Shown piece after piece: positions 1 to 64,000 of a stretch of 64,000 nucleotides of DNA. Both the position numbers and the translations under genes were made by a program. This DNA comes from Albugo candida (taxonomy: Eukaryota), in the NCBI GenBank assembly GCA_040437565.1, contig JBDOQK010000005.1, positions 682,001-746,000 of the forward strand, read 5' to 3'. Every line of letters starts with the position of its first letter. Within the stretch, counting starts at the first letter, position 1. The notes beneath the pieces are model-generated. The model had not been told where the DNA came from and ran no database searches. It saw nothing but the letters and a program-made list of their open reading frames with translations.

Positions 1-195
1 CACGAGCAAGTGACATGACCGTGTGGAACCTTCTAGGATGTCTTGGAGCCAGGACAAACGTTTGCGCGCACACCATCTGTTCAAGATTGTACAATTTTTC
101 GTTCGAGATCACGGAAGCTTGACTCTAAAGGACTATCTAAACAAGAAAGAACCAGCCATTTGCTAAAAAACCTAGAGGTAGGTTACGTCTTCTCG

Positions 196-1600
196 TTACT
201 GATGAGAGTGTGCGAGAGATTTTCCTGTGAGAGAATCAATATCTGTGGCAAATACTACACATTCCGATAAGATGACGTTCTCGGCTCTTGATACTTCTGA
301 TACATTTGTTAGAATATTCGCGAAGCACGGGAAGATTTTGATGGCTCGCAATATCGACGTAGACGTATATATTCGCTCCATTTCCTGTCCCGAGCCTCCG
401 TTAGACTGTGGAATAGTTAGCGATCTAATGTGAACCGAGGAATGATCAAGACGCACCGCTACCGCAAAGCGTTTTTCAAACATAAGAGCGTGAATTGTCG
501 TAGGTAGCGATTCCTTTGCTGGGATAGCGCTACCGAAGAGACTTGACATGATAAATGTTTTCCATTGGGCAATTGTCAGACAATTTTCGGACGAAAGGAA
601 ATTCTCTCATTGAAAGCCAGCATCGACTTATAGCATTAACGATCTGCCACAGATATGGATGGATACACAGCATTACTGATCAGTCAGTGATTTGGAAGCC
701 AGCACATAGTCCTCGTTTGGTGCGTACTGATATGCTGCCGCAACTTTTGCGGTCTTCACTAGCTAGGGACTTGACACGCAGTGGGATAGTCCTAGGTTCG
801 ATTACATTAGTATGATAAACATTCGTGGCAGTTTCTCACTATCAGGAAATGCTCAATATCTCGGCGATTTTTCCATCGAATATTAAATTTGATAATATAT
901 TCAGATATACATGGAGCTTCGGTCTATATGCAGAACATTATGCTCCTGTCCATCCACGAAAGGATGGAGCTTTTGTCAATCAATTTCTGACTAAATTTGT
1001 CAAACCTAATGCATCTCGCATCGTTTGTAATCTCTTTTCGAGCAGATTAGGATTCCACCTATTTTTTGCTCCCCCTATAGAGTGATCACATGGCGCATAT
1101 ACCAAAACTTAGAAGTTCCCACACTCCAAGATCCTGGATACTGATAATTACACTTTCTTAATCTGACTTACTAGTAATAGAAGAAGCTATGGAGGCTGAT
1201 CGTTACCTTGATTTTTTTCTGCAGCTTCCCATCGACTATAGGCGTTGGAAGAAACACATCAAGTACTCTCTCGAACAAGCACAAAAAGAAGATCTGGCAG
1301 CAAGAAAGAAGATGGGCGAGGAATGTCTTTGCTGGAATGTTAATGGGTGAAGATTTGGTTCAATTTGAATCAAGAGTCCATGTTTCACTATCATATCAAG
1401 CACATGGGGCAATCTGCAGGAAATTGTTCTCGACCAGTGAATTCGACGTGTCATACTTTGCCATTGGAACAAGCTCTACTTCTAATTGGTCAAGATCGAA
1501 GATTACGATTGATATCTCTCTTCGGTTCACAGATCAGTGGGCTGACTGATGAAGATCCATCGAGTTTAGCTGGGCTTTCCTTGGGTCCTTGTTAAGAATA
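196..1600 (-). mobile_element. Highly degenerate non-LTR (L1/Tx1-like) reverse-transcriptase remnant
   Basis: Minus-strand fragments, broken by stops and frameshifts, resemble LINE RT motifs in the expected order: SPAKLDG (~1570), FGICAM*SLYRGS (~1090), VDGQEHNV..SAY (~940) and RSLTIPQSNGGSG, which is like LTLPKxxGGLG (~400). Boundaries are approximate. Confidence 0.35.
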
Positions 1601-3393
1601 CCAATACAACCTCAATCAACAGCATTAATTCAGTAGCTTTATTGTACGCTTCAATCAAATAGTACAAGCAATCCATAGCATGCGTGGACACACACCACCT
1701 AGATTGAACAGATCGCCACAAGAGTTTTACCAACTCGTCTTGAGTATTTTCAATGATTGTCTGCAAATTGTGTACGACATCAACTTCGTAAAGTCTTATT
1801 TCTGCCATCTCAACATATTTCGTTAATCACGTTGATTAACGAATAAGAATCCTGCCTTGATTCTGGCATCTATCGTGGCATAGCTATAACCTACGTTGAT
1901 TAAAAAAAGACAGCTACCGAAGCCAATCACGTACCGACTTCAGCAGGTGTTTTCGAAATATATTTGGAGCATCGAAGAATCTCTTCGCGTTTTCCATCCA
2001 CCGCCACATCCACTGCATGAGTGATATCCAGAGTATGGTCACTTATTGAGATGACGAGCGTGACCGACCCATTGATTGGTCGTCCATGTTAGCGTTTGTT
2101 CGGAGAAACCTTGTAAATCCGTGTATTCAGCAAACAAAGCTTCTGTAAAACAATGAGACGTTTCGTTGCTTTAAATGTGGCTAGCGACACCGTAAATCAC
2201 TCCTTCTCGAGGTTCGTAATAAGAAGATCTAATCTTCGCACTGCTCTCACTTGTGACGATTGAGCCTCTGATGTTTTTTCGCGGAGGAATAAAGGACCTG
2301 AAATATGTAACAAGCACGTGGCACAGCAAATAATTGATTGTTGTTGACAACTTGACTTTGATATCTTTCTTCGCTCGATGGAATTGAGATGCAGCGTGAG
2401 GTCATTTGACATCCTTGTGATTGATGATGATGAGTAAGGTAGAACCTGTTCAATTCAACTGAACAAATGTCAAGCTTGTCCACATCCATTCGCGAGTGAG
2501 TGATTTCATGATTGGATTGCTAAAAGATCGTTTTCATGGTGCTTTCTGTCAGACTTCCATCTAGCCAGAATAACTGGAGGCTGACACAAGTCATGTTTTA
2601 TCACGATTGTTGTTTTTCACAGCTCATTAGTAGGAGCGGGAGTCAGCACTCGTTCATCTTTTCAAATCGGAATTTTCATACATATAAAATAGCGTGAATT
2701 GCAAGATCCATTTATTGCGACAGAAGAAGGAGATACATCATCCCCTATAGAATATCAGTACAGGCCAATACGGCAGCACCCAGCAACTAGAGTCGGACTG
2801 AAAAGAAGGTAATAATAGGCATTTTTTTATTCAGCCGTAAGCGTAATCTTTAGTCCAATGCTACGTTTTCGATGCCGCTGCGGAAATACTCATAATTCAA
2901 ATTCTCGTTTACAGAGGGCTCTTTCTGCCCTGGTAATTTTGTTTTATCTTCGACCAAGATCGTCCCATATAGCGTGTGCACAAATGCACTCACTTTTTGT
3001 GCGTAAAATCTTTTTGATTGATGCTTGAGACTTTTTCGACCAAGGCACCTCGCACCTACTGTTCCAGCTCTTCGGTAATCTATAACACATACTACACTGG
3101 GACTGCAAATGGATCTAGATCCACTGGATGTGGATCTTTTTTTCAGATTCAGATCCATTCAGCAAATGGAACCAACTCTCAGATCCAGCTCCANNNNNNN
3201 NNNNNNNNNNNNNNNNNNNNNNNNNNNNNNNNNNNNNNNNNNNNNNNNNNNNNNNNNNNNNNNNNNNNNNNNNNNNNNNNNNNNNNNNNNNNNTGTGCGT
3301 AAAATCTTTTTGATTGATGCTTGAGACTTTTTCGACCAAGGCACCTCGCACCTACTGTTCCAGCTCTTCGGTAATCTATAACACATACTACAC

Positions 3394-3552
3394 TGGGACT
3401 GCAAATGGATCTAGATCCACTGGATGTGGATCTTTTTTTCAGATTCAGATCCATTCAGCAAATGGAACCAACTCTCAGATCCAGCTCCATTTAGCAAATG
3501 GATCCAGCTCTCAGATCCAGATCCAGATCCAGTGGATCCATTTGCAGCCCTA
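3394..3552. mobile_element. hAT-type MITE (159 bp) with GATCCA-rich subterminal repeats
   Basis: Left end TGGGACTGCAAATGGATC; right end reverse complement TAGGGCTGCAAATGGATC. Flanks TACTACAC (3386-3393) and TACTTCAC (3553-3560) form an 8-bp TSD with 1 mismatch. The partial copy at ~3098-3193 is gap-flank duplication. Confidence 0.8.
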
Positions 3553-3971
3553 TACTTCACCCATGATACACTTTTTTAGGGGTGCGAATATTGCCACAGA
3601 CAAAACACTTCTGATTGGATAATCGGTAAACCAACATGATTGGTTGATAGGATGGCTGTGTTACTGATTCTACCTAAGATCCATCANNNNNNNNNNNNNN
3701 NNNNNNNNNNNNNNNNNNNNNNNNNNNNNNNNNNNNNNNNNNNNNNNNNNNNNNNNNNNNNNNNNNNNNNNNNNNNNNNNNNNNNNAATCGGTAAACCAA
3801 CATGATTGGTTGATAGGATGGCTGTGTTACTGATTCTACCTAAGATCCATCAGAAATGAGCGATACAATGCAATGTGTTGACGATGAAGCTCCTGTGGAC
3901 GGCTTAACATCGTGCTCACATGATTGTCATTGTTTCTAGGGATTGACGGTTTGGTTTCGTTCTTGAGCAGC

Positions 3972-6900
3972 TGTTGTAGTGCAGTTAGAGAAGGACCTCT
4001 AGAAGAATCTTCAAGGTCGCTTCTTCTAAGTACATGTAAGGCTCATTCCACTTTTCATTTTACCCTATGTGTTGTAGAGTTCTTCCTCTGCGAGTCATTC
4101 ACGTCTACAGGTTATGAGCCCAAATCCGGCTGAGGAGAACGATGCTTTTAACGAGGACAACTACTTCGTATGGGAGTTCAACGCTCGGATGAAGCTCGCC
4201 AAGAAGGGCCTGCTTGAACATATCGACGCGACGAAGACGCCGAGCGGAGAAGATCCCAGCGCGTTACAATGAAAAGTCAATGATATGAAGGCCTTCGCAA
4301 ATGTGTGTACCATGATAAGCCCAATCCATGGTCCGGGGCGCAGGAACGACTGCAGAAGATTAGGAGATTTTGTAGAGTTTTTTCCCCCGCAGGAGCATTC
4401 ACAATCGGGTACAGATGCGTCGACAGCTTCATGAGTTCAAAATGCAGAAGGAAGGAAATGTGATGGAACATTTTCTCAAGTATGATGAGCTGTACATGAC
4501 AATGCAAGCCATCGGTGATGAAATTTTGCGGGATGAGCAGCTCGTGATTTTGCTTGGAAGTTTGTTGAAGAATACGAACAGATCATAAAGTTCATAGAAA
4601 ACATGCAAGACATTGACCTATTTTGAGTCAAGGAGATGCTTCGTCGTGAATACGAAGGCATTGCTTGAAAGGAAACGAGTGAAATTGCTCTGAAGGCAAC
4701 GATAAAAGTCAAGAGCAGGAGAGACTGGTCGACGGAATCAAGAAATAAGTTCTCCGGGAAATGTTTTATTTGCAACAGGTATGGACACAAGAAGCAAGAT
4801 TGATGGAAGAACGCAGACAACAAGAAGAATACCGAAGAGGTGTTTACAATTGGTATACATGGTTCGGATGATTGGATACTTGACAGTGTTGCGAGTAGTC
4901 ACATGTGACCATTTCGAGATGATTCGCTCTTTGGAAAAGTCTGTTGAAATTTCAGTTGCGAATAGAGAGTCAGTGACTGCTGATGGAATTGGAACAATTC
5001 GTGTTGTGCTTAAGAACAAGAAGCCAAATTTAGCATTGAAGATGTCTATACGTACCGAAGCTGGATCTTGGACTTTTTTTCCCTTTTGAGATATTTATCT
5101 TTTTTTTCAATTACTGCATTGTCAACAAAAGGTTTGCATGCGACCTTCAGCAATAAGACATGTGTGATTAAAAATGACGAAAAAGTGGTAGCTCAAGTGG
5201 CCCAAAAGGGTAAGTTGTTTGTGCTGGAACGCGATACGTTGGAATCAGCAAGCACGAGTGAAGAGGCCGGAAATGGAGCTCAACCAATAAGTCAAAATAT
5301 TTGGCATGCACGATTGGGATATTTACCGATCAAGGCCATGAGAAACCTCGAGAAGTGTTGAGGAATTTGAGATAAAAGATTCTTCCTCTGTGCATGATGA
5401 ACACGACGATATATGTGAAGGATGTGTGACTGGGAAGTCGACGGTCAAACCGTTTCCGAAATCAAGCTACGGTGAAGTAAAGAACACATCACTGCTTTAG
5501 ATAGTTCACAATGATGTTATGGTTTCAATGGAGACCAAGTAACAGGGTGGAGTTAGATTTGTGGTAACGTTTCTGAATGATTATTCGCCGTATGTGGTCG
5601 CTTATTTCATAGTTCACAAGTCAGATGTGTTGGAAAACGTTATTAAGTACAAGTCGATGATGGAAAACCAATTGGAGACCACTATTAAGTGTATTGGCAC
5701 CGGTAACGGTTGAGAATATATAACCAAGCGTTTTGCAGAAGTGTGCCGGAAGCTGGGTATCATCCATCATCCATCAACCGTCAGTGCCGAAGTCGCCACA
5801 GCAAGACGGTATGGTAGAACGAGGGACGAAGCCATTAACACCGCGGTGTATGTGACCAATCGAATTCAATGCGCTGCTAGTCCGACCAAAACTCCGTTCG
5901 AAGTGTGTTTTGTAACCAAACCTAACCTATCGCACATGCGATTTTTTGGTGCTCAATGTTTCGGTCACGTTGTAAAGGCAAAAGCGTCATAAGATAGACA
6001 AAAATGCATTTCGATGCATGTTCTTGGGGTATGCACGTGATGTGAAGGGATACAGAGTCTGGAATTATGACTCATAAAGACTGAAGATTACGCGATCGAT
6101 GATATTTCAAGAATTACCTAAGTCCAAATACGTTGGACATAGTGAGTTCACACCATACACGCATCACAATGGCGATGATGATGGCATGACGCAATCACCA
6201 GTTATTCATGCCCGGAGTGACGAAGAACCAATGGTGGTGGATCAGACTGGATATGATCAAATCATTTCGCTCCAAGTGAATTTGGATGTCTACGTCCCAA
6301 CCAAGACCTCGTGGATGCATCTCAACCACTGTTTGAAATTGATGATGTAAGTATAGATACAAGTATATACATTGTGCCCAGGAGGGGGGGGGGCTTTTAT
6401 CAAGTCAATGATCACAATGCCCTGCTCAAAGTAATATGGAGTAACAATTCTCAAACTCTGGTTCCGATAGTAATGTCAGACGAAATCGGGAATACAACCA
6501 GTAATGAATCACTGGAGCATGCAAACAAAAGACACCTTCTCGATTATGAACAAGCCAATGCAGCTCTAGAAACACCGTCAACATATCAAGATGCGATGAA
6601 GTCTCCACAATACAAGATGTGAAGTGAGTCAATTAAGACCGAGCTAGAGGCGTTGCACTCAATGAACACGTGAACCGTGTTGGCGAAACCTCCGAAAAAA
6701 GAGAAATGAACGCGTTGAATTGAGCGCTACGAGGCTCGACTAGGGGCATTAGGTTATCGTCAAACCTATGGAGTTGATTATACTCATCTGTCGCGAATCT
6801 TAATCCGGCTCGTGTCTTCCTGGCAGTATGCTGTCATAACGGTATGACAATACATCAGTATGATATTGATACGGCATTTATCAATGGTGTGTTGAAAGAA

Positions 6901-8003
6901 GATGTGTGTATACATACGCCTCAAAGTGTTGGAATGCGGCCTGATCAAATTCTAGAGCTAAATCGAAGTTTCTACGGACTAATGAAATCTGCTGCTACAT
7001 GGTTCAAGACAATATCACGTGTTTTTGTTGGCATGGTATTTAAAGCATGCGTTTCGGACGCGTGTGTATTTCTTTGTCAAGATGACCAGAGTTCATGGGT
7101 ATACGTCATTTTGTATGGCGATGACATGCTTTTTTTGGGGGTTTTCGACTATCTTGATCAAGAAGGGCGCAGATGAACTATCAAGTCATTTTCAGCTAAA
7201 AAAAACTATGTAAAGTGCGCTTTATACTCGGCATCGAAGTCGAGTACAATATGTGTGTGAAACAGCTCAAGATCAGTCAGAGTGCGTGCATTGCCAGAAT
7301 GGTAGAGAAATTTAACCAAGTCAAGGCAAAACCGGTGTACAATCCAAGTGTGGAAGGTTAGAATCTGGTCAAGTGTGAAGAAAAGGACCCAAGAATGGAG
7401 AATCGTCCGTATCGGTCTCTAGTGAGGTCACTATTGTGCGGGGCTACCGGTTGAGACTAAATATTTCGTTCGCCGTGTGCCAATTAAGTCGTTATTTGAT
7501 GAAGCCAAGTTAATAATACTGGAATGGGGCTATTCGTGTTTTACGCTACTTAAAGGCTACTGAAGTGAATGGAATTTGCTATGAGAGCAAGTCTGGCGAG
7601 CTAATGCTGAGTGCATTCAGTGATGCCGATTTGGGAAGTAACAAAGACAGTCAACGTTCGACGTCAGGAGTGATGGTGATGACCAACAATTCTGCAGTAA
7701 TTTACAAGTGAAAATGCAGCACAATGTCTCTCTAAGTACGGCGGAAGCCGAATATGTGGCACCTTCATCGTGCGTCAAGAAGTGTTGTGGACAAATAGTC
7801 TATTAATGGAGATGAAGATCAGGATTGACGGTCCAGTCAATGTACACGAAGACAATCAAAGTGCAATCGCAATTGCAAAGAACGAAGGACATCAGAATCG
7901 TGTGAAATACATCGATATTCGCTATCATTTTGTACGCGATCATGTTAAGGCCCAGAATGTTTTAACTGGAGTACATTGAGACTCGTCTGCAATTAGCTGA
8001 CTA
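3972..8003 (+). mobile_element. Degenerate Ty1/Copia LTR retrotransposon (5' LTR, PBS, gag-PR-INT-RT-RNaseH with many stops and frameshifts)
   Basis: Putative LTR TGTTGTAG...CTACA at 3972-4109 and PBS GGTTATGAGCCCA at 4110-4122. Gag FNEDNYFVWEFNARMKL; zinc knuckle CFICNRYGHKKQD; protease WILDSVASSHM; IWHARLG; RT QYDIDTAFING...LYGDDM; RNase H SDADLG and EDNQSAIAIAKN...KYIDIRYHFVRDHV. Domain order is Copia-type (INT before RT). Confidence 0.92.
4110..4122 (+). promoter_or_regulatory. Copia primer-binding site (tRNA-iMet half-molecule type)
   Basis: GGTTATGAGCCCA lies directly after the LTR-terminal CA and matches the copia-type GGTTATGGGCCCA PBS. It overlaps the gag ATG at 4114. Confidence 0.75.
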
Positions 8004-9352
8004 TTACGTATACAAAAAGTATACGTTATTTTCCATGTGAGGGTCAAACTATCGCTTCAACCTTGGCAAAGAACCAATTTTCTTAATGATCAAGGAGCCA
8101 CAATAATTCTCATATAATGCTCAAGGCTGACAATGAAGTCTATTAAAAGTCGTTGCTACTTTATTTATATGCAGGAATTGCAGTGTTCGACGAAAATGTG
8201 CGTGGCATTGAGGAGGGTTCACTAGCGAGTTGATCCACCCTTGGGAGCAAGAACAGCAGAAATTCGCGTTGGCATTGACTCTACTAGGCAACGAAGCATC
8301 TCGAGGGATACCTTGCGGTATTCCTCACCAAGTATGATAGCCATTTCTGCTATATTTTTTGGCCTGTTGCGGTTCTGGACGGCATTTTATGATTCTTCCA
8401 AAGGTTTTTTACGGGGTTGAGATCATGACTTCGGGCAGGCCATTCTAGCTTTGCAAGCGACCGCTTTTCACGCCAGGTATTTGCTGCAATACTACGGTGG
8501 ACTGGTGGACCATCCTCCATAAGAATTAGGTCTTTCTTGTCATCCTGGTCGTCCATACATGGTCCAAGTGCAGCGTCATATATCAGATTGACAAAGTCGG
8601 TGGGAATGTGATGTTGGGGTGGCATGATGGCCATCTGTCGAAATCTCTCACCAGCAACAGCACGCCGGATTATCAACGAGGACCGTCCACTCCTAAATGT
8701 TGGCGCCAAATACTCAAAAACACTTAAACACGAACTTTTCATCCACGCAACGCCACACAAGAACCTGACGAGAATTCTTGCCAATATCAAAGGTGGACTC
8801 GTCAGTCCAAATGACCTTCTTCTAGTTCTCTACTGTCCATTTTTTGTATTTCCAAGCAAACTCCAGTCTCTTAACCTTGTGCTTATCTGTCAAAAAGGCT
8901 TCTTGGCGGCAATGCGGCTCTTGAAGCCCATTTCATGGAGGGCGCTATGGATTGTACCTGGCGATGCCGGAGTATCCGTATTGTTCGCGATTTCTGCTAG
9001 TGGCTCCCGCCGGTTCTGCATCACAGTGCGCCCAATAGACCTGCTGTCCCTTTCTGAGAGCTTTGGTGGCCTCCCTCTTAACTTGGGACTCTCCACCGTA
9101 CCCGTTTTACGCCAGTCCTGTAGCACTGTCGAAATGGTTGACTGGGTGAGACCTGTTGGACAGTGATTTCAAGCCTGCCTGATGCAATCCGACAATGTCA
9201 ACTTTCTCCTCAGTGCTTAAACAATGTGTCTTCATATTTCACAAATGGTTTGATGTCGGAAACACAAAGTAATATCGTTGGATAGTCCTCTTTATCTTAT
9301 TTCTTGTTGTATGGATTTTAGAAATATAACGTTTATTCTTTGTAGCCTACAG
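8004..9352 (-). mobile_element. Tc1/mariner DNA transposon with disrupted transposase (9235 to 8222)
   Basis: Motifs MKTHCLSTEEKVDIVGLH, GRPPKLSERDSR, GFKSRIAAKKPF, KVIWTDESTF, LMEDGPPVH, WPARSHDLNPVKNLW (catalytic E replaced by K) and LVESMPTRISAVLAPKGGSTR*. Imperfect TIRs TACAAAAAGTATACGTTAT / TACAAAGAATAAACGTTAT, with TA on both sides. Confidence 0.88.
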
Positions 9353-9438
9353 TACATGTCTAGGTTTTAAGGTTAATTCCACTTTTCTAAACCCCATGTG
9401 TTGTAGAGCACTCCCTCTGCGAGTCATTCACGTCTACA
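9353..9438 (+). repeat. 3' part of a Copia LTR
   Basis: Aligns to 4031-4109 (TACATG...TTCCACTTTTC...ATGTGTTGTAGAG...CCTCTGCGAGTCATTCACGTCTACA). Confidence 0.85.
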
Positions 9439-11299
9439 CGATGTTCTTTAGATCGGAAATTTGATACACAAACAAAACGATTACTGCTCATGAAATACCA
9501 ACCTGAATTAAAGGAGGCCACGGCCCTGTTTTTTATCTCTGCATCTACGATTCGGGTCTTCTTCAGACAGACGGCATCAAAACATCTTCCGAAGCTGTGT
9601 ATTTTTTGCTCCATGACTTCTACTTGCTTACTTCACTGTGTGGCACCACCTTTTTGAAAATACATCCGTCTAAAAAAGCTCACCTGTTCGTTTCACATGA
9701 AAGACGTGAGCTGTTTGCACATCGTTCTACGACCGAAAAGGTCAATGTAACAGGGTTACACGTCGGTTAGTAACTGTTGTGCAGTAAGGTACACATTTGG
9801 GACGCTTTGTTATTCGCTTTGTCAGCCACCGGACATTAGTGCCTATATCAGGTATGTTTGGACTAAGGTACTCTTCTATAAAAATAAAGTTAGTTTCCCT
9901 TTTGATCAACTAGAGACACCTGCCTGGTTAAGCCGTCTCTGATCTTGTACACTTTGTTTTAGCGATCCCCTGAAATCGTTAGGTACCTTGAACAAGGACC
10001 TGAAGCTCTTAAGCTTGTTGACTCATTGAGTCGAGTTCTGTTAAGAGTTAAATTGCTCGTCGAGCAGATAGCCTTCCTCTGGCGAAGAGCTATAGCAGCT
10101 CCGCTACAGTCAAGGAGTATAATAACAGTCACTTTTGCGAGAAATCGCCAGGAAAATGGGTTGGAACTTCACAAGCGTACAGAGAAAGGTGATCGCCCGG
10201 TTTTAGCAGAGAGTCGAGCAATTTGAACGATAGCCGTGTCTGATGTCTCCAACCGACGTNNNNNNNNNNNNNNNNNNNNNNNNNNNNNNNNNNNNNNNNN
10301 NNNNNNNNNNNNNNNNNNNNNNNNNNNNNNNNNNNNNNNNNNNNNNNNNNNNNNNNNNNAGGTATGTTTGGACTAAGGTACTCTTCTATAAAAATAAAGT
10401 TAGTTTCCCTTTTGATCAACTAGAGACACCTGCCTGGTTAAGCCGTCTCTGATCTTGTACACTTTGTTTTAGCGATCCCCTGAAATCGTTAGGTACCTTG
10501 AACAAGGACCTGAAGCTCTTAAGCTTGTTGACTCATTGAGTCGAGTTCTGTTAAGAGTTAAATTGCTCGTCGAGCAGATAGCCTTCCTCTGGCGAAGAGC
10601 TATAGCAGCTCCGCTACAGTCAAGGAGTATAATAACAGTCACTTTTGCGAGAAATCGCCAGGAAAATGGGTTGGAACTTCACAAGCGTACAGAGAAAGGT
10701 GATCGCCCGGTTTTAGCAGAGAGTCGAGCAATTTGAACGATAGCCGTGTCTGATGTCTCCAACCGACGTGCATAAATACGTCGACGGGAAAAAGTTGGCG
10801 CCAGTGTACGGAACAATTTTTGTGTTAATGCAGCTTCTAACGTCATAAAGGCTGAGTACAAGACTGACGTTGGAGAAATGTACTGATTTCAATCAGCGGC
10901 CAGTTTTCTGATGGCGCTTCGTGGCGAAGTATGTTTGTTTCGATGTCTAGGCTATCTTGAATAACAAATATACACATTGGAAATGTTCATTACGACTGTT
11001 CGTATATCTAGTACGAAAAAAAAATGTTCTTGACGTGACCATATTCAACACCGGTGTTTTTATGAATATTTCGACTTTGTTCGAGAAATTTTATAATGTA
11101 TCTTAAGTAAAACGAGCAATGTAGCCACTCTATCGACCGATCATATTAGTTTACACCGACTAAACAATCAGTGATGTTCTGTCTGTGGCAATAACAACAA
11201 CGTAAGTGGCAATAGTCGCACCCTTTTTGTAAAGGAAGTGCTAAAATCGCGAGAAGCTTGTGAACTTGCACCACTTATTAAAGCCCTTCCAGCATTTTA

Positions 11300-14200
11300 G
11301 TCTGTACGGAGATACTTTCCTCTTCGTCTCAGTCTAATTCACTTCGACGACTGCAACGATCGTCACAGCTTGATCAAACTGAGGGCGCCTTTCTCACATT
11401 AAACTTACATCTACTTCATGTTACTTACTATAGCTTATGCTTTGAGGTGGTCATTTATCTTCAATCCTAGTAATATAGATCCCTCCAATAGGACCTGAAT
11501 GATGGAATACCCAAAAGTAAGTGTACACCAATCGGTCTAAGAAGAACGAGAAGCCATTCGCTCACAGCGAGTAGAAGACCGATCACATCCAGGTATGTGG
11601 AGCATTATTGGGGACGGCTTGTCCCGTGAAACGCCTTCCAAACAACCCGAATGGATTCATCACTCGTTGTAAATACTATTGTGCTTGGAATCGAGATTTG
11701 ATTCAGACCGGTGTGCCCTCTCACCAAGCAAACCACGTCAGGAATTTAAAAGAAACACTTCACCGAGTTGCATTTCGAAACTGCGTCCTGGTTCACTAAC
11801 GGTTTGATCCATCCCGCTACTGGAGCGCTTCCACTTCTCATAACCGAGTTGTGAGTCGAGATGGATCCAATAATAGCATTTAACAAGTCATATTTCTATT
11901 TGAGTACCAAGATTGCTGGTGAACTCTCAGCTGCTTTCGTGCGACCAAGTGCAAGTCCCATACGATGAATTCATTAGAAGCTCCCGCAAAAACTTTTTCA
12001 TCATTGCAATGCTCGCAATTATTACGTCGACCATCTTCATCATTGAGATTTCCAGAAACTTTATTTTCATGCACACATTTTTTTTCAAATTCTTCACCTC
12101 TTCGGCGATAGATTTCGTTGTCTCGTATGCCAAAAGCATCTACTTTCTGTTTTTGCCTTTATGCTGAGCTTTTGTTCACTAATCTGAGCCAGTTAGTTTG
12201 TTTTGATTGCAAGCACACATAACTTTCCTTGACGCTTTACTCTGACGGTATGCTTTGTATTGTGCCTTATCTCACAATTTGTTTTAGCCGAATTCAACAC
12301 GACTTTAGTTGAAGCTGATAGTATTGTCGATTAATATTCGGAACACAAAATATAATTTCGATCAGTGCTATTCGTACTTTCGTTAAGTTCCGAACAAATA
12401 GTTCCAGTGCCAATGCTTCAATTCTTTCACAACTTGCAGCAGAGAGCGGAATGACAGTTTTGTGGTTGATCTTCAAAGTTACTTCCCTTTAATGACATGT
12501 GGGTGCTAATAGCAGCACTATCCAGTAATTATCTATATGGACTTTACTTATATGTCATAAAAGCATGTTCACCGCGACTTCGAGTAGTCTTATTGTACAA
12601 TTCCCGGCAGTATTTCTTTAGCTGTCAAATAAGCCTTTCTTTGTTGATGACTTTCTTTTCTACTTCGTTGCTAGCAATGGAAATTCATCTGCCGCTTTCT
12701 TCCTGATAATGTTTTCGAGCTCTCTTCGAAGCATTTTTTACGCTTGTATAGATCAACTCCTTGCATGTTTTGGATTGTCTTGCATATTTGCCATATTCAT
12801 CTGTTAGACTTCCATAAAATAACCAACTTCTCGTCCCCAATAACTCATTACATTACCATGTTCATCAGTTTGGATTTATAAAGTTCCTTTCTTTTCGAAG
12901 TCGATTATGTAAATTTACTCGGTAAAGTACAAGGCTGTGAAGTACTGTCCATGTTCAGTCACATTCCTGACCATTGCTTGTTGCTGGTACTTAAGGATAT
13001 TGATATGCTTGCATACGCCTTCGTACCATTGACTATCCATAATGTCATTTCTCAATCCCCGGTGCATTCTGCCCTGGATGCATCGGTATATTCCAAAGAC
13101 CTTTTATCATTGGCTTCATAAACTCTTGCGTGGAGAAATTATCTTCTTTTGGAAAAACTTTGTTATGGTCATTGTAGTACTTGATATTTCTACTCACTCG
13201 AAAAAAAACCCACAATTTGGCTTAAAACCTGATGAATACTAGTTATGGATCAAACGAAGTGAGGGCTGCGTATTGTTTAGGTCCTTGATTCACTCACTAG
13301 TAGCTTCAGAAAATTCTTGAAAGGGTCTGGTGGATCGACCACCGATGTATCGTATTTGGTGGTGAATCGATTCTCTTTCAAGAAATGTACTCAGCTTCGC
13401 ATGGATCGATTTTACCCGAAGCCGAAATCACATCTAGATACTAGAACAAAAACGGGACGACATTTTCAGGATCAGAACTATTTTTTTGTGAAGCACCCTG
13501 AGCGTCGAAGCATAATCGGAACACACTGAAGATATCCCACATAGCTGATCCTCGAAAACAGATATTGGCAACTGTTCCAATCTAGATGACAAATGGCCAC
13601 ATATGCTTTTGTTAGCTCCTGTCATTATAATAGAAATAGCAAGAATGCCTTTACTTTGCTCGAACGTCTTTTATTGATTGATTGGAGATGTGCGGTTATA
13701 TTCGATGTTTATACAATGAATTTTCACATATATATTCCTCGACTTCCTTCCATTCCATACTTTTTGCTTGCTATTTAGCACGGGCGTACATGAAATTCAG
13801 TAGACCCTGTTTTCAAGGGGTCCGCCCCAGCTTAGTCGGTTAAGCACTTGAGCGCACGGACCCCCTGCCGGAGGTCGTTAGTTCGATCCCCGGCAGTGTG
13901 GCCAGCGGTATGAGCCCACCCAAGCAATAAGCTTGGAAAATATCTGCCTCCCTAGATTTGAAGTCAGACTTAAGTGATATTCACACGGTCAGGGGCTCAT
14001 GATAGGATAAGGAAGGTAGTTAAAGNNNNNNNNNNNNNNNNNNNNNNNNNNNNNNNNNNNNNNNNNNNNNNNNNNNNNNNNNNNNNNNNNNNNNNNNNNN
14101 NNNNNNNNNNNNNNNNNNNNNNNNNACCCAAGCAATAAGCTTGGAAAATATCTGCCTCCCTAGATTTGAAGTCAGACTTAAGTGATATTCACACGGTCAG

Positions 14201-15800
14201 GGGCTCATGATAGGATAAGGAAGGTAGTTAAAGAACCAGATAAACAGCGTAATGAAATCCTTGACAAAGTAGAACCTGTTTTCTCCAATGATATCACCCC
14301 ACTAATCAATCAAATTGACAGGATGTCTTTCAGATTCGTTGACACATGACCAGAAGGAAGGAGCATTTCGCGGTACACTTAATGGAATGTTGCAACCAAT
14401 GATCAAAAAGTAATTGTCTTGGTGTTTTTGTATTCAGCCTTGAGTAATCGAATACGCATTCAATGTTGCAGTTGTACGAATTTCTTACCCATCTGAGACA
14501 AAGATGCAAAGAGTTGTCCTGTACCTACCCTTTTTCTTGTTCAACACCGATAGTCGAGGAGCATTTGCCGCTTCTTCCAGATACGATTGAGCTCGTGCGA
14601 GGTCCTCTTCATCTTGACATCGGATAAGTGCTCAAATTGCCTTCATGTATTACTCCGGACGCCTTCGATTCCACCTTAATAGCTATTCAATAACGGGACA
14701 ATCGCAGCATAAGTGGTTATTCCCGTACGAGACGGACTCAGGAATTTGATTTTCGAGCATCAAATGACCCCGCCATGAGAAAGGAACACACATCAGACAC
14801 TTTTATAAATCGAGTAGAGACTCCGAAAAAATGGTGCTCCCGGGTCGAATATTTCGTGACTGTGATCTAGGGAATTCATGATCATCGCAATGGTGCTGAC
14901 CCAAAGCATCGACGACACCCCTTTTGGAATATCATTCCAATCATGATGATCGGCATGGCATGAGCCGCGGCGATTAGCACCATTCAGACGATCTGAAATG
15001 GGAAGTAGGATTGTATTGATGCCCCTAGAATTATTTGAGCACGCGTCTCTATCTAATGAGCTTGTTGGAACGTGATGAAGTACGATGTGGGGTTCGTTAT
15101 GTTACGAATCACAGTCACGACACCTTTTGTTCCCATCCAAAATAATTGTTGACGTCAAGTCANNNNNNNNNNNNNNNNNNNNNNNNNNNNNNNNNNNNNN
15201 NNNNNNNNNNNNNNNNNNNNNNNNNNNNNNNNNNNNNNNNNNNNNNNNNNNNNNNNNNNNNNATATTTCGTGACTGTGATCTAGGGAATTCATGATCATC
15301 GCAATGGTGCTGACCCAAAGCATCGACGACACCCCTTTTGGAATATCATTCCAATCATGATGATCGGCATGGCATGAGCCGCGGCGATTAGCACCATTCA
15401 GACGATCTGAAATGGGAAGTAGGATTGTATTGATGCCCCTAGAATTATTTGAGCACGCGTCTCTATCTAATGAGCTTGTTGGAACGTGATGAAGTACGAT
15501 GTGGGGTTCGTTATGTTACGAATCACAGTCACGACACCTTTTGTTCCCATCCAAAATAATTGTTGACGTCAAGTCAAAACGACATTTTCTTAGGTGTTGC
15601 CGATCGCTGGAATAGATATCTTGAACGTAATCTTTTTTAGTGACGATTGTATCAATTTTCACTGGCAGCATGTTCATGTTATTTTCACATGTCGCCGACG
15701 AGTTGCCTGTAGTATTCAACGAAAACGGGTAAGTGATCAGCCGCGAAAGAGTATTCGTCATCAACTGTACAATTCACCCGATTCTTCGAAGGTGAGCTTT
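11300..15800 (-). mobile_element. Possible very old non-LTR retrotransposon remnant (R4/RLE-like)
   Basis: Only scattered motif resemblances: ILKYQQQAMVRNV, IDFEKK, and STRCERM...VHLLL near 11550. No intact ORF. Weak call. Confidence 0.22.
13815..14267 (+). mobile_element. tRNA-derived SINE-like retroposon (~245 bp after removing the gap and the 108-bp duplication)
   Basis: A-box/D-arm CAGCTTAGTCGGTTAAGC (13828-13845) and B-box GTTCGATCC (13881-13889). Flanked by AGTAGACCCTGTTTTC (13799-13814) and AGTAGAACCTGTTTTC (14268-14283), a 16-bp TSD with 1 mismatch. Confidence 0.75.
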
Positions 15801-16092
15801 TCTATCCCGCGTCGAACTAAGACAAGATGCTCCTAGTGAAGAGTACAAATGTCGAAGCAATTTGCGGTATTGCGTGGGATAAAAAGAAGATGGATCAGTA
15901 GTGTACGGGATGCTGTGCTCATTTTCTCTGAAAGAAAATCGAACTATACAGACGCATCAACTCAGAGCAATCGAGCAACATTATCCTTCGATTGCGGCTG
16001 TCTAAAAGGGAGAAGCTTAAACCGTTCTGTTCCTGATGGAAAGCTCGGGCCACTTATCTTCAAGCAAAATACAGCTCTAGACAAGATTAATA

Positions 16093-16164
16093 TGCCTCCG
16101 CCCGGGATTGAACCGGGGACCTTCTGCTTACAAGGCAGATGCTCTACCACTAAGCCACAAAGGC
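16093..16164 (-). tRNA. tRNA-Thr (anticodon TGT)
   Basis: Reverse complement GCCTTTGTGGCTTAGTGGTAGAGCATCTGCCTTGTAAGCAGAAGGTCCCCGGTTCAATCCCGGGCGGAGGCA gives a full 72-nt cloverleaf with anticodon loop CTTGTAA. Confidence 0.95.
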
Positions 16165-17824
16165 ACTACTTCTCATGGCGGCTACAGCGCGTACTCAGAC
16201 CAAGACTGCACTAACGAATCCAGCCAAACCGCCTGTTCAGAAAAACACGCAAGCTCCCCTTTTCTTGCCGAAGACGATGGTTATTGTCGACATCTCCAGC
16301 TTACCAATTGTTACATCGCCTGATGTGGCTAGTGCGGCTACATGTAACTTGTCCGTTACGGGCACGTTGCCGGCGGAAAGTACATCCACTGGCCCACCTC
16401 TACCGTCGGCCTCTGTCACGACGTCTGCTGAGGTAATTGGCCAATCAGGGANNNNNNNNNNNNNNNNNNNNNNNNNNNNNNNNNNNNNNNNNNNNNNNNN
16501 NNNNNNNNNNNNNNNNNNNNNNNNNNNNNNNNNNNNNNNNNNNNNNNNNNNGGAGCAGTTGGAGCACTTGACAAAATTATTAGAGTCATATCATCATACT
16601 GGTTCAGCACGGAAATAGCGAACTGCGCTGTGGATTACTCTACATCAGTCTTGCATGTATTTTTATTTATTAATGATGAGTTAGACATTTAAAAAGAAAT
16701 GTACGTCTATTCCTAGTACCTTCAACTTGATTGTATCTTCTACTTGCAGACCACAATGTGGTTGCTCAGTAATGTCATGATTTTATACAATGATATTGAG
16801 TACGTCGAGTCGTAGGTGTCAAGACACTAGCCGTTCACTTCCTAACATTTTGAAGACGATCAAGTAAGTGTCCAACTATATGGATAAACGCTATCGTGTC
16901 AAGGAATCACCTCTTTGAATTCAGCCGGCTGCAGTTAAGGCATCTGTCAAGTCAAGTAGATTGAGGGACTGAACGCTACGAACGACTTGAATGAGACATT
17001 ATTGTTGAAATTTGATCTAAAGACAGGAATATAAGTTCTTGTTAGCTTTACTTGTTTTCAATTGAGAATATACATCAAAGTGTTTCAATCTTGGCTGAAC
17101 CATGATGTAAGATTTCTAATCTAGCGTTGCCAAGTAGCATGAACCTGTGCCGCGTGACAATGCAGGAAAGGCTGTAGAGCTCATTCGGCCCTTTTACTTC
17201 TATAATGTATTATCAGGGGGTCCAGTTTTGTAGATTTACTTCAAGAGAATCCGCTTATAAAAACTTTGATATAGACAATGCTTAAACTGCGCAGTGTATC
17301 TTCCCCTTCTACCGTTCTCCTTACATGAGTGCGTATGCATGTAAAAAGTTGAAGTAGTGATTAGCATGCCACTACTTGCTTAGATGTATTCAAACCTGGA
17401 AGAAATCTGGGCAAGTATGATACGAAGACAAAAATTAATCATCAATGAGACTATTGCGAGTATCGCAAAACCTTTCTGGTTGAAGTAAGACGGCTTCTCA
17501 TATGTCGATGTTGTGATCAGATGCAAATGTACACTTTCATTGCACACGTCACGACATGATAATTGCTACTCGTTGCACAGATCTGAGTTGTAGCACAAAA
17601 GCACACTGTACTGGAAAATACGCGTCACAATCCTGCAGAGGTATGTCATTGAAATTGTATGAGTCCTTTGACGTGATGTTGATGGGAAACACAGCTGAGT
17701 GGCAGAAAAATGAGGTCAAATCGATCATAGGTGCCATTAATGCGTACCAATTCAATGAAGACAAAAATCTGATCCTAACGCATATCTCATCTTTCCAAAA
17801 CCACTCGCAGCCGGACTACCTCAT

Positions 17825-17974
17825 TGCTATGCTCTGTGCTTCTAGCAGATCCCCTTTGTCCCTTGCTCGGGGTCTGCTCTGACCTACTATTCGAAAAATG
17901 TAAAGGACGTGTATTAAGATCTTTTATCGGCTAGTTACGTTAGATACGATAAAAGATACGCATAACACACATCA
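17825..17974 (-). repeat. Gypsy 3' LTR (150 bp)
   Basis: Direct repeat of 23329-23479 with about 6 substitutions and 1 indel, counted by eye. Confidence 0.95.
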
Positions 17975-20900
17975 TTTCCCTCTCCTGCTTGAAGTTTCGT
18001 TGAGGACGAAACTTCGCATTCCTTCCGCCTTGGCATCGGTACGTACCCACCGCGCCAATAATAGCGGGAAATCTTCCAAGAGGATTCGCGCAGGCTCCCA
18101 GCTATTTTCGGCTTCGTCCAATCCCCGCCATTGGACTAACACCTCCCACTGATGCGTATCAAACTTCATTTTGCAGTCCAGAAAACGCTGGACCATGTGC
18201 CCACCATTTGCATACGTTGCATATTCCCATAAATCTTCGGTAACCCCGAGATATTTGTCCCTGAAAATTTTTAAACGCATGATGTGCCGCGTGATGATGG
18301 CAAACGGGGCGACAAATTCCTGTACGTCGTAAGTCCATCCATTATTCGTAACCACCACGCGATGAGGACCCTTTTAATGGGGAATCAACTTGTTTTCGCG
18401 TCGAGTGACATTTCCTGATAAGACAAAATCACCCATTTCGAAATTTACGGCCTGCACGCCATGTTTCAATTTTTGTCGTCGTCGTGCCGCTTCGTTCTTT
18501 TTTCTCGCCGTATCGGACATTTGTTTGTGCATAGCGTCAAGTGTTTTGCTGGAGATAATGCATGTGCTTTTGTTGTTTCTCATTGATTGCATGCTCTGTA
18601 AATGACGACATCCCTGTCAGTCCAGCTGGCTTATAGATGATACTGATCGTATCTCTTGGAGGGAGTGCAGTAAACGCCGTCAGTGGGTTAACACCACCAA
18701 GTCGACTCGACGGTAGTTGNNNNNNNNNNNNNNNNNNNNNNNNNNNNNNNNNNNNNNNNNNNNNNNNNNNNNNNNNNNNNNNNNNNNNNNNNNNNNNNNN
18801 NNNNNNNNNNNNNNNNNNNGGCAAACGGGGCGACAAATTCCTGTACGTCGTAAGTCCATCCATTATTCGTAACCACCACGCGATGAGGACCCTTTTAATG
18901 GGGAATCAACTTGTTTTCGCGTCGAGTGACATTTCCTGATAAGACAAAATCACCCATTTCGAAATTTACGGCCTGCACGCCATGTTTCAATTTTTGTCGT
19001 CGTCGTGCCGCTTCGTTCTTTTTTCTCGCCGTATCGGACATTTGTTTGTGCATAGCGTCAAGTGTTTTGCTGGAGATAATGCATGTGCTTTTGTTGTTTC
19101 TCATTGATTGCATGCTCTGTAAATGACGACATCCCTGTCAGTCCAGCTGGCTTATAGATGATACTGATCGTATCTCTTGGAGGGAGTGCAGTAAACGCCG
19201 TCAGTGGGTTAACACCACCAAGTCGACTCGACGGTAGTTGGTTTATGCTCGACTGACACAGCGACAATAACAGCGGCCATTGTCCAATCGGTTGCCGCTT
19301 CTCGCTTAAAAGTGACCGCATTGCCTTCAGCAATTGCCTGTTCAGCACTTCAACTGATCCATTTGCCCATGGACAGTATGCAGTAACGAAATGGTGCTGC
19401 GCACCAAGCAGCTTACGTAACCTCTCCATTATTTCGTTTTTGAAATGTGATCCTTGATCGGATACTCACAACGCCACCACACCATAACGCTTAAACAAAT
19501 CCATCAAAGCGTTGACGGTAACTGCCGTGTTGGCAACGGTTGTCGGGAGAAATTCACAGAATCCGCTCATCCCATCCTTCAACACAAGGACATAACGCAA
19601 CCATCCAAGCCTTTTGGCATCGATAGGTAGTCGAAATGTATAATCTCATTCGGTTTTGTTGCACGTAGTGTTTCACCGTACGGGCGTGGGCACCTCTTAC
19701 CCTGAACCACCAAACAGTGTAAACATTTGCTAACAAACTCGCGCACGTCGTCTCTCATGGTTTCCATACCACATTTACCGCCAGAATTTCATAAGTTGTT
19801 CCAATTCCACGATGGCCTGCTACACCCGCATGAGCAATGACACATAACCATTGCTGTGATCCACAGCATGGTCTGGTATCCATGTACGTCCCTGTGCATC
19901 TACCCAAACTAACTTCACTGCATCCTTGGTGTAGCTGGTGGCCGCTTGCCCCACAAGCGCCTTGTCTTGGATTGCTTTGGTCTGCTCCAATGACGGCCAT
20001 TCAAAATCCGTTTTTTCTAGAGGCGACACATTCGTGACAACGGATAAAGAACAGCACCTACCTGACACGCGTTTTTTGTTATAATTAGGTCGACTCCACC
20101 GTGATAACAAATCACCCCATACATTTTCGCTTCCGGCCACGTGCTCCACATTATAGCGAAACATTTGTAACACCATCGACCATCGTTGGAGTTTGTCGGC
20201 TCTGTATCGAGCTATCGCATTATCGATACTCCTTGGGTCAAATATGAACTGTAGATTTCGATGGTCGGTGAATATATGGAATCCCTTTTGTCGCAGCAAC
20301 AAGTATTCCATCCGCTTGCATGTTTCTACTATCGCAACGCTTCTTTCTCAATCGTCACCCATTTCAACATACTTCCTTTGAACGACCCGCTTATAAATAT
20401 AAAAGCGAGCGGGAAATGATCTTGTTCCATTCTGGGTTTTGATAATTCCCTCGGTGCTACTTGTGTAATAATAGCCCCCCAATGATCTTGGGATGCATCT
20501 GTATACAGACACACGTCCCAAGCATCTTTTTGATGCGTCATTGGCACCATACCAGACAAAACTCCTTAATCTTTCTTCGACATGCATCTTGCTCGGAACT
20601 CCATCCATGGTCGCGTAAAAACACGGTCATGAGATTCTTTTTCTTTCTGCTTCCTGCAGCTTTCGTTGCATGTTCCAGAACGGCCTGTAGATCTTTTACA
20701 AGCTCCGTGTAATTTGAAATGTTGTTTCGCATCCAGTTCACGGCACATAAAAACTGTTGATTTCGGCCGCGGTTTCTGGAGGTGCGAGCTCACACAGGCC
20801 TTGTACCCGACTCGCGCAATGACTTATGCCCTCGCTTGAAATCCTCTTTCCACACCACACGGTTGAATACAAAAGAAAAGTGCATTTTTCTGGATGTAGT

Positions 20901-23328
20901 TTAACTCCAAATTCTTGGCATCTTTGCAGGACCATCTCAAGTGCATCCAGCAATTGCTTCTCATTTTCCACATATCCTAAGACATCATCCAGCCAAACCT
21001 GTACGCCTTTTCCTAGAACTGGCCTCATGACTTGTTCGGCTACCTGTTGTGCATAAGCAAATGCATCGGTCGATCCCATGATAACTCGATTTGCCGTGAA
21101 CAAACCATTCGGCGTCACCACAGTAAAATAATCTCGGCTACTCGGATGGAATGGTAATTGCTCGTGAAATCGAAAAAAATCCAAAGACAAATAGCATCTT
21201 GATCCCTCCAAATTCGCCAAAACTAATTCGAGGTGCGGCATGGGCCATGCCATAGGAACCGTCACTTCATTTATTGCCCGTAGATCCACCGGCATACGGT
21301 AAGATCCGACTTCTTCTTCGCTACAATACGTGGGGCACTTCCCCGTCTTGAATCCGGATTACGATATATCAAATCGTGCCTGATCAGGTCCGCGAGATGT
21401 TTATCCATGTAGTCTTTATGGAGTGGTGAATAACGTCTCGATTTCGCCATAAACGGTATGGATCCCTCTTTTAGAATGACTCGCAATGGTGCAACTTTGA
21501 CAGGAGGGTCTGCAGCGAATTCCACTCGGAATATATCCCCATACTTGATAAAAAGTGCCTTCAGACGGTCCGCTGACTCGATTGTGGCTCCTGCTTCCTG
21601 GACCTCGGTCATCTTCTCCTCCAATATGGCATTAACCGTTTCTCGCTGAGTTTCGCTACAGGTCACTTCCGGAGTGAAAAGACACCGTTCTGCTTCGTCG
21701 ACAGTATCATGAAGGTCTTCATACTTCTTTTTCTCACAGCTTTGCAAAGACTTACTAACCGGAGTATGTACTTCTTGCGTTTCGTCAACGGACGCATCCC
21801 AGACAGTTTGTTTTTCTCTTGCTCCTTGCAAAATCGCCTCCACCGAATACCCCGTCGTCTCCATCAAATTTCTATCCATGAGTAACGACAGTGATTCATC
21901 TTCTTCATTTACCATGACTTCCAAATTTCGCCATACCAGCGGCCCCCCCCCATTTGTAGTGAACTCCACACAGGCTGAAAGCACACTTCGTTTTACCCAT
22001 AATGGCGTCTTCCCTACGGTGGCTATCTTCAACGGAATCTTCGAGTCTTTTATCGGAAGATGTTTCGAAGCCGCAAACACTTTCACGAGGCCAGCGGATA
22101 TCATCCGACAATCCGATTCTGAATCCAATAGAGTATTGACATTTTCGATGCCATCCACCGTAGTCATGCCCTCTTCACTGCTACAGCTTGCCACCGCTTT
22201 TTTCACTTTCCGTTCCGATTCAGATCTCCTATATTTTAGCAAACTGTCGGCCTCTCCTGGTGCACATGACGGACAGTTTCGAACGGAATGTTCCGTACTA
22301 TCGCATTTCAAACACTTGAAACGCTGTTTCCTGTTTGAACCCGTTCGCAGAGACTTCTCGTCTTCACTTTTCTTATAATTCTCGCGCTGTAACAACTTGG
22401 TCGTCTTAGCTTCTTTAACCTCAACTCTGTGCGAGATACTGGCTGATGTTGATACTGGCTCCCACTCCATAAAGCTCTTCAATGAATCTCGGCCCCATTT
22501 GCAAAAAAACTACGGGATTCTTCTTCTTTGTCTTGTGAACATCCATTCCCAACTTTTCCAGGATTCTTCGCTTGAACGTTGGCGGCTCCAACGCATCCAC
22601 TATCCACTGAACAATTCTTTTTGGATCCGCTTGTTCCACATAATCCTGCAGACCGTGCTGATCCAATACCCGATATATCTGGTTTCTTAGGCGAGAAATT
22701 CGTGAGCTTGCATCGGTCAGAGTAAAATCCATCTTTAGCTTCCGCATTTCTGCATCAATCTTTGCCAAATCCACGTAATCCGGCTCTCCTGCTTCCCGAA
22801 AGTAATTTATCCAAACTTGCTCCGTTACTTCCATTGCAGATTTTTCCATCTCAAACTTCAGGATTTGCTCTGTTGTCCATACCTCCACGCACGCTGATAC
22901 CGGCATGACGAATGGTTTATTCTGGCAAGTTTCGTACGCCAGCAGCGTGGTATAATAATCCTGGTATCTCTTCACAAACTCCCTTTTGTCTTTCAACGTC
23001 TCCCCTTTGTACATAGGGTGTCTGGGGAATTGTGGCGCGTTGGCAAATCGGTCTTCCCCGGAAACATCCATCATCTCACAGTCCCCCCTCATCCGTCGAA
23101 CTCGCTCTTCCGTTAGCTTTCCGATGAAGGGTCCAGATGGATTTAACTTTCGAAATGTCTTTTTTTTGGCTTCTTCCTTCGGAGTCGGATGCTATCCGAT
23201 CCAGCTCCGCATACATGTTCTCGTTGGTGCTCATGTCGTCAACTTGTGGCACCGCTTGAGCTTCGACTATAAAGGCTATTTCTAAACCTTCGATAACTCG
23301 CACTAAAGTATTTAATTTAAGCTAACTT

Positions 23329-23479
23329 TGATATCCTCTGTGCTTCTAGCAGATCCCCTTTGTCCCTTGCTTGGGGTCTGCTCTGACCTACTATTCGAAA
23401 AAATGTAAAGTACGTGTATTAAGATCTTTTATCGGCTAGGTACGTTAGATACGATAAAAGATACGCATAACAAACATCA
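23329..23479 (-). repeat. Gypsy 5' LTR (151 bp)
   Basis: Direct repeat of 17825-17974, followed by the TSD CTCAT at 23480-23484. Confidence 0.95.
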
Positions 23480-24331
23480 CTCATCGCCGACCTTCAAACT
23501 AGAATAGCTGGGAAGGCGATGCGATGGACAAATCATCCAAGAATGGAATCATCATGGCGTGATAGAATCCGGCATATTCACGAGGACAGTACCGACGATT
23601 CCAAAATGCGCTGTGGGAAGCTGGCTATACATGCGTTCAGGCGGACGACACTACGACTGCTAGGCGGGTGCGATAGCGAGAGGGGCTGACGAAATTATTT
23701 GCGTCTTCACAATTCAATCGCCAAAGTGTCCCTCTCTACCCCGAAGTGACGCCAACTAGTACGGAGTTCAAAGATTCTACACAATTTTCCTGATTACTCT
23801 CACACCAATGATGCGATATCCATCGAAAGTGTCAAGCTAGAAGCAGATGTGAAGCACAATATATGGTGCTAACATGTTTTTTTGTTTCAAACTAATTATA
23901 GAGAAATTACTTCGCATTTTTACAAGGTCTGATCTACAACCAAGCAGGTAAAGGTGTTGACATGAATACGTGGGCACGATCGAATTATGAAAGCATAGAT
24001 TCGAAAACCGTCAACATTGTTCCCAAAACAACACTTGCTGCTGGCCGATGTGTGACTGCAAATCAGCGAAATGCTTCATCAGAATGTTCCATGTCACGCC
24101 TCCGATAAGATGAATCACGACCTGAAAAAATCATCCCCGTTTACCAGATCAATTTGACGATCATTACATTTCACGTTTGAGTGGCGTAAGCCTGATAATG
24201 AAACCACAATTTATAGTGGATCTAGATAATTCGCATTTGGCTAACGCAATGATATAACGTAAACATGGATAAATTACTTGATTATACTATGTTTGGTTTA
24301 TTGTGTATTTTCTCTCCGTGAGATTCGTAAT

Positions 24332-24412
24332 GACAGCTTGGCCGAGCGGTTAAGGCGATAGACTCGAAATCTATTGGGGTTACCCGCGTGAGTTCAAATC
24401 TCACAGCTGTCG
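24332..24412 (+). tRNA. tRNA-Ser (anticodon CGA)
   Basis: GACAGCT...AGCTGTC acceptor stem, anticodon arm ATAGA-CTCGAAA-TCTAT, long variable arm and T-loop TTCAAAT. Confidence 0.95.
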
Positions 24413-24645
24413 ATTATTCTTAGCCCTTCATTCAAGGGCTGACTGACACTTCAGCGCACTCCAATGGATGACTGCGCAGCGATACTTACCTCCCAAAATG
24501 ACGTGGTCGTTGCTGCTTCGCAAAAGAGGGTGCATGAATGAAAAGAATCAAGCTCAGGGCACCCTTCTGCCAAACTGTGACATCTCATTCAATATTTTAC
24601 CGGAAGCATCTCCCGGTCTCCCATAACTCGTATATTTCGTAGAAG

Positions 24646-25559
24646 ATGACGCTAGGCAGAGCAATCACGGCTCGTTTCACAGGATTAACAAAGAAGAAAG
24701 ACAGCACAAACCTTGCCAAGGAGAAAAGCTTGTCGCCACAATGTAGTCTTAATGAAATTGCGGAGAAAAAGAAGCGATTCTCACGTCCTCTGCTTAGCAA
24801 AAGAAGTAAGACAGTATTAAAGGCATGTGATACGACTAGTAGTGATGACACCTCCAGCAGTATGGAGCCTGATTGTACATTCGACGCGAAGACTTGTTCG
24901 GACTCGAAGCGCAAAAAGACTCAGCGATTTCGTCCGGCTCTGTCCAAAGTTAACTTGGAATCCAGAAAGGTGAAAGTTGGAGACACCATTCAAGTCTTAT
25001 GGCGACGTGTTTCTTCGTCAAAATTATCGACAAAATCACCATCAACGTCTCCTNNNNNNNNNNNNNNNNNNNNNNNNNNNNNNNNNNNNNNNNNNNNNNN
25101 NNNNNNNNNNNNNNNNNNNNNNNNNNNNNNNNNNNNNNNNNNNNNNNNNNNNNAAAGGCATGTGATACGACTAGTAGTGATGACACCTCCAGCAGTATGG
25201 AGCCTGATTGTACATTCGACGCGAAGACTTGTTCGGACTCGAAGCGCAAAAAGACTCAGCGATTTCGTCCGGCTCTGTCCAAAGTTAACTTGGAATCCAG
25301 AAAGGTGAAAGTTGGAGACACCATTCAAGTCTTATGGCGACGTGTTTCTTCGTCAAAATTATCGACAAAATCACCATCAACGTCTCCTGATTCAGATGAC
25401 GATTCGGAAGAAGAGTCATATGTAAAAGAGGAAGATTTTTCACTTTACGATGAGAACGTAGACGAACTTCTCGAGCTGCTGCAAATTCCGTCTTGCCTCT
25501 CTGTTTCGAGGACACCTCTGATCGCACTCGTCCCGACAGCGTGTGACAGCTGCATTTAG
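24646..25559 (+). CDS. Hypothetical Lys/Ser-rich protein (~192 aa after collapsing the gap duplication)
   Basis: The ORF is continuous once the 235-bp duplicate and 100 N are removed. Basic N-terminal half and an acidic patch DSDDDSEEES. Confidence 0.55.
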
Positions 25560-25704
25560 TAATTTGGAATTAAGAAAGTAATCGTTGCTATTAGAGTTAT
25601 CAAAAAGAGCCTTTGCCATAGTGCATCTTTGTGCGTATTATATAACAACGACATGCGCGCGAAAAGTTGGTGCCGCCCGCAATCGACCTTGGCTCAAGTA
25701 CTTA

Positions 25705-25971
<267 letters not shown>

Positions 25972-26203
25972 ATNNNNNNNNNNNNNNNNNNNNNNNNNNN
26001 NNNNNNNNNNNNNNNNNNNNNNNNNNNNNNNNNNNNNNNNNNNNNNNNNNNNNNNNNNNNNNNNNNNNNNNNNAAGAAAGTAATCGTTGCTATTAGAGTT
26101 ATCAAAAAGAGCCTTTGCCATAGTGCATCTTTGTGCGTATTATATAACAACGACATGCGCGCGAAAAGTTGGTGCCGCCCGCAATCGACCTTGGCTCAAG
26201 TAC

Positions 26204-27920
26204 TTAATTATTTAAATACTTACTCATCAAATATGACGTGGACGGATTGAATCCTTCCACTTTCGCGTGCTTTTTGCGAGATTGCTCTAATTGATTTCTC
26301 ACCTGCTTAGCCAGAACTTTGCCCAGCTCTACACCCCATTGATCGAACGAGTTGATTCCCCAAATTGCTCCTTGGACAACAGTTCGATGTTCATAGAGTG
26401 CTAGCAATTGGCCACAGGAAAATGGATCGAGTTTCTCGAAGAGGAGGGAAGTTGAAGGTCGATTTCCCGGGAAATATCGGTGGGGCTGAAGAGCTTTTGG
26501 CACTCCCTCATTTTCCAGCTCCTTAATAGTTTTTCCATAAGCTAATGCATCTGGCTGGGCGAAAAAGTTGGACATGAGCTCGTCGTGATTAGACACTGGT
26601 TCGTCATCTTGCACGATCGGTTTCTGGCTCTCAGAGAACCCGATGAAATCACAGGGAACGATACGACCCTGGTGAATCAGCTGATAGAAACTGTGTTGCC
26701 CGTTGGTTCCAGGCTCGCCAAAATTGACTTCTCCAGTGGAATATGGTAAGTCGAATCCTTCCACACTTACACGTTTTCCGTTACTTTCCATATCGACTTG
26801 CTGAATGTGGGCTGCAAAGCGAAGTAAAGCTTGCGAATACGGCAGTAATGCGCGCGATGAATGGCCCAGAAAAGTTGAATTCCAAATTCCAAATAGACCC
26901 AGCAATACGGGAATGTTGGAATGCAATGGGGCATGCACGAAGTGCATGTCCATGTCATGTGCTCCGCGCAGAAAATCGCTCATTACATCAAAGCCATACT
27001 GGAGAGCAAGAGGTAATATACCGACAGCACTTGTGACGCTGTAACGACCACCGACCCAGTCCCAAAATCCGAAGACATTCTGTTCGTTAATTCCGAACTC
27101 TTTTACTTTCGGAATAGCTGCGCTGACAGCAATCATATGCTTACTAATAGCGTCTGATGCGTTGACTCCTTTTGCTGCTAAAGAAACCACAAGCCATTTT
27201 CGCAGTGTGCGAGCATTCAACATTGTTTCTGCCGTTGTGAAGGTTTTGGAAACGACAACAATCAGAGTTTCTTCAGGATCCAATCCTTCGGTAGCTCGAG
27301 CCACATCCACAGGGTCCACATTTGCTAAGAATCTCAAAGCCCGACCATCTGCGGCAGCAAATGCCTCTTTGTCATATCTCAACGCTTCGTACACAAACTC
27401 AGGTCCGAGGTAGCTTCCACCAATCCCCACTGATATCACATTCTTTAGCTTTTTTCCTGTCGCACCTTTGAATTCTCCTGAGCGAATAGAATCGCTAAAT
27501 GCCTTGATTGCTCGTAAGACGTAATGAACTTCCTGAACAATGTTGATTCCGTCCACAATGAGCTCCTTATCAGCAGGATACCGCAAAGCCATGTGCGACG
27601 CCGCACGATCTTCGGTCACGTTTACGTGCACACCTGAAGTGATAGCTGTCTACAATAAAGCATGAGGATCTATGGGTTTGGATATTGGCGTTCCTTACAA
27701 TTTTCTCACGTAATTTCGCTTCATTAGCGAGCGCAAAAAGCAGCTCAACCGTTTCCATGGTTGCGTTTTGTCGAGCATAATCGAGCACGATTGATCCGTG
27801 CTCCGTGCGAAAAGCTTTTGCACGATTTTCATCTTTCAGTAAATCGCGCAAATGTGTTGTGCTTTTAATCAACTTTGCGTGTTCTTGCAGTTGCTTCCAA
27901 ATCAATGAATCATTAATCAT
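26204..27920 (-). CDS. GPI: Glucose-6-phosphate isomerase (2 exons, intron 27650-27698, ~555 aa)
   Basis: Motifs [53 protein letters not shown] and [13 protein letters not shown] 49-nt GT-AG intron joins MINDSLIW...REKI to [15 protein letters not shown] in frame. Confidence 0.97.
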
Positions 27921-28150
27921 TTTCAGAAATGACTCGATCAGAATTATGGAATCGAGTCTGATATTGCAGCATTTTATACCCCGGCAAGAAGGATTTGTGT
28001 CATAACAGCAACTGTGCAAGAAAAATAGAAACATGGTCAGCTTTTTAATTGTTTAATCGTGCTGACTCAAAAGTCGAATTCGATAAAACCGGCGCTACTG
28101 TTGCTGCATCGATAAAGTTCGAGATATCCACGCTCGCCATAGCATCGCAT

Positions 28151-30907
28151 ATGGCTGCAAAATATCGAACGCCAGAGACTTTGACATCCGATCGGACTGC
28201 TGGAACAGTCCAAGCAATATTGTCCCACTTTGTATTTGAATCTATCATGGCTTGGGAGCTCTTTCTTCGGGTGATTTTCGTGAGTCTACCAGCATTCATT
28301 ACGGAGCGCTTCAAGCAATCCAATTTGATCATCTCCTATTTCTTTGTATACGTCATGCTGCAGGTGCGCATGCACTTGAATCATTCCTTGCTTGCTAAGT
28401 ATTTCACCGCATAGGCTTTAGCTATTTTGTGGGGATTTCTGCAGAGCATCGGAGCAGTATTCGGTTCCAACATGATAAGCATATTGACAATGCCGCTACC
28501 ACAAACAGCTTGTGTGCTTGTTATCTACTCCAGTGTCATTGGATTGGTCTTATCATTTGGTCGTACCACCTGGATACTCACTTGGCAATCTCTTGACAAC
28601 TTTCCATTCATTCGACGAATGCTGGCTCATGGATGCCGTCCTCAAAGCGCCGTTCTAGTGGCAGCTCTCCCTATGCTTCTTCTGCTTTGCTGTATCCTGA
28701 TCGTTCCATCGATTTGTTTTCACAAAGATAAGAATGTTTCGGATTCATCTGATCCTTACATGAAGCTCATGTGCGAAAACTCATTTTTGCAATTTCTCAC
28801 AAACAAATATCCCGTCTTTCAGCGATCCCTACGATTGTCAACTTCCATCGCGATGTTCCAGTTTGTACAGGCTTGCTTGATTTTCCTTCCCAAATGGAGG
28901 CATGCCTTGGCCAACATCTCATTTGGGACAGCCAGCTTCTTACTCATTTATCTTATCCTGTTGAATGCAGCTGGAATCATTTGGTTTTTGGAGTGGCTTG
29001 GTCGACACTTTGAATATGCTGAATTCACGCCTCTGAGTCGGCTTTCCGATACGCATTGGGAACAATTCGGCACAAGTTTGTGGCTACTTCTTCTTCTATG
29101 GATGCTGCTTATGACATCTCGCACATATCAAACAGTCCAAACGTGTCAAAGCAGTCAACGTAAACTTGCAGATTTATTTCAAAATCTCAAACTGACGTTC
29201 GTCTTCGGCCAAGCAATCATTTTCTGTCGAGCTTGTATGCATCCGCAGATGGGTTTTGTCCACGCTCAACTCGAATTGACCATTATCAACCTCATTCTTC
29301 CCTCCATCTACGTATTTGCGCTAATTTTTCTTCGCGTGGTGACTCTAGCGAGTGCTAAATCTGTCGCGATCAGCTTCCCCCTCGCTATCGGCTTCAGTAG
29401 CATTATTTATCGTGGATCCAGGAAGACCGAAAGACCCCATTCCTTTGTTGTTGTGGGCTTATTCACGTTTTGCATACTTCTCAATCGAGCGGAATTTTTC
29501 ATGTCGAATCAGCATTCAGGCCGGTTACCGTCGATATTGGCAAGGATCTTGCAATCATCAGGCGTGGGGCTACCAAATAAGCCGACGATAGGCCACCAGG
29601 CTGCCAAAATTTTAGTTTTTATGGCGTTTGTGCTTTTTTCGATCTTCGTTACAGCCTTGATCATGTTCAGCGTATTATCAGTCGTACAAAAAAGCAAACA
29701 ATGGTATCCTGATGCCACCTCTGTTTTGTTCGAGAACAACTCGATTATTATCGACCACACATCGATTGTAAAGCTTGAGCTACAACTTGCTGATAATCAG
29801 TCTATACCCATGCAGCAAGAATATCCAAAGTACGCAAGCTGTACCAATCTTTGGCATGGATTGAGCTTGGTTGATTTTGCCCTTCTCTCCCAAGCTGCTT
29901 ATTTGGATCCATCCTCTGATGATGTCGCCATATTTGTTTCCAAGTTATTTGATCAAGATACAGAGATAGTGGAAGTTCGCTTACCGCCTCAAAATACGAA
30001 AACTGGATCACGATTGGATTTTTATGAGGTCTACATGCCGAAATACAACACAAGTGTGATTTCTGTCAAAGGCACAGACATCTGGCGATTCACTGATTTT
30101 GTAGAAGATCTCAAAATGTTTTTTGAGCCTGTCATTTTCAACATTTTGTCGACCATTTTTCCTACTATCCGCATTTGGCCAGATGTAACATTTTCAACTC
30201 TGATCGAGTTGTATCATGAACTGATTTCTTTATTTGGACTTGAGCATGATTTCTGGTACTATCACGAATTGGTGGAGTATACAAATTCCATTAAAGATCG
30301 GAATGTCATACTAACAGGGCATTCGATGGGTGGTGCAATCGCTCGTATCGTTGCTTCCATACTAGGCAAGCAGTCTATCACATTCTCGCCTCCGGGTTTT
30401 GTACAAAGTTACAGCAAGCTTGTCCACACGTTTGGGGGTCGGGAATACAAAGTTGAACGATCAACACTACATCAATTCAATATCGCTGTCATCCCGGAAT
30501 ACGACCCAATCACATTGATTGACGTCCAAGTTGGATTGATACAAAAGATTTCATGTGCTACCCCACATTTATCAATGCAACTTTCCTGTCATATGCTTGA
30601 AGGCACACTATGTAATTTGTTAGAGCATTGCGGGGATCGGAAAAAACGTATTGCAGGGTGTGTCTTTACGCATACTATCACAAGCGCAACCATGAATTTT
30701 TTCTCAAAATTCAAAGGACATGTCTCTCCAAACTCAATATCACTGCTCGCCATGTTAACAGCGATCATTCTTTCCATTGCGGTACGAAGAGGGTTAGCAG
30801 CAACACCAGAGAAGTACCCAAAGCTTCAATCAAGCAGCAATTCTGCACTTATCCGAAGAAAATCATGCAATATCACACTTAAACGACGACGTCATCGGGG
30901 CCAGTGA
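28151..30907 (+). CDS. Multi-pass membrane protein with a C-terminal class-3 (Atg15-like) lipase domain (intron 28364-28414)
   Basis: Many hydrophobic segments, then ISVKGTD, the nucleophile elbow ILTGHSMGG, ITFSPPG, PEYDPI and CHML. The upstream exon joins in frame via GTGCGC...CATAG. Confidence 0.8.
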
Positions 30908-31052
30908 CCTCTACTCGTAAGTCACATCATACTTACGATGAGTGACCTCAGCAGGGTCAGAGTGTGCGATACCAACATACTTGTGGAAGTTTTCTGTGTA
31001 GTATATCAAAGCATAGGAATATTTGGCAAAATGCGGCAGAAGCGCATGTATT

Positions 31053-32069
31053 CTAGTCGTTATGTAAGTGATTCCCTCCAAGACCTATCACGTTAGGAAC
31101 GGCATTTTGCTGAAGTGTTGCAACCTGTGGATCACAAAGATATTTTCTTGAAGCAAAAAACGTAAGAGACCTATTCCAAAGCGCACAACAACAAGCATTC
31201 GTACAGTATTCGAGGTGTCGCCAGAGGCCGACTGATTTTCCAGCCCCGGATAGCAGCAATTGATGGGTAAATGTCTACAAAGAGATGATGATGGCCAATG
31301 GAATCTTACTGGGTATCCACGAGTTCCTCACCTTCCAAAAAGTAGTACGTGTGACCGACGATTATACCAATCAGATCCGTTGTGGCGCTATTCCCCAATG
31401 CGAGTGAAAATGAGAGCAGTACCCAGGGAAGATAAGGTGCTGTGAATGGAAATAAGCCAAGAAAGCTCATTCGAACTTCGCTATTACGTCGTCCCCATAT
31501 ATAGACCATCATAAATGTCAAAGAGGATCCCAAAAAATGAACATTGATGAAGGGAGCGACCAGCTAAACAAAACCAAGTTACGACTGAAAATGAACCGTT
31601 GACGAACTCTTAGAGGTCGTACAATCATCAGCGCTGCACCAAACAGTAGCATGTAGACAAAGTCTGCTGGACGATTACGGAAAGAACCTTCTTCCAAAAG
31701 TCGACAGTAGCGAACCCTTTGAATAGAAACCGATTAGTGTCAATGTAACGCGGAGCGAATTAGACACGTGAAGTACTTACACAAAGTACATATGGAACAA
31801 AAAGTCCAAACTAAGCAATCCGAAAAAGAGAAAGTTGGATACCAGACGCCATATCTGGAAAAAGCGTGTGAGTAGTCTAGCTGTTGCATTCGACGAAAGC
31901 ATGATACTCAAGCAACCTGGCCTTTGTAGAAAATAAGATTGAAATTATAATACAGGGAGAACGGAGAAATAAGGTCAAGTGCACAAAGTGCTGTTGTGAG
32001 AAAGCATCCTGTCAAATATAACCTGGAAATGATTGGTATGTCATAATACCATTCCAATGGATCATTCAT
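31053..32069 (-). CDS. DERL2: Derlin-2-like ERAD membrane protein (multi-exon)
   Basis: Exons read [73 protein letters not shown] and [12 protein letters not shown]. Confidence 0.9.
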
Positions 32070-32859
32070 TTTCGCTGTTAAAAATGAATTCAGAGATGTA
32101 AAACTTGGGCAAGAAATTTACCGGCATTGCTCACTAAAGTTGACATCATTAAACTTAGGAGAGAGAAACATGANNNNNNNNNNNNNNNNNNNNNNNNNNN
32201 NNNNNNNNNNNNNNNNNNNNNNNNNNNNNNNNNNNNNNNNNNNNNNNNNNNNNNNNNNNNNNNNNNNNNNNNNCAAGACATTTACCGGCATTGCTCACTA
32301 AAGTTGACATCATTAAACTTAGGAGAGAGAAACATGATCTACACTTTGATATGCAAGCAATCATTATGGAGCGCTTCGTTCGAGCGCAACTAGTTATCAG
32401 CAACAGCAATCTACAACCTCAAATTGTCCGTACAGCACAAACAAGCAGTGTATTGCTCAGGACGAAGGAACTATAAGCAACAAGAACGGCCGAATCAAAA
32501 GAGTGTCATGGACCACACTTGAACCATTTTCATCAACAAACCTGGTCAAATGATGGCACAGCATGCAACGCACGATTTTCTACAAAAGCTGTGCTTGTCA
32601 GAGGTGCGACGTGCTACCGCGTTGGACTTGAAGAATCCATAGAACTAAATGTTTTGGCTGTTCTCGTTAGTGTCCTTTTTCAGAGAGACAAGCAGCACAT
32701 GAGATACGCTCTGGTCAACCGCACTACATTTCAACAGAGAGCAAAAAATAATCATTATCAAATCCTTCTGTCACTTCAGTGTTGTAGAGCAGTGCTCGAC
32801 TGTTTTTTCCTTTTCTCTCTTTCGCTCCTTGCTGCCAACTGATTGTCGTAACGAGGAAC

Positions 32860-35800
32860 TTAGCTGTAATCCTTGGCTTCGAATTTGCTCAGTGAGAAAT
32901 ATGTGACTTTCACAACGTTTCCACCGAACTTGCGCCCGCATAATGCCTAACACAATGATTAGAGATTCAAATTTGATCCAAGTTGATCAGTACTGCGCTT
33001 GGTACTTGCCTTTAGCGCTGCGGTTGCCTCTTTGGTGTCAGAATATCGAACAAAAATGTTTCCAGTACCAGCAACATCTTCCTCATCCTTGTAGCCTTGT
33101 GAGTCACATGCGATCAATTAACATCGGTCAAACGCGTACCTGAGGTCGTGGTATATCGAGAGCAAGAATCGTTCCAAAACGCTTACACTCTTCTTCGACG
33201 TCCTCCTTCAAATCGGCAAATTCCTCGTCGTTCTGAAGCTCATCTTCTGACACCATATTAGCCTACGAGCCGAATAATGAACAAATAGGACAATATTTAT
33301 GCGACGCTATTACCATTTTCAATACGGGTCCAGGATCTTCGCCCGCAGCGCCTGGAAGCAGGACGGCGATCTGTGGATACTTCGTTGCGTCAGGTGCACG
33401 CCGTACACTCAATTTGACACCGCCGATATCAAGCCCATCCAAACCATTCAGGGCATCTATGGTCACTTGATTCTCCTGATATTCNNNNNNNNNNNNNNNN
33501 NNNNNNNNNNNNNNNNNNNNNNNNNNNNNNNNNNNNNNNNNNNNNNNNNNNNNNNNNNNNNNNNNNNNNNNNNNNNNNNNNNNNCCTGGAAGCAGGACGG
33601 CGATCTGTGGATACTTCGTTGCGTCAGGTGCACGCCGTACACTCAATTTGACACCGCCGATATCAAGCCCATCCAAACCATTCAGGGCATCTATGGTCAC
33701 TTGATTCTCCTGATATTCAAAAATGGCGCTTCCTGTTGATTGACCCGTCATGGGATCCTTTATCAGTTTGAAAAAATTAAGTTCTCCAAATGGTTGTACT
33801 AGTTCTTTTACTTGTTCTTCGGCCAGAACGCTGGGAATGTTGGACATCAGCAGCTGTGCGGCGTTTAGGTCTGAGGGAAGCGAGGCCAAAGACTCTGCTA
33901 AAGCAGTTGCAGACATAAGTGAAGACGTCGACGANNNNNNNNNNNNNNNNNNNNNNNNNNNNNNNNNNNNNNNNNNNNNNNNNNNNNNNNNNNNNNNNNN
34001 NNNNNNNNNNNNNNNNNNNNNNNNNNNNNNNNNNTCCAAATGGTTGTACTAGTTCTTTTACTTGTTCTTCGGCCAGAACGCTGGGAATGTTGGACATCAG
34101 TAGCTGTGTGGCGTTTGTGTCTGAGGGAAGCGAGGCCAAAGACTCTGCTAAAGCAGTTGCAGACATAAGTGAAGACGTCGACGAGGACAGATATCCATTG
34201 AGCCCATTTCCAAAAGTGGCTGCAGTCATGGAATCCATTCCCAACGAGGCAACATCAGGAGACGCAAACCAAACTGGATTTGGTGTGCATCCCAGGTTCA
34301 CCAGAGCAGTCTGAGTTCGTGCTGAAACAATGGGCATCGGTTGAGGTGGTCCCATAAAACTTCGTGGTCGTCCAAACTTTAACGGTTGCCCCAAAAGAGG
34401 GAGTTGATTTAGCAAGAGAGCAAGATTACATTCCTCTACTGATCTCATCTCACAAAATGCAAAATGGCCATCCGTTGAAATCCATACACTTAAAATTGGA
34501 TTGCCAGGTTGCGTTGAAAGACCAACTTGCTGGATAATTGTTCCCAAAAATTCTTGCAACTGCGGGCCGGTGATGGTGGCGGGGAGATTCCCAACATACA
34601 ATTCTCGAGCTGGTTTCATGGCCACAGCTGCAGCCATTGTAACATTCGACGCTTGCATTTTTGAGATGATATCCTGCAAACTAAGGGTCGGATATTGCTG
34701 CATGAGCTGTGTGATACTTGGAGTTCCATCACCAGAGACAGGAGGATGCTCGTGTGGTTCCGGAGAGCTATTTGCGTCTCTCTTTTTCTTCCCTTGTTCT
34801 GATTTGGACCGATGGCGCTTCACACGACTCGCGCTACGACTACGACTGCGGCTATCACTACGTCGTTGATGACGACCACGATCCCTACGTCGGCTTCGGG
34901 AGCGTCGTTTAGAGATCGATCTTGATCTTGAGCTATGATGCCGATGACGAACACGTGATGAAATGGAATGGGACTTTCGCCGACCAGCACGTCGACCACG
35001 TCGTGACCTCGAAAACGACCGAGAATGATGACGAGATTTGGATCGGGTTCGGGAGATAGAAGGTGATTGAGAAAGCAATCGGCCGTGTCGAGTTTTTTTT
35101 GGACCCCCTGGTCCTCGTTCATTTCCTGGCTCTCTCTTTTCTTTCGCGCTACTTGATTTATTCGATTGCACCGACTTATTTTCAGCATCGTTCGATTTCG
35201 GTATGCAAACAGCACTTTTCTCATCCTTTGTAACTGGTGCCTCGCGGTTCTGATCGTTTTTTGATGCATCGGATTCCTCCAATGCCTTTCGACTGGGTGT
35301 TTTTTTATTAGTAGAAGGTGGTGACATGTTTGACTTTGGATCAGCTCTTGTTTTAGTTCTACTGCTTGACTTAGATCGTTCTGATTTATGTCGTGCTTTT
35401 CGGATTCTTGAAGCTGAGCTGGAACGATGATTTATTTGAGAGGCATCTGAGTGCGGGGATTGAGAATGGGATCGACGACGGGAGGACTTACGTCTGCTCC
35501 TATTCGCCCGTCGGTCCCGATCTCGACCCCGACCTCTTTCTCCGCGTGTTTGGTCTCGATCGTAAGCTCTTGAACGAGATCTGCGGCTTCGACCGCTTTC
35601 TTTTCGAAACTCGCGAGTTTTGCTCCCACGATCTCGACTAGAGTGCCTCGCTGAGCGCTTTGTTGACGACTGACGGTGATTGAAATCAGACAGCTCACTG
35701 CTGCGATCATAGTCCCGAGATGACCTTTTCTTCCTTTTTTCTGACTTTAAGTGATCTTTTTCATTTCGCTCGCTCTTTTTCCTCTCTTTCTTCTTTTTAT

Positions 35801-35984
35801 CATTCAATTCTCCGTTTCCTGCTCGATCTTTCTCGCCTTCTTGTCGAGAATGATCGCCTTCAAAATCATCGTATTTCTTGCGTTTATTTTTATCCCATCC
35901 AGAGGCGCGCAGCTTCTCTCGAATCGCTCGTTCCTCTGCGTCATTCGTTGCTTCTGAGCCTTGGGAATCTTGATCCCGGGCCAT
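32860..35984 (-). CDS. U2AF2: U2AF large-subunit (U2AF65-like) splicing factor with long RS region, RRM1, RRM2 and UHM
   Basis: RRM1 ARELYVGNLP...FAFCEMRS; RRM2 QVKELVQPFGELNFFKLIKD; UHM LKMANMVSEDEL...EDVEEECKRFG...GNIFVRY...LCGRKFGG. There are three 3' introns and two gap duplications inside the gene. Confidence 0.85.
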
Positions 35985-36725
35985 TGTCAGTCGGTACAGT
36001 GAATCACAAAATACAGATCGCAAGTAAAAAATCAGTTTTTAATAAAATTGCTGTTAAGGAAAAATAGATTTAATTTGTCTTCGCATTGCATCGCTTCAGC
36101 TTGTGCATGAGTCAGTGCCTGGTCGATCGCTTTCCTCTTTTTTTATGCTTCACAATTCTTGTTTGGATTCAGCTTCCCTGCGCCAGAGCTCACTTTCTAG
36201 TTTCTAAACCGATGCTAGACGTGATCTCAATCCCGGATTAGTGATGGTCGCACATTTTTCTATCATATGAAGTATGGCATTCAGGTCGCAAGTTCAAGCA
36301 ATAACATTCTTACTGTAGAATTGGGGCTTTGGGTCTTGCAAGGCTACATGATAGAAGATGAAAATACATTTTTCCTTCACGCAGCTATCGTAGGAGATGT
36401 CCATTATAGCGGGGTAGGCCGGATACGTAATGACACAATTGTGATCATAGAATTGCTGCACTCCATCAATCGTGGCCGCGCATGGCCCATGATGCGTTTC
36501 TATAAACCCGCGCTTTTTCTCATCATTCTGATAGGCGAAATGATGTCACGACGAGACGTCNNNNNNNNNNNNNNNNNNNNNNNNNNNNNNNNNNNNNNNN
36601 NNNNNNNNNNNNNNNNNNNNNNNNNNNNNNNNNNNNNNNNNNNNNNNNNNNNNNNNNNNNTTTTTTATGCTTCACAATTCTTGTTTGGATTCAGCTTCCC
36701 TGCGCCAGAGCTCACTTTCTAGTTT

Positions 36726-37388
36726 CTAAACCGATGCTAGACGTGATCTCAATCCCGGATTAGTGATGGTCGCACATTTTTCTATCATATGAAGTATGGC
36801 ATTCAGGTCGCAAGTTCAAGCAATAACATTCTTACTGTAGAATTGGGGCTTTGGGTCTTGCAAGGCTACATGATAGAAGATGAAAATACATTTTTCCTTC
36901 ACGCAGCTATCGTAGGAGATGTCCATTATAGCGGGGTAGGCCGGATACGTAATGACACAATTGTGATCATAGAATTGCTGCACTCCATCAATCGTGGCCG
37001 CGCATGGCCCATGATGCGTTTCTATAAACCCGCGCTTTTTCTCATCATTCTGATAGGCGAAATGATGTCACGACGAGACGTCAAAAGGTTCGACGTCGAG
37101 ATTGGAGCAGGGACAGCCTTGCACGACCGAGTCTACCATTTCTCCAATTGTTTTCCATTTTGTCTGGTTGAAGTGCTGATTGAAAAATACAGCATTTTCT
37201 TCCGGGTTTCTTTCCTGGAAGCTGTCGAATGCAGGACTGAGTTCGGAATATTCGACTTCAGCTTGGAAGTTTGTCTTCATGCAGCTTGTATAGGATACCT
37301 GGAACGCTGCGCTAAGATAACCATGCCCCGTGACTGCTGGCATATACGACGCACTCAAAATCGGCAACATTTTTGAGAAGGTGTTCAT
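36726..37388 (-). pseudogene. AA17-like secreted copper LPMO paralog with in-frame TGA at 37068-37070
   Basis: 21-aa leader then mature His1 (HGYL); GFIETHHGPC; NC...YPAYPA; SYDSC; FYHVALQDPKPQFY|KKC. The 54-nt intron (36782-36835) sits at the same position as in the neighbouring paralog. Confidence 0.8.
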
Positions 37389-38413
37389 TGCGCCAATTTG
37401 TTTGTCTCGATTGTCTTTCATCGTTTGCAGTCGAATTATAAAATGAGCTCTCATTACTTTCAAATCTTTCATTCACCGTGTTGACGGATGTTAGAACCTA
37501 CAATTGCTTAGTCAAAGCATCCCGGGATGACAGAGAGTTTATGGGGTGAATATTACGACGGGTAGACGGCCTTTTGCAATTGTTAGTCATGTGCTAAGGT
37601 CCCATGCAAGCTACCAAATGTCGGACAATTATGAGAAGACAGCAATGCAGGATCAAGTCGTAGTGGAAGATTTGATAAGTGGCATAACCCTTTAACATCC
37701 TTCATAGTAGTTCTCACGAGGAAGCATGGCTGCGACCTATGTTTATATCGCGAGCCAAATACAGTAGCAATAGTTGTTTCTGGAATCTCCTTCGGCCACG
37801 TCTAATCGTAAGGTTTTATTCTAGAATTATGAATGAATTTTCATGTCGATGATTCATCTTTCAACGATAGAGTGATTCGCTGCCAAGTCATATTTCGTCT
37901 TCATCGCTGAATTGTGACTTACGTAATTACGAAGCCACCTCACTCTGGGAGATAGTATAGGCTAACTTACGTGGCATTGCATGCAAGATGGGAAGAAGTT
38001 CTCTAGCGCTGTGTTAGCGTATATTCACACTTATTGATCCTACGAGCTGCTAATATGTAGTTGTCTCTAGTATTCAGACTTGCTGTTCGTCGTACATGTC
38101 ACGCTTTGATTACTGATGAAGCTATCCGTCCGCCTTGACGCCATTGGATTAAATTCAATGAAAAGTAGACTGAGCATAAAAGAATCTTCTCTAGTAAAAT
38201 CGTTGGACGCGGACTGATCTGATTCTTGACAAGTCGACGCTTTATGAATGTGATCGAGAACATGAACACTACGTCCGAGTCTTGATACTCGATACATGAT
38301 GTGCAATTCAAATTAAATGAAAATCCAGGATCGTATTCAATGAAAATGAAGCGAATGCTAGTGCTATTGTTGTGATGAGCACATTCCATTTCGCTGAACA
38401 ATACAAAGATGAA

Positions 38414-39388
38414 TTATTCCACTTCCCTACACTTTTTCCTCTTATCACTTGTTTCTCCGTGTGGCGGAGGTGCTGGTGGATTGCTTGATGTTGGACTCAC
38501 TACATCATGTTTTATAGTTGGGTGTGGCTTGTTGTCCCCTGATGGCTCATCCTTGTGTTTCGGGTTCGGTTCCGGGACTTCCACTTTGGGTTGTGGTTGC
38601 ACTTGGGCTGGAGGATTACTAGGAGGCGTTTCTTTTGGTGGGGTTCCTTGTGGTGGGGTTCCTTGTGGTGGCGTTCCAGCCCCAGGAGCTTTTCCCGGAT
38701 CTGATTTTGGCTTCCCTTTCTCGCCATTAGTGACGGTCACGCATTTCTCTGTTTAAGAAGGTTAGATACTCAGCATACACCTCAAAGCAGTGGAAATCTT
38801 ACTGTAAATCTGAACTTTCTCGCCATGCAAAGCTACAGCATAGAAGATGAACAGGCATGTGTCTGTCACACAGCTTTCGTACGAGACTTTGATTATTGCG
38901 GGGTAACCTGGGTACGCTTCCACACAATTATCGTTTTGGAAAAGCGTTTTTCCGTCAAGAGTAGCCATACAACCTCCAGTATGCGACTGTATAAAGCCGA
39001 CCTTATACTCATCATTCCGAACGCTGCAGTAATTCAGAGACGACACATCTATAGGTTTAGCTTCAGTGTCGGTGCAAACACAGTCTGGCACAACCGAGTC
39101 TATCATTTCTGCAAGCGTTTTCCATTTTGTCTTGTTGAAGTGACCATTGAAATATTTGGCGTTTTCTGGCGGACTATTATGCTGAAAGTCACTAAAAGCA
39201 GGATCCAAGTCCTTGTATGCGACTTCGGCCTGGTAATTTGTGCCCATGCAACCCTCTTTGTTAGTCTGTAGTGGATGGTCAAGATAAAAATGCCCCTGAG
39301 CTGTTGGCATATGCAGTGCAATATAAATCGGGAGTAGTCTTTTGATGGTACTCGATAAACCATTTCTACAGTGTTGATTGAGTGCCAT
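38414..39388 (-). CDS. AA17-like secreted copper LPMO with Pro-rich C-terminal tail (intron 38749-38802)
   Basis: Leader ...PTAQG then His1 (HFYLDHP); GFIQSHTGGC; FQNDNC...YPGYPA; SYESC; FYAVALHGEKVQIY|KKC. Exon 2 encodes GTPPQ repeats and a Pro-rich tail. Confidence 0.85.
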
Positions 39389-41329
39389 CGCTTGTGCTTG
39401 CAAGATTGAATATGAGCACAGAGAAGCTCCTAGATGCTACTGATTTGTCATGGTGACATCAATGTGGCGGTACCCATTCGATTGGCTGTCATGCACACGT
39501 GTATAGAAGAATTTTGTAATATTGTGCTAATAATACGTGGCAAAAGAGAAGAGCGAGATTATGACGTTGAGTATAGCATCATCATCATAGCCCCATCTCT
39601 CTCTTTCGAGTAAAAAAAAGAAATTGGGGACGTATTCATAAAGGACCTGTAAAGGATGAAAATCTGTGTCGAGGGAATAATGCTAGCGAAAAATCAGCTT
39701 CTTATTGTACTCAATAGTGCCTGTGCACTAAAGCTTGGCTCGGATCCGTCATCAGTCATATCTAGCAGAATTCGACGATAGCAATTACTTGGGATGTGAG
39801 ATTCAGTCTGGATGTAGAAGGTGCTCAAGCAATTCACTGCCAAGTGCTACCTTATCTTGATTACATCATAAGATGATTGCTTATAATGNNNNNNNNNNNN
39901 NNNNNNNNNNNNNNNNNNNNNNNNNNNNNNNNNNNNNNNNNNNNNNNNNNNNNNNNNNNNNNNNNNNNNNNNNNNNNNNNNNNNNNNNGCTACCCTTGAT
40001 ATCATAACATGTTACTCATACGTTACCCTGCGTGTGAACATATGTACGGAACGTTTTCGTATTACAGGGTATATCACGTTGCCAGCGTTTGTACAGTCTT
40101 GAACCCACTTCTCGCTGTGTCACAGTTTGCTACTGGGTCGTCATTTTGTTGGATATACTGAGAGTTATCAAATGCATTGTCGTCCGTTATTCCCTTCAGC
40201 TTGGCAATTAGATAACTCGCTCACCTAGAAATGCATCGGAAGAAAGTTTCGTCATGAACGGAGGTCGTTGTAATGTAGCGATTGCATGTAAAGTACATTG
40301 AAATTGTCATTAGCAGACTCAACTCTTTCTCATCGCAAACAGCCACTTCCCTTCTGAGCGTAACACACTTCCATAGTACTCAAAATATTTTTAGTCAGAG
40401 TATGCTGTTTCTATCAGCTCAGGTGCTTATGAATGACTCTAATGTGAGTGCGCATGGGAATCGAACGGAGATCCGATAATTCAGCTATAAAGTGGTTGCT
40501 ATTCAATGTAGATAGTTGCGTTATTCATGCATCCTCTACGCACGCAATCGATTGCGAAATTGCACTCCACGTCCATTGTAAGTTTACATCGACGTCATAC
40601 AACGAGGACAAGTGCGAGGGCTATGCTATCAAGGCGTTTGTTCCTTTATGCTGCCAAATGCCAACCGTTTTACTATGCTCTTTGTATGCGCTGGAGCACA
40701 TAGCCATCCACAGCCAGTTTCCCGTCAAATCTCAAAGCATCAAGAATCCTTTCAAGTCGAATATCCTAAAGCTCGATAAAGTCTTTCCTTATAACTTAAA
40801 GTGCGGCTGAGCCTGTTCAGATGCGCATGAACAGGATCTTAGGACATTGCTCTTGTAGACTTGCACCAAATCAAATCTTATCGTATCTTGTTGTCGTGCT
40901 AGATCGATAAAGCAAGCTGTATAATTATTCTGACAAGCTTTTTTCCTACTTTCCTAACTTGTTGACCTTCACTACACGAAAATCACGCTGGACATCCTTG
41001 CATGAAAGTCGAGCAATCAAGCAGAAGCACTATGGGACATTGCTCGATGTCAAGCAGATTGAATGTCCTTTACTCAGTCTTGTGATAGCGTCACTAAATG
41101 ATGAATAGCACAACTTCTCCTACGAACACTTCTCGATTCATCACTATAGTCCTACTCTCCAAGTGAACTTATCTAGCGATAAGCAGTCCGATTGAAAGAT
41201 TACACCTCAGTTGACTCCATTATCATTATATTCGTCTCTCGTATTTCTAAGAGCCTCCACTTCGAAAGCACAATCTGTGCACTCACCAGCCTCTACACCC
41301 AAGCGGTGACTACAATGGCAAATAAGCCA

Positions 41330-44300
41330 CTAGCGCACCAATTCACGTGATCGTCCTCGTCTGTCGAAAAAACTATTATACACAGATATCATAACGATGA
41401 ATAAAAGTCGATACCCCATGGCACTTACATCTTTATTGGCATAGGCAAGTTCGAATCCATGTATAGATCCACCAACGACTCGATTTCTCAACTTCTCATC
41501 ATCCTTGAGTGTGAATGTGACCAGGCGAGCGTGTGCTCGATACAAATCATTGCTTTCTGTGAAGCGGTCGTATATACATTGCTAAAGAGCACAAATTGGA
41601 GCGAGCCCGTGATGTGTCTGCGAAAAAGTACCTACCTCTATAGCTTTGGCGAGATTCCCGTATTGATCGCCCAAACTCATTGTCAGCATCTCTATTACAC
41701 GTACTCGATACTCGTCCTTTTTTGATTCTTGAGTTAATGCATCGACTTCCCGGTTTCCTTCCAAATTTGTGTCACTCGATTTCAGATGCTCTTTGGAGGC
41801 TCCTGATACTAATTCAGCCTTTCCTGCACTGACAACTGATGCTGTAACAGGTATTTCTTTTGATGTTTGTTTCTGTAATTCACCATTGGTAGCTATCGAA
41901 GCAACTGCGTCAAGAATAGACTCTTTGGATCTAAGTTCCTCCACATGCCGAGAAGAATCTACATTTCTCAAACAAGGAATTGGCGGCTCCAGAGTGGCCT
42001 TGGAAGTAGCCAGCTGCTTCCTTGCATCATCCTGTATGTGAAGTTTGTCACTTTGTCTTGTTGTTTCGTCAAGCTGGTCAGGCTTCCTACTCGTTTTTGT
42101 CATCTCGTCACCGATTTGTTCAGCATCAGTCGTCCCATCAGGCACGACTTTCTCTGCATCTTTCTTACTATCGCCATTTTCAGTCTGTTCTTCCATACTC
42201 TGGCCGATCATTCTCTCTTTCACGTCACTTTTGCCAGCCAAGCTTGAGTCTTGACATTTCATCGTGCTCTGTTTTGACTTACATTTAATATCTTGTACTT
42301 TCAAATCCTTGTTCAAGGAGGCAATAAGATACTTTCGTAGAGACTTGGCTGTTTGTGCCAATGAAGGATTTGTGCTTTTGCGTAGCTTGGAAATAACAGG
42401 TGCAACCCCAGACTTCTCGATATCTACTTTAGTGATTTTCTTGGCTTCGAATACTTTGGAAAGCATAAGTAGCAATTCGTCGTGGTTGGCTGCTTCATCT
42501 TCACTCAGCGAGATCAATCGTTTACCAAAAATGATCCAATCAATGGGATCACTCTCAGTTTCTCTTGCTACCAAAGTGTGTGCAGCAACATCGCTCTTGA
42601 CTTCTTTCTCCTTTATAGCCAGCTTGGTCGAGTCATTGGCTTCTTGCGCATTTTTGAGTTCAAAATCAGACTTTGATTCCGGCGTCTGTGTTGTGGATTG
42701 TGTTTGCTGCGGAGTACCTTTAAGAGTTGCTCCAGGATAATTGGAGGGAGCCTTATCGTTCGCACTATTTGATGGCAGTCTCTCGCTACTTTCATTCACA
42801 TTCTTGTCTTCGACAATACCACACACGAGTTGTGTTTCAACCGGCGATTCCTTTTGTTTCTCAATTTGTTGACCAATTTGTTCCTCATCTCCCACTGAAG
42901 CATTCGGCATAGCTTCATTTTCATTTTTGGGCTTTGGTTCATTCGGCGTAGCTTTGTCATTACTTTTAAATTTTGCTTCAATCGACATAGCTGCTTTATC
43001 ATCAATTTTGGGCTTTGGTTCATTCAGCATAGCTTTGTCATCATTTTCGGGCTTTGGTTCATTCGGCGTAACTTTGTCATTACTTTTGGATTTTGCTTCA
43101 TTCGGCGCAGCTTCATTATCATATGTGGGTTTTGGTATGTTCGCAATAAATTTTTCATCATTCTTTGTATTTGATCCTGCAGGTTTCGGATTCTTGTTCG
43201 TAGGAGTTGATCTACCTTTCTTTTTCTTGGTTTCTACTTGATCTTTAGAGCCCTGCTGTGCGGAAATCGTATTCGCTTTTGCTGTGCGGTTCGTCGCTGT
43301 GCCTGTGTGCTGAAGAGAGCGCATGAATAAGTGGCGATCCGACATAGCAACATACGAGATCGAGACCTCTAAGAAATCAGAAGCACGTTCAATAGCAGGG
43401 CGTTTGTAATCCACCTATCCGAATAAACAGCATTTTTCTTCCAACGTACTCCGGTAAACAAGGCGAGTACATTACATCTGCATCCTCAATAGCGCCCATA
43501 AGTTCTTTTCGCCTCTTTGGCNNNNNNNNNNNNNNNNNNNNNNNNNNNNNNNNNNNNNNNNNNNNNNNNNNNNNNNNNNNNNNNNNNNNNNNNNNNNNNN
43601 NNNNNNNNNNNNNNNNNNNNNCCGACATAGCAACATACGAGATCGAGACCTCTAAGAAATCAGAAGCACGTTCAATAGCAGGGCGTTTGTAATCCACCTA
43701 TCCGAATAAACAGCATTTTTCTTCCAACGTACTCCGGTAAACAAGGCGAGTACATTACATCTGCATCCTCAATAGCGCCCATAAGTTCTTTTCGCCTCTT
43801 TGGCGCTTTTGCAGCCCCAACAGGAAATCCTTCTCGATACTTTTGATTGGTATCCAGCCATTTTTCGACGGATTTGAACGGAACAGGCCCACTATCAAAT
43901 CAGATTGAGGATAATCCTGCTAAAATCTCGCTCACCACGCTGGAATGCACGTACAAGTTACGAGCGCGATAAAAAAAGACCCAATACTTGGACGTCTCAA
44001 AGCTTCTTATCGCTTGCTTTTGCTGTGAACTTGGTAGATGTCTCGGATCGACAACTAAGGCTGGCCAATATGGATATCCTTGCATTTTCGCCCACACAAG
44101 CTGACCGAACCTAAAATAAGTGAATTTTGAGCTCAGGTTCACTTCCCAATGAATGACTCACATATCCTTGATTTCTTGCGGCAACGCAAGAACACGACTA
44201 TGTATATCGGACACTTCTACACTTCCAGCTATCAGTGATGCGGCTGCTATACAAGTGATTACGACAAGAAGATGGTCTTTTCTGTGCTCTATGGGTACCT

Positions 44301-44653
44301 TTACGTTTCCGTGAAGTGTTGCTAGCTTTCTTCTTTGCTGCTGAACCCGTGTTCGCTCTTTTGATCTTTTTTTTCTGCGGTTCTAAATCGGATTCAGTGT
44401 CTTCCTCATTTTCTGACTTGTATTTAGAGCTTTTTGACGTCTTATCAATGCTTGCAGTTGTCTTTGAAAGGTTCTTTGGCGATTCTGTTTTCGTTTCGGT
44501 TAACCGGTTCGTACCGTTTGTGTTCTCTTCCTTTACTTTCTCAGGTGAATGGCGTTCTAAGACCACCTTGTTCTCATTCGGTGCATCTTTTTCTACAATT
44601 GTAGGGGTAGATGCAACACTTTCTTCGGTAGCTATGTGGCCTTTATCGCTCAT
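41330..44653 (-). CDS. PWWP + TFIIS N-terminal + TFIIS central-domain chromatin/transcription protein (multi-exon)
   Basis: PWWP FGQLVWAKMQGYPYWPALVVDP; TFIIS-N-like DIEKSGVAPVISKLRKSTNPSLAQTAKSLRK; TFIIS-M-like YRVRVIEML...AKAIE...YRAHARLVTFTLKD..LRNRV. The 3' end is approximate. Confidence 0.75.
42900..43130 (-). repeat. Coding tandem repeat of ~39 bp / 13 aa (NE[PA]K[PSF]Kxx[DE]KAxP)
   Basis: About six degenerate units, e.g. NEAKSKSNDKVTP NEPKPENDDKAML NEPKPKIDDKAAM. Confidence 0.8.
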
Positions 44654-44836
44654 TGTGTCCTATTCGAATGCGTCAGGAATTACTATCCGTGTCGCCTCCC
44701 GAGATACTTATTACCGGTTTGGACACGAGTACGGCTGCTTCCCGACAAGTCGTACGAATGTTGCCCGAATGGTGAGTGGTGGAGAAGCTTCAAACATCAA
44801 ATTTGTCATTGATCATCGCCCAATTTCAAGACAACA

Positions 44837-45676
44837 ATGACTACGCAACGCGAAGAAGATATCAAGATGATGCTGGCGGCTCAGACGCACATTGGCACCC
44901 GCAATGCCGATTCAAGAATGGAAGAATATCTCTGGTGTCGTCGTAACGATGGTGTTCACATTATCAACATCGCCAAGACCTGGGAAAAGATACAATTGGC
45001 TGCGCGTATTATCGTCACCATTGAGAATCCTGCCGATGTGATTGCCATCTCTGCACGTCCATACGGCCAACGAGCTGTTTTGAAATTCGCTCAGTACATT
45101 GGATGTGCTTCTATCGCCGGTCGATTCACGCCGGGAACCTTTACGAATCAAATCACCAAGCAATTTCGCGAACCTCGTTTGCTGATTATCACGGACACTC
45201 GAACGGACTCACAAGCTGTGCGTGAGTCAGCGTCCGTGAATGTTCCGGTCATCGCTTTTTGTGATTCGGATTCTCCTTTGCAATATGTCGATGTTGCTAT
45301 TCCGTCCAACAACAAAGGCAAAACATCAATTGGTTTGCTCTACTGGTTACTTGCTCGAGAAGTCTTGCGTCTCCGAGGAAAAGTATCACGCGCTGTGCCT
45401 TGGAATGTCGCAGTGGATCTATTCTTATACCGTGATCCGGAAGAACTGAAAAAGGCCGAAGAAGCTCAAGCAATTGCACCAGAAGAAGCTCCAGTGCAGT
45501 CAAGTTGGAGTGAAGCTGCCCCAGAAACTGCAGCGGTAGAAGCACCTACATATTCGTCGGAAACACCTGCAGAATGGAATGCTACCAGTACAACAGAATG
45601 GACAACTACCACTGCTGCTCCAGCAGCCGCAGGATGGGATGCCACCCCAGCTGCTGCAGGTGGAAGTTGGGATTAG
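44837..45676 (+). CDS. RPSA: 40S ribosomal protein SA (uS2)
   Basis: Motifs [32 protein letters not shown] and [10 protein letters not shown]. Intronless, with an acidic Trp-containing tail. Confidence 0.98.
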
Positions 45677-45832
45677 GAAGAAATGACCAAATGCAGTGAC
45701 AATGATGTTGTCTACGCAATGAGTTTGCTGCTGTTTCATGCATGGAGTAGACGACGGTGTTTGGCGATGGCACCTGGTTAAATGCAGATAATAGCGAACT
45801 CAAGCATCATGTTACTCTTGTTTACCACTTTT

Positions 45833-48121
45833 CTATTTATCATCCATTCTTCCAGCCTTCTTTGCTCGCAAGTAACGTGACATGTACTCGGATGCACGAT
45901 ACTTTTCTGACCAAAGTATTCGTCCTATCCAGTTGTCACTCCCTCGCCGATTTTGGGCCCGCTTTTGCTCGAGTCGGTGGCCAAGAAGATCCAAGAAACT
46001 TTGGCTATTACGATCCCAATCATAGCGTTCTTTTGAGATTGTAAACCCGTGCTCCTGAGCTCTCTCCCAAAGTTTTTGATTATTGTAATACTTTTGCATC
46101 GCCTCTGCGAAATGCAGCTCATCATCCACGATGGAACCTCCCCAGAGATTTGTGCCGTTCACCGCCAATTCCATGCCTTCTGCACCGATGCAAGTACTGA
46201 TACATGGCGTACCGGCGGCCCAGCTTTCGATTATCTTTCCCTTGATTCCAGCACCAAAACGAAGAGGAGCAATTGTAAGTCGATACTGCTGCAGCGTTTC
46301 AAGAACATCGGTCGCACGTCCAAGTACATGCATTCCACTTGCTGCATCCTCGAGCTTCTTTACTCGATGTGTGTCCGCGTACGCTCCATACACATGGATT
46401 TCCACGGGGTCGTTGGATGAGGGCATTTGGTCGCGAAAAGCAGGCAAAATTCTTTGTTTAAACCAGCTCATCCCGTCATAATTTGGAGCGTGTTTGAAAT
46501 TCCCTATAAACGCGATATGCTTCCGTTCTTTATACCCCGCCACAGAATCTTTAAGAAGCTTTTTTGACTGAAAGTAATCACATCGAGCCAATGCGCTTCC
46601 ACTAATTTGGAACCGTTCTGTCAAGAGCTCTTTTTCTCTGTCGGAAACAAACAACGTCAAATCCGACCGATGAATGGATGCGAGTTCGCGAAGAACCTGT
46701 GATTCCACTGGCTGGATATCTATATGTGGACAAAGTAACTTTTCGAGGTTGTCGACTTGACTTTTCCTGATGAGGTGTTCACGAGCTTTTCGTAGAAAGT
46801 GAAGATCTTGCAAGTCAAGCACACGCAAAGCTTGGGATGCATACTTTTGAGCCTGCCATCCATACATTTCTTCGGCAATAAAACGATCGAGTATGATAAT
46901 GTCTGGAACTGTCTCAAGCAGAATGTTTTCAAATGTTGTGGAATTCGGATCAGCATGAATGCAATTTATCCGACGAGTTTGGATCAGCTCTTCCGTGTGG
47001 TGGTTGAGTTTGCTAGATGATACACATAAAACATCGTATCCACCCCGTTGTAAAATCTCAAGCATGTCGGAGCTACGGACGCCAGCTGCAGAGCTTGAAC
47101 TCTCGGGCCACACTGGACCAGCAAGAATCACTTTTTGCTTGCTTTTAGAAAAGACTTTCATCAGGTCGTTTTCATCCGGTGCGTCTTTTATTACGCTCGA
47201 TTGGATGGTGTGATTTGATCGTTTCATCTCAAGAGGTAGATACCACGACGTAGTCATATTCGCTTTAAGTCGGGCCTCGATATTAAATGGTCCCGGTAAG
47301 CCTTCCGGAAACTTTTGTAGCACGAGCTCCTGAAAGTACGGAATGGGGTCCTTGCTCAGCTGTTTACATATGAACTGGAACCATTTCACTCCATAAGAGA
47401 CATGTTCCTCTTCCTCTTTCACGATAAGTTTCACAATTTCGGCCGAGGGACGGTCTCCCATTGACATCAATTTATGAACTAATCTTTCGCCTGAATCGAG
47501 TCCTCTTGCTTCTTGCACCAGTGGAACGACCGCTAATCTTGCGCCTAAATCATCAGCGGTGTTATTAGCGTGCTCTAACAGAGCTAAATGTGCCGGCAAA
47601 GCTCCATAGTAAGATCCTAATTCTTTCAATCGATTTTGTACCAAGTCAAAATGGCGAGCTTCATCCACAGCAACCTTAAGGAAGTCACGATAGTATTCTT
47701 GAGGTAATCGATAGCTTTTTGGATCGAAGCGAACGATGGTATCCCAATAGTTATCGACAGCTCCGAGCTCAATGTGAGCCAATGCATGCAAAATAGCGAT
47801 CGGTACAGTTGTGTTCCAGTCTTTGATTGGAGGCATCTCTGTGGGCTTATAGAGACGCGGATAATCCATGTTTCGTGCTGGAAATTCTGGTGGATCCGAG
47901 GACCAATTCGAAAGATCAAACGAAATCTCATCGGCATCCCACTTTTTCTTGCATTCAAATGTCAAACGAACTTTCTGCATTGCATCCGGAGAACGCAATA
48001 CATTCTCACCGTATGCGATAAGTGACTGTATTGTTCTGTTCGGTTGATTAAGTCGACATTTCTTACAAAATGTTTGGCAGCGAAATACCTCATTTTTCAG
48101 ATGACGAATTTGACGAAGCAT
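45833..48121 (-). CDS. Fusion of a DUF455 ferritin-like di-iron domain and a GT-B (GT4-like) glycosyltransferase
   Basis: N-half LHALAHIELGAVD, DEARHF, VPLVQEARGLD, EEEEHVSYGVKWF. C-half VWPESSSSAAGVR, DRFIAEE, DLQDLHFLRKAR, FIGNFKHAPNYDG, APLRFGAGIKGK...GTPCISTCIGAEG. Single 762-aa intronless ORF. Confidence 0.85.
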   Translation of the reverse strand: MLRQIRHLKNEVFRCQTFCKKCRLNQPNRTIQSLIAYGENVLRSPDAMQKVRLTFECKKKWDADEISFDLSNWSSDPPEFPARNMDYPRLYKPTEMPPIKDWNTTVPIAILHALAHIELGAVDNYWDTIVRFDPKSYRLPQEYYRDFLKVAVDEARHFDLVQNRLKELGSYYGALPAHLALLEHANNTADDLGARLAVVPLVQEARGLDSGERLVHKLMSMGDRPSAEIVKLIVKEEEEHVSYGVKWFQFICKQLSKDPIPYFQELVLQKFPEGLPGPFNIEARLKANMTTSWYLPLEMKRSNHTIQSSVIKDAPDENDLMKVFSKSKQKVILAGPVWPESSSSAAGVRSSDMLEILQRGGYDVLCVSSSKLNHHTEELIQTRRINCIHADPNSTTFENILLETVPDIIILDRFIAEEMYGWQAQKYASQALRVLDLQDLHFLRKAREHLIRKSQVDNLEKLLCPHIDIQPVESQVLRELASIHRSDLTLFVSDREKELLTERFQISGSALARCDYFQSKKLLKDSVAGYKERKHIAFIGNFKHAPNYDGMSWFKQRILPAFRDQMPSSNDPVEIHVYGAYADTHRVKKLEDAASGMHVLGRATDVLETLQQYRLTIAPLRFGAGIKGKIIESWAAGTPCISTCIGAEGMELAVNGTNLWGGSIVDDELHFAEAMQKYYNNQKLWERAQEHGFTISKERYDWDRNSQSFLDLLGHRLEQKRAQNRRGSDNWIGRILWSEKYRASEYMSRYLRAKKAGRMDDK

Positions 48122-48797
48122 TCGAGTTTCGGGTTGCTCGTAGGTCGCGAGAATGTTGCAGACAGAAGACGTACGCCACTTTTTGGTTGCAGTGCGCGGT
48201 ATCGTGCGAAACGAGTGAGTCTGTTTGTTGCCATATAAGCAAAGTCAACTCGTCTCGTGCGTATAAGACCGCTAGCCGCCCTATCGGTTTATGCACACCG
48301 GGTTGACCATGTGCCCTCTGCTGTGTCTGATTGGTTCAGGACTGGAAGTATACACGCCTGTTGGATCACAAAATGCGGAGAAGATCTTTGCATCCTGACA
48401 TGACAGTCGATAGCGACTAAGTGTACTATACCCTGGATTTAAACTTAAGCGGCGGCTATTCGCTGGGGCTTGCCAAGGTCAAATGCAGCCATGAGCACGT
48501 CTAATATCAAGCATGGGTCTTGTCCACTTGACTCATTCATCAACGTAGCAGTTCGTCATCCGCGATGATGAAAGCTCGATTTCGTGCAAATAAGGCTGTC
48601 GGAGTACTCGTATCTGACTGAGTGTCCGCATACGCAAAGCAGTTGCTGTTGCCTGATAGGCGTAGCTACCTGCGTGCACAACACTGCAACTCGTTTACTC
48701 TGCTAGCTCTCAGGTTGATGAACTTCACGGATATTAACGTAATCGCTTTCTCAAGCAAGACAAAAAAACAGTTGATTTGAGGTATAAGAGCTGTATC

Positions 48798-50933
48798 TCA
48801 AATGCGGATGGTGCCGGAATTCTCCCCCAACTTATCGGATATTGGTTGTAGTGTCCCGTAAGTGATGCTATCAAATATCCAGAGATAACTCACAATTAGA
48901 CTATGGATACCATGCTGTACTTCCAGACTCTTTTGCGTGGTGGTGGCTTCAAGAAGCGAACGAGGATTGGCTTCATTGCACACAATCAGGAGCTGTCTTC
49001 CCTCAATGGAATCAATATTTTCCATCTTCTCCACCGATTGAATTCGATGTGAATCCCCGATTCGGAGCAACATATCGATTTCTGCTTGTGGGGGAAGCGG
49101 TGGCATGAAAGTTCCGATGAAAAAGTGACAAAATGAAGAAAATAATTTGGAGCCGATGAAGCTGGTATCTTTCTATGAGTTACAAACATTTTAATGTATG
49201 AATACGGGTTGGTCTCAAAAGAAGCTTACGGCAGGCGATTCTTGCTTCAAATACATTTCCCGACGATGACGACACATTTGGACGGGACTTTCAGCATGCT
49301 TTGCCTTTAGATAGCCGAATACTTCATAGTCCCGTTCATCTACGCGCTTTCTTCTCTTGGCACATGCTGTAAAGTATCGGATTTGAGTTTTTATCATGCG
49401 GTGACATGAACGCACATTGACATACCTTGCAACCATTCATCACTCACAATCCATCGACCACCTGCAAGCGCTTTGAGATATTTCAATGACCTTTTCTTGA
49501 CATAACGTCTCTTTTGGGAGTTACTCGTCGTGTTCGGTCGTATTATGCTCTCTTGAATGCAGTTTTTCGAGCTCACAGTAGCGCACTGAACAATCAAATG
49601 CGTTACTGATGTACACCAAGTGCTCGTAATCTCGGCACCAATTTGCTCCGTCCACTTTTGTATGGTATTTAACCTTTCGGGTGTGAAGCCTGAGCAGAGA
49701 ATGATCGTCCGAGGAGATGGATGGCGAGGTCGACGCAATTTTCGACGCGATCGCTCAACAATTTTCGAAGAAGCTTTTGGACTCGGCGCCTGAGCCTCTT
49801 TGTGTGACAGATTATTCGACGACTTCTCCGGAGTTGTATCATACATGATTTCATCATATTTTAGATCAATGGCGAGGCTTCCGACAGGTCGGACTGGATA
49901 CTTGCTTTCATGAATGGTTATGCTTTCTGAATCATATAAACAATTCACACGAGGACATTTGAATGATCACCAAGTTCACGTACCATCTTTTGCTCCCACA
50001 CCGGCGTTCAAGGTATCGTCGATTGCAAGAGTGTAATGAGGCAAGCTGCTGCGGTTCAAATCTGCATCAACCGTCGCTGGAGATGGATGCTGCTCTGGTT
50101 CATTCCTCTCNNNNNNNNNNNNNNNNNNNNNNNNNNNNNNNNNNNNNNNNNNNNNNNNNNNNNNNNNNNNNNNNNNNNNNNNNNNNNNNNNNNNNNNNNN
50201 NNNNNNNNNNACATTTGAATGATCACCAAGTTCACGTACCATCTTTTGCTCCCACACCGGCGTTCAAGGTATCGTCGATTGCAAGAGTGTAATGAGGCAA
50301 GCTGCTGCGGTTCAAATCTGCATCAACCGTCGCTGGAGATGGATGCTGCTCTGGTTCATTCCTCTCAAATGGAGACACTATGCACTCCTTTCCGTCTCCA
50401 ATAGAACTTTCAAATGTTGTGATGTCGCTGCAAATCGTATTTTGTGAGATTGTGTCAATTAGTGGTGAGCAGAAAGCATCGTCACGGCTTCTTTTTGGTA
50501 TTGAAGGAGTCTGGTGATCGCCTCCACTACGTGGACTTTCTCCGTTACTCTCTCTCATCGATTCGATTGTCTGCTTAAGTAGGTTTATCTTTGCTTTTTT
50601 CTTTCGTGTTGGAACAACTGAAGCTTCCCCATAGCTCCCTGTCCAATTAGCTTCATCGTCCTGCACATCGCAATGAGAATTGAGGCTAGCAAATTGGCGA
50701 TACCCAGCTACAATATCTCGGACCATGACATCCTCCCGCAAATTACGCTTTTTGCAAGGCGCTTTGCATATTGGACAAGCTTCTTTGATCTTCAGTGATC
50801 GAACGATACACTCGTGACAGAAGCAGTGATTGCATGGCATTGAGTATGGATTAACAAAAGTGCAGAGGCATATCGCGCACTGTAAGTGAGATATGAATCC
50901 TTTGATGGCATCATCTAGTTGTTTAGTACTCAT
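48798..50933 (-). CDS. BRCA1/BARD1-like N-terminal RING + tandem BRCT protein (multi-exon)
   Basis: C3HC4 RING CAICLC...PCNHCFCHEC...CPIC; BRCT1 ILCSGF...VTHLIV...RSLKYLKALAGGRWIVSDEWL; BRCT2 LFSSFCHFFIGTF...IVSYLWIFDSI. Confidence 0.82.
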
Positions 50934-50988
50934 TTCCACCTACAGGATGCTGGTTATTGCGAATTGATGGTAATCGTAACGATTGGAA

Positions 50989-52686
50989 ATGGATGCAGGA
51001 AATGGCGCTAATGTTGTGGAAGTGGATGCATATCTGCGTGTTGATTGGTACAGAGGTCACAACATTGGATTGGATTGGTCAAAATGCAATTGCGTTGATA
51101 GTAAAAAGCCGATGAATTTGCAGCAATCGATCGCACTTGTTGACCGATGTTTGGTCACTCTATGTAGCGATCTCCCGGACTCACTCGGATTGAATGATAC
51201 ACCTCGTGATCGACTTAGTCTTTCTGCTCTTCGAAAAATTCCATTATTACACAACTTGCGAGAAAACTCGAGAAAGCATGCAATGATTTTAGACTGGATG
51301 CAAACGTTTGTTCCAAAAGAAGACCAAGCACTGAGTAGTGATATCCGAGTAGAGGAAGCGGAAAATGATATAACGGAGAATGATATTGATAGCGATGATG
51401 TGCCGGAAGGGAAAGCGAATGGTGTTGGTGAAGAAAAGCAAAAAGAGAGCGATAAAGCGGTAGCTAAAACAATTGACATTTCAGATAGCGACGATGAGTT
51501 CCAAAATGGAAACAATGATGACAAGATAGCAGCTCATTCGAGTAGGGATAAATCTTCGATCCTTGATAGTCAAAGAAAGGCACAAAAACGAAAATTACAT
51601 TCCATAAAGTCTACAAACAAGTCGTCAACTTTACCGTCTATGGAACAGATATTATCGCCTGAGATAGAGGGGGATAATGCAGAAGAGAATGCAGAAGATA
51701 AAAGTGATGAATTTTACATCGATGATCCAGATGTNNNNNNNNNNNNNNNNNNNNNNNNNNNNNNNNNNNNNNNNNNNNNNNNNNNNNNNNNNNNNNNNNN
51801 NNNNNNNNNNNNNNNNNNNNNNNNNNNNNNNNNNTTATTACACAACTTGCGAGAAAACTCGAGAAAGCATGCAATGATTTTAGACTGGATGCAAACGTTT
51901 GTTCCAAAAGAAGACCAAGCACTGAGTAGTGATATCCGAGTAGAGGAAGCGGAAAATGATATAACGGAGAATGATATTGATAGCGATGATGTGCCGGAAG
52001 GGAAAGCGAATGGTGTTGGTGAAGAAAAGCAAAAAGAGAGCGATAAAGCGGTAGCTAAAACAATTGACATTTCAGATAGCGACGATGAGTTCCAAAATGG
52101 AAACAATGATGACAAGATAGCAGCTCATTCGAGTAGGGATAAATCTTCGATCCTTGATAGTCAAAGAAAGGCACAAAAACGAAAATTACATTCCATAAAG
52201 TCTACAAACAAGTCGTCAACTTTACCGTCTATGGAACAGATATTATCGCCTGAGATAGAGGGGGATAATGCAGAAGAGAATGCAGAAGATAAAAGTGATG
52301 AATTTTACATCGATGATCCAGATGTCTACGAAGTCGAGCGCATACTAGATAAACGATCGAGTCATCGTTCCGGCAAGTCGGTCAAGTATCTCATCAAATG
52401 GGTGGGTTACGAGGAGCCAACATGGGAACCAGCAGAAAATATCTCTAAAGATCTGATCAGAGAATTTGAAAAGAATTATGTTCCACGTGATGAGTATATC
52501 GTGGATAAAATACTCGATCGGAAGGCTGAAGTGAATGAAAAAACCGGATTACAAACATACTTTTATCTTGTCAAGTGGGTCGGGTATCAGGACGATACGT
52601 GGGAGCCTGCAGACAATTTACCGCACAATTTACGGCGTAAATTTGATCTAAAATGCTCGATTAGGAAGCGCGTGCGTCTTGATTAA
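50989..52686 (+). CDS. Protein with two C-terminal tandem chromodomains (~368 aa after collapsing the 591-nt gap duplication)
   Basis: YEVERILDKR...YLIKWVGYEEPTWEPAENI and YIVDKILDRK...YLVKWVGYQDDTWEPADNL, with a basic C-terminus RKRVRLD. Confidence 0.88.
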   Translation: MDAGNGANVVEVDAYLRVDWYRGHNIGLDWSKCNCVDSKKPMNLQQSIALVDRCLVTLCSDLPDSLGLNDTPRDRLSLSALRKIPLLHNLRENSRKHAMILDWMQTFVPKEDQALSSDIRVEEAENDITENDIDSDDVPEGKANGVGEEKQKESDKAVAKTIDISDSDDEFQNGNNDDKIAAHSSRDKSSILDSQRKAQKRKLHSIKSTNKSSTLPSMEQILSPEIEGDNAEENAEDKSDEFYIDDPDXXXXXXXXXXXXXXXXXXXXXXXXXXXXXXXXXXLLHNLRENSRKHAMILDWMQTFVPKEDQALSSDIRVEEAENDITENDIDSDDVPEGKANGVGEEKQKESDKAVAKTIDISDSDDEFQNGNNDDKIAAHSSRDKSSILDSQRKAQKRKLHSIKSTNKSSTLPSMEQILSPEIEGDNAEENAEDKSDEFYIDDPDVYEVERILDKRSSHRSGKSVKYLIKWVGYEEPTWEPAENISKDLIREFEKNYVPRDEYIVDKILDRKAEVNEKTGLQTYFYLVKWVGYQDDTWEPADNLPHNLRRKFDLKCSIRKRVRLD

Positions 52687-53057
52687 TGTGCAAAGGCGAC
52701 AAATGGAGCATGATTGATTGCCGCATGTGTTCATATAGAGAAGATAAAGTCAAAGTTGGAAGCGATCATCATCAGAAAAGTGACGGCCAAATATGTATCT
52801 GCCTCGGTGGAACAAGAATGCACGTGCTAGAGTTGAAAGTTATGTAATAGTTGCCTTGAAAAATCTAAAAACATTGATTAAAAAGATCGCCAAATCGATC
52901 CGAATACTTATCATCTAAATAAAAAAAACTTAAGCACTTTTCNNNNNNNNNNNNNNNNNNNNNNNNNNNNNNNNNNNNNNNNNNNNNNNNNNNNNNNNNN
53001 NNNNNNNNNNNNNNNNNNNNNNNNNNNNNNNNNNNNNNNNNNTTGCAAAAATCGCCA

Positions 53058-56000
53058 ATGTCAGCGGGCAAGCAGACACTCGAGCTGGCGAGAGATACCA
53101 ATTCTAGATCAACGAATATACTTTCAAAGAAACGATCTCTCTTCTCTTTATCGAAGCGTGCTTTGCTCGACGACGCAATCGATATCGAAAGTCTACTAAA
53201 CGATACAAGCGACGATGAGGACGATCATGGAACTAGCGATGGTAATGAGATGACGTTCACGATAGAGGAATTACTTCAGGAAGAAGATGAAGAGCAATTC
53301 GTAGATGATGTGTTACTATCGAATTCTTTAAACCACGCTACTTCAGCTACTCCATCGAAGCGACTAATACAGCAAAGCGTTGACAGTGACGACGCATTTT
53401 ACAAACCAGCGGTGATGACATTGTCTTTTGAAAATTATGCAAATAAAGAAAGGGAAGTCGAACAAGCGGATGGATCAGACGGACGCACAATCGTAACATC
53501 ATCCGAGGGATCAGGTAATCACAAGTCAAAAATGGCGAGAATTGGTAGATTTCATGATCCGTTAGCGATTGCTGAGGCGAAGGAGCGTCAACTTTTGAGC
53601 TGTGTGGACGTTCATCTGATATCACCGCTACAAATCAAACGTCGATCTCGATCTCATAAACAGCGAGCGGAAAATAAAGCGAAAAAAAATGAAGCAAAAC
53701 TGATTGGAAAAGAGAGAATTTTATCTTCGATCAGTGAGAAGATAGAAGATCAGAGCAATGTCAAATTTTCTGGCGTCATTCAGGTGCAGGCACTTGATGT
53801 TATCAGCAAACAGCTGAAAAAGAATATCGAGTTTAAAGAATTTGGCCCGGGATCGCCGACAGTCATCGCCATTCATCCCAAATTTATCGCTATTGGAACA
53901 TCCAAAGGACTTGTGATCATTTTCGACCATTTTCAAAACGTAAGTCTCCCAAAATCTTGAAAGGAATTCTATTATGTTATGAACTGCTTGTAGATTCGTC
54001 AGGTTCTAGGAAATACTGTGGATCAAAAAGCTGACGGACCTGTCACCGCTATTGATGTGTCTCACGGCAGTGATTTCTTAGTTTGCGGGTATCAGAGTGG
54101 ACGTATAGTTTTGTGGGATATGATCAAAGGAAGCTCACTGAAAGCAGACGCTGAAGCACACGAGTCACCTGTTGTTAGCCTTCATTTTGTCAAGGATCAA
54201 AAACCGATTCTGCTCTCGGTTGATTCCGAGTAAGTGTTCTCATCCAATTCTTTTCACAAGCTGATCTCTACGTTTATCAATAGGGGCATCGTCAATCGAG
54301 TAAATTTCAATAAAGTGATGGGCATGGTGTATGTTGTCGATACGGATCCGATTTACGATGGCTCCGTTGGTAAGATTCTGGCGACCTGTATCTTGCCTCA
54401 GTCTGCCCCTGGCCAAGCGAAAATCTCGAATGTTATGGAACAATACTCGATCGTAGCGCTAAGTAATGAAAAAGTCACCTTTATTGTCGCATTAGAGCCT
54501 GTCGTCAAAGTCATCTTTCGTTGGCCGCGACCAGCTGATGTCAGTGATGAAGATCCTGTCCTACCATCCTTGGCATTTTCATGGGTAGCGTTTCCCGGAA
54601 GCACTCGGTCGGTAGCACCAATACTGGCACGAGCATGGGGAAAACATGTTCAATTTTTGGAACTGATACTTACCGGTGGTCCAAATCATTCTCACTCTCG
54701 CCATGGCTGGCCAACGTTTGAAGAGCATGCTCCAGTGGAAAATGCACAGGATGTAATGGCTATCCAATGGCTCGGCGAACAAATTGTCGCATATTTAAAT
54801 GCAAAGGATGAAATCTGCGTGTACGATGTACTGTCGAGGCAAGAGCTTGAGATTGTGGACGTGGCCTCATTGGATCTTGTTTTCGCATCATACCGTGGGA
54901 AAAATGCGAGAAGTTTTTCCAACAGCTTTCGTGCGTGCGATAATGGCTTATACTTGTTAGGCCTCCAAGAGCTCAAATCTGCGCGCGTGCAACCTTGGAC
55001 ACAGCGTATTGATACTCTGATTGATCAAGGAGAATGGATGGAAGCATTGGCGTTAGCACTCGACAATTTTGAAGGGATGAAAGAAGCTGCGATGAAACGA
55101 GCGGAACGAGATCGTTTTCCACCGGTCTTTTTTCGTGATAAACACAACGATCAGTGTCTCGTCGATATTCTTCGCATGTGTCAGATCAATCAGCGTACAG
55201 GCGAAATTCAAGATGTTTTCAGACATGAGGACAGCGCACAAAAAGTTCGTTGGACGTGCGGAGATGAGACGTATCTCCCGGATTTCTGTATTAAACTTGA
55301 AGAAACTCTACAGAAGGCTCGTAGTGGTCTAGTCACCAAAGCATTCGTTCCCATCAGTGTCGCAGAACGTGTGGCAGATCTGCTTATGGAATATGTTCGC
55401 CTCGCGATCGCCAATGCTCCCAATTCCGCACTGATACCAGAGAAGGCAGAGATCAGACTAGATCTCTCAAAAAGCCATTACCAAATGCTCGCCGGTGTTT
55501 GCATTGAATATTGCGCGATAATCAATCGTATGGATCTCCTTTTTAGTGAGATATATCGACGATTCTCCGAATGTGATAAAGTCGATGTATTTGTGGAACT
55601 GCTAGAGCCTTTCATCCTGTGCGACCGAGTACAACGACTATCTCCAGAAGTGATGCAAACTTTTGTCACACATTTCAAGAAATCGAACAATCTCGCTCGG
55701 GTGGAGCAGTGCCTGCTTCATCTCAATGTGAAAGAGACGGATCTTGATATGACAGTCAAATTGTGTCGTGAGCACCAGCTCTACTCTGCTCTGGTATACA
55801 TCTACAACGAGGGCTTGGACGATTACGTTTCTCCGATTGATACATTGCTGGACGCGTGTACGTCGAATGTTAAAGAAGCCTCAATATCTGTCGACACGGA
55901 CGATGCATCCAATTCGATCAATCTCCTTGAAGCTCAAGAACGTCAATGTCGATTATATGGCTACAAACTGCTTTTGTATATCTCGTACTCATTCAAAGGG

Positions 56001-58520
56001 CAAACATTCCCACGAAACGATCAAATCTCATTACGCAAACTCAATCGGATACGGGCGGAAATCTACACTCATTTATTCATGAAGAACGTCGATGATAACG
56101 ATCGATTGTATCCTCGTTTGATGGCTTTAATCGAATTGGATGCCAAAGTATTCCTCGACATTATACGTCGAACGTTTGATGATTCAACAATGGAATTTGA
56201 AGGCGATAAAATTGAAAGTACGACTCGGTCGATGACGCGATATGACTCAGCACGCAATGGGATGACTATCAAATGCCCGAACCGATTATCCATCTTGCTT
56301 GCACTGAGGGAAGTGATATTTGGTCCAAAAGGCATTGAAGACCTTTCCAACAGCTACTTTAGCTCATTAGAATACAGTCTTTTCTTCATGTTTGAAGCTC
56401 GACTTCTCAGTGCTGGATCTATTGATGTACAGGAATATGCTGACGCAAGAGCCAAATCTAGAATGACCGCTACAGACCCTTCCAACGGTTCTGCTGGTAA
56501 ACAAGACTTAATGATGGATTCATTGATGAATTTCTTAGCGCTTGGCCCGGTCACATTTGCAGCAAATATGCAGGCACTATCAGATTCACAAATCGCAGTA
56601 GCGGCTGAAATCGATGGATTTGATAAGAAAGTTCGCGAAGAGATTCTTGTCCGACTGCTCCAGAAACTCGACAGGAATTATTATAATCCCAATCTTTTAC
56701 TACAAAATGTGGAGCGATCGAAAATGAACCGTGCAGCAGTGATACTCAATAAAGACAGAGGAAATGTCATACAAACCATCGCTTCCTACCTCGCGGACGA
56801 AGAAATCGACTATCGAATTGGAGTATTTAAGTACATCCGACTGGAGACAGAACGATCGAATTATGACAGCATGAGGTCCGATTCAACACAACACCTCAGC
56901 ACGAATCGAGATACTATCGAGCAAGCCGTATTGCAATACGCACCTGCTCTCATGGAAACAGATACGTATTCGTTTGTGCTGATGATCTTGAGCCTGTTCC
57001 CTTCACTCAATAGTAAAGTGATTCAGAAATTTCTCGCGATGGGAACAGATGGTACCAAGCTGGAATATCTCTACCTGAGAAATATCTTGTATCATCAATC
57101 GAGTCAAAAAGGCTCGGATGATAGCCTTGTTGATTACGAAGAGGAATTTGAACGTGAATTACTCGAAGGAACGAAACCACGCCTTGCTGATGATCCAGCG
57201 GTACAGGAACGATTCATTCGACTTCTTTGCGAGTTTGAGCCAGAAAATCTATTCCATTACTTGGAGACTCACGATACGTATCGCCTTGACACAGCATTAA
57301 AACTCTGTCGTGACTTTGGTATCACAAATGCTGAAGCGTTTCTCCTCGAAAGAACGGGAAATGTCACCGGGGCGTTATCTCTCATTTTACAATCGTTGGA
57401 GCAAAAGCTGAGGGTTTTGAAACCCGCACTGAGAAGCTCAAATGTACAAATGGGTGCGTCGGATGCTCGGGGTACTTCAGGATTTAGGCAAGGCTTTGAT
57501 CCATACGCCTGCGGAACTCCAAAAGAAGGCATCATTCAAAGTGTTGCGGAAGGAAGAGATGCTTTGCAGACATTGGATGTCGCTGTTGCAATGTGTCAGC
57601 GAAATTCATTACGAAATCGCGATGAGCAAGCGGAAAAACTATGGTTTACGTTGTTGGATAAACATCTGAGAATACAGGCGTCTGTGAAGAAATCGCTGGT
57701 TCATTCGACATCGTCACTTACAGCTCGCGGTAGCTCACAAACCGCGTTTCAAGTCGCGTTAAACGAATTGATTCGAATCATTTTGGAGCGTATGGCGTCA
57801 TGTGTCGCTCTAAAATCGATTTTATTCAAAATAGTGAACGAACACGGAAGAGGTGCCTTCGGAGACTTCCGTCCCACACTTCACGGGATGCTGGACACGT
57901 ACAACTACGAGGAAAGCATTTATCATAGTGCCAATGAGCTGATCAGCACGGATTTGTATGAGCAAGTCCAGCATTTAAAACGGAATCGTTCTCGATGTTA
58001 TGCGGCTCCATCAGACACCTGTCAATATTGCAATGTCTTATTATCCAAGCCGCCTTTTGGTATGGCGCATACGAGCGGTAGTAATGCGAAATGGAACAGC
58101 CTCATTTCTATGGTGATGTGTACAGGAGGCTACATGTTCCATGAAGCGTGTGGAAAGGCTTGGATGAGTCGTGCTGACAACAGAGTTCAACTGCATACTG
58201 AAAGTGCGCCAGGAATGGATTTTGTAAAAGGAGAGACTGATGTTTCTGGCATGAAAAACCCCAAGCGACAACTTAACACACGAAGGTACTTGAATCGGAT
58301 CAAAAATGCTCGCAATGGACTGCATGAAGTGGTACCGGCACATTCGATTCTCCAAAGTTTATCTCAAAAAGAAGCAACTATCCGATATCGAAAGCGTCCG
58401 GGCAATCTATTTCCGCTTCGTCCGAATTCGGAAGGAGCACAGCCACACCAAATGAATGGAAATCGTCGGCCCAACAGTGTGCCTCGTGAAGCTATTTTGA
58501 GAGGCAGTATTCGGAATTGA
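53058..58520 (+). CDS. VPS8: Vacuolar protein sorting 8 (CORVET subunit); introns 53940-53993 and 54230-54283
   Basis: Acidic N-terminus; WD40 repeats (GSPTVIAIHPKFIAIGTSKG, GYQSGRIVLWD); clathrin-repeat-like region (LCREHQLYSALVYIYN, AFLLERTG); C-terminal RING-like CQYC...FHEAC. Confidence 0.88.
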
Positions 58521-58625
58521 ACGATATGATCTCTGCGCGCCAACAGATTCACGTCGCCTCATAGCAATATATTGCGTTATGGGATCTATCAGGGGACCAA
58601 TTGGGAAATGCAAACAAAACAACCG

Positions 58626-59366
58626 TCAACCTCTCTTCTGGCAAACATAATCGAAGGACTTTGGTAATAGGTGCTTTGTAGTACGGGTAGCTCTCTCGGT
58701 CATGTAGGCTTCTCGTATTCGTTCCGCTTGCAATGGAGGTGGTGGGAATGTAGGCTGCTCTTTCATTTTCGCTTCAATCGCATAGATTTTCACTTTGACC
58801 GCGTGTTTTCTGTTTAGTATTTCTTTGACGGGCGATTCTTGTTTTACATCATCTCCTTTTGACGTTGGGCTATGTCTTTTACATTCAAGCATCTCAATTG
58901 CTTTCCTGACAGTTGGAAGTGCTGAGATTGTGAGCTTTCCTTGCGATCGTACGGGTCCGCTCGAGTCTTCTCCTGGCGCTTGTTGGGGCTCTTCCTTTAC
59001 CGATTCTGCTTCTATCTCCGCTTTGTTCACTTGATTATCGGTCGTTTTCAGACGTTTTCTAGGAAGCGTATGCGATACAAACCTTCTGCGAGACTCTGCC
59101 TCGATACAAGCGTACACATCTTGCTCTTCTTCGGTGCTGGAGTCGCAATGACCCTCAAAAGCGCTCACGATCACCCCAGCCGATTGTGATTCGTGCTGGA
59201 GCGCTATGCCTTCATTGACACTAGCCAAAGCCATTTGATACGCTCGATCAAGATGCAGCCGGTGAATCGCCGACGCTACAGTGCAGACAATGACATTTCT
59301 GATACTGCGGAAGCTTCGCGTCAAGAACATGAGAAATAATCGCACAAATTTGCGACTTTGAGACAT
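58626..59366 (-). CDS. Hypothetical protein (246 aa)
   Basis: Long ATG-initiated ORF filling the space between VPS8 and IFT88. No recognised motif. Confidence 0.55.
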   Translation of the reverse strand: MSQSRKFVRLFLMFLTRSFRSIRNVIVCTVASAIHRLHLDRAYQMALASVNEGIALQHESQSAGVIVSAFEGHCDSSTEEEQDVYACIEAESRRRFVSHTLPRKRLKTTDNQVNKAEIEAESVKEEPQQAPGEDSSGPVRSQGKLTISALPTVRKAIEMLECKRHSPTSKGDDVKQESPVKEILNRKHAVKVKIYAIEAKMKEQPTFPPPPLQAERIREAYMTERATRTTKHLLPKSFDYVCQKRG

Positions 59367-59453
59367 TAATTATTGATGCGACAGGAGGAAAGTTAAAGAG
59401 TTCCTTCTCACAAATAACAAGTGCGACAATCACTTTCTATAATCCGAAGCCTT

Positions 59454-62182
59454 TTAGTCTGCTAACAGATTACTCACATCCGCATCGCCCCATTCGTCGC
59501 CATCTACGAAAAAAGAATGAGATACAAATGCCATCAGACATCACCAAGTACCTTCATTGCGCTTGGCGCTGCGATCCGATGGAGATTTCGCATTCAATAG
59601 CGTTTCCACATGGAAACTTGGCATTTGTTCGGCTCTTGAAGCATCGCTTTCACGAGACTGAGAAGGCCGAAATGAAGGACGAGTATAATTCTGCTCGTAA
59701 TTGCTTGGCCGAGTGTCAACACTGAGCGTGTCATTATCTTTTTGTTTGTAATTCTCAGTCTCTGGGCTGCCTTGACACTCACTAATGTTTTGATTAACGG
59801 CTTCTTCACGCTCTAACTTGGATAATTGATGCTGATAGACATCGTACTGCTGACCGAGATCCTTGGAGATCACAACCAAGTAACGGAGGCATTCGAGATT
59901 ATCTGGAAAATCTTGATGAATTTGCTCATACAAAACAATGGCGCGCTGGTACGCTCCCATTCGACGAAAGCAGCTTGTGACCATCAATCGCCATTTGACC
60001 TCAGCGGGCTGAATCTGACTCGCACGCTCGAAAAACTGAATTGCTTTCTCATACAACTCGCTCTTCACGTACCACACTCCGAGCCACGCGATGACGTCGA
60101 GATCCACTGGGAAATAGCGATAAGACTCCAAATGATAATGGAAAGCCTGCGTTTCATCGTCATCTTTATTGAATATTTGACCCAACCGTGCGAGAATGCC
60201 GGGATCAGCAACGTGTCTTCCAGAAAGACCTGCTTTTTCTCCATTTTTCCCACGTTTCGATCGTTCGTTCTCGCTTGAAGAATTTCCAAAGCAAGACACT
60301 GAAATGTTGAACCATTTTGCTGCCTGACGATAGTCACCAATCATGTCGTGAATATTGGCAATTTGGTAGAGGACTTCGGTGTTGCTTGGTAAGATGCTGT
60401 GTAGCTTTTCAAAAGCTTGTAAAGCTTCGTTCAAAACACCCATCTTTATGTTCACAAGCCCTAAATTGTAAATGGCTTCGATACAATCCGCTTCGACCCC
60501 AATTGCCTCCAAGTACAATTCCTTTGCCCGTTCGCAATCGTTTTTCACGCACAAACAATTAGCCTTATTCACCAGCGCTTTTGCATTATATCTCTGATGA
60601 CGTACGGCCATGGTCGCATACTTATCCGCTTGACTCCAATCGCCTTCGATAAAGTAAAGAAAGCTCAGATTCGTGGCAGCCATCGCTTTGTGTACGGCGT
60701 CTTTCTTCTCAAAAGCTTTAAGAACTTCAATGGCTTTATCGAAATCCTTCTCGCGAAGGAAAAAATGTGCTTTACAAATTTCCATCTCACTTGCAAGGGA
60801 CTCATGGTTTTCTTGATTGAGTGCATCGATGATCCAATTGTACCCGGCCAACCAGTCCTTCTTATCCAACGCAGGAGCACATAATTTTGATGCGACTAAT
60901 ATGTAATCTGTGGCTTTTTTTCTCCGTAACCGAATCTCAGCTTTCAGTCCGTCTGCCTTCGCGAGCGTTCCTGGACTCGAAGCCTTTGCGAGTGACTCGG
61001 ACGAATGAGAATTGGATAGCAATTGGGCCTTTTGCTCTTGATCTTCCTCTTCTTCTTCTGCCGACATTGTATCCATGGGAATGCTGATGAGACTCGAGAA
61101 TCCACGTCTCATCTTATCATGCTCCCCGATCGCGTAATAGCATATGATGAGGTTGAAACCAGCCTGAAAGTCCGCATTGGACTCCATAATGTCTTCAAAC
61201 GTGCACGCTGCATCTTGATAATGCCCCAATTTGATCTGTGCGGCTCCGATATTGCGTTTGATTCTATATCGAATGTCTTTGCTTGTGCCTGGAATCTGAT
61301 CCAACGCCATGCGATACATGCGAATGGCTGTGGGGTACTGCTGCTCTTCAAAGTAAATGTTCCCCATATTCACACGTAATCGCCCTCCATTTGTGTACTG
61401 CTTATTCTTCACGATCGACGTGTACGACTGAATTGCTTCTTTCCACATTCCATTGAGATGGAAGGCATTGGCAAGTATGAAAAACACAGCAAATGTGAGC
61501 TCGATATTGAACAAATCTGAGAGAGTCTGAGCCTCGCAATACTTGGTGAATTGTCGTTCTTTACGACCTGCATCTTTTGCTAAATGTAAGGCTTCCTCAT
61601 ACTTTTGGCATCGAATCGCATCTGCAGATTGTTCGATCAAAGAATGAACAGCATTCTCCATATCCTTTGCCACTTCTTTTGGTGCATTTTCATTGCTTCC
61701 GCGAAGAGATAAAGACCCACCGCTTTTGCGGCTATCTCCCATAGGATCAAAAGACCTCTGCCCACTTGCAGTCTTTGGATTGCTCTTCCCATATCACAAA
61801 ATCTCATCAGATCAATTGCTTGGAAGTGAAAGAGCATACCGAGAATCCTGCACCTGATACAGATGTCATAGGCCTCGCTCCATCCGTTCCGCGTGAGGCA
61901 GTTCCAAGCCTCGATGCAAGACCTTGCCGACCCATCTGAGTTGCGCCACTAAACACCTAAAGGGTTAGTATGGAAATCGAAGAAGTGAATATAAGCATAC
62001 CGATAGGCGGTGCCTGGTGTATTGTATCGAGAAGAAGGATATGCTCCATAAGAAGACTGATAGTCGCCTGTCTGCGGCGGTACCAGATCAATGCTGTAAT
62101 TGAAACCTTCGTACAAATCTTCATCATCATCCGTCCTGAATGAACCACCAGCTGAGCTATAAGCGTAGGTCTCTCCACCCAT
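59454..62182 (-). CDS. IFT88: Intraflagellar transport protein 88 (multi-exon TPR protein)
   Basis: N-terminal DDEDLYEGFN; GRLRVNMGNIYF...AIRMYRMALDQIP; AATNLSFLYF; DPGILARLG; AFHYHLESYRYFP; KWRLMVTSCFRRMG; terminal exon DEWADADVSNLLAD*. Confidence 0.95.
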
Positions 62183-62281
62183 TACGTCGTCGAAAGGAGC
62201 AAACTCTCTCGCCCGTTCAGATGATCCAGAAATAGAGCACAACACGACTCAACATAACGACGTAAATCGACGCGATTGCGC

Positions 62282-64000
62282 CTACATAGCCCAAAGCAGA
62301 GCAAGCATCAAGGACCATAAAGTAGTGAGTGGAATTTGACGCTTTACTCCGGCATATGGAAGTAAAAACGAGCAGTCTTGCCCCATCCATGGGAAATACT
62401 CCAAACTGTCATTGTAAGGGTCAAATATCATAGAACAGTAGCAAGTCCCATTCACACAAACTCCATTTGGATAGGAGCAATTATTGAGGCAGAATTTCTT
62501 CTCGCAGTACATTCCGTACCATCCAATATCGCACATACATCTGGAATTTGGGAACTCAACAGAGCAGTACCCGTGCCCCGAGCAGTCGTATCGGCAGTCT
62601 CGAATGGAGCAGTCTTCACCGAGAAACCCAGGCTCACATATACACTTGCCAAACCCGTCACAAATACCATTTGAATAATGGATATTGCCACTCGTACAAG
62701 GGTATTTCTCGAGGCCTTCCACATACGAGTCGTTCTCTGTTGGATGATCCATCGAGAAGCAACAGTGATCACAACTCTCAACGGAATCCTCGTCGTCAAA
62801 GGTACAATACGTGCCGGGACACGAGGTGTTGGAGCAGTCCATCCCATAGTACCCATCATTGCATTGACAGCTTCCGTGGCGGCACACGCCGTGTAAGGAG
62901 CAATTCTTTATGCATTCTGTGGGTTTATAGTGCCAGAAATCTGCCAGCGACCTGTCTTTAGGAGTGAATAGCGAATGATACACTTCTTCTTGGATGTACC
63001 CGCCACCTCCATAGACAAACATAGCATCAAACTCGGGGTGATAGGCTGCTGCGTGGCCAGATCGTTGTGAAGGATGTTCCCACTTCAAAACATGAGGGAG
63101 GTCGCTTCGTCCATCATCACGATCGCGGCAACCATCCCATCCTGGAGCTTGTCTTCGGGCCTGTTGGATGAACAAAGGCTCGGCGTCGGTGCCTCGTGTA
63201 GGCTCTGCCATCACTGAAAACTACACGCATACGTGAGGATAGAGCGTGAGAATGGCTTTATTTCGAAGAGATACCGTCTTTGTTCCATAAAAAAGCTCCT
63301 TGTTGAATGAATCGCTACTGAACATATCATTAGGTGGGATATAGGCGTCGTACATGCCGCTGTGCGATTGCTTCCGCTCCCAAAGATCATCTGTGCATGA
63401 CGAGGGATACCTTGGATGCACAAAAGCCGTCTGTTTCCTCCATCGATTGCCTGCTGCATTGGAAATTAAGCTCCTGCAATCGAAAGTGACTCGGAAGAGC
63501 TGCCACGCACCGATAGAATATTGCCATGTGTCGTCAAAGTAATAATTTGTGCTGTAGCCACCGAATAACACCAAAATATCTCGTACAACTACCATAGAAT
63601 GTCCCATGCGGGCCTCTGGGATGTCTCTCTCTTTAATTCCCTTCTTCCTGCTGCCTCGATACGTCGGAAGAATGTGGCACCATTGTCGTGTGGTGAGGTT
63701 GTACCTCCAAAAGTCATTCAGAAAGTATGGATGGGTGGGATAAGGCTTGAATCCTATCCCGGTGCCAACGGCTCTGCCTCGTCCTGCACCCACCTCAGTT
63801 GTTGTTGGGTACGGGAAGAACGTTCGGTAGCCTCCATGGATGTATATTGCATCGTCGTAAAGCACGGAGGTATGGCCTGCTCGACCTGGTGGCCAGGTAA
63901 GCGTGCATTCCACCTCGCCCATTGCATCCACAACGGCTTCATCAATGGATGATACATCTGGGCAAAGTAATTCTTCTGTGATGTTTTTCCACGTGCGGAG
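62282..64000 (-). CDS. Kelch-repeat + EGF/tenascin-like-repeat protein with hydrophobic C-terminus (5' part outside the window)
   Basis: Kelch motifs PPGRAGHTSV...IHGG, PEARMGHSMV...LFGG and PSQRSGHAAA. EGF repeats CSLHGVC..GSCQCNDGYYGMDCS and CSGHGYC. C-terminus LTTLWSLMLALLWAM. Confidence 0.82.

What the first reader, a model, noticed from the sequence alone, without database searches (positions are those of the whole stretch)
45833..48121. Di-iron DUF455 domain fused to a bacterial-style glycosyltransferase: candidate oxidise-then-glycosylate enzyme
Seen: one intronless, gap-free ORF. The N-half has a complete ferritin-like ligand set (HIE, DEARH, QEARG, EEEH). The C-half is a GT-B domain with the VWPE..SSAAG.R start and PLRFGAGIKGK nucleotide-sugar motif. 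The N-terminus is short and basic, like a mitochondrial presequence. Known: ferritin-like carboxylate di-iron proteins such as MiaE hydroxylate substrates; hydroxylase/GT pairs act sequentially in base J and Skp1 modification; DUF455 has no established function. Inference: the fusion links two uncharacterised families into one modification pathway, perhaps in mitochondria and perhaps of bacterial origin.
Basis: partly seen in the sequence, partly recalled or inferred. Interest (0 to 1): 0.75.

Follow-up and report, generated by a model that had tools for sequence, protein, structure and literature searches.

The report
Di-iron oxidase fused to a glycosyltransferase
A white-rust oomycete gene encodes one protein that joins an iron-dependent, oxygen-using enzyme domain of unknown function to a bacterial-type sugar-transferring domain, probably sent to mitochondria; the fusion is real and conserved, but what it modifies is still unknown.

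Summary
Window 45833-48121 (-) is one uninterrupted 762-codon ORF. It is identical to a public Albugo candida protein that is named only as a DUF455 family protein.

- **DUF455 half:** residues 44-294 match Pfam DUF455 (E 1.3e-77). The E / ExxH / E / ExxH ligand set is invariant in 88-89 of 89 aligned sequences.
- **GT half:** residues 331-762 form a GT-B glycosyltransferase (Glyco_trans_1_4). Its predicted fold is closest to retaining GT4 enzymes (MshA, SPS, BshA, GlgM).
- **Distribution:** the fusion is kept in 12 named oomycete genera. It also occurs in Paulinella and four other eukaryotic sequences.
- **N-terminus:** it is Arg-rich and poor in acidic residues in 28 of 35 fused proteins, as in a mitochondrial presequence.
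- **Redox role:** a second fusion, Rieske ferredoxin + DUF455, occurs in echinoderms, a bryozoan and fungi. This argues that DUF455 is a redox enzyme.

The evidence against a general pathway link comes from bacteria. None of 80 loci holding the GT ortholog has a DUF455 gene within 10 kb. The two halves also have different bacterial affinities: Alphaproteobacteria for DUF455, Gammaproteobacteria and Bacteroidota for the GT.

"Oxidise then glycosylate" is therefore the best reading but is not shown. The specific likeness to MiaE is not supported. No paper in the searched library gives either family a function.

The parts
45833..48121 (-). Whole ORF, 762 codons plus the stop codon at 45833-45835
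   Evidence: It is identical to a public Albugo candida protein (cluster holds CCI41322.1 / A0A024G441).
48026..48121 (-). N-terminal extension, residues 1-32; basic and presequence-like
   Evidence: It carries 8 K+R and 1 D+E. AlphaFold gives pLDDT <50 for residues 1-25. Equivalent Arg-rich extensions occur in 28 of 35 fused proteins; the bacterial-type rows shown begin close to the first conserved helix. That it acts in targeting is inferred; no predictor was run.
47240..47992 (-). DUF455 ferritin-like domain, residues 44-294
   Evidence: Pfam PF04305, E 1.3e-77. The AlphaFold model has long helices at 106-131, 141-167, 192-220 and 224-255, one for each ligand motif.
47768..47788 (-). Helix-1 motif HALAHIE (H112, H116, E118)
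   Evidence: H116 and E118 are 89/89; H112 is 86/89.
47651..47662 (-). Helix-2 ExxH motif EARH (E154, H157)
   Evidence: Both residues are 89/89.
47510..47512 (-). Helix-3 carboxylate E204, within QEARG
   Evidence: Conserved in 88/89.
47402..47413 (-). Helix-4 ExxH motif EEEH (E237, H240)
   Evidence: E237 is 88/88 and H240 is 89/89.
47132..47239 (-). Inter-domain linker, residues 295-330
   Evidence: AlphaFold gives pLDDT <50 for residues 301-311. The stretch from R284 to E340 that spans it ranges from 30 to 93 residues among the 35 fused proteins, and the linker part of it is poorly conserved.
45836..47131 (-). GT-B glycosyltransferase domain with C-terminal helices, residues 331-762
   Evidence: It is 35-40% identical to 400-440-aa bacterial proteins over its whole length. 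Foldseek matches retaining GT4 enzymes at E about 1e-10.
47075..47110 (-). N-terminal GT motif WPESSSSAAGVR (W338-R349)
   Evidence: W338 83/85, P339 86/86, S343 and S344 84/86, A345 and A346 85/86, G347 84/85, R349 85/85.
46079..46522 (-). Pfam Glyco_trans_1_4 match, residues 534-681
   Evidence: E 4.6e-18.
46235..46267 (-). Motif PLRFGAGIKGK (P619-K629) in the nucleotide-sugar-binding half
   Evidence: P619 87/87, R621 87/88, G623 88/88, G625, K627, G628 and K629 all 85/85.

Best explanation
This is a nuclear Albugo candida gene for a soluble, two-domain enzyme that is probably imported into mitochondria.

- **N-terminal domain.** The DUF455 domain is a ferritin-like four-helix bundle carrying a di-iron-type site (E118, E154-x-x-H157, E204, E237-x-x-H240). 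It most likely activates O2, using electrons from a ferredoxin-type donor, to oxidise a substrate; hydroxylation is the most probable reaction.
- **C-terminal domain.** This is a GT4-like, probably retaining, GT-B glycosyltransferase. It transfers a sugar from a nucleotide sugar to the same molecule, most simply to the new hydroxyl.
- **Substrate.** It is unknown. Both domains have many invariant Arg/Lys residues, and the GT's nearest folds use phosphorylated or carboxylate acceptors. An anionic metabolite, or a nucleic acid, is therefore my guess.

Shown: the fusion, both folds, conservation of both sets of catalytic-type residues, and the distribution. Inferred: metal identity, redox chemistry, order of the two steps, a shared substrate, and localisation.
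For: **The fusion is real and under selection.**
- 46 of the 120 listed relatives carry PF04305 + PF13692. The named ones cover 12 oomycete genera at 45-57% identity.
- Fused forms also occur in Paulinella micropora, in one sequence named like a transcript assembly, and in three unnamed eukaryote-like sequences.
- No listed relative with a eukaryotic name carries the GT alone, apart from partial or split models.

**Both halves look catalytically competent.**
- The ligand set and 30+ other DUF455 residues are at least 95% conserved.
- 60+ GT residues are conserved at the same level, including W338-R349 and P619-K629.
- AlphaFold gives pLDDT 91.3 for the full protein, and each ligand motif lies on its own long helix.
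- The GT fold matches MshA, SPS, BshA and GlgM at E about 1e-10, TM (target) 0.64-0.75.

**DUF455 is likely redox-active.** 12 of 101 long DUF455 proteins carry a Rieske [2Fe-2S] domain. In all 5 that I scanned, the Rieske domain lies N-terminal to DUF455. From my own knowledge, Rieske ferredoxins deliver electrons to di-iron hydroxylases such as toluene 4-monooxygenase.

**Mitochondria.**
- 28 of 35 fused proteins have an N-terminal extension with 4-9 K+R and 0-4 D+E whose sequence is not conserved.
- All eukaryotic DUF455 proteins sit on one side of a starred branch (98*).
- The 14 named bacterial proteins among the best 120 DUF455 hits are 12 Alphaproteobacteria and 2 unclassified Pseudomonadota.
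- The strongest 19-residue hydropathy window is 1.43, so no membrane segment is evident.
Against: **In bacteria the two families are not linked.**
- 0 of 80 loci with the GT ortholog have DUF455 within +-10 kb (best tblastn E 0.49; the GT control found 80/80).
- 0 of 4 annotated DUF455 contexts have a GT.
- The 14 GT-bearing and 17 DUF455-bearing plasmid or chromid records share none.
- 0 of the 80 GT loci are alphaproteobacterial.
- The bacterial GT therefore works without an adjacent DUF455, and its acceptor hydroxyl need not come from DUF455.

**DUF455 does not need the GT.** It stands alone in many eukaryotes (cryptophyte, Amoebozoa, ichthyosporean, green plants) and is fused to Rieske in others.

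**The di-iron fold does not by itself mean catalysis.** Fold matches for DUF455 are weak and generic (best E 7.7e-3; bacterioferritin, R2lox, aldehyde-deformylating oxygenase).

**The linker is flexible and variable**, and no interface between the domains could be tested.

**No targeting predictor was available.** The Albugo N-terminus itself is poor in Ser/Thr/Ala (6%).
Confidence: 0.4

Rival explanations
1. The two domains act in the same pathway but not as "hydroxylate, then glycosylate that hydroxyl". The GT may act first and the di-iron domain then oxidises the glycoside, or the two domains may modify different positions of one macromolecule or metabolite.
For: The fusion is conserved. 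The bacterial GT family works with no DUF455 nearby, so it already has an acceptor group. DUF455 works without the GT in most eukaryotes.
Against: Nothing I found speaks directly against it. It is simply less economical than a sequential reaction on a single atom.
Confidence: 0.25
2. The two activities are functionally unrelated. A laterally acquired bacterial GT gained mitochondrial import, or expression, by fusing behind a resident mitochondrial DUF455 gene, and the two share only a presequence and a compartment.
For: The two halves have different bacterial affinities. No bacterial neighbourhood links them. The linker is long, variable and disordered. The eukaryotic GT halves fall on one side of a branch (SH-aLRT 89), and the DUF455 halves sit within a eukaryotic clade (98*).
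Against: The fusion is retained across all 12 named oomycete genera and in distant eukaryotes (Paulinella). No listed relative with a eukaryotic name carries a free-standing GT. A single clade of fused DUF455 halves is not rejected (AU p 0.098).
Confidence: 0.2
3. The DUF455 domain is not an oxygenase. It is an iron-binding, ferroxidase-like or redox/O2-sensing module that regulates or stabilises the GT.
For: The best fold matches are bacterioferritins and Dps-like proteins. Pfam gives weak Ferritin and Rubrerythrin hits in a few members.
Against: The domain spans about 250 residues with extra helices. It has many invariant residues that are not ligands (K50, R83, R131, Y172, T188, R195, R206, D209, W247, R284), as expected of a substrate pocket. 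Recurrent Rieske-ferredoxin fusions point to electron delivery. Longer fold alignments are to R2lox and aldehyde-deformylating oxygenase.
Confidence: 0.1
4. It is a gene-model or assembly artefact: two adjacent genes read as one, or bacterial contamination.
For: Albugo laibachii and Phytophthora capsici have separate DUF455 and GT models.
Against: The reading frame is continuous here and in 46 of the 120 listed relatives. The A. laibachii GT model begins inside the conserved DUF455 C-terminal tail, so that split is an annotation cut. One fused sequence has the name format of a transcript assembly. The neighbours are ordinary eukaryotic genes: uS2, BRCT, chromodomain and Vps8-like.
Confidence: 0.02

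Closest known systems
Pfam DUF455 (PF04305), including H. influenzae HI_0077 and plant/fungal "DUF455 family" proteins
   Same: The N-terminal half is a full-length member (261 bits, profile positions 2-246 of 247) with the family's invariant residues.
   Different: Most members are 260-350-aa stand-alone proteins. Here a GT is attached. No function is published for the family in the library searched.
Substrate-oxidising ferritin-like di-iron enzymes (MiaE, aldehyde-deformylating oxygenase, R2lox, RNR R2)
   Same: A four-helix bundle with E / ExxH / E / ExxH on four long helices. There are weak fold matches to R2lox 4ac8 and to aldehyde-deformylating oxygenase 5k53 and 4kvq.
   Different: All matches are weak (E >= 7.7e-3, TM (query) <= 0.40). 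MiaE is absent from the 50 listed. The window protein gives no MiaE Pfam hit. DUF455 is a separate family, not a member of any of these.
Retaining GT4 glycosyltransferases with small anionic acceptors (MshA 3c4q, sucrose-phosphate synthase 6kih/2r60, BshA 6n1x/3mbo/5d00, GlgM 6tvp)
   Same: GT-B fold with TM (target) 0.64-0.75 and E about 1e-10. The profile search hits 2r60 and 5d00 in the nucleotide-sugar half. The acceptor-side domain is rich in invariant Arg (R349, R413, R433, R444, R447, R478, R485).
   Different: Identity is only 12-14%. Other GT4 enzymes (PglA, PimA, WaaG, HepE) score almost as well, so acceptor type cannot be read from the ranking. Relative to the classic E-x7-E motif (recalled, aligned by eye), the first position is A624 (85/86 Ala) and the second is E632 (77 Asp, 8 Glu of 85).
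NCBIfam TIGR03087 (stp1, PEP-CTERM/XrtA-system glycosyltransferase)
   Same: It is the best NCBIfam match, covering residues 484-713.
   Different: It scores 81.7 bits against a cut-off of 316.65, so the protein is not a member. No exopolysaccharide-type neighbourhood turned up among the neighbours scanned for 14 of the 80 bacterial loci.
Bifunctional or paired hydroxylase + glycosyltransferase systems (collagen LH3/PLOD3 and mimivirus L230; JBP + JGT for base J; PhyA + Gnt1 for Skp1). Recalled, not tested here.
   Same: The logic is an oxygenase that creates a hydroxyl and a GT that then decorates it. In LH3 and L230 both activities are on one polypeptide.
   Different: Those oxygenases are Fe(II)/2-oxoglutarate enzymes, and their GTs belong to other folds or families. 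Here the oxygenase candidate is a ferritin-like di-iron protein and the GT is GT4-like. I know of no characterised example of that pairing.

Membership tests
DUF455 (PF04305) | Profile match above Pfam's gathering score over the full model | tested here: met
   261.1 bits against a cut-off of 34.3; profile positions 2-246 of 247.
Ferritin-like di-iron carboxylate superfamily | E / ExxH / E / ExxH ligand set carried on four helices of one bundle | tested here: met
   E118, E154/H157, E204 and E237/H240 are invariant in 88-89 of 89 sequences. They lie on helices 106-131, 141-167, 192-220 and 224-255. Fold matches are to ferritin-like proteins only.
Ferritin-like di-iron carboxylate superfamily | Two bound Fe (or Mn/Fe) ions and reactivity with O2 | not testable with these tools
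   This needs metal analysis and spectroscopy of purified protein.
MiaE tRNA hydroxylase (PF06175) | Profile match to the MiaE family, or close fold match to a solved MiaE | tested here: not met
   The window protein has no hit at E<=1. 3 of 28 relatives hit at E>=0.059. MiaE is not among the 50 fold matches listed.
GT4-type GT-B glycosyltransferases (Pfam Glyco_trans_1_4, PF13692) | Profile match above cut-off and a two-Rossmann GT-B fold | tested here: met
   66.3 bits against a cut-off of 27. Foldseek E about 1e-10 to MshA, BshA, SPS, PimA and WaaG.
GT4-type GT-B glycosyltransferases | Retaining stereochemistry and use of a nucleotide-sugar donor | not testable with these tools
   Inferred only, from likeness to retaining GT4 enzymes and the conserved P619-K629 and E648.
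TIGR03087 PEP-CTERM/XrtA glycosyltransferase | Score above NCBIfam's cut-off | tested here: not met
   81.7 bits against 316.65.
Mitochondrial matrix proteins with a cleavable presequence | N-terminal extension that is Arg-rich, poor in acidic residues and absent from bacterial homologs | tested here: inconclusive
   28 of 35 fused proteins have such an extension (4-9 K+R, 0-4 D+E). No predictor or localisation data were available. The Albugo extension is atypically poor in Ser/Thr/Ala.
Functionally coupled gene pair (Rosetta-stone expectation) | The two families are neighbours or co-occur in prokaryotes | tested here: not met
   0 of 80 GT loci have DUF455 within 10 kb. 0 of 4 DUF455 contexts have a GT. 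Co-occurrence across whole genomes could not be tested.

The most novel reading that the evidence does not exclude
DUF455 is an O2-dependent, ferredoxin-fed hydroxylase of mitochondrial origin that acts on an anionic mitochondrial metabolite or on mitochondrial RNA/DNA. In oomycetes and a few other protists its product is then glycosylated inside the organelle by a captured bacterial GT4 enzyme. That would be a hydroxylation-coupled glycosylation pathway in the mitochondrial matrix. It would use a di-iron/GT4 enzyme pair for which I know no characterised precedent.
Probability: 0.2. Interest if true: 0.75.

Novelty: new variant of a known kind. Interest (0 to 1): 0.5.

Why it matters
DUF455 is a widespread family with no known function. 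It occurs in Alpha- and Betaproteobacteria, Haemophilus, plants, green algae, fungi, amoebae, echinoderms and oomycetes.

Two independent fusions now give testable handles. The Rieske fusion says "redox enzyme fed by a ferredoxin". The GT fusion says "its substrate or product carries, or receives, a sugar".

The GT half has no free-standing counterpart with a eukaryotic name among the relatives listed. If the enzyme proves essential, it would be an oomycete-specific activity in a group that contains important plant and fish pathogens.

A glycosyltransferase in the mitochondrial matrix would be unusual in its own right.

The gene and its domain architecture are already visible in public databases, however, and the substrate remains unknown.

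Tried and rejected
- **Bacterial neighbourhood link:** none found. 0 of 80 GT loci have DUF455. No neighbour is shared widely; the largest neighbour cluster covers 13 of 80 loci.
- **DUF455 contexts from the plasmid collection:** four were viewed (Sinorhizobium: peroxiredoxin upstream; Azospirillum: cysQ upstream; Thioclava; Ralstonia). They share no theme.
- **PDB by sequence:** only 2r60 and 5d00 match the GT C-terminal half. Nothing credible matches DUF455; the MCM7 hit at E 0.01 was taken as chance.
- **ESM Atlas for the GT half:** it returned only generic \"glycosyltransferase\" clusters.
- **Literature (4 searches):** terms were DUF455, PF04305, COG2833, At1g06240 and IPR007402; ferritin-like + glycosyltransferase + fusion + oomycete; and HI0077, NCU11050 and Mfla_0898. 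In the 10 papers where I read the matching passages there were only list entries, or hits to other DUFs and to strain names. Supplements were not opened.
- **Other fusions of the GT family:** of 13 longer relatives scanned, one carries a GNAT domain and the rest carry no extra Pfam domain.
- **Single or multiple origin of the fusion:** unresolved. The free tree needs 4 changes, starred branches force only 1, and the AU test gives p 0.098.
- **Contamination or two-gene artefact:** rejected.
Full report
**What is there**

Window 45833-48121, minus strand, is one open reading frame of 762 codons. It starts at the first ATG after an in-frame stop that lies 42 codons upstream. The exact protein is in public collections. 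Its 90% cluster holds CCI41322.1 / UniProt A0A024G441, "DUF455 family protein", of Albugo candida. The window is therefore A. candida nuclear DNA and the fused gene model is already public.

The neighbours are ordinary eukaryotic genes: ribosomal protein uS2 at 44837-45676 (+), a BRCT ORF, a chromodomain ORF and a Vps8-like ORF. This rules out bacterial contamination.

**Domains**

- Pfam finds DUF455 (PF04305) at residues 44-294 (E 1.3e-77) and Glyco_trans_1_4 (PF13692) at 534-681 (E 4.6e-18).
- The best NCBIfam match is TIGR03087, far below its cut-off (81.7 against 316.65 bits), so the GT is not a member of that family.
- AlphaFold2 on a 139-sequence alignment gives mean pLDDT 91.3 and pTM 0.73. 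Only residues 1-25 and the linker 301-311 are disordered.
- The strongest 19-residue hydropathy window is 1.43, so no membrane segment is evident.

**The di-iron half**

In the 139-row alignment about 89 rows cover this half. H116, E118, E154 and H157 are each 89/89, E204 is 88/89, E237 is 88/88 and H240 is 89/89. The four motifs sit on four separate long helices: 106-131, 141-167, 192-220 and 224-255. This is the classic E / ExxH / E / ExxH arrangement.

Many non-ligand residues are also invariant (K50, R83, R131, Y172, T188, R195, R206, D209, W247, R284). I read this as a substrate pocket rather than a mere iron store.

No solved structure is close:
- A profile search of PDB sequences finds nothing credible.
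- Foldseek with a DUF455-only model (pLDDT 88.8) gives no match at E<=1e-3. It returns only generic ferritin-like folds: bacterioferritin at E 7.7e-3, R2lox, aldehyde-deformylating oxygenase, Dps-like proteins and RNR R2.
It appears only as weak Pfam hits in 3 of 28 relatives, and not in the window protein.

**An independent clue to DUF455 chemistry**

I searched long proteins (419-1334 aa) with the DUF455 region alone and obtained 101 hits. 44 carry the GT and 12 carry a Rieske [2Fe-2S] domain. The Rieske group comprises four echinoderms, a bryozoan, Penicillium chermesinum, three chytrids and three unnamed sequences. In all 5 that I scanned, the Rieske domain is N-terminal to DUF455.

From my own knowledge, Rieske ferredoxins are the electron donors of several di-iron hydroxylases. 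This second fusion therefore argues that DUF455 is a redox enzyme needing an electron supply. One-off fusions to an amidohydrolase and to RibF also exist.

**The glycosyltransferase half**

Residues about 330-755 align over their whole length, at 35-40% identity, with hundreds of stand-alone proteins of 400-440 aa. Those that carry an organism name are bacterial. Conserved features include:
- the N-terminal W-P-E-x2-S-S-A-A-G-x-R loop
- a D-L-H-x-L-R-x2-R helix
- I-G-N-F-x-H-x-P-N-x-D
- P-L-R-F-G-A-G-I-K-G-K
- a C-terminal amphipathic helix

More than 60 positions are at least 95% conserved across eukaryotes and bacteria.

The nearest solved folds are retaining GT4 enzymes: MshA, sucrose-phosphate synthase, BshA and GlgM, followed by PglA, HepE, PimA and WaaG (E 1e-10 to 1e-8, 12-15% identity). 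The first four use phosphorylated or carboxylate acceptors, and the acceptor-side domain here has seven invariant arginines. I treat an anionic acceptor as a lead only, because other GT4 enzymes score nearly as well.

**Distribution and history**

- The fusion is present in 46 of the 120 best relatives listed. The named ones cover Albugo, Globisporangium, Pythium, Phytophthora, Nothophytophthora, Plasmopara, Peronospora, Peronosclerospora, Aphanomyces, Saprolegnia, Achlya and Thraustotheca.
- Outside oomycetes it occurs in Paulinella micropora, in a sequence whose name has the format of a transcript assembly, and in three unnamed sequences.
- Separate models in A. laibachii (AlNc14C1G58 and G59) are an annotation split. 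The G59 protein begins inside the conserved C-terminal tail of DUF455.
- In a quick maximum-likelihood tree the 12 eukaryotic GT halves lie on one side of a branch (SH-aLRT 89), with oomycetes at 100*.
- In the DUF455 tree all eukaryotic sequences, fused and stand-alone, separate from the bacterial ones at 98*. Fused and stand-alone eukaryotic forms are intermixed.
- A single clade of fused forms is not rejected (AU p 0.098).
- The 14 named bacterial proteins among the best 120 DUF455 hits are 12 Alphaproteobacteria and 2 unclassified Pseudomonadota.
- The 80 best bacterial GT loci comprise 41 Gammaproteobacteria, 19 Bacteroidota, 8 Zetaproteobacteria (Mariprofundia), 5 Balneolota, 2 Betaproteobacteria, 2 Bdellovibrionota, 1 Campylobacterota and 2 unplaced. 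None is alphaproteobacterial.

The simplest reading, which is inference, is that an old mitochondrial-type DUF455 gene was joined to a laterally acquired bacterial GT.

**Localisation**

28 of 35 fused proteins start with an extension of 17-72 residues before the first conserved helix. These extensions carry 4-9 K+R (mostly Arg) and 0-4 D+E, and their sequence is not conserved. The bacterial-type DUF455 rows shown begin close to the first conserved helix. Stand-alone eukaryotic DUF455 proteins have similar extensions.

This fits a mitochondrial presequence, but no predictor was available. The Albugo extension itself (8 K+R, 1 D+E, four Cys, few Ser/Thr/Ala) is not a textbook case.

**The test that fails**

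I fetched 80 bacterial loci with the GT ortholog, asking for 10 kb on each side (some contigs are shorter).
- tblastn with the DUF455 half finds none (best E 0.49), while the GT control finds 80/80.
- No neighbour is widely shared. The largest cluster covers 13 of 80 loci.
- Neighbours in 14 of the loci were scanned against Pfam; those with a match are transporters, regulators or NIF3.
- Four annotated DUF455 contexts show no GT and no common theme.
- The 17 plasmid or chromid records with DUF455 and the 14 with the GT do not overlap.

In bacteria each family is thus a lone gene, and the functional link rests on the eukaryotic fusion alone.

**Verdict**

I give about 0.85 that both domains are active, about 0.6 that it is mitochondrial, and 0.4 to the specific "oxidise, then glycosylate the same substrate" mechanism.

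The rivals are:
- same pathway in a different order (0.25)
- co-targeting without coupling (0.2)
- a non-catalytic iron domain (0.1)
- an artefact (0.02)

The closest functional analogies are the bifunctional hydroxylase-glycosyltransferases LH3/PLOD3 and mimivirus L230, recalled from my own knowledge. These use quite different folds, so I rate this a new variant of a known kind.

No paper in the library searched assigns a function to DUF455 or to this fusion. In ten papers I read the matching passages only, and I opened no supplements.

Noticed in passing
Bacterial loci, e.g. L007:8006-11233, L018:9989-12809, L075:9992-12826: A DUF34/NIF3 gene (a family of dinuclear-metal proteins, from my own knowledge) lies beside the bacterial GT ortholog in 18 of 80 loci and in two phyla. 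The arrangement is NIF3 - Zn-ribbon - GT in Aquimarina and other Flavobacteriaceae. It is GT - NIF3 - SAM methyltransferase in Rheinheimera and Alishewanella.
   Followed up: partly
Proteins P0397, P0401, P0411, P0413, P0415, P0423, P0426, P0428, P0434, P0435, P0439, P0446: There are Rieske [2Fe-2S] + DUF455 fusion proteins in echinoderms, a bryozoan, chytrids and Penicillium, named "HI_0077-like" by their sources. They make up 12 of 101 long DUF455 proteins. In the 5 I checked, the Rieske domain is N-terminal.
   Followed up: partly
Protein P0018 (Phytophthora cinnamomi ortholog): Its source names it "putative secreted RxLR effector protein". It is a full-length ortholog of this enzyme, and its N-terminus (MLRVARSVHRRR...) looks like a presequence, not a signal peptide. 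The label is probably wrong.
   Followed up: partly
Proteins P0025 and P0265 (Albugo laibachii AlNc14C1G59 and G58): In the sister species the gene is split into two consecutive models. The GT model starts inside the conserved DUF455 C-terminal tail, so this is an annotation split or a frameshift, not two genes.
   Followed up: partly
L032:8981-12738; L085:5003-8603 (Pseudoalteromonas chromosome II): In Pseudoalteromonas the GT ortholog sits between a LacI-family regulator, whose end overlaps the GT start, and a ThrE-type exporter. The LacI regulator is annotated beside the GT match in 8 of 11 Pseudoalteromonas records. Transporter genes also flank the GT in Marinobacterium, Fodinibius and Bdellovibrionota.
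   Followed up: no
Proteins P0213, P0424, P0440: Three single cases of other fusions were seen: the GT family + a GNAT acetyltransferase, DUF455 + an amidohydrolase, and DUF455 + riboflavin kinase/FAD synthetase.
   Followed up: no
Window 50989-52686 (+); N runs between positions 3194 and 53042: A 565-aa ORF carries a chromodomain. The window holds 1800 N in total, of which 100 lie between 50001 and 50400, just upstream of that ORF. These are assembly gaps.
   Followed up: no
Window 41582-43345 (-) and 33777-35984 (-): Two long ORFs of 587 and 735 aa have no Pfam match at E<=1e-5.
   Followed up: no
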